Shown here piece by piece: positions 1 to 40,642 of a DNA stretch of 40,642 nucleotides. How positions within the stretch are numbered: position 1 is the first letter of the stretch; each line of letters begins with the position of its first letter. Source of the stretch: Octopus sinensis (lineage: Eukaryota); assembly GCF_006345805.1 (NCBI RefSeq), contig NW_021827585.1, positions 1-40,642 of the forward strand, in the 5' to 3' direction. Under the pieces are notes generated by a model. It worked only from the letters and a program-made list of their open reading frames with translations. It was not told where the DNA came from and made no database searches. Both the position numbers and the translations under genes were made by a program.

Positions 1-432
1 CCATCCTCTCATTTCTTTCTACTTCTCCCTACCAGTCTCCACACTCTATCTATCATCTTTTTTCCTACCGTAAATCCTTTCCTGTTTCTCTCTCTCTCCC
101 TACATCTTCCGCACACCGCACGCCGCACACCCTACCCCCCTCTATTAATTCCTATAATTTTCCCTACACATCATTTTGCTATTCCCACACCCCCCTAACT
201 CCCCTCACTTTCTACCCTCTTCCCCCACCTCACGCCTCCCATCCCTGCATCTCTCTCTCCTATTACTTCTTCGCCGTATTATGTTATCAAAACATAACGC
301 CTATCGATCAGCCAATCTATTCCGCCACATAAATTTTCAGAAGACGTCTTATGAACATACTGGAAAGATTATTAACTGGATACAACCTTAAGAATACCCT
401 CAACAACAAAATAAAATATATACCACCTCCGA

Positions 433-521
<89 letters not shown>

Positions 522-601
522 CAACAACAACAACAATAGCAACAATAATAATAGCAAAATTACTACTGGTGCTGCTGCTGCTGCTGCTACTGCTACTGCT
601 A
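433..601. repeat. (AAT)n/(AAC)n then (CTG/CTA)n microsatellite
   Basis: Perfect AAT run from 433, AAC to ~536, CTG/CTA to ~601. Confidence 0.95.
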
Positions 602-606
602 GTACT

Positions 607-746
607 GTTTCAAAGAGGAGCTTTTTTTGGTAGCTTCGATTGTTCTGCTAGAAATAACAGCCAAGGGGAAACTTTTTTTTAACGGAGACATCCTTATAAA
701 TATACCATTAATACGAAAATATAATAAACTACCGCCAAAATAGAAG

Positions 747-801
<55 letters not shown>

Positions 802-960
802 TTCCGAAGAGGAACATCTGTTGGTTCGATAGATCTGCTAGAAATAGCAGCCTGGAGGAAAGTTTAACTGTGTACATTCTTCAGAATATACCCTTAACAA
901 AAGCAACTAATAAATAAGTAAATATACAAATAAACTATCTCAAAAATAAAAAAAAGACTA
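607..960 (+). repeat. Diverged tandem ~190-bp units carrying a CTGCTAGAAATA(A/G)CAGCC motif
   Basis: Motif at 645-662 and 835-852 with similar flanks (ttcgat before; ...tttaac.g..aca..ctt..aatatacc after). A partial third unit lies at ~345-432. Confidence 0.6.
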
Positions 961-1109
961 TGGAGGCGAGCTGGCAGAAGCTGCTACCACTACCACCACC
1001 ACCACCACCAACAACAACATCACCACCAACACTACTACTACTTAGAATAACAAAATAAACTCCATAAACTCCCTATTACTGAAGTCCCAAAAAGAAATCC
1101 GTAAGTTCC

Positions 1110-1290
1110 ATTGATCTGCAGGAAAGAAGAGCCAAATTTCGCTTACGTTAAAGTCTAACGTCAAAGAGAAGTTGAAAACATATTCGTAAGAGTCTGTAAA
1201 ATTTGGCTTCTCTTCTAGCACGCCCATCAAACCCACAGCGACATTGAATTTGGTGAAATATAAAGAGGAGGTGGTCACAACTGGAATAAA
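1110..1290 (+). mobile_element. Degenerate interspersed repeat (family D: ...ctgctagaaatagcagccaaat...gatggtca.rctggaa...)
   Basis: The same two motif blocks recur in the same order at ~18385-18530, ~27525-27750 and ~39250-39380. The second block is reversed at ~7840-7900. Confidence 0.5.
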
Positions 1291-2047
1291 TATTTACACA
1301 CAAACACACACGTACACACACTGCTTATGTATGTAATTTTACATAAAACAAACATATATGTGTGTATGCTTGTGTATGTGCGTAAACATATATTCACACA
1401 TATAAACAGACTCGGAACCTTCAAAAGCGGACTGAATGTCATTCTCAAGCTATAGGCTTATAAGGCAAGTTTTCCGTATTCCACAGCCTGATACTCTTCC
1501 AGACACCAACCCTCGCCTGTTTCCGTGCTCGGTGATATTTCCTCACGGTCAGCCATATCCTTCACAAAATGATACCATTGTTTGCATGAAGATGTTGCTC
1601 GCTTACAAACATCTAGACTAAAGTTATAGCGGCGTGGGAACACAGGCACGCACACACACATACTTATATACATACACGCATACATACATACATATACACA
1701 CACACATACATACATACAGAAAGGAGAAAGCTAATTCGAAGACTACTGATCCAATCCATCACTGGAACTGTAAAAATATGTAAGACTTTCCAAAAGTTTA
1801 TCATTTAAATATATATGAGCATGTCTAGATATGCCACTATATGCATGGGAATACATCCATAAATCATACAAATCTGCACATATACATAATACATACATAC
1901 ATACATACATACATACAAAAATACGCTGTTGTTGATGTTGAAATTCCAATGAAGGAGCCTTGGATCTGGGTTAGAAACCGGTTCTTTCTCTATTGACAAG
2001 AAATCTTGAAATAAAATGAATAATGACATACACACGCGCACTAACAC

Positions 2048-2173
2048 ATACATACATACATACATACATTCATTCATACATGCATACATACATACATACA
2101 TACATACATACATACATACATACATACATACATACATACATACATACATACATACATACATACATACATACAT
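2048..2173. repeat. (CATA)n microsatellite
   Basis: Near-perfect tetranucleotide run. Confidence 0.95.
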
Positions 2174-2339
2174 AACAGCAGTCTCTCGTAGTCTGAGAAA
2201 GAGGGTTCTGCAATTTCATTCCTGTACGACATGCATCAAAGATTTGCCTATAGCGATCAAATACATGTGCTGTACTTCAGCTCATTCCTTCTATGAAACA
2301 GACGTTGCCTGAATAAGTGCGCGGTGTACCACACGTCTG

Positions 2340-2464
2340 ATGCTGAAGTGAGCATAAAACAACATTAGATGAAGTACTTTGCTCAAGAACACAATTCAGA
2401 CACCCTCCAGAAATTGGATACCATGAAGCGATCGTAACACCCAAACCACTAGGCCATGAGCCCT
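2340..2464 (-). mobile_element. Degenerate tRNA-derived SINE head
   Basis: Reverse strand reads gggctcaTGGCCTAGTGGtt (A-box-like) ... tgtgttcttgagcaaagtacttcat. Confidence 0.45.
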
Positions 2465-2583
2465 CTCTCCCGTTCTTCCCCGCTCCTTCCGTCCTTGCCT
2501 CCCTCTCTCTCTCTCTCTCTCTTCTCTATTTCCCTCTCTTACACATATGAATATATATACGTTTGTATGCTAATGAATTTATG

Positions 2584-2970
2584 GTAGAGGCGCAATGGCC
2601 CAGTGGTTAGGGCAGCGGACTCGCGGTCATAGGATCGCGGTTTCGATTCCCAGACCGGGCGTTGTGAGTGTTTATTGAGCGAAAACACCTAAAAGCTCCA
2701 CGAGGCTCCGGCAGGGGATGGTGGTGATCCCTGCTGTACTCTTTCACCACAACTTTCTCTCACTCTTACTTCCTGTTTCTGTTGTACCTGTATTTCAAAG
2801 GGCCGGCCTTGTCACTCTCTGTGTCACGCTGAATATCCCCGAGAACTACGTTAAGGGTGCACGTGTCTGTGGAGTGCTCAGCCACTTACACGTTAATTTC
2901 CCGAGCAGGCTGTTCCGTTGATTCGGATCAACCGGAGCCCTCATCGTCGTAACCGACGGAGTGCTTCCAC
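2584..2970 (+). mobile_element. Full-length tRNA-derived SINE, family A (tail type 1)
   Basis: A box TGGCCCAGTGG and B box GTTTCGATTCC. Perfect 12-bp TSD aatgaatttatg at 2572-2583 and 2971-2982. Confidence 0.92.
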
Positions 2971-3825
2971 AATGAATTTATGAATGAAAACGATGTTTAA
3001 AAAAACAGTCAGGACGATGCCACAAAAGTATCCAGACATTAGAAGATATGTTAACATGTTCATTGTACATCGCCAGATGCAACAATTCCTCATGTAATCA
3101 GTAACCAACCTATCAACAGTGTTTATACATTGAGCATGATGGATCTGGTACATGCTTTACCAAAGATAACACAGTTTGTTAATCAATTAACGCAACCACT
3201 CTTACCCATTTTGTGGCTGGATTCTCTTCCTTGGCCGAAGAGTAGCTTTCGGTTATTCGACTTACTTGATTTCTAATCGTGGAAATGGCTGCGGATCAGG
3301 TCGATACAATGGAACAAGACAAAAACCATTTAATTAGAAGTGCAACTCAGAAAGAGAATGAGTGGGGGAAAAATAGATTCCAGGACAGGATTTTGTTTGA
3401 TTTTATTTTCTACCTCGGAATGATTTAAGGGCAAGCTGACGTTGGCAAAGATTTGCACTCGATACGGAGAGATAATTAGAACATCAAAGGTATTCTCTTT
3501 GAAGTTCTACTCTAACGAATTGTTGAATTCAACGTCTTGCTGAATACGTTCGTATGTATGGTATGTAGCTGAGTATTCCGCAGATACCTGCGGAATAGCA
3601 TAAAAAGAGGAGAGATTCAGGAAGAATCTCTATTCTCGATTTTCCTTTATCAATTCTCTCTCTCTCTTTCTCATTTCCATTGTATGCCTATCTGAATGTC
3701 TCTTCATCTCACTTTCCATCTCTCTGTCTCTGTCTGTCTGCTTCTCCCTCTCATTTTTTTCTTTTTCTCTCGTACAAAAATACACAAACACACACATGCC
3801 TATTGTGAGACTGAAGATGTAGGAA

Positions 3826-4103
3826 AATAAAAGAAAAGGAAGAGGAAAGAGAAAAGGAAAAGGAAGGAACAAAGAAGTGGAAGGAGGAAAAGGAGAGGAA
3901 GAAGAAATGAGAAAAAGAAAAGGAAGAAGAAAGGGAGGCGGAGGAGAAAAAAGAAGAAGACAACGACGACGACGACGACGAAGAAGAAGAAGAAGAAGAA
4001 GAAAAAGAAAAAGAAGAAGAAAAAGAGGAGGAGGAGGAGGGGAAGAAGAAAAAGAAGGAGGAGGAGAAGAAGAAGAAGAAGAAGAAGGAGGAGGAGGAGG
4101 AGG
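3826..4103. repeat. Polypurine (GAA/GGA/CGA)n low-complexity tract
   Basis: Almost pure purine run with GAA and GGA repeats. Confidence 0.9.
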
Positions 4104-4392
4104 ATGTGGATCAAGGATGAAACTGGTGTTGATGACCATAGTGAGGGCACTAACAAAAAAGAAAAGAATAATCATGAAGAAGTAAAAAGAGTTAAGATGA
4201 GAAATGGTTTCATTCAAAAGATGGAGAACGAAGATGTATTTATACAGAATGCAAACCATCATGTTGTCACTGAAATTCCTAATTCTCAGACAGACTTCAC
4301 TACAGTGAGAGTTCGTCAGCGAGAGCGAGAGAGGGAGGAGAGAGAGAGAGAGAGTGGGAGAGAGAAAGAGAGAGAGACAGGCAGACAGACAG

Positions 4393-4675
4393 ACAGTTAG
4401 CGTTCGATTTCATTTGTATTCAACATGGCGTACACACTTCGCGATGCCGTGTTGTCAATATTGAGCGAATGCTCTAGCTTCGTGTCTTCTAGACGCCGTT
4501 GTCAAAATCAAGATCCGCCTCTATTATTAGTGTGTGAGAATGTGTGCGTGTGCGTGTGTGTGTGTGTGTGTGTATGTGTGTGAGTGAGTGTGTGTGTGTT
4601 TACTGTGTAGTAGACTTGTGGAAGAAGAGGTTGTTCGCTATTTCTGGTACTTCGTTTTGTTTTATAAAGGTATGT
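4393..4675 (+). promoter_or_regulatory. Candidate promoter / non-coding first exon
   Basis: Locally CpG-rich unique sequence after a GA tract. YY1-like CAACATGGCG at 4421-4430 and donor-like AAAG|GTATGT at 4666-4675. Inference only. Confidence 0.25.
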
Positions 4676-4686
4676 GTGTGCACGTA

Positions 4687-4722
<36 letters not shown>

Positions 4723-4943
4723 ATATATTGATATATATAAAGTAAGTTTGCAGGGATATATAATAACCAAGCGGACACCGTGTTAGCTCTCAGTTCCGTT
4801 CCATATGCCAGTTAACATAAGTCAGTATTTGATGCCCGTGCCTACAACATGTTAGAGATTGGTAAATTTTCTCGTTGGACGATTCCGTATATCCTATTCA
4901 GGACTGCGAACGTTCCGTCGAGTGTTAAATAATATTAATAATT

Positions 4944-5018
4944 AGCAGTGGCAGTGTGGTAAGTAGCTTGGTTACCAACCGCATGGTTATTGGTTCAGTC
5001 CCACTGTGTGGCACTTTG
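4944..5018 (+). mobile_element. SINE family C 5' head fragment
   Basis: agtggcagtgtggtaagtagcttggttaccaaccgcatgg...ggttcagtcccactgtgtggcactttg matches the head of the 23934 copy. Confidence 0.8.
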
Positions 5019-5966
5019 CCAGATCTTTTGTCTACAAAGTTTTTAAAGAGCTAGAGACAGAAGGTGAAAACGTATCAAAGCATAAAAAGTATTATAAACG
5101 CCCTGAAATCATCAGGACACCTGAATTTATCCAACAAGTTCAACAGATCATTAAGTACAATCCCAGAAAATCCATGAGGTCAATTGCAAAAGATCTTCAT
5201 GTGTCAGAAGGTACAGTCAGAAATGTTGTCCATGAAGACATCAGATATAAACCTTATATGATGAGAAAAGGTCAATTTGTCAAAAAAAAAAAAAAAAGAA
5301 ACACGCAAAAGAAAATAACTACATTAGATCTAAAAGTCTATTAAACAAACTGAAAAATCCAGCGGAAGATCCGATTTGGTTTTTCTCAGACAAGAAAAAC
5401 TTTGACCGACATCAAAAAGTTAACAGAAGAAATGACAGATGGTTACGTGCAGAGCCTTCTGAAGTTCCAAGACTTAAGCATACAAAATTTTTTGCAACTG
5501 TCATGGTTTTAGGTGTTGTTAGCAATTAAGGACATGTTATGCCTCCTTACTTCTTTTCACAAGGCGTTAGAGTTAACTCTGCCGCCTACACTGAGGTCCT
5601 GGAAATAATTGCTAAACCCTGGAACTACAGTGTATGCAATGGAAGGCCATATGTGTTTCAGTAAAACTCTGCACTATCACACATGGCTCTAGTAACACAG
5701 AAATGGATGGCTGAAAATTTTCATGATCACATAACTCCTAACATTTGGCCTCCTAATTCCCAGATATCAATCCATTGGACTATTAACATGTGGAGCGTCG
5801 TTGAGTGAGGGTGTTAGTAAACACCCATAACACCAAAGATTCTTTGAAAGCTACCATAGTCAGAGTAATGTCCGAAACGAACCAGGACCACTTGATTCGA
5901 GCATGTCGATGATTTAGATGTCATATAGAAGCAGTTGCTGACGCTGAAGGTGGCTTTATTGAATAA
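5016..5966 (+). pseudogene. Tc1/mariner-superfamily DD37D (maT) transposase pseudogene, N-terminally truncated
   Basis: HTH-like region (KSMRSIAKDLHVSEGTVRNVV). After a frameshift: WFFSDKKNF, YVFQ*NSALSH, WPPNSPDINPLDY, AEGGFIE*. 37 residues separate the second catalytic position (mutated D>N) from the third D. Multiple stops and frameshifts. Confidence 0.9.
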
Positions 5967-6093
5967 CATTATAGAGAAGGAGGTTTATTTTTATCCTCAA
6001 AACATTATTTGATAAATAAAGTTATCTGTTATTATATAGCTGTTTTTTTTTATATAAGCATAAATCTGTCCTCAAGTATCTTACGCTCCCTTT
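5016..6093 (+). mobile_element. maT DNA transposon remnant with probable right terminus
   Basis: Transposase remnant, 3' UTR and terminal-like ...tcctcaagtatcttacgctcccttTA. No matching left TIR is visible. Confidence 0.75.
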
Positions 6094-6151
6094 ATATATA
6101 TTTGAAAACCCCACTAGAATGGGAGAAAGCGCTAATGATCTAAGTGATATG

Positions 6152-6187
<36 letters not shown>

Positions 6188-6191
<4 letters not shown>

Positions 6192-7332
6192 AGACTTATT
6201 GAAGAATCAAAAGCATTTAATCGCGATCTTGCAATGTATTTGTAGACTTTTCTAAAGCGTTCGATTCTGTAGATAGGTACAAGATGTTTGAAATCCTGAA
6301 GCTCTATGGGATACCAGACAAAATTATTTCTGCCATCAAGGTCCTCTACACAGATACGTCTTCAACCATCTTAACCCCTGATGGAGAAACATCATCTTTC
6401 TCGATCGAGGCCGGAATACTGCAGGGAGACACACTCGCCCCATTTCTTTTCATCATTGTTGTTGATTATGTGGTACGTATCTCAGTTGATACCATCTCTG
6501 GCAAGGGCTTTGAAATAAAACCAAGAAGAAGTTCCAGACACCCAGCTGAGTACTTGACAGACACTGACTTTGCTGACGACATCGCTCTTATCAGTGATTC
6601 TCTCTCCAATGCCCAGTCTCTTTTACAATCTCTTGAACAAGCCTCAAATTGTGTAGGTCTTTACCTCAATGAGACCAAAACTGAATACATAAACAAGTGC
6701 CTGTCCAACAGTGATTGCATCATCCACACTCTCAACAGTGCACCTTTAAATATGGTTTCTGATTATAAATATCTTGGGTCATACATATCATCATCTGGAA
6801 AAGACTTTCTAACTAGAAGGGTATGGCCTGGTCAGCCTGTAATGACATGCATAAGATCTGGTCATCAAATCTAAGTAGAGACTTCAAACTTGAAATATTC
6901 AAAGCCACAGTCGAACCAATTCTACTATATGGCTCAGAAACCTGGACGTTATCAAAGAAGCTTGAGAGGCGGTGGATGGAACCTACATTCGCCTCCTTAT
7001 GAGAGCTCAAAATCTCTCGTGGATGCGCCATCCAACAAAATGCAAATATATGGGAAATTCACTGTGTTCATCTCTTGTGAAAGGTAGGAGAGTCCAGTTT
7101 GCTGGACATTGTTGTAGAGCTGAAAAAGAAGTAATTTCTACTCTTCTCCTCTGGAAGCCATCTACTCGCAACACCAGAGGGCGCACACTCTCCTACCCTG
7201 ATGTAATCTCCAGGGATACAGGCATCCAGCAACAGGACCTCCGTAATGCTATGATGGACCGTGAAGTCTGGCGCAACATGGTAAATTCCATTGTCTCGAC
7301 CACGGTCGAACAATGATGATGATGATGATGAT
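6188..7332 (+). mobile_element. 5'-truncated RTE-clade non-LTR retrotransposon (RT pseudogene)
   Basis: FVDFSKAFDSV, GILQGDTLAPFLF, DFADD and YKYLGS; after frameshifts, EPILLYGSETWTL and RRVQFAGHC. The stop merges into a (TGA)n tail, and the element is flanked by (TA)n. Confidence 0.93.
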
Positions 7333-7967
7333 ATATATAAAATGTAATATACAAATAAATATCTGTAAATATAAACCATCCGATCTTCTGAGTACCTCAT
7401 TTCTTCTAATATATATATATACACACATACACGTGTATGTGTGTGTGTATGTATAATATGCATATTTGCGACAGAGAAAGAGAGAGATACAGAGACAGAC
7501 AGATACATAGGTAAACAAATACTCGAAGTAAATTAAAAATGAATAAAAAAAAAGATTTTGAAACTTTGTTTCCTTTAAAATCAATCCACTTTTTCCTCCA
7601 TCTATCCCTCTCGCATAGTATGTCTCATCCCCCCTCCCCCCTCTCTCTGCGTTTTTCTTGTACTTAATTTTTCCCTATGTAAGTGCTATTTCATTTACCA
7701 GTAATAAAAAAAGTAATAACAATAAGGTGAATATTGATAATGATGATGCTAATGATGATGTTGAAGGGATGGAGGATGATGATGATAGTTTTGGTGGTGG
7801 TGATGATGATGGTCATGTACAGCATCTAGCATAGCAGCCGGGCCCTGACCGATTTAAAACTTGATCAAAAGCGACCCAGTTATGACCATCCCATCTCTCT
7901 GACATCGTTCATATTGTATACCATCCGTATCATTCTAGCGCCACTGCTCGGGTTTTGTTTGTTTGTT

Positions 7968-8278
7968 TTTACGTGTCTTAGTCATTGGAGTGCGTCCATG
8001 CTGGGGCACCACTTAAAGCATTTAGTCGATCAAATCAACACCAGTATTTATATTTAGGTCTAGCGCTTATTCCATCGATTTCTTTTTGTCGAACCACTAA
8101 ATACAGATATGTAAGCAAACCAATACCGACTGTCAAGCGCTGGACAAACACATACAAACTGCTTCCGTCGGACTCGGCCAATAACTAAAAGCGACTTGCT
8201 TAAGTAACCACACAGTGACACTGAACTTGGCAACTGATGGTGCAAAAGCAAGCCTCCTAACCACACAACCACAGGCGC
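7968..8278 (-). mobile_element. Diverged SINE family C copy
   Basis: Colinear similarity to the 34988-35395 copy (ccatgctggggcacc, tagtcgatcaaatc, aaccacacaaccac). Confidence 0.7.
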
Positions 8279-10534
8279 GGCTGAATATGAACTCACCAAC
8301 TCGAAGTAAATTTTTCACTCATTTATCACTTCGACGTTCATTTTTGAGTGAACTTGACATTATATTATGAAAAAAAAACATAGAAAAACGTCTGGAAAGA
8401 TTTTTTGCGAATTTCTTTATTTATACACACTTTCATACATATGCACACACGCGCACACATACATACATACACATAAAAACGGCACACGTGCCATGAATAG
8501 AAAAGGATATGTATGCGTGTATGTGTTGTGTCTGTTAATATATATGTATACGTACACATACACACACACATATGCATATATATATATGTGTGTGTATGTA
8601 CGTATTTGTGCTTATATATATACATATATTTATTTTTGTGTTTTGTGAGTCTACTTACGTATGTACACACACACACACACACACACACGCGCACGCACAC
8701 ACGTATGTTTGTCTGCATACAGTCTTATCAGTATATATATGCAAATATATATATATGTATAGATATCGTGTATTTTTATCTACACTCACACACAAGCACA
8801 CGCACGTGCACGCACACACACACACACCACACACACATGCAAGTACATACACACACACACGTACGCAACCGAATATGCACAACACTTGACAAACACTCAT
8901 TCGTCCTCATTAAACACAAATACGAGAATACAATCGCACATGCGTACAGACATTGGAGACCAGAAAGACAGGGAGACCAAGGTGTCAGCAAAGCAACAAA
9001 AGATCCATACAGCGGCAGCACGGTCGCAATTGCTGTCACTGTCATCTTTTTCTCATTCATACGACATCAGAGATGACGCAGGACTCACCGGAAGTAATGT
9101 CAGTGACTGGAACAAGTTTTTGCGGTGAGCTATATATGACATGTCATAGTCTTATCATGTATGTAATGGAAACGTTTGAATGGCAGAGCATGCTTGGTCG
9201 GTTATCTCTTAGTTACGACATTGATAGGGAAATGTTTGGACTGACAAGGGCAAGGGAAGAAGAAACAATGTCCTGTTAATAGATAATAGAATGGTGGTGA
9301 AGTGAGATGGAGAAGATATGATAGTGGTGGTGGTGGTATTGGTGCTGTGGTGGGTGAAAATGTGCAGTGTTAAAGTGGTAGAGATAGAGAGAAAGAAGGA
9401 CAGAGAGACAGAGAGAAATAATGAGATTCTTAGCGATAGATACATAGATAGAGAGGAGGAGATGAAGTGAGAGAGAAGATAGGAGGAGACAAAAGAACTT
9501 CAGAGACTAAAATCTTGAAAATGTGGTACGTCGAATAAACTATGAGAGAAAGACAGACTGACTGGTAGGTAGATAGATAGATTGTCTTTTTCGAACTGCA
9601 TTGCTTTGATTTCAAATTTACCGCCATGTTACATTTGTCTTTTATCAGTTCTTGGTCGAGAAATAAAGTACAAATCTTGTTCTGGCTTGATTGCTCCCTA
9701 TCTCTCCCTTCCACCATTCTCTCTATCCCCTCTCTCTCTCTCTCTTCTCTCTCTTACTCTCTCAGTCTCAGAAAGAAATCTGCTACGGTCGGACCTGGAC
9801 AGAGATGTAGTCCACCGTGCCAAAAGAACATGTGCCGGCTATAAGCTGTGTATCACGATGTAGCTCCAAAGATTCAATCATGAGTTGAGGCCTCGAAACG
9901 CTAAATTTAGGGATTACTGTCAGACCTGAGCATATTAAAATAGGGCTTGTTTCAAATGCTATTTTCCTTGTGTAACGACGAATTTTCCAGAATGGTAATG
10001 AAATTTATTTTGAAGATGCATATCTTTGGTAATTAACGTGACTTGTATTAAACAGAAGCAATACATGGTGGAAGAATCATTTTTGCCATTGAAGAATACA
10101 TAAATTCTTCACTTACTTTTTCAACATACAATATTTTCGAGGTGCCCCTGCGAACAAGACGCGGGCACTACAATTTTCGTGGCATTTCTGCGACCTAACA
10201 TGCGTTAACTGAATAATCGAAAAGTGAATAGAACACATTTTTGCGTGCTCTTAAAACACATGAAAGGTCATACTTTCGATTTAAGTCTTGCCATCTCTAT
10301 CTACCTGTATGACGTTTTCCCTGATTCTCCCCCCCCCCTCTCTCTCTCTGCTTCCTCTTACCCATTCTGTATATTGCTATCTGAACGGTCTGAAGCAAAG
10401 TGGAATGAAATGATCTGTTATTCCAGAACACAACGCACTGTCTTGTCCAGGAATGGAAATCACGACCTAACGAACGTGATCGGAGCACCCAAACCACCAC
10501 TAATTGTGCCTTCACCACGGTATATACATGCATG

Positions 10535-10753
10535 CGGCGAGCTGGCAGATCGTTAGCACTCGGGCGAAATGCTTGGTATTTCGGCTGTCGTTACGTTGTG
10601 AGTTCAAATTCCGCCGAGGTCGACTTGCCTTTCATCCTTTCGGGTCGATAAATTAAGTACCAGTACGCACTGGGGTCGATGTAATCGACTTAATACCTAT
10701 GTCTGTCCTTGTTTGTCCCCTCGTGTTTAGCCCCTTGTTGGTAATAAGAAATA
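10535..10753 (+). mobile_element. SINE family B (ggcgagctggcaga...gagttcaaattcc...gtcgactttgcctttcatcctttcggggtcgataaa..agtaccag)
   Basis: A/B-box-like head with GAGTTCAAATTCC. Perfect 16-bp TSD ggtatatacatgcatg at 10519-10534 and 10754-10769. Confidence 0.92.
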
Positions 10754-10787
10754 GGTATATACATGCATGGGTGTGTGAGTGTGTGTG

Positions 10788-10837
<50 letters not shown>

Positions 10838-10964
10838 TGCATGCGGTATAAAGAGACTAGTGCGATTGTTCTTGTTAAATTTCTATGTATGCATTATGTA
10901 TGTTCGTATCATTTCCATGTTTCTGTGTATATAATTCTAACGTTATTTTTCAAATGTGTTTCCG

Positions 10965-11013
<49 letters not shown>

Positions 11014-11303
11014 ATTCTAACATTAATTTCAGAAATTTTACTCTATATTAGCCCATAATAAAGCCTTCATTATATAGCAGAATAATCCATTGGAAGCACA
11101 TGTATGTATTTGTACGCATCAAAATGGTTGTATGTGTGTATGCATAGTTGTATAATACATGCATTTACATATTACGGATTATTCTTATGACTTTTGTATA
11201 CACACACACAGACACACACATATAGGCACTTTTATAAATGCTTCATTATAAGTGCTTCTCTATGTATATGTGTATATATGTAAATATATATATATATACA
11301 TTC

Positions 11304-11351
<48 letters not shown>

Positions 11352-11680
11352 TTATGCTTGTATATATATAATATATATATATATAGATATATATATATAT
11401 ATACTTATGCTTGTATATATATATATATATATATACGTATGCTTGGTGGTTTCAAACATGTGCTTTTACATCTAGAAGTATGAATGCATGCATATTTGTA
11501 AGTATATCTATGTGCATGTAAGTTTGGGGATGTGTGCACCGCATTTATCTTCGCGTTTAAAGCGCGTTAAGAAAACAAAAAATTGAGAAAATGGCTAATG
11601 CAGAGAGGAAATACATTGATGTGCAAAGACTCTCACACACACGCGTGCGCATGCACACACACACAGAAACAAACATGCAT

Positions 11681-11715
<35 letters not shown>

Positions 11716-12091
11716 AACACAAACATACACACCCAAAGAGAGTCACATGCATTACTATCATATACACACTCAAAAGATTCGTCCATGTGTACATTAAAAC
11801 GAAAGCGAAAGTGAAACTGATAAGAAAGAGGAAACCAGAGTAAGATAAAGATTAGATGCGGTGTGGTGCAGGAGAGAAAGAAGGGAAATATAATGACTAA
11901 GTCAAGCGCAGGATTTTAACAAATATGAACATTTCGTTTTGTTGTCGTTTTGCGCGTGCGTTGTATGAAAGTGTCGGATATGACATTCATAGAAAGGAAA
12001 GCAACTACAACAATAACCACAATAAGCTTAATACTAATAATAATAATAACAACGGCAATTGTTTCTATCAAATGCCCAAAATTTGAACACA

Positions 12092-12092
<1 letters not shown>

Positions 12093-12159
<67 letters not shown>

Positions 12160-12225
12160 TAGTTGTTGTTATTGTTATTATTATTATTGTTATTGTTATT
12201 GTTAATATTATTATTATTATTATTA

Positions 12226-12264
<39 letters not shown>

Positions 12265-12312
12265 CATTATTATCATTATTATTATTATTATTATTTTGTT
12301 ATTATTATTATT
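12093..12312. repeat. (AAT)n followed by its complement (ATT)n
   Basis: Strand switch of the same trinucleotide at ~12160. Confidence 0.9.
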
Positions 12313-13244
12313 ATAAAATCCAAGCAGACCAACGTGATTACGACTGTGAAGTAGAAAGAATAAAATGGAAAAGTTACAGAAACGAAAGAAATATATTTTG
12401 ATAAGACGTAAACAAGGGGTAAATATACAATAACACAACTGTATGTATGTATGTATGTATGTATGTATGTATGTATGTATGCATGCATGTATGCATGCAT
12501 GTATGCATATGTATATTAGTGTGTGTGCGCGTATATGTATAGAATTGTATAATATATGATATGCTATTATGTTTCAATTGGTATACATACATATACACAC
12601 AGAGACACAGATATATATACATGTACATACATAAATACATACATATATATATGTATATATATATATACATATATACACATACATATACACAATTCAATAT
12701 ACGTGCATACATAAGTAAATATATATACAACAATATGCATATAAATTTATGCAATTTATGTCTATATATAATATATATAATATAATATATATAAATATAT
12801 ATATATGCAGTTATGGTTACGTGGACAGTTAACATTTTTATTACAATTACACATACATACATATATACTTATATATTCATACATATATATAATTTTTATA
12901 TTTAGTTGGGACTGTGAATGTTTGCGAGGCTCTGTGTGTGTGTGTGTGTGAGTGCGCGTACGTGTGTGTGTGTGAATAAAAATGAATACTCAAATATATA
13001 GAAGAGGTATGGTGTTATTACAATAATATCTCTTAAATAGTGTTGATTGATATCGTAATAAAGTCCGCCATTTTGTGTAACACATCGATCAAAGTCTTCT
13101 CTTATCATTATTTGTATTATTTGTTTCTTTCGCTTTATCTCTCTTTTTTCTCTCTGACTTCATAATTCTTTTTCTTATATATTTACTTTCACAATACTTC
13201 ATATAAATCTATCTATCTATATCTATGTATATATCTATCCATCT

Positions 13245-13289
<45 letters not shown>

Positions 13290-13298
13290 ATGTATGTG

Positions 13299-13332
<34 letters not shown>

Positions 13333-13962
13333 ATATATAGGTGTGTGTGTATGCATGTAGATAATGATATCTATCCATCTCTCTCTTTATATATATAATT
13401 ATATATATATATATATATACATACAACACCATCAGTATATACTACATACATACAAACATAATTACATACATACATATATATGTGTATATATATATATGTA
13501 TATTATATATATATATAGATATATAAATATATATATATATATATAATATATATATATATACGTGTGACTGTGTTGTGTGTGTGTGTGATTACAACTTTAT
13601 TGTTTTCCCTTCTTCCTCTTCCTCACTATGTATTATTCGGTTATATCAGCTAACAACTTTACATCAAGACCATCATCTTCATTATCATCACAACTACCAC
13701 CACCACTATCATCATCATTATCATCATCATCATCAACATCACCATCATCCTCAACGCCATCGTCATCGAAATGGTCGTATAATTCCTTTTTGTTTTTTTC
13801 ATTTTTCTATTGTGCCTTTCCTTTATTGCTATTCCTTCGCCGTTTATTATTTTACCTTTTTATCCCGTACACCTAGCCCACATTCATTAACATTCCTTGC
13901 TGCTTCCGTAATTCTGTCTTTCCTTCGTTGAGCTCCTCTCACTTCCTCTCACAACCTCACTT

Positions 13963-13995
<33 letters not shown>

Positions 13996-14070
13996 TTCAC
14001 TTTCACTTTCTCTCTCCTACATACACCTTCCAATTCATATTCTTCTATGTTCAATATTCTGTCACACTCT

Positions 14071-14291
14071 GTCTTTCGTACCTGTGGAGTCGATAGAATA
14101 TGTATCAGTCACGTACTGGTGTCGATGTAGTCGAGTTATCCCTTCCCCTCAAAACTGATGATCTGGTGCCAAAATTTGAAAGAATTATCATTATTATTTT
14201 CTTCATTAGGCACAAGACCCGAAATTTTGGGGGGGGACCCAGTCGATTTGATCGAGTCCAGTTTGTAACTGGTATTTAATATATCGACCCC
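14071..14291. mobile_element. Two SINE family B 3' fragments, tail to tail
   Basis: Plus fragment gtcgatagaatatgtatcagtc...gtcgatgtagtcga, then minus fragment agtcgatttgatcgagtccag...ctggtatttaatatatcgaccccg. Confidence 0.65.
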
Positions 14292-14313
14292 GCGTGTATT
14301 TTTCTTCTTTTAT

Positions 14314-14357
<44 letters not shown>

Positions 14358-14366
14358 CTATATATA

Positions 14367-14418
<52 letters not shown>

Positions 14419-14428
14419 ATATATATAT

Positions 14429-14797
14429 TACTCTTTACTTTACTCTCTTTTACTCGTTTCAGTCAGTTGACTGCGGCCATGCTGAAGCACCGCCTTTAGT
14501 CGAGCAAATCGACCCCGGGACTTATTCTTTATAGCCCCAGTACTTATTCAAACCGCTAAGTGACGTGGACATAAGCACACCAGCATCGGTTGTCTAGCAA
14601 TGCTAGGGGACAAACACAGACACAACAAACTACCCACACACATATATACATATACATATATACGACGGGCTTCTTTCAGTTTCCGTCTACCAAATCCCTC
14701 ACAAGGCTTTGTTCGCCGCCCCGAGGCTATAGTAGAAGAACTCAGGAAACCATGTGGTTGGTAAGCAAGCTACTTACCACACAGCCACTCCTGCGCC

Positions 14798-14800
<3 letters not shown>
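14429..14800 (-). mobile_element. SINE family C copy with internal deletions
   Basis: Highly similar to 34988-35395; ends ...cagccactcctgcgcctat. Confidence 0.9.
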
Positions 14801-14838
<38 letters not shown>

Positions 14839-16104
14839 TATATAATATATATCCACATTCATACGTAGATTTATACAAAACTACACACTACTGTTAACAG
14901 ACTTGATTTCAATATTTTCATTGATACTATTTCGAAAATGTATGAACCTCACCACATATGTCATGTTATCTCTCGCCATACTCATATGCTTACTGAAGAA
15001 TTAAAAAAAAGTACGTCCCTGTCACCACCACCTCCACCACTCCCACCAGCACCACCACCACGACCACCATCATCATCACCACCACCACCACCACCATCAC
15101 CATCATCATCCTCATCATCATCATCATCACTTTCACCATTATTATCACCATGTTCGGAACCATCATCATCATCAGATTCAGTTTCGTATTGATCTCTATG
15201 CGACCGTCGGTCTGTGTGTGAGTGCGTGTATTAGTGTGTGGGTCGTTTACTTGTATCTTTGCCTGTGTACGCGTGAAAATATTTGTGCTTGTGTAATATA
15301 TATATATATACAATTGTCAACATGCCCGTACGTTTATGTGTGCCTGTACAGAAATGCACATGCGTGCGCTTACGAGGTCCTGTTTTCGTCTAGTTGTAAA
15401 TTTTCGTCTATTATATGCGTATATTCGCGCGTTTGTGTGCGAGTGTCCACGTGAAAGTGCACGACTTGTGTTTATATACACACATATAACTGTGCACGTG
15501 CTTGTGTTTGTACGTTTTGTGTGTATTTCTGTGTGCATGTAACTGTACTTATGTGTGTGTGTGGTGTGTGTGAGTGTTTCTCTGTTGTCAAGCACGCGTA
15601 TCTGTTGTCAAATGTGCTCTTGTGTGTCAGCGTGTGTCGCTTGTATACTTAATGAAGGCGGAGGGCGGGAAAATATGAAATAATGATTTCTTGAAATCTT
15701 AAAAGATACAGTGCATACTGGTTAACATTTAACATTATTTTGAAAAATCAAAAAAAAAAAAATAATAAAAAACTTGCTACAAAATAGTGGCGGGGGATAA
15801 TTGAGTGGAGTGATAAAGGAATATTAAATCAAGGAGCGGTGACAAGCACAAAAAACGGTAGCGAAGCGGAAAGATAAAAACAATGTAAGCGATATTAATG
15901 GCAGCATCCACACACCACACACACACACACACACACGACGCACGAACACACGGACACACGAACACAAACACACACAGTCACACACACACACACACACACA
16001 CACACAACACACACACACACACACTCACACACATACGTACATATATACTCACACACATTGAATACCATAAAATAATAATAATAATGATAATAATAATAAT
16101 GATG

Positions 16105-16138
<34 letters not shown>

Positions 16139-16532
16139 CAATAACAAGAACAACAACAATTAGAACTAGCAACAATAATAATGACAACAACAACAAAAAC
16201 AACAACAGCAGCAGCAACAACAGCAACAACAACAACAATAACAATAACAACAACAATAATAATAATAATAATAATAATGCAAGGACGACATAAAGCTAAT
16301 TATTGTTGTTGCGGTCGCGGTACTTCAAGTTTAACATTTTGTTTTAGTTTTGCTTTGTTTTTGTTTATTGGAGGTTTTATCGTCGTTTTGTGCGTGTGTT
16401 TTGTTTTACTCTATATTAATTTTTTTCCCCTTTATTTTACATATTTGTGTATTTGTTTGTGTATTTATTGTATTTTAATTTTTGATAAACTTTCTCTGCC
16501 ATCATTATTAACATGATTATCAATATCATTCG

Positions 16533-17405
16533 TTGCCGTTTTTGTTGTCGATGACGATGATGATGATGATGATGATGATGATGACGACGACGACGACGTT
16601 GACAATTTTGACAATGACACTGATGATGATGATGATTATGATGAAGATGATGATTACGGTGGTGGTGAAGCTGATAATGTCACTGACAACTACAACAGCA
16701 ACAACAACAATAACTATTACTGCTGCTGCTGCTTGCTACTACTACTACTACTACTTCATCGCCACTACTACCAGTCCAACCACCAACACAACCGCAACTA
16801 TCACCAGTACTCCCACCACTACCACAGCCACCCACCACACACCGCCTATGCTGTCACCACCACCATCACCAACACCATCACCATCACGTTCATGTACAGC
16901 ACACACCAATTACTGTTCTTTAGTAGTGGAAGTAGCCGTAGTAAAGTTGGTGGCTGTAGTAATGTGGTGGTGGTAGTAGTAGTAATGGTAATGGTGGAGA
17001 TGGTGATAGTAGTGGTGGTGGTCGTGATGATAGAAGTAGTATTAGTAGTAGCAGTAGTGGTGGTGTTGGTGGTAGTACTGTTCTTGTTATTACTCTCGTT
17101 CTTGTCATGGTGGTTGTGGCGATAGTGGTGGTAGTGGTGTTATTTCTATTTACTGTGTTGTTTTTCTTTTGCCGTGTGCGAGTGTGTTATGCATATGTGT
17201 GTGTGTGTGTGTGTGTGTGTTTGTGCGTGTGTGTGTGTGTGTGTGTGTGATTTAATTGCGATTTTGATATAAACTTCATATGCCTTCATCAACAACGTTA
17301 TCAACATCAATCGATCGCCACAGCCAGCGTCGTTGCTATAACCGTTGTTGTTGCTAATTTTGATGATGATGATGATGATGATGATTACGAGGATGGCATT
17401 ACACT

Positions 17406-17442
<37 letters not shown>

Positions 17443-17443
17443 G

Positions 17444-17474
<31 letters not shown>

Positions 17475-17652
17475 CGCTGCTGCAATCATAATATTCCTTG
17501 TGATTAACAATGAATGTCATCATCATCATCATCATCATCATCATTTCTGTCGTTATCTTCTTCATCATCATTATCATCTTCACTATCAGCATCATCGTCA
17601 ACGGTGCTGCTACGCTTCATTCTTAACCATTGCCATCATCGTTGCTTTCATC

Positions 17653-17684
<32 letters not shown>

Positions 17685-17871
17685 CCATCATCGTATTCAT
17701 CACCACCATCATCTTATTAATCATCATCATCATCATCATCATCATCGTATTCATCATCATCATCACCATCATTATCGCCATCATCGTATTCATCATCATC
17801 ATCATCATCATCGTATTCATCATCATCATCATCGTATTCATCATCATCATCATCATCATCACATCATCGTA

Positions 17872-17920
<49 letters not shown>

Positions 17921-18202
17921 CCTTTATCGTTGATCATCAATCGAAGTCTTCGTCGTCGTTGCTTTCATCAGGGTCTTGTCTTCCCTTTCATCGTTATCAT
18001 GTCGTCCGCTATTGTTATCGTGATGTCATTACGGTCATCGGCGTCATTGTCATGATTATCGATATTATTGTCATCGTAAATGTCATTATCGTGGTTACCA
18101 TCAATCATTAACCATGGACCACCCCACCTCGTCAGCGTCGTCGCCCTTATCAACATCATCATCACTATTGCTACCAGAACACCAGAACTACTACTACTAC
18201 TA

Positions 18203-18237
<35 letters not shown>

Positions 18238-18266
18238 TACTACTACTACTACTACTACTATACTAC

Positions 18267-18302
<36 letters not shown>

Positions 18303-18330
18303 TAATAATAATACGCTCGACATTACTACT
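16533..18330. repeat. Compound trinucleotide low-complexity block (GAT/CAC/GTG/CTA/CAT/AAT)
   Basis: Successive simple repeats; this block explains the poly-His/Met/Ile/Thr ORFs. Confidence 0.9.
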
Positions 18331-18785
18331 CTCATCAACTTTCTTAAATATCATTTCCACTTTCGAGGAAGACGCCGTGTGTTTGCTTGACCTCCTAAAT
18401 ATAGCAGCCAAATCTCTCTCAAGTACACCCTACAGCCTTTGTGAAGGTAAGTATATATTTGAGACTGTAAACCTAGGACGGGGAAATTGATATATAGTTG
18501 GATGGTCTGGACTGGAACGTATTTGACTGTCATTGCTTATCTGGGGGTATAACAGCAATTCTCCATGTGGTCTGCTGGTCTGCAAGTAATAGCAACCAAA
18601 TGTCCCTCAAAACTTTTACTCTATTCTTCCATTTTATCAACACTGCAACCACTAACCATGTCATTATGAATATCATCATCACCACCACTATTACTACTAC
18701 TATACTACCACACCACCATCACCACCATTAAACGCTACTAACACTCTCAAAACCGCTAACACCACCACCATCAATATCATCAACA

Positions 18786-19280
18786 GTGGGGCGCAATGGC
18801 CCAGTGGTTAGGGCAGCGGACTTGTGATCGTAAGAACACGATTTCGATTCTCAGAGTTAGTATTTATAGAGCTAAAACACCTAAGCCGCACGAGGCTCCG
18901 GCGGGGGAAGGGTGAACCGCTGTATTCTGCCACCACAAATTTCTTTCACTCTTTCTTCCTACTTATGAGGAACCTGAGCAGAGAAACCATAGTGTAACCC
19001 ACTTTGGTGTGGTAAACTTTCAGACCCTAGTCTAGAGTGCGAATCCTCTGTACCCCAGAATGGTTCAGCTCTCCACCGGTTGAAAGCCACCGTTTATGGA
19101 ATGAGGATAAGAACGTAGCCTTCGCACCCGTGCAACCGCCAGTCTATCGCGTGTGGTGGATCTTCAAGTTGCTACGCGCATTCTTTGTAGCTTAAAGTAG
19201 GCTCGAATTAGAGACTATTCTCTGTGGCTAATGGCGTGAGTCCTGACTGGAAGAAGAAGAAGAAGAAGAAGAAGAAGAAG
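18786..19280 (+). mobile_element. SINE family A head/core with tail type 2 ending in (GAA)n
   Basis: Head ggcgcaatggcccagtggttagggcagcggact is identical to the 2584 copy. It diverges after the pyrimidine tract (~18960) into an unrelated ~290-bp tail. Confidence 0.85.
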
Positions 19281-19616
19281 ACACAATCAACAACACCATC
19301 GCCATTCCCACCATCAACACAATCATTGTCACTACTACAACTATCAACGCCATCAACGTCGTCGTCATTATTGTCGACATCATCACCACCACAACTGCAT
19401 GTCTATATGTGCATATAGATGTATATATGAATGAATATATATATATACATTTATGCATATATGAATACATGTATATATATATATGAATATATGTACGAAC
19501 GCTACATAGATGTATGTATGTATGCATGTATGTATGTATATATATATATATATATATATATGAATATATATATATATATATATATGAATATATGTACGAA
19601 GGCTACTAGATGTATG

Positions 19617-19652
<36 letters not shown>

Positions 19653-20493
19653 GCACGTAACACATACATATATACGGTGAGCGTGAGTGCGTGTATGTTT
19701 CTATACATGTAATAAATACGTAAATATGTACATATATATGTTTATATATATGTATGTACATACACACACGCACACACGCACACATACATATCAAAGATGC
19801 CTTATTAAAGATTTATTTAGCTTACACATGTTTCGTATAGACTGGCCCAATGCACCCACACCATATAGCAGCATGCATATTTAATCGATTCTTCAATTGA
19901 TCAGTTAATATGCTAGAATTACAGGCCATAATTCTTGACAGCTTTAACGAAGAAAGAAGAAGAAAAATCTCTGAAGCAGATAAAAATCTAATCTAAAACT
20001 TCAAGTGCAAAATGCGATGCTGAAACTATAGCAAGAAAAAGTCCCTACATGGTAAAAATAGAAGAAACTGAACAGAAGAAGCACAGACAAAATAAATTGC
20101 CACTACTGTTTGAGAAATATGGGACTGGCAGTAGAAACTGGAGGGTTCTTAATTGCGACACAAAATCAAAGCATCCTCCCGGGGACAACCTAAATCACGT
20201 AATGGAGCAGAATACAATAAGAAACTGTAGAATATGTGATGAAAAAGAAACAATAAATTCTATTGTTTCTAGCGGCCCAGCCTTGGACAAAAAGGAATGT
20301 ATTCACAGATAGATAGATATATAAATAAATAAATAAATATATATATATAGAGAGAGAGATCAATAAATGGTGGGGTTGTGTTGACCGCACGTGGAGAAAT
20401 GATAAGCAAGGAAAAATTGTAAAAATGCAGAATGCTCGATTGAAAGAAAATTTTAATGAAATGAGAAAATGAAAAAATATATAAATATATATT

Positions 20494-20535
20494 TATTCAA
20501 ACCGGTTTTCGTCATAGTTTGACTTATCAAGAATA
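20494..20535 (-). ncRNA. Minimal type I hammerhead ribozyme (identical copy on the opposite arm)
   Basis: Exact reverse complement of 20673-20714. Confidence 0.7.
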
Positions 20536-20672
20536 GTTAGGTGAAAAGGTTTTTTAAGAATGAGAAAGGGGAAAAAAAGTTGCATTGTTTTTTGCATTTA
20601 TTATTATTCTTTTGCAAAAAACAATGCAACTTTTTTCCCCTTTCTCATTTTTAAAAAACCTTTTCACCTAAC

Positions 20673-20714
20673 TATTCTTGATAAGTCAAACTATGACGAA
20701 AACCGGTTTGAATA
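20673..20714 (+). ncRNA. Minimal type I hammerhead ribozyme (U3-A8 variant)
   Basis: tattc-TTGATAA-gtca(aacta)tgac-GAAA-accggt-TT-gaata. Stems I (5 bp) and II (4 bp) and a palindromic stem III all pair; triplet UUU. Confidence 0.7.
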
Positions 20715-20803
20715 AATATATATTGATATATTTTTTTCATTTTCTCATTTCATTAAAATTTTCTTTCAACCGAGCATTCTGCATTTTTACAATTTTTCCT
20801 TGC

Positions 20804-20900
<97 letters not shown>

Positions 20901-20917
20901 AACATACATATACATAA

Positions 20918-21148
20918 GGCGGCGAGCTGGCAGAAACGTTCGCACGTCGGGCGAAATGCGTAGCCGTATTTCGTCTGTCGTTACGTTGTGAGTTCAAATT
21001 CCGCCGAGGTCGACTTTGCCATTCATAATTTCGAGGTCGATAAATTAAGTACCAGTTACGCACTGGGGTCGATGTAATCGACTTAATCCCTTTGTGTGTC
21101 CTTGTTTGTCCTCTCTGTGTTTAGCCCTTTGTGGGTAGTAAAGAAATA
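20918..21148 (+). mobile_element. SINE family B copy
   Basis: Full-length match to the 10535 copy. Confidence 0.9.
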
Positions 21149-21563
21149 TATATTCATAGACAAGATAAATTTGGTCTTACGTACAGTGGAATTTGCGCCA
21201 GAACATTGGAATGCCAACAAAGAATTTAGGCGTAATTATAACGAATGAAACGTTTCAGAAAATGAAAAAGTAACTGTATTCTGTGATCTGTCAATACATA
21301 CAGACAGGGAGCTCAAGACTAACAGACCAGATATTGTTATCAAGAACTATCAAGTAAATGAAGTATTTTATTTGGTATATCAGTCCAATCAGATGACAAT
21401 ATGCCTCTAAAAGATCTGGAATTATATATGACCTGAATTTGGAATCTGAAAACCAAGAGAATTCTTAAAACGATAGGTGATTTGGATGTGGTTTATAAAC
21501 ACACAAATGTGTAGCCTAAACACTAGGACATAAGAATATATATATATATATATAGATATATAT

Positions 21564-22573
21564 GAAAAACAAGTCAAAAATAGAAAATGCTAAAATAATT
21601 TTATAGTGAACATTTCAGTACCGGTTTCGGTCATTTTGAGACCTTTTCAAACTGTAACGATTAAATAATTAAATTTAGAAAATTAGAAGAAAGTTTTTTT
21701 TAAAGGAATATTTCTATAGTAGTGTTCAGATATAAGTGGCATTCTGCCTTTCTCTGACTCCCTTGTTTGCACTTGTGTGTTCGAGGTCGTTGTGAGTTCT
21801 TGGTAGGTAGTAGAGGAAGAGGGCTGTGAGGAAAGGGGGTGGGAGAATCTGGGAGTGCCCTGATGGTCGTATTTTGAATGGTCAGTGGCGGCTGGCAGTC
21901 TCAGTTCAATTCAGGAGAAATTTATATTGACAGCTTGTTTATAGAATTAGCGTAGGTGTTATACTAAAAACACATTAGTGACAAAGTTAAGGGGTAGGGG
22001 GGTGGAGAAGTAGAAGAAGAAGAAGAAGAAGAAGAAGAAGAGAAGAGGAGAAGGAGAAGATGACGATGATGGTGATGGTGGTGATGATTATGACGACGAT
22101 GATGATGAAATGATGATGAATGAAGAAGAGAAAAGAAGAAGGAGGAGAAGGAGAAGATGGTGGTGATGATGGTGGTGATGATGATGACGACGATGATGAT
22201 GATAATGATGATGATGAAAGAAGAGGAAGAAGAAGAAGAAGAAAAAAACAGAAGGGAGAATATGAATGGGTGTAAATATAGCTATGAAGGGGCTGATTAG
22301 TAATGGATTCTATGGAGTGTAATATTGTGTGTGTATATATTTTTTCTTTTATTCTAAAGTTGAGGTATATTAATTGTTTGTCGTAGACCCGTTAAGAAGT
22401 GGCTTGTATTTTGTATAAAGAGATTTTCTTTACTTATTCGTTGTCTCGAGGTTGTATCGTCCCTAAATTGGTAGAGGGGGAAAATTCTGAAGTTTGGTGT
22501 TTTTTTGTTGGCGCAAGTATCTATGTGTTGGCTAAAAGCTATTTTTCTGTTTTGGGGAATTTTTATCTGGATC

Positions 22574-22578
<5 letters not shown>
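21564..22578 (-). mobile_element. 3' portion of a Penelope-like element (GIY-YIG C-terminus, 3' region, hammerhead-like motif)
   Basis: Minus strand from 22578 reads QIKIPQNRKIAFSQHIDTCANKKTPNFRIFPLYQF...RISKENLFIQ, then after a 1-nt frameshift KYKPLLN. This resembles the E..FI..YKP.LN end of PLE GIY-YIG endonucleases. Both ends abut (TA)n. Confidence 0.75.
21616..21654 (-). ncRNA. Hammerhead-like motif (U3-A8 variant, imperfect stem I register)
   Basis: cag-t-TTGAAAA-ggtc(tcaaaat)gacc-GAAA-ccgg-TA-ctg. Confidence 0.5.
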
Positions 22579-22628
<50 letters not shown>

Positions 22629-22893
22629 ATTTCATATAATTTTCGTAGTATATATATATTTATATATATTTTCGTATATATTTTCAGTATTATATATATA
22701 TATTATATATATATATATATAATACTGAAATTGAACTACTATGCACAGTACATCTAAGTTGCGAAATTTTAAAATAGCAAAAAAAAAAAAAGAGACACTA
22801 AAGCAAACGGGAACGTGTACCCAGGGCACAAAGAGCTGCACCCGGTAGTGCTGTGAAAAGCACGCAATATAATATGACAATTGAATAATAAAT

Positions 22894-22933
<40 letters not shown>

Positions 22934-23874
22934 TAATAATATAATAACAACAATAACAATGACAATGACAATGATGATGATAATGATGATGATGATGATG
23001 ATGATGATGATAATAATAATATCTGCAGCAGCAGCGTCGGTTATGATTCCTTACATAAGTATGTTAAATGAGCTTCTGACACAGACCGACCCCGATTGAT
23101 ATTCTGTGGGAAAGACCGATCTAGTCGTTTGTGACATTAATGTTTCTCATTCTGCATTAATTGCGCAAGGATAGCAAAACCGTCTGGAAATATCGAAAAA
23201 TCTGGATCGTTAATGGGGAGATAACTATATGGAAAGGGGGTCAAAAACAAAACTGAGACTAGTGACAAACGAATAACTAGAAATAAAGAAATATTAACGG
23301 AAAATAAAGCAGAGTAGTAACCAAGTGTATATATATATATATATATATATATTCTATATATATATATATATAATATATATATTATATATATATATATATA
23401 TATAATCGTCACCATCATCCTCTTCGTCTCCATCATCATCATTATCATCATTATCGTCATCACCCCTCACCATCATCATCACATCACTCATCATCATCAT
23501 CATCATCAACATCATCATCATCACCATCAATCCCTATCTCATCATCACCATCATCATCATCATCATCATCACATCATCATCATCATCATCATCATCATCT
23601 TCCTTCTCCGCCTCATTATCATCACCAGCACAACCAATCACTTCTACCATTATCATCATCAATATCGTCATCACCAGCGTCGGCGTCGAAATGGTTATAA
23701 ACATCACCACCATCACCATCATCATCATTTTTATGACTTTATCGACGGCAATGACGACGCTGGCGCTGACCAATTAACACTAATTCCATCAGCGTCATCG
23801 AAAACCAGAAAAATTAAATCAAGGGTTTCCTAATCAGTCATTAATCGTTAACACATTATCAAGGGTAGTGATAT

Positions 23875-23930
<56 letters not shown>

Positions 23931-23933
23931 GTG

Positions 23934-24093
23934 ATAGGAGTGGCTGTGTAGTAAGTAGCTAGCTTACCAACCACATGGTTCCGAGTTCAGTCCCACTGAG
24001 TGGCACCTTGGGCAAGTGTCTTGTACTATAGCCTCGGGCCGACCAAAGCCTTGTGAGTGGATTTGGTAGACAGAAACTGAAAGAAGCCCGTCG

Positions 24094-24139
<46 letters not shown>

Positions 24140-24396
24140 GTGTGTGTGTGTGTGTGTGTGTTTGTGCGCGTGTATATATGTTGTGTATCTGTGTTTGTCC
24201 CCACCCCAACATCACTTGAAAACCGATGCTAGTGTATTTACGTCCCCGTTACTTAGCGGTTCGGCAAAAGAGACCGATAGAATAAGTACTAGGCTTAAAA
24301 AGAATAAGTCCTGGGGTCGATTTGCTCGATTAAAGGCGGTGCTCCAGCGTGGCCATAGTCAAACGACTAAAACAAGTATAAGAGTAAACGAGTATG
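23934..24396 (+). mobile_element. Full-length SINE family C with internal (TG)n
   Basis: tRNA-like head (tggctgtgtagtaag...gagttcagtccc), CORE-like accttgggcaagt, central TA/TG microsatellite and (aagagt)-type tail. Confidence 0.92.
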
Positions 24397-24816
24397 CTCA
24401 GAAACGGGAAAAATAATGAAATAAGTCTGTCTGCATGTGCGTTCCTGTATTCATGTTTACCGGTGTAAACCTATGTATCAAGCTGTATCACTTCATGTTT
24501 AAAACGTAACTTTATCATTGATTGATAAATATGTATCGATCAACTAATTTATTATTCAGACTCTACAAGATGTGTTAAGATCAATAAGATCGATCTGATC
24601 GCCGGAACGGTTGTAATCCATCGACCGGTGCGAATAAACGTGACAATTTTCGTAAAATGTAATATTTTCACTCAATTCACATGATTATCACCAGCTTCTC
24701 GCCGCCATTTAACATGGAAAAAATTATAAAAAGAAAAAAGAAAAAGAAAAGAAAAGAAAAGGAAAAGACAAAAAACAGAAACGATGACCTAAGCAATATT
24801 ATACCGACTATATAAT

Positions 24817-24933
24817 ATATATATATGTGTGTGTGTGTGTATCTGTGTTTGTCCCCACACCAACATCACTTGAAAACCGATGCTAGTGTATTTACGTCCC
24901 CATTACTTAGCGGTTCGGCAAAAGAGACCGATA
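24817..24933 (+). repeat. Internal piece of the neighbouring family C SINE, flanked by an 11-bp direct repeat
   Basis: Near-identical to ~24183-24281; gactatataat at 24806-24816 and 24934-24944. Confidence 0.8.
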
Positions 24934-25046
24934 GACTATATAATGCATAATGCATACATATATACACATCCACGCGTGTGCGCAGTACACACACGCACAC
25001 ACACATACACATATGTATATTGATCGCTAGCTAGCTAGCTAGCTAC

Positions 25047-25130
<84 letters not shown>

Positions 25131-25146
25131 CATATATATAACATAA

Positions 25147-25377
25147 GGCGGCGAGCTGCCAGAAACGTTCGCACGCCGGGCGAAATGCGTAGCTATATTT
25201 CGTCTGCCGTTACGTTCTGAGTTCAAATTCCGCCGAGGTCGACTTTGCCTTTCATCCTTTCGGGGTCGATAAATAAAGTACCAGTTATGCAGTAGGGTCC
25301 ATGTAATCGACTTAATTCTTTTATGTATCCTTGTTTGTCTCCTCTATGTTTAGCCCCTTGTGGGAAATAAAGAAATA
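25147..25377 (+). mobile_element. SINE family B copy preceded by (GATA)n
   Basis: Full-length match; GATA run at ~25048-25130. Confidence 0.9.
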
Positions 25378-26110
25378 AGAAACATACATATATACATGTA
25401 TGCATACAGGCATACATACATACATATATAGTAAATATATAGCTAATCTATGTTCTTGAGGAGGACAAAATACATTTTGTTTCGTCCAATAAATTTATTT
25501 GTGTCTGAGTGTCTGTATGTGTATCTACGTCTTGTTTTCTCCAATCAAATAATAATATTAAGAATAATGAATATTATCGTTAATGTTTTTTTTTTAATTC
25601 TCGTTTTACAACAACAATGACAAAAATGGTAAATAATGTGACAAGAATTACAACTTAGCATAAAACAATGGCAATTATTACAATATTAATAACAAATAGA
25701 ACAAGAACATCGAATTGGAAGCAAATAATGAAAACACCAATAAATAAATGAATGTAAAATAAACATTTAAATCCTAGAATTAAATAACAATAAATCTAAA
25801 CAAGAAAACAAAATTATAAATAACATTGAATTTATAAAAGAATCCACCGTATAACGAATGAAAATGGAACCGAAAACATCGAACAACGACAACAGCCGTA
25901 ATAACATGAATAATAGCTAAAATCTACGACAGGAATAAAAAAATAACAATAATTACAATAATAGCAATGAAAGAAAAATGGCTGAACGACCGTCGAAAAA
26001 TTTATTCCCGGTAATTTAGGGGTCAGAAACGAACAAAACTATTAATGTCCAACTGAAAAGACGTTAGAATTGCTTGAAGAAACCAAAGTTTTAATTATCC
26101 GACCGCCTTC

Positions 26111-26169
<59 letters not shown>

Positions 26170-26285
26170 TCTCTCTGTCTAGGATGCGCAAGCCCTTTTT
26201 AAAAATATATATATTTTATATGACTCGTTCGTTCTCCTTTTCTATCTTTAATAAACCCCTCTCTATCTCTATCTCTCTTTCACTG

Positions 26286-26316
<31 letters not shown>

Positions 26317-26439
26317 GTATAAATCTAGCTATCAATCAATATATCTCTCTCCCTCTCCCTCTCTCTCTCTTCTCTCTCTCTCTCTTTCTAGATATATATA
26401 TTATATATATATATATATATTATATATATATATATATAT

Positions 26440-26496
<57 letters not shown>

Positions 26497-27197
26497 CACA
26501 GGATGACCAAGGGGCACACGGGAAACACATGAAAGACTTGGGCGCCCTTAAAGTGGTGCTCCAGTATGGCCGCAGTTAAATTACTGAAACAAGTAAAACA
26601 ATAAAAGAATACAAGAATACAAGAATATACACTTATATCTCTCACTTTCACATTCAATGTCACTTATAGCTCTCTTTTTCTCAGCATGTCTGCTTACTTC
26701 TCTCTGCCTATCTGTTTCTCTCCTCTTTCTTGCTCTCCCTGTGTGTCTCTCTCTGTCTCTCTGTCTCTCTCTCTCTCAATCTTTCCTTTTGACGTTGTTT
26801 TACTCTCCATTTGTCGCTAAACAATGAGTCTGGCCTTCAAATTCTTCACAATTTATGGACCGCGGTCGTTTCCAAATTACTTGGGCGAATCGGGAATGGG
26901 TGTGTGAAACTTGTGTGTATTTTATTTGCATACTTGAGTGTGGGTATGCGGGTGCTTGAGCATACGTGGATGCGTTTCTGAATGTGACTGCGCTGCTGTG
27001 GATGAATGTATATATATTGCATATACATATCCAAGCATGTGTGTGCGCGCTTGTGTGAGAGAGTAGTATGTGGGTTGAAATATTTAATATGCAAGGATTA
27101 TGCATATACACCATACATATATACACTTACACACACATGAATGTATGCTGTATGCATGTGTAGGTGAGTATAAATATACATATATATACACAAACAT

Positions 27198-27231
<34 letters not shown>

Positions 27232-27249
27232 GAAAGAGAGAGATAAAAA

Positions 27250-27261
27250 GATAGATAGATT

Positions 27262-27323
<62 letters not shown>

Positions 27324-27338
27324 GAGATAGATAGATAG

Positions 27339-27399
<61 letters not shown>

Positions 27400-27423
27400 T
27401 ATTGATAGATAGATAGATAGATA
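27250..27423. repeat. (GATA)n microsatellite
   Basis: Long tetranucleotide run. Confidence 0.95.
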
Positions 27424-28239
27424 AACAGACGGGTGCATACATGCTTATAGCCGTACAGACACGTACAATTGATCCTAGTAAACCGAACCTTCTCTAATAA
27501 TGAAACCAAACAGAGACCTGGATGCGCGACTTTCTAGAAATAGCAACTAAATCTAACATTAATATCATTCTAAAATGTGGAAGGCACATTAGAAAACAAA
27601 TATAGTTACAGACAATCATACAAAGATATATTCATCGAGAAAATAACTTTGTATGAAATAACACACACGCGCACACAATTATATCCACGATCCACCAGAA
27701 AAACAAGATGGTCGCCGTTGGAATAGCACTGATAATAGTTCGGTTCATTATGAATAGAACCGATTCAAAACATGTACTTTTATCAAAGGGGCGCATAATT
27801 ATGTCTTAATTAGTGTATGTATTACAGCGGTGTTTGAACAATAGAATTATTTCGTGTGTAATTATGGTCTAATTAATGCCTCGAAACAAGTATGAATGTG
27901 AATGTGCAAATTTGATATTTATTCTGTATTTACTTAGTGCAGGATTTTGAGAAGCTGGTTAGCCTCTCTGACATGGAAATGAAGTATTAAACGCAGTTTG
28001 AACATATGTGTTCCTGCATGGTTATAGCCTTAGGGTTGAAACGTTTAAAAGAATAAAGAAATGCATATATAATTATATTTTTATATATACTTGGCACTCG
28101 GTTCGATCAACGGAACAGACTGCTCGTGAAATTAGTGACTGAGATCTCCCCAGACGCGTTTCTCAGGAAGATGCACCTTGAAGAGATTTACTCGAATGTC
28201 TCGACTCTATTACTTATCTCTTTCAAAGTTCATCGGTCT

Positions 28240-28388
28240 CTTTGGCCGAATCGCTAAGTTACGCAGACCTACACAAATCAACACTGGTCGTCAAGCTTAT
28301 GTAGGGATGTAGAGGCAGAAACACAAGACGCACATTTACGTACAATGATTTTCTTTCCGTTTACCTAATTCACTCAAAGATTTTGGTC
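28240..28388 (-). mobile_element. Diverged SINE family C fragment
   Basis: gccgaatcgctaagttacg...gtcaagc...attcactcaaagattttggtc. Confidence 0.6.
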
Positions 28389-28474
28389 TGTTGGCTCGGG
28401 TTAGACAAGTCGTCACGGAATCGATCCTACGACAGTTGACTTGCTCCGAATTCTTACAGGTAATATATATATAT

Positions 28475-28516
<42 letters not shown>

Positions 28517-28832
28517 CAAAAACGGTAAGATAACGAAAGAAAGAAAGAGACCTCAAAATTATGTAATAGAGGAAATTTATCTAAAAAATAATATGTTACA
28601 TTTACTCAATAGTCAAGATAAAACTCTGAGTTTCAGATGCCGAAGTGGAAATCCACAACACCATCTCTTCGGTTATCTGGCCATCTGAAAAACGCTATGA
28701 AAAAATACCGTTATATAAAGGGAAATTACTGTGTTATAATTCTGCTCGCGAACCCACGTGCGTACTTATACTTATACTTCGGCATCTGAAACTCAGAGTT
28801 TTATCTTGACTATTGAGTAAATGTAACATATT

Positions 28833-28880
<48 letters not shown>

Positions 28881-29305
28881 ATATAATATATATATATATT
28901 ACCTGTAAGAATTTGGAGCAAGTCAACTGTATAGGCAAATGGTTTCATGATAAAGTGCAAACATTTCATTCTATGACGGACCAAGATGATGAAAAGAGAT
29001 AATCATAGGATCAAGAGAACGAAATAATGTCAATTGTGATTTGGTAACGACATAATAAATTCTCTGGTTCTGGTATTTATAAAAAAAAACTGTGACTATC
29101 ACAGACTAGGGTCGTTGATGTATGTACGAAAACTCCAGACGAATCGAATAGATTGTACAGACCACCATGCTTCAGGAGGTAACATCTCTAGTGATAGGGC
29201 AAAGAAAAACAAAGTACCGAGTGTACACTTGAAAGTGTTTGATAGAAAGTAGTCCATCACGTCGTAGGATCGATTCCGTGACGACTTGTCTAGCCCGAGC
29301 CAACA
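28389..29305. repeat. Nested inverted-repeat structure
   Basis: 28389-28433/29261-29305 (45 bp, 1 mismatch); 28432-28463/28899-28930 (32 bp, 1 mismatch) plus TA tracts; 28587-28646/28776-28835 (60 bp, perfect). Confidence 0.9.
28616..28678 (-). ncRNA. Degenerate hammerhead-like motif in a Penelope-like fragment (28514-28835)
   Basis: agataa-CCGAAGA-gatg...catc-t-GAAA-ctcagag-TT-ttatct. Stem I is 6 bp perfect; the core has U4>C and one extra nt. Confidence 0.4.
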
Positions 29306-29366
29306 TACAAAACGAGCTTAAGTGATTATATATGAGTGGGTGTGTGCGTATATATATATATATATA

Positions 29367-29688
29367 AGTAAATAAATGGAGTTGAATGCAGATGTTATTA
29401 AGATTCTTTTACTTTCGACATATGTTTCGAAGACAACATTGGTTTTATTCCAAAGGAACAAACGGTGTAAAATGCAATCTTCTCATCAGGAAAGAAAGAG
29501 AGCCTATCTCAACAACAAGACATTATAACAATTATAATGACTGCATAACTGATAAACAGAACGTTATTAAGTATTTTTAAAAAAACCGTTAGTAGATTCG
29601 ACGTCAAAGGCATATATGTATATGTAACTAAAGAAAAAAAGTTGTAACAGCTGTAAACAAATGTAAGAAGCATCTATTCTCGCACAAC
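29367..29688 (-). mobile_element. Probable Penelope-like terminal-repeat fragment
   Basis: Unique-looking island carrying the hammerhead, bounded by TA-rich microsatellites. Family assignment is inferred. Confidence 0.55.
29412..29494 (-). ncRNA. Canonical-core type I hammerhead ribozyme
   Basis: ctttc-CTGATGA-gaaga(44-nt loop)tcttc-GAAA-catatg-TC-gaaag. Full core, GUC triplet, 5-bp stems I and II, palindromic stem III ACAUAUGU. Predicted cut between 29417 and 29416. Confidence 0.82.
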
Positions 29689-30977
29689 TATCTATCTATC
29701 AGTCTATCTATGTATAATATATATATAAATATATATATAAGTTTATATATGTATATAAGTGTATATATATGTATATATATTGTATATGTATGTACATACA
29801 TACGTAAGTACATACATACGTAAGAACAGACACACACACTCACGCACACATATATATTGATACACACACACAAACACACACAGACACACACATATATATA
29901 TATAAACACATCTGTTTGTGTAATATACATGTATGCATGTAGGTATGCTTATATTATAATGGAAAGCGTGAGATACATTATCGGAAAAATGTTCCCCCTT
30001 CTTTATAATTCCATTTTGTTTTTTTTCTTTTACTACGGAATAAGTGAAGACGTGGGAAAAGGAATGGCGGGGAGGGACACGAACAGAATCTAAATCAGTA
30101 AGCCATTATCCTATCGGCACTTGTTCCTCGTGTCACTTTTGTTTCATGGTTATTTTTCTAACCTAATGTATTTCTTTAATCAAATCTTCTCCCTCATCTC
30201 TTCTGTTGTCTCTCCCCCCTCCCTCTTAGACAAACACACCATCACACACACACACAGTATAACAACCCTTAATTCCCACAACATACGCTATATTCGAATG
30301 TCTGTCTTCCAAGTTTGGTTTTCATTTCAAAATAACAACGAAACTGTTGACATTCGGATTAATGTTATTTTTATATAATACTTTTTCTAAGACTGTTTTA
30401 TTTCCACAGTTATCATATATATTACACGCATAAAATAAATAACTGTACGTGTGTACATATATGTATGCATATGTATGTGTGCTTATATACATAAGTATCG
30501 TTTCGAAGAGATTCGTATCCAATTCAAATGTATAATGTAAGAATCTATTTAGGCCAAGTGTATGCACTTTATCGTGACATTAGTGCTTGTCAGGGGGACC
30601 CAGAATTACGGTAGTCTCTCACCCAAGAGGTTTTGTGATAAGTAGTCGGTTCTTCAATCAAGACAGCACCGAACAAAAGATTACCATGCAACTCTTTGAA
30701 GATATGGTTGGGGCAGAGAAATGAGGAAATAGAAGTGTGGTTAAATATATACAATTGACTCGGGTTTCAATCAGTTTTTTAGCGGCGGTCAGCAGAAGAA
30801 TGGTTGAAGGCTTTATATGGTGGGCAGGCTGGGGAATACACATTCACGCATATATACACACATATACACCATACCCACACGCTTAGATGCACCGCCACCA
30901 ATTACACGTACATGCTCATGCACCCAAGCCATATGCGCACGCACAGTGAGCTTAGGTATGTATACATGTGTGTGGTA

Positions 30978-31143
30978 CGAGCTGGCAGAAACGTTAGGTC
31001 GACTTTGCCTTTCGTCCTTTCGGGTGTCGATTAAATAAGTACCAGTAACGCACTGGGGTCGATGTAATCGACTTAATCCGTTTGTCTGTCCTTGTTTGTC
31101 TCCTCTGTGTTTAGCCCCTTGTGGGTAGTAAAGAAATAGGTAT
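30978..31143 (+). mobile_element. SINE family B copy with internal deletion
   Basis: Head acgttag is joined directly to gtcgactttgcc (AG microhomology). Confidence 0.85.
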
Positions 31144-31144
31144 G

Positions 31145-31385
31145 ATGTGCCGTGGTTTGTATGTATGTGTGTGGCTTTATGTATGTGTTTGTCCCCTATC
31201 ATTGCTTCATAACGGATGTTGGTTTGTTTACGTCCCCGTAACATAGCGAACCGGCAAAATAGACCGATAGAATGAATACCGGGCTTAAAATATAAGCAGT
31301 GAGGTTCATTTGTTCAACTAAACGCTTAAAGGCGGTGCTCCAGCATGGTAACAATCCAGTGAGTGAAACAGTAAAACAAAAAAGA
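31145..31385 (+). mobile_element. SINE family C 3' half
   Basis: gtttgtcccc...tttacgtccccgtaac...agaccgatagaat...aaaggcggtgctccagcatgg. Confidence 0.75.
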
Positions 31386-31616
31386 AAATTGGTAGTCTTC
31401 ATTTTGATGATTAATCTGCAGAATTAAATTGTTTTGTTGTTCTTGTAACAAAACTACGTTCAGAACAACAAAATCTGATTCCACTTTGGAAACTATTCTA
31501 CCATAATTCAAACAACAGAAAATATGCTAAGAGAATCCACAAAACTGTTGCCAACAACCATCTAATTAATACTCATACCATAAACATCCTTAAGCATATT
31601 ATTTGTCCCGCTGTCA

Positions 31617-31835
31617 TGGAGGCGTGATGGCAGGATTATTAGCACCCCAGGCAAATAAATTAGCGGCAATTTTGTCCGTCTTTCCGTTCTAAGTTCAAAT
31701 ACCGCCACAGTCGCCCTTCCTTTGCATCTTTATCGTTTTATGGTCAATAAAAGAAGTCTCTACTGCGCATTGGATTCGATGTAATCGATTGGACCCTTCC
31801 AACCAAAATGTTTGCATTTGTGCCTATAGTAGAAA
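31617..31835 (+). mobile_element. Old SINE family B copy
   Basis: gttctaagttcaaataccgcc...tcgatgtaatcga...gtgcctatagtagaaaaga. Confidence 0.6.
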
Positions 31836-32460
31836 AGATAGAGTAAGCGAGAAGGCGGAATCGTTACACCGCTGTGCAAAATATATAGAACTTGAAACTA
31901 AAATAAACAAGCATACAAACATATATATCTACATTCAGACACATCTAGGTATATGTACACAGAAATACGTATACTGATATTGAGTACTGTGGTCCATGTA
32001 CTAGACCAACCCTCTTTTTCATAATCCCTGTGCCTATTGTAGTAAGAACTATTTCCGGCACATGTAGTGACTCTGTTATTCATGTAGTCCATTCACTTAG
32101 TAATGAAAGTTCTCCTTAACAGCTAGCCAACAACTTTTGAGAGTTGTAACAAAAAAAAAAAAAACAAGAAGAAAAAAAATGAAAACCATTTGTTACGATC
32201 GCAGTACATGACTGGTGTTTTTCGGGTTCCCGAAAATGATTTAAAAAACGGCAAAAATCTACCTCAGCGGGATTGAAAAACAGGTCTAATTAATCGATGC
32301 ATCCACCGGAATATCCTTATCTACCGTGTTTAGCTTTAGATGAAAAAAAAAAGAGGCATAATTCAATACTGCGAGTCATTTTATTCTTGTCATTCGACTC
32401 TATGATGCTTATCTCGTTGAAACTATTTCCGCTGACCTGTGCTTTGCAAGCATAAGAACG

Positions 32461-32730
32461 CGGACATAGCTGTGTGAATAAAATGCTTACTTTGCAACCG
32501 CATCGTGTCAAGTTCAGTTCCTGTGCATGGCAATTTCTACTATAAGGTTGGGCCGACTAAATTCTTGCGATTGGATTTGGCAAACGGAAAGTGACCGATG
32601 GAATAAGTAGTCAAGATTCCCAAATAAGTACTGGTGTCGATTTCTTCGGCTATACCCTTCAAAGACTGTGCCCCAACAGTCCAATAACTGAAATGCGTTA
32701 AAATAAAAACTAAAAGATAGGAATAAAAAA
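32461..32730 (+). mobile_element. Old SINE family C copy
   Basis: agctgtgtg...agttcagttcc...tggatttggcaaacggaaa...aataagtactggtgtcgattt. Confidence 0.6.
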
Positions 32731-32822
32731 AAAGCAAAGGGACATAACTAAATTCTACAAATCCGTATCGTCTTCCAAAATTATGAAGGTGTTTTGTCGT
32801 TAGAATAATTTCGCTTATCTTT

Positions 32823-33375
32823 AAGACGGCTAGCTGGCGGAAACGTTAGCACGCCAGGTGAAATGCTTAGCGGTATTTCGTTTGCCGCTACGTTGAGTTC
32901 AAATTCCGCCGAGGTCGACTTTGTCTTTCATCCTTTCGGGGTCGATTAAATAAGTACCAGTTACGCACTAGGGTCGATATAATCGACTTAATCCGTTTGT
33001 CTGTCCTTGTTTGTCCTCTTTGTGTTTAGCCCCATGTGGGTAGTAAAGAAATAGGTATTTCATCTGTCTTTACGTTCTGAGTTCAAATTCCGCCGAGGTC
33101 GACTTTGTCTTTCATCCTTTCGGGGTCGATTAAATATGTACCAGTTACGCACTGGGGTCGATATAATCGACTTAATCCGTTTGTCTGTCCTTATTTGTCC
33201 TCTTTGTGTTTAGCCCCTTGTGGGTAGTAAAGAAATAGGTATTTCTTCCCCCGAAGTCGACTTTGCCTTTCATCTTTTCGGGGTCGATAAATTAAGTACC
33301 AGTTGCGTATAGGGGTCGATCTAATCGACTGGCTCTTCCCCCAAAATTTCGAGCCTTCTGCCTAGAATAGAAAAG
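32823..33375 (+). mobile_element. Tandem multimeric SINE family B insertion
   Basis: One head and three gtcgactttg..tttcatcctttcggggtcgat cores. A single 16-bp TSD aatttcgct(t/g)atcttt at 32807-32822 and 33376-33391. Confidence 0.9.
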
Positions 33376-33830
33376 AATTTCGCTGATCTTTGTTTGTATA
33401 ACGAAGTCTGATTTGATTTTATCCTCAGTTCTGGAGTCCCTACCACCGACCACCACATTCACTCTCAAAATCCACTGTTTTGTTTTTGTTGTTTAGATAA
33501 CCAAACAGAATTAAGAAAAAAAATTATTTCTTTAGGTGTTTTGTTTTTTTTTTGTCCTGTGTTGTATTTTCGTTTAATTTCAAAACAATAGCTTCGAGGT
33601 CAAATTTCTGTTGTTATAAGGATAAAATGTCACAAATTACAATTTCTCCTTCTTTCCACTCCGGTCCCACTCCGGTCCGACTCAGCCATCTCCATTAAAA
33701 TACAGTGAAAATTATACGGAAAGCCCTGCGGTAATATATTCACACTTCCCCCGTATTTATCTCGACTAAAGTTGAAAAAACAAATAAAACCATGATATAC
33801 TGGGTTTAATTGAATCAATTATACTTTCCT

Positions 33831-33870
<40 letters not shown>

Positions 33871-34190
33871 AATCTCCCGATCTTGCTGAGTTTCTAAAAA
33901 TACACGGTTTATTTTGAAGGCTGAAATATCATATATTCTTAACGACTCTTATTTTCGGAAAGTGATGTTGTGTTTTATGAAAACAAGAGATCCCTGTTTT
34001 AAGACTGCTAATGACAAAGCTGATTCAGTAAATCGCTGGATTATACTTCAACACGGGACAGCTCCCATATCTTATAAGGGACGTCTTAGGGGCAATTAGA
34101 TAAGGTCTAAGTCGCAATTTTAACCCAGTTGAACAATAACTGCTGAGTATGTTGGCATTATTTTATTGATGCTATTATTATTATTACACA

Positions 34191-34461
34191 GTGGAGGCAC
34201 ATGGCCTAGTGGTTAAAGCAGCGGACTCTGGATCGCGGGTTCGAATCTCAGACCGAGCGATGTGTGTGTTTATGAGCGAAACAGCTAAGCTCCACGCAGC
34301 TTCGGCAGAAGGTAATGGCGAACTTCTGCTGACTCTTTCGCCACAGCTTTCTCTCGCTCTTTCCTCCTGCATCTTGCTGCATCCAGGTGGGGAAACTATA
34401 CGTCAAGGAAACCGGGAAACCGGCCCTTATGAGCCAAGCGTAGCTCGAGAAGGAACAAACA
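34191..34461 (+). mobile_element. SINE family A-related head with tail type 3
   Basis: TGGCCTAGTGG / GGTTCGAATC boxes; TSD attatta(t/c)tacaca at 34177-34190 and 34462-34475. Confidence 0.85.
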
Positions 34462-34497
34462 ATTATTACTACACATATACAAACATTACTTTATTTT

Positions 34498-34711
34498 GGC
34501 ATAGCTGTGTGGTAAGAAGTTTGCTTCCCAACCACATGATTTGGGGTTCATTCCCTCGACGCTGCACCTTGGGCAAGTGTCTTCTATTATAGCTTGCGGC
34601 CGGCCAAAACCTTTTGTGTAGATTTGGTAGGCGGAAGCTGAAAGAAGCCAGTTGCATATATATATACACATACATATAAACATGCATACATACATGCATA
34701 CATAGAAAGAG

Positions 34712-34743
<32 letters not shown>

Positions 34744-34961
34744 TCATTGTATCTCTGCTTGTCCCCACCAATACCGCTAGACAACCGGCGCTGGTGTGTT
34801 CGCGTCCCAGTAACGTAGCGGTTCGGCATAAGTGACCGATAGTATAAGTACTAGGCTTTAAAAAAGTCTCTGGAATCGTTTAATTGGACTAAGAATTCTT
34901 CAAGGCTATGTCACAGCATGGCTGTAGTCTAATGAGTGAAACAAGTAAAAGATAAAAGAGA
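34498..34961 (+). mobile_element. SINE family C copy
   Basis: Colinear with the 23934 copy. Confidence 0.88.
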
Positions 34962-34987
34962 GATAGTTCTGTGTCTGTAGATATGTG

Positions 34988-35395
34988 TTTACTCTTTTAC
35001 TTGTTCCAGTCATTTGACTGCGGCCATGCTGGAGCACAGCCTTTAGTCGAGCAAATCGACCCCGGGACTTATTCTTTGTAAGCCCAGTACTTATTCTATC
35101 AGTCTCTTTTGCCGAACCGCTAAGTGACGGGGACGTAAACACACCAGCATCGGTTGTCAAGCAATGCTAGGGGGACAAACACAGACACACAAATAGACAC
35201 ACGCATACATATATATATATACATATATACGACAGGCTTCTTTCAGTTTCCGTCTACCAAATCCACTCACAAGGCATTGGTCGGCCCGGGGCTATAGCAG
35301 AAGACACTTGCCCAAGATACCACGCAGTGGGACTGAACCCGGAACCATGTGGTTGGTTAGCAAGCTACTTATCACACAGCCACTCCTGCGCCTAT
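34988..35395 (-). mobile_element. SINE family C copy
   Basis: Full-length reverse-strand copy. Confidence 0.92.
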
Positions 35396-35528
35396 ATGTG
35401 TGTGTATGTAATATATATATATATAATATATATATATATAGTATAATAAATGAAATTTCACCTTCTATCAAAGTTTCTAAATTCTTATGACGTCAACAAT
35501 GCATGATCCTGATCCGTTTTTCTTTCTT

Positions 35529-35564
<36 letters not shown>

Positions 35565-35568
35565 AGCA

Positions 35569-35625
<57 letters not shown>

Positions 35626-36759
35626 ATTTTTTTACCTCATCCTTTTCTGTCGAAGTGCTTTAGGCTCGAAACGTAAAATACTTTTTTTAATTTTTCCTGA
35701 GTGTCAAAGTAATACATCGGCCTGTTGTTTGCTCACCTGACTCTGTTTTATACTTTTGTACATATGAACCACATATAAATGTACAAGCCCCCCACCACAA
35801 CCACCACACACGCACTTATATATACGCATACATACATGTGTGTTGTAGTTTGCGTGTGTGCGTGCATGTATGTGTGTGTGTGTGTGTGTGTTTGTGGGGT
35901 GTTCTATGCCACATTAAAAAACTTGCTGTCTCTCCCTGCTAATTTCTGAGTTTCAGCTAGGCAGTACGTATGTACATGAATGTGACTATGAGTATGTAAA
36001 TATATACTCTCTAATGCAAATACCACGATGCAATAATATGTATGTAATCACGATAGATCTCAAACATTGATTTAATGGATCAATACCTCTCTTATTGAGT
36101 CATCATTAAATGCCAGTTTAGCAGGTTAACTGTGATTGGTCAATATAGATAAGTGCATTCCTATTGATTTAGTTTTACACAAGGGACCCTAAAAATTGCC
36201 GTTAGTCGATTGGTCGGTTACTAATAATATAATGATGGCCTTTTTTTCCTCCTTCGCTGTATTTAGTCACGGCAATGTGTTATAAACTGTTTCGAAATTG
36301 GTATATTTATTACATTATGTTATGATATGAATCTCTAGTAGAGAAAGGGCTTATAGAACTATCATGATGGATGGTCATCATTAATCCCCTTATTGCTTAT
36401 ATGTATGTATGTATGTATGTATGTATGCATGTATGTATGCATGTGCGTATGTTTGTATATATGTACGTGTGTATGTGTGTGTGTGAATTTGAATGTTTGT
36501 ATATGTATGTATATACGTATATATGTAATTCCATATTTCATTGTATTGCGTCATGTCATGATCTTATCGTTAAGGTTTTGATAGAAGGGTATTAACTCCA
36601 CCGCATTAATGCAATTACTGCCAACGATGATTACCAAGTTCTTTAATTAGGGTTATAATCGCGGACTAACTGTTCGTCGGGTATATTCTTCAATGACCTG
36701 GTGCGCGCGTGTGTAACCGCATCAACCGATATACTCACACATCTGACGATCCGATATAA

Positions 36760-36970
36760 TACGAGGGGTGCGAAAATGCTCATGGCTTTAAGGGTATCGC
36801 GAAAGGCCTGGCTCGAGGCCCAGCCTTCAGAATTCTTTTACAGGGTTTACAAAAAACTGAGGAACAGCTACAATAAGTGTGTGAATCTGAGAGAGGAATA
36901 TGTTTAATGTAATCAAAATCAACTGATCCTCTTCTGATTTGTTTTACCCTTTTCAGCATCCCCTCTTCTA
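36760..36970 (+). mobile_element. Internally deleted mariner (MITE-like)
   Basis: TA-cgaggggtgcgaaaa ... ttttcagcatcccctc inverted ends. Retains a mariner-like C-terminus WLEAQPSEFFYRVYKKLRNSYNKCVNLREEYV*. Confidence 0.75.
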
Positions 36971-37982
36971 TACTATAAAGTATCTTTAGTCAACTGTTTA
37001 CGAACTGGTGGTGGTTGCTGGCGTATTCAACTAAATCAATGAAATCTACCGGCTTAAAAATTGGTAGCATTTCTGCTTAAATTAGAACATTTGTAATCTA
37101 TATATGGTAGGCGGATTGGTAACATCACTTGAGCGTCATAAAATGTGATGTGCCTAACTATATTTTTCCGGCTCTTGACATTTTGAGTCCAAATCTCGCC
37201 GAGGTGAACTTAGCCATTTATCCTTACAGGTCTATGTATTTCAGAGTAGCAGATTCGATTTCGTTTTAGAAGGGAGAAAAGTATGTGATATTGAGAAACT
37301 GCAACAACAGTGAAATACGTATCTGTCGTATTTGTCGCTCTTACGATAAATTCTGGGGCGATTTTGCTTCGCTTAGCTGTAAAGCATATTGTTGTTTTCC
37401 AACACAATACGTGTATAAAGGGATTTCTTCCGGAGGAAAATTGTACCCTCTGGTTAATATCCACACAAATGCATTAAGTACGCCATATTAATAAGGTACC
37501 AGTCACGCAGTGGTATTGATGTAATTGGCTACATCTTCCTCTCGTATCATTAGAACCGCCGAGCAAATTGCAGAGCGGTGTTTGTTCCAAATTCTGCAGG
37601 GGTCAACTTTGCCATTCATTACTCTGGGATCGATAAAACAGAACACTAATCAAATACTGAAGTCCATATAATCGACTGTTCCTCTCAAGACAGAATTTCG
37701 CTTTTCGGGCTCATGAAAGTAATTATTAAATAACACCATCTTCACCACCACTACCACCACCACCATAACCACCACCATCGCCACCCTTGCCACCATCCTC
37801 ATCGTCTTCACACACGTACACACATATATAATATGTCTAATAATATGTTAAATGACATGTGGTAACAGGTACACGTAAGATGCTCAGAACGAATTTGCGC
37901 CTAAACTCGCAACATTGCATGCAATGTCGTGATGCTTAGCTGTATGTAGATTGGCAACATATCGATCGAGCTACTATGTGTG

Positions 37983-37985
37983 TAT

Positions 37986-38046
<61 letters not shown>

Positions 38047-38210
38047 ATGTATATAGATATAATATATATATAATATTATATATATATATGTATATATAGA
38101 TATATAGATATATATATATATATATATCTATATATATATATATGTATAGAATAATATATATATTATATATAATATATAATATATATATATATATATTATA
38201 TATAATATAT

Positions 38211-38253
<43 letters not shown>

Positions 38254-38296
38254 TATATATATCTATATCTATATATATATATATATATACTATATT

Positions 38297-38345
<49 letters not shown>
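37983..38345. repeat. Imperfect (TA)n tract
   Basis: ~360 bp almost entirely A/T alternation. Confidence 0.95.
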
Positions 38346-38351
<6 letters not shown>

Positions 38352-38612
38352 TACATATGTATGAGTGTGTGTGTGTGTGTGTGCGTGTTGTGGCATACAA
38401 CACACAGACAGAAACATAACATACACACACACACACACACACACACATATTTATATGAGTCGGATTAAATTTCCTCAGCTGCCTCTACCGCATATCTGTA
38501 ATTATGGTTTTTCCTGTTTTGTAGCATTAGACAGTGTAGAAGTAGAAACGCATAAAGAGCAATATTTCCATCCTCATCTCTATGGTTACCAGACAAATAA
38601 CAAATACAAAAT

Positions 38613-38669
<57 letters not shown>

Positions 38670-38794
38670 GCTGCTGCTGCTGCTGCTGCTACTACTACTA
38701 CTGCTATAACTAATAATAATAATAATAACGATGGTAATAATACTAATGATATTGATTATTATTATTATCATTATTATAGTTATTACTATTATGG

Positions 38795-38844
<50 letters not shown>

Positions 38845-39380
38845 TTATACCAAATAAACAGTGACGTAAAAAACAATGCAATAACACTTAATACTGCTAC
38901 CAACACCACAGCCATCATCCCTACTGCCCACACCATCAGCACCACCAGCAACACCATTACCTTAGCTACAATAACCATAAATATCGCTTCAGCATCACCA
39001 CCACCACCACGACAACAACATGATCATTACCATCAAGACAACCGTCATCTCTGCTACCACCATCATGATCACTGCTACATCACCTCCATCACTACAACTC
39101 ATACAACAGTAACAAATATTTAATGAACACCGAAGAAGAGGGATTATAAAGGAAGGTTTCACAAAACCAGGGTTTTCACAATGTTGTATAGGAAGTCGCT
39201 AAATGGAAACAAATAGCACGCAAAACGTAATGCAGAAGACTTTATTTCGTCACTTGCTCCTCTAGAAGTCTCAGCCAAATTTTACTCAAACAATACCCTG
39301 CTCTTTTATACATAGAAAGGTACTGTTAATCTTCTTTTTAAAAGGATGAATGTCCATAGCTGCTATGCGTTTGACCACTA

Positions 39381-39758
39381 GGCTCCGGCAGGGGATGGTG
39401 GTGAACCCTGCTGTACTCTTTCGCCTTTCTTCTTGTTTCTGTTGTACCTACATTTCAAAGGACCAGCCTTGTCACACTTTGTGTCACGCTGAATCTCCCC
39501 GAGAACTACGTTAAGGGTGCACATGTCTGTGGAGTGCTCAACCACTTGCACGTTAATAAATAAGTGCGACATCACTGGTACAAGCTGTATCGGCCTTCGC
39601 TTTTCCATTGGATAACATCGGTGGCGTGGAGAGGCTGAGGTTGGTATGCATGGGTGACTGCTGCTCTTCCATAAACAACCTTGCCCAGACTTGTGCCTCG
39701 GAGGGTAACTTTCTAGGTGCAATTCCATGGTCATTCATGACCGAAGGGGGTCACAACA
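39381..39758 (+). mobile_element. 5'-truncated SINE family A with tail type 4
   Basis: Matches 2704-2897 up to cacgttaat, then an unrelated ~200-bp tail. TSD tttga(c/t)cacta at 39370-39380 and 39759-39769. Confidence 0.85.
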
Positions 39759-40159
39759 TTTGATCACTATAAGCAAAATATTTGTATAGATCGTTCGGCT
39801 AACGCTAAATACTTATGCGCTTAAATGCAATCAATGAAGGTGAAGTACTGAAATGACAAACATTTTCGTTCAACCACCAACTTATTTCCTCTTGCAAGGG
39901 AGTAGGTGATAGAATAGGGTAAAAGAAGGTTAAAGGAGAAATATAGCAGGGTGAGAGTGACTATTTTGAAGCTGAATTAACTTAAAGGACATATTTCGTC
40001 AATATAAATATATATTCAAGACGAGCAAAATGCCCCATTTAAACCAAATTTTCTCAAAAGAACTTGTCCGACCATCCCATAGGCCTCCCCTTTGAGAAAC
40101 ACTGAGTTAACCTAAATTTGAGACACCAGCAAAAGAAGAAATAAAGATAGACTTTTTTC

Positions 40160-40374
40160 TATTCTAAGAAAAACGATTTTACAAATGCACGTTCCCACGG
40201 CTTTATCGATCGCATTCTCACCTGGAATCGATTTTTGTAATTTTTTCAAGACTTATACACGTCCTGATACAATCGGTATCTACATATCAAATTTGAGAGA
40301 GTCGGATGGAGGATGCCCGAGATCCTAGATGGCACACACGCATATACAGACAGAACGGATTTTATATAAGAGAT
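40160..40374 (+). mobile_element. Possible non-autonomous Helitron/Helentron-like 3' end
   Basis: ...caaatttg...gtcgg...gatcctag...acagacaga...ttttatataagagat resembles the layout of Lep1/DINE-type elements. Pattern recognition only. Confidence 0.3.
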
Positions 40375-40518
40375 AATACATATATGTATATGATAAGGTA
40401 GCACAATCCCTTGCGCTTTGAACAAAACTCTTAGCTGCTTTTCTTTAATTTCGGAGACTAAGATTTATTTCAGACAAATACTAGAGTTTATGTAACCAAC
40501 TTTATTATTTTTATTGGT

Positions 40519-40642
40519 AGTGAGCTGGCACATTCAATAGTGCATCAAACAAAATGCCCCGCATCATTACCTTCGGCTCTTTCGTCCTGTGTTCAAACAC
40601 TGCCGAGTCGATGAAATAGGCTTAAGCTGAGTACTAGGTTCG
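40519..40642 (+). mobile_element. Old SINE family B head, truncated by the window edge
   Basis: gtgagctggca...gtgttcaaacactgccgagtcga. Confidence 0.5.

What the first reader, a model, noticed from the sequence alone, without database searches (positions are those of the whole stretch)
20359..29688. Four different hammerhead-bearing Penelope-like fragments within ~9 kb, all in (TA)n tracts
Seen: hammerhead topologies at 20494-20535/20673-20714, 21616-21654, 28616-28678 and 29412-29494. Their stems are unrelated in sequence but pair in each case, and each lies in an island bounded by TA-rich microsatellite. One island also encodes a GIY-YIG-like C-terminus. Established: Penelope-like elements carry minimal type I hammerheads with palindromic stem III, and Naiad-clade elements favour (AT)n targets. 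Inference: several distinct PLE or retrozyme-like families colonise TA repeats here, forming a dense, probably unannotated set of ribozyme motifs.
Basis: partly seen in the sequence, partly recalled or inferred. Interest (0 to 1): 0.75.

Follow-up and report, generated by a model that had tools for sequence, protein, structure and literature searches.

The report
Four Penelope retroelement tails with hammerheads
The four islands are cut-off tail ends of four abundant jumping-gene families that sit in TA repeats and carry a predicted self-cutting RNA motif, a known arrangement, except that one family made over 2,200 copies with a changed core letter that likely weakens or silences the cut.

Summary
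The motifs are real: 3 of 5 pass a strict hammerhead descriptor (0 in 200 shuffles); the other two need one relaxation each. Each island is a 5'-truncated copy of a different repeat family (1,238-2,682 first-look candidates) that continues upstream, elsewhere in the genome, into an RT plus C-terminal GIY-YIG ORF. F1 and F2 are related Neptune-type, F3 and F4 Hydra-type Penelope-like elements; not Naiads, not retrozymes. 3' ends abut (TA)n. The cluster is about 38-fold denser than a genome sample, yet 1-4 such clusters are expected by chance. The unusual part is F3: its core has C for U4 in 2,219 exact matches against 91 with U (71 in a CpG-decay control), while a sister family keeps U4 (98 of 100 listed). 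The same base is predicted to refold the RNA and bury the GAA. Cleavage is untested. The scan noted similar clusters and U4C Penelope families on other DNA before (unchecked notes).

The parts
20357..20596 (-). Family F1 (Neptune-type PLE), 5'-truncated copy, left arm of an inverted pair; includes the 47-nt optional tail (20357-20404)
   Evidence: 98.8% to the 3' end of the long F1 copy L121; tail seen in other copies
20494..20535 (-). F1 type I hammerhead motif, U3-A8 core, palindromic helix III; predicted cut after 20499
20596..20804 (+). Family F1, 5'-truncated copy, right arm, ending at the short (tail-less) end point in (TA)n
   Evidence: 97.6% to L121; arms 98-99% complementary
20673..20714 (+). 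F1 hammerhead motif, U3-A8 core; predicted cut after 20709
   Evidence: core equal to the majority in 28 of 30 copies
21561..22579 (-). Family F2 (Neptune-type PLE), 5'-truncated 1-kb copy between two (TA)n tracts: endonuclease C-terminus, simple-repeat 3' UTR, pLTR end
   Evidence: 94.9% to L127 over 1,069 nt
22357..22569 (-). [quoted passage not shown]
21616..21654 (-). F2 hammerhead motif, U3-A8 core; this copy has one extra T before position 3
   Evidence: 28 of 30 copies lack the extra T
28514..28771 (-). Family F3 (Hydra-type PLE), 5'-truncated pLTR copy ending in (TA)n
   Evidence: 96.6% to the pLTR-ORF-pLTR copy L132
28616..28678 (-). F3 hammerhead-like motif with family-wide U4C core (base 28671), G10.1-U11.1 or bulged U before G12, helices 6/4/4 bp; predicted cut site after 28622
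28776..28838 (+). Short inverted F3 piece (3' half of the hammerhead only), ending in TA-rich repeat
29365..29616 (-). Family F4 (divergent Hydra-type PLE), 5'-truncated pLTR copy ending in (TA)8
   Evidence: 93.7% to L137
29412..29494 (-). F4 hammerhead motif, canonical CUGAUGA core, 44-nt loop II, palindromic helix III; predicted cut after 29417
   Evidence: fold z -2.0; core equal to the majority in 26 of 30 copies
20805..20900 (.). (TA)n/(GATA)n tract right of island 1
21536..21560 (.). (TA)n tract at the 3' end of island 2
22579..22721 (.). (TA)n tract at the 5' junction of island 2
28463..28513 (.). (TA)n tract at the 3' end of island 3
28839..28901 (.). (TAT)n/(TA)n tract right of island 3
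29349..29364 (.). (TA)8 tract at the 3' end of island 4

Best explanation
The four islands are 5'-truncated copies of four separate, protein-coding Penelope-like retrotransposon families whose 3' pseudo-LTR carries a predicted type I hammerhead, likely inserted one by one into nearby (TA)n tracts by each family's own endonuclease and reverse transcriptase. Shown: high copy number, sharp shared 3' ends at (TA)n, variable 5' ends, inverted partners, optional tails, RT+GIY-YIG ORFs upstream in longer copies. Inferred from PMC11167929 and PMC8557442: the GIY-YIG domain nicks AT-rich DNA, reverse transcription starts at one of two internal sites (with or without tail) and usually stops early, sometimes leaving an inverted second piece (islands 1 and 3). 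Inferred from PMC4209133: the hammerheads would cut as dimers through the palindromic helix III in the parent transcript; the lone truncated copies here are probably inert. F1, F2 and F4 parents likely have working, slow ribozymes. F3 descends from a U4 ancestor and spread after U4C; that base probably weakens the core and is predicted to favour a rival hairpin, so F3's cut is likely weak or absent (about 55%). The pile-up is most likely the upper tail of many families aiming at a TA-rich stretch.
For: First-look candidates 1,238 (F1), 2,682 (F2), 2,180 (F3), 2,073 (F4); best 40 scored each, 93-98% identical. Distance from family end to (TA)4+: F2 29 of 29 within 3 nt; F3 27 of 29 within 12 nt; F1 11 of 28 at the short end and 15 of 28 at 44-55 nt (tail); F4 13 of 29 within 17 nt, 12 of 29 at 138-184 nt, 4 of 29 none; background 5.4% within 20 nt. 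Upstream inverted partner within 1.5 kb in 11/28, 7/29, 9/29, 6/29. Pfam RVT_1 above cut-off in F1 and F2 ORFs; GIY-YIG E 3.6e-4, 5.2e-4, 0.042 in F1, F2, F3, all under the cut-off. Clade motifs. Direct pLTR-ORF-pLTR units 3.1 kb apart in F3 (L132, L136) and F4 (L137); both pLTRs of L136 carry C4. U4 in the sister family, in intermediates (12 of 30 U4 copies read have the sister's C11.1) and in all 34 rows of File S2 of PMC8557442. Median fold probabilities with 25/12-nt flanks: C4 copies (n=21) helix I 0.01, helix II 0.01, GAA paired upstream 0.96; U4 copies with the same U11.1 (n=10) 0.84, 1.00, 0.01.
Against: No ORF-bearing copy that I read is intact (4 read in full). F3 and F4 RT pieces get no Pfam RT hit and F4 no GIY-YIG hit; F4 rests on 38% identity to F3 and motifs. 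No upstream pLTR was seen for F1 in 3 long loci, and F2's 7 long loci showed only inverted partners. Clades are by motif, no tree. Folding predictions are weak witnesses: F1, with an accepted core, also shows helix I at 0.00-0.18, F2 loses both helices with 60/40-nt flanks, the U4 sister drops to 0.05/0.27 there, and F3 forms both helices (0.56/0.97) when trimmed. A U4C viroid ribozyme stays active enough in vivo (PMC3088659 passage). No target-site duplication or empty site was shown (one search found no second copy of the region).
Confidence: 0.9

Rival explanations
1. F3's U4C motif is a tolerated, still useful ribozyme variant (slower, or switched on only in the dimer or with a protein), not a silenced one.
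For: All three helices are kept, and helix I is one pair longer than in the sister (G.A to A-U). U or G.U at 11.1 and the same helix III occur in described Hydra hammerheads (File S2 of PMC8557442). Trimmed F3 folds correctly. U4C viroid variant remains infectious (PMC3088659). Unchecked scan notes report U4C in other Penelope families.
Against: U4C 'considerably decreases activity in vitro' (same passage); with natural flanks the GAA is predicted buried at 0.91-0.96; minimal PLE hammerheads are already weak (PMC4209133).
Confidence: 0.4
2. The site is a true insertion hotspot or functional ribozyme cluster rather than the tail of random TA targeting.
For: 4 loci in 9.3 kb against 9 loci in 792 kb; Poisson P 4.8e-6, or 1.7e-4 after scaling for 12 TA tracts against a mean of 5.0. 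Unchecked notes describe other four-motif clusters in this genome.
Against: Over about 290,000 windows 1.4 such clusters are expected, about 4 after TA scaling (7 of 80 sampled stretches have 12 or more tracts). Flanks of 175 family-centred loci (560 kb) hold only 8 loci with another family's motif, about the genome rate. One window copy carries an insertion next to the core and another piece lacks the 5' core.
Confidence: 0.12
3. The islands are non-coding retrozymes or Naiad elements.
For: Islands 1, 3 and 4 are non-coding in the window; Naiads prefer (TA)n; one F4 pair lies 1,038 nt apart.
Against: All four families extend into RT plus C-terminal GIY-YIG ORFs; upstream tandem copies in 0/28, 1/29, 0/29, 1/29 loci, whereas retrozymes are 150-450-bp tandem repeats (PMC7229834); Naiads have N-terminal endonuclease and lack canonical hammerheads.
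Confidence: 0.03
4. The motifs are chance matches in AT-rich repeat DNA.
For: Two need a relaxed descriptor; Rfam finds none; single-strand fold z-scores are -0.2 to -2.0.
Against: 0 of 200 shuffles; 0 in 5 shuffles of 792 kb against 10 real hits; all four lie 52-142 nt from the 3' end of PLE ORF-bearing families; homologous F1 and F2 have different helix I and II sequences that both pair.
Confidence: 0.01

Closest known systems
Hydra clade of C-terminal-endonuclease Penelope-like elements, especially Hydra-1_Obim (PMC8557442; section 11, passages, supplement parts seen)
   Same: F3: RWK, DKT, CxCX5C linker, CxxC and CxH in the endonuclease, about 3 kb, (TA)n targets, hammerhead with ACTC-N-GAGT helix III and U before GAA; by eye the F3 protein follows Hydra-1_Obim along its length, and the sister family shares its CTGAAGAGATG.
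   Different: F3 and F4 hammerhead sequences are not in that supplement (0 hits for four motif strings); F3 has C4 where all 26 Hydra rows of File S2 have U4 (their descriptor asked for it); F4 has RWL, no CxCX5C found, a simple-repeat linker, 44-nt loop II and a roughly 150-nt tail.
Neptune clade of Penelope-like elements (PMC8557442 passages)
   Same: F1 and F2: DKG, RT, CX4CxxC linker, C-terminal GIY-YIG with CCHH; GxKF in F1; microsatellite bias; inverted 5'-truncated partners; 30-47-nt tails.
   Different: No tree was built, so Nematis is not formally excluded; these families were not found described.
Minimal type I hammerheads of metazoan PLE pseudo-LTRs (PMC4209133; parts 1-2 of 4 read)
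   Same: U3-A8 covariant core (F1, F2), short helix I, palindromic helix III, pairs on opposite strands 100-700 bp apart, mostly single truncated copies.
   Different: U4C is not among the variants in the parts read; helix III here is 3-4 bp as in their fly, rotifer and shrimp variants.
PAc, Poseidon element of the green anole (PMC11167929; passages)
   Same: AT-rich nicking, two internal start sites giving copies with and without tail, pLTR hammerhead.
   Different: Different clade; its hammerhead cleaves in vitro and catalytic mutants still insert in vitro, whereas F3 would be a natural in-genome case.
Non-LTR retrozymes of animals (PMC7229834 passages; bioRxiv 10.64898/2026.07.22.740005 part 1 of 5)
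   Same: Type I hammerhead, related to PLE pLTRs.
   Different: Retrozymes are non-coding short tandem arrays; these are dispersed ends of coding elements.

Membership tests
EN+ Penelope-like element | Single ORF with RT and GIY-YIG endonuclease upstream of the 3' repeat | tested here: met
   F1, F2: RVT_1 above cut-off, GIY-YIG just under it; F3: GIY-YIG E 0.042 and motifs; F4: motifs and 38% to F3. All copies read are broken.
EN+ Penelope-like element | Direct pseudo-LTRs from partial tandem insertion | tested here: inconclusive
   Met for F3 (L132, L136) and F4 (L137); not seen in 3 long F1 loci or 7 long F2 loci; 1 of 29 short F2 loci has an upstream tandem.
EN+ Penelope-like element | 5' truncation with adjacent inverted copy | tested here: met
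   islands 1 and 3 themselves
EN+ Penelope-like element | Optional 3' tail on a fraction of copies | tested here: met
   F1 47 nt, F2 about 30 nt (11 of the 26 rows visible), F4 about 150 nt; for F3 a second, shorter end point is seen
EN+ Penelope-like element | Hammerhead motif in the pLTR | tested here: met
   F3 with a variant core
Neptune clade (F1, F2) | DKG motif, CX2-5CxxC linker, CCHH in a C-terminal GIY-YIG | tested here: met
   (GxKF seen in F1; the F2 copy read lacks that part)
Neptune clade (F1, F2) | RT phylogeny with reference Neptune elements | not tested
   No reference sequences were held as data; Nematis shares the linker
Hydra clade (F3) | RWK, DKT, CxCX5C linker, no CCHH, CxxC and CxH near the end, (TA)n targets | tested here: met
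   RMRWK (L132, L133), SDKT (L133), CSCRNKKLC (L131), CGLC, CPH; 27 of 29 ends at (TA)n
Hydra clade (F4) | RWK, DKT, CxCX5C linker | tested here: inconclusive
   RIRWL and SDKT present, CxCX5C not found in the one long copy read; 38% to F3 RT while F3 is 23% to F2
Naiad clade | N-terminal GIY-YIG, DKA motif, no canonical hammerhead | tested here: not met
   Endonuclease follows the RT in all four; DKG or DKT; hammerheads present
Non-LTR retrozyme | Non-coding 150-450-bp tandem repeats with a hammerhead per unit | tested here: not met
   No such array at the islands; tandem partners rare; families are coding
Type I hammerhead ribozyme | Core C3-G8 or U3-A8 with U4, G5, A6, A9, G12, A13, A14, A15.1-U16.1, H17 (F1, F2 family, F4) | tested here: met
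   the window's F2 copy has one extra T
Type I hammerhead ribozyme | U4 in the core (F3) | tested here: not met
   C4 in 2,219 exact matches, U4 in 91; filed as hammerhead-like variant
Type I hammerhead ribozyme | Compensatory changes in the helices | tested here: inconclusive
   0 within families; between homologous F1 and F2 the helices differ and still pair
Type I hammerhead ribozyme | Self-cleavage at H17 | not testable with these tools
   needs in vitro transcription or raw RNA reads

The most novel reading that the evidence does not exclude
One base change switched off the F3 hammerhead twice over (core U4C plus a rival hairpin that buries the GAA), and the element then out-copied its U4 sister about threefold: a natural, in-genome demonstration that Penelope-like elements do not need, and may be slowed by, their ribozyme, with a ready-made series of sister, intermediate, mutant and CpG-revertant copies to test it.
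Probability: 0.35. Interest if true: 0.62.

Novelty: new variant of a known kind. Interest (0 to 1): 0.38.

Why it matters
F1, F2 and F4 are only new members of described clades, in a described arrangement. The value lies in F3. What PLE hammerheads do is called unclear in PMC8557442, and catalytic mutants still insert in vitro in PMC11167929. F3 supplies a polarised natural series (U4 sister, U4 intermediates, C4 burst, sporadic U4 revertants) in one genome, so three short transcriptions decide whether a lineage spread with a dead or weak ribozyme. Secondary: a fixed-step sample puts such motifs at roughly 1 per 88 kb (9 loci in 792 kb; about 30,000 in the genome, wide error, narrow descriptor), Rfam did not call the ones tested here, and descriptors that demand CUGA miss the F3 family.

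Tried and rejected
A fifth candidate at 28090-28240(-) (GAAA plus palindrome) has no 5' core and matches decayed SINE-like repeats at 75-85%: rejected. Rfam: no hammerhead call. Within-family covariation: none. Search for a second copy or empty site of the region with 25430-26100: only the window itself and a 97-nt weak hit. Sequencing runs: no RNA holder listed, so nothing on expression; contigs of four runs cannot show ends or levels and were used only to see that C4 is the main form under three organism labels (U4 3-9% of summed contig depth, not a copy number). Single-strand folding does not single out the motifs. tblastn of the four ORFs over the whole window found only the F2 endonuclease end (the 21835-21918 hit is pLTR sequence in the query). 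The idea that U before G12 in F3 is a second defect was dropped after File S2 showed it is common in Hydra hammerheads. Paper searches that found no description of these families or of U4C in a PLE; supplements of PMC4209133 and PMC11167929 were not opened and bioRxiv supplements are closed, so a listing there is not excluded. No tree, no protein database search and no structure job were run. The Pfam scan of the window's short endonuclease piece was not completed.

Full report
1. Observation. The window is microsatellite-rich animal DNA, a whole 40.6-kb contig of a 2.7-Gb assembly. A strict type I hammerhead descriptor finds three motifs in the whole window, at 20494-20535(-), 20673-20714(+) and 29412-29494(-), and none in 200 local dinucleotide shuffles. 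The other two claimed motifs appear when one extra base or U4C is allowed (relaxation chosen after seeing them; mean 0.02 in 100 cruder shuffles). Rfam calls none. The claimed GIY-YIG C-terminus lies at 22357-22569(-).

2. Each island is a repeat family. DNA searches of the own genome gave 1,238, 2,682, 2,180 and 2,073 first-look candidates for islands 1-4 (F1-F4); only the best 40 of each were scored, at 93-98% identity. In the 28-29 non-window copies fetched per family the 3' end is sharp and the 5' end variable (part of that output was cut). The first (TA)4+ lies within 3 nt of the end in 29 of 29 F2 copies, within 12 nt in 27 of 29 F3 copies, at the short end in 11 and after a 44-55-nt tail in 15 of 28 F1 copies, and within 17 nt in 13 and at 138-184 nt in 12 of 29 F4 copies; background is 5.4% within 20 nt. 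An inverted partner lies upstream within 1.5 kb in 11/28, 7/29, 9/29 and 6/29 loci. Island 1 is such a pair, one arm with the 47-nt tail and one without; island 3 has a short inverted piece. These are the insertion marks described for Penelope-like elements (PMC8557442 passages; PMC11167929 passages).

3. The families are coding. Twenty 9.9-kb stretches chosen for long shared upstream sequence show elements of 3.0-3.9 kb. F1 and F2 carry RVT_1 above Pfam's cut-off and GIY-YIG just under it, DKG, a CX4CxxC linker and CCHH, with the endonuclease after the RT; their RTs are 60% identical. That is the Neptune pattern; without a tree Nematis is not excluded. F3 has RMRWK, SDKT, CxCX5C, CxxC and CxH, the diagnostic set of the Hydra clade (section 11 of PMC8557442), and by eye follows Hydra-1_Obim. 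F4 has RIRWL and SDKT and is 38% identical to F3 but lacks a readable linker motif; F3 against F2 is 23%. F3 and F4 occur as pLTR-ORF-pLTR units about 3.1 kb apart. All four long copies read in full are frameshifted or stopped. Naiads are excluded by domain order and because they lack canonical hammerheads; retrozymes because these are not short tandem arrays.

4. The hammerheads. They lie 52-142 nt from the 3' ends. F1 and F2 use the U3-A8 covariant core already reported for PLEs (PMC4209133). The window's F2 copy has one extra T; 28 of 30 copies do not. F4 is canonical with a long loop II. Palindromic helix III pairs between two molecules in the co-fold of all four, fitting the dimer model of PMC4209133. 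No compensatory change occurs within a family (0 of 1,500 cells), as expected for young copies; between homologous F1 and F2 the helices differ and still pair.

5. F3. Exact 26-mer counts over the genome: C4 2,219, U4 91, and 71 for the opposite-strand CpG-decay control. So most U4 copies are explained by decay of the new CpG, and the rest are older intermediates: of 30 of the 91 read, 12 have the sister's C at 11.1, 14 T, 1 A, 3 unreadable. A sister family found in the random sample has 825 candidates and 778 pattern matches, 98 of the first 100 with U4 (pattern not identical in stringency to the F3 one). All 34 rows of File S2 of PMC8557442 have U4, though their descriptor required it. C4 is therefore derived, and the burst came after it; both pLTRs of the ORF-bearing L136 have it, and it is the main form in contigs under three organism labels. 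With 25/12-nt natural flanks, C4 copies (21 of 30 usable) are predicted to lose helices I and II (0.01, 0.01) and to pair the GAA upstream (0.96), while U4 copies with the same U11.1 (n=10) keep them (0.84, 1.00). Against reading this as silence: trimmed F3 folds correctly; F1, F2 and the sister also lose helices in some contexts; F3's helix I is a pair longer than the sister's; a U4C viroid ribozyme is much slower in vitro yet sufficient in vivo (PMC3088659 passage); unchecked scan notes report U4C in other PLE families. I put weak-or-absent cleavage at about 55%.

6. Density. Eighty stretches at fixed steps on 25 large contigs (792 kb) hold 4 strict and 10 relaxed motifs at 9 loci, against 0-1 and 0 in five shuffles. 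Four loci in 9.3 kb is about 38-fold higher; Poisson P is 4.8e-6, or 1.7e-4 after scaling for 12 TA tracts against a mean of 5.0, so 1.4 to about 4 such clusters are expected in the genome (7 of 80 stretches are as TA-rich). Flanks of 175 family-centred loci (560 kb) hold 8 loci with another family's motif, near the genome rate. The estimate rests on nine events and a narrow descriptor.

7. Mechanism. Shown: families, ORFs, ends, flanks, motif states. Inferred from the cited papers: nicking of AT-rich DNA by the GIY-YIG domain, internal priming at two sites, early termination and inversion. Inferred: dimeric self-cleavage in parent RNAs of F1, F2, F4, and weak or no cleavage in F3. Untested: any cleavage, transcription, current activity.

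8. Novelty. The arrangement is known; the families were not found in print (searches; supplement search), nor U4C in a PLE. Papers seen: PMC4209133 parts 1-2 of 4; PMC8557442 passages, section 11 and supplement excerpts; PMC11167929, PMC3088659 and PMC7229834 passages; bioRxiv 10.64898/2026.07.22.740005 part 1 of 5; all others as search listings only. Hammerhead numbering and the SINE and LINE labels in the side notes are from my own knowledge. The scan had noted similar clusters and U4C families on other DNA; a sequence look-up with island 3 returned nothing. Verdict: real, mostly ordinary; three new members and one testable variant; interest 0.38.

Noticed in passing
window 20905-21150, 25141-25377 and 32894-33245: Very high-copy short repeat (133 hits in the 792-kb sample), SINE-like by recall; the third place is a 184-nt tandem pair.
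   Followed up: partly
window 28382-28463 and 28899-29312: Two arms of an inverted repeat (94-97% over 52 and 32 nt) face inwards around island 3; the right arm is split by about 330 nt that has no match in the loci held.
   Followed up: partly
window 19949-20309 and 21248-21420: Old LINE-like coding remnants at about 70-73% to other loci; both also match L167, so possibly one element split by island 1 and the SINE.
   Followed up: partly
window 29617-29700: About 75 nt between the 5' end of island 4 and the next TA run, with no match in the loci held.
   Followed up: partly
L033, L046, L047, L059, L241, L254, L280, L166, L169, L176, L190, L196, L215, L216: At least ten further hammerhead families with palindromic helix III, many with long loop II and several as inverted or direct pairs; L190 and L115 are further C4 cores.
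   Followed up: no
L137 ORF linker; window 22006-22253: F4 carries an expanded trinucleotide repeat inside the ORF between RT and endonuclease, and F2 a long (GAA)n/(GAT)n run in its 3' UTR that is copied with the element.
   Followed up: no
F3 and sister loci, e.g. L233, L236, L248, L251, L262; C1 list: Inversion junctions often fall within a few tens of bases upstream of the hammerhead, giving head-to-head motif pairs 28-130 nt apart.
   Followed up: no
L002/L003, L139, L140: F4 copies whose shared sequence stops about 650-780 nt upstream and a 1,038-nt direct pair may mark a shorter non-autonomous subfamily.
   Followed up: no
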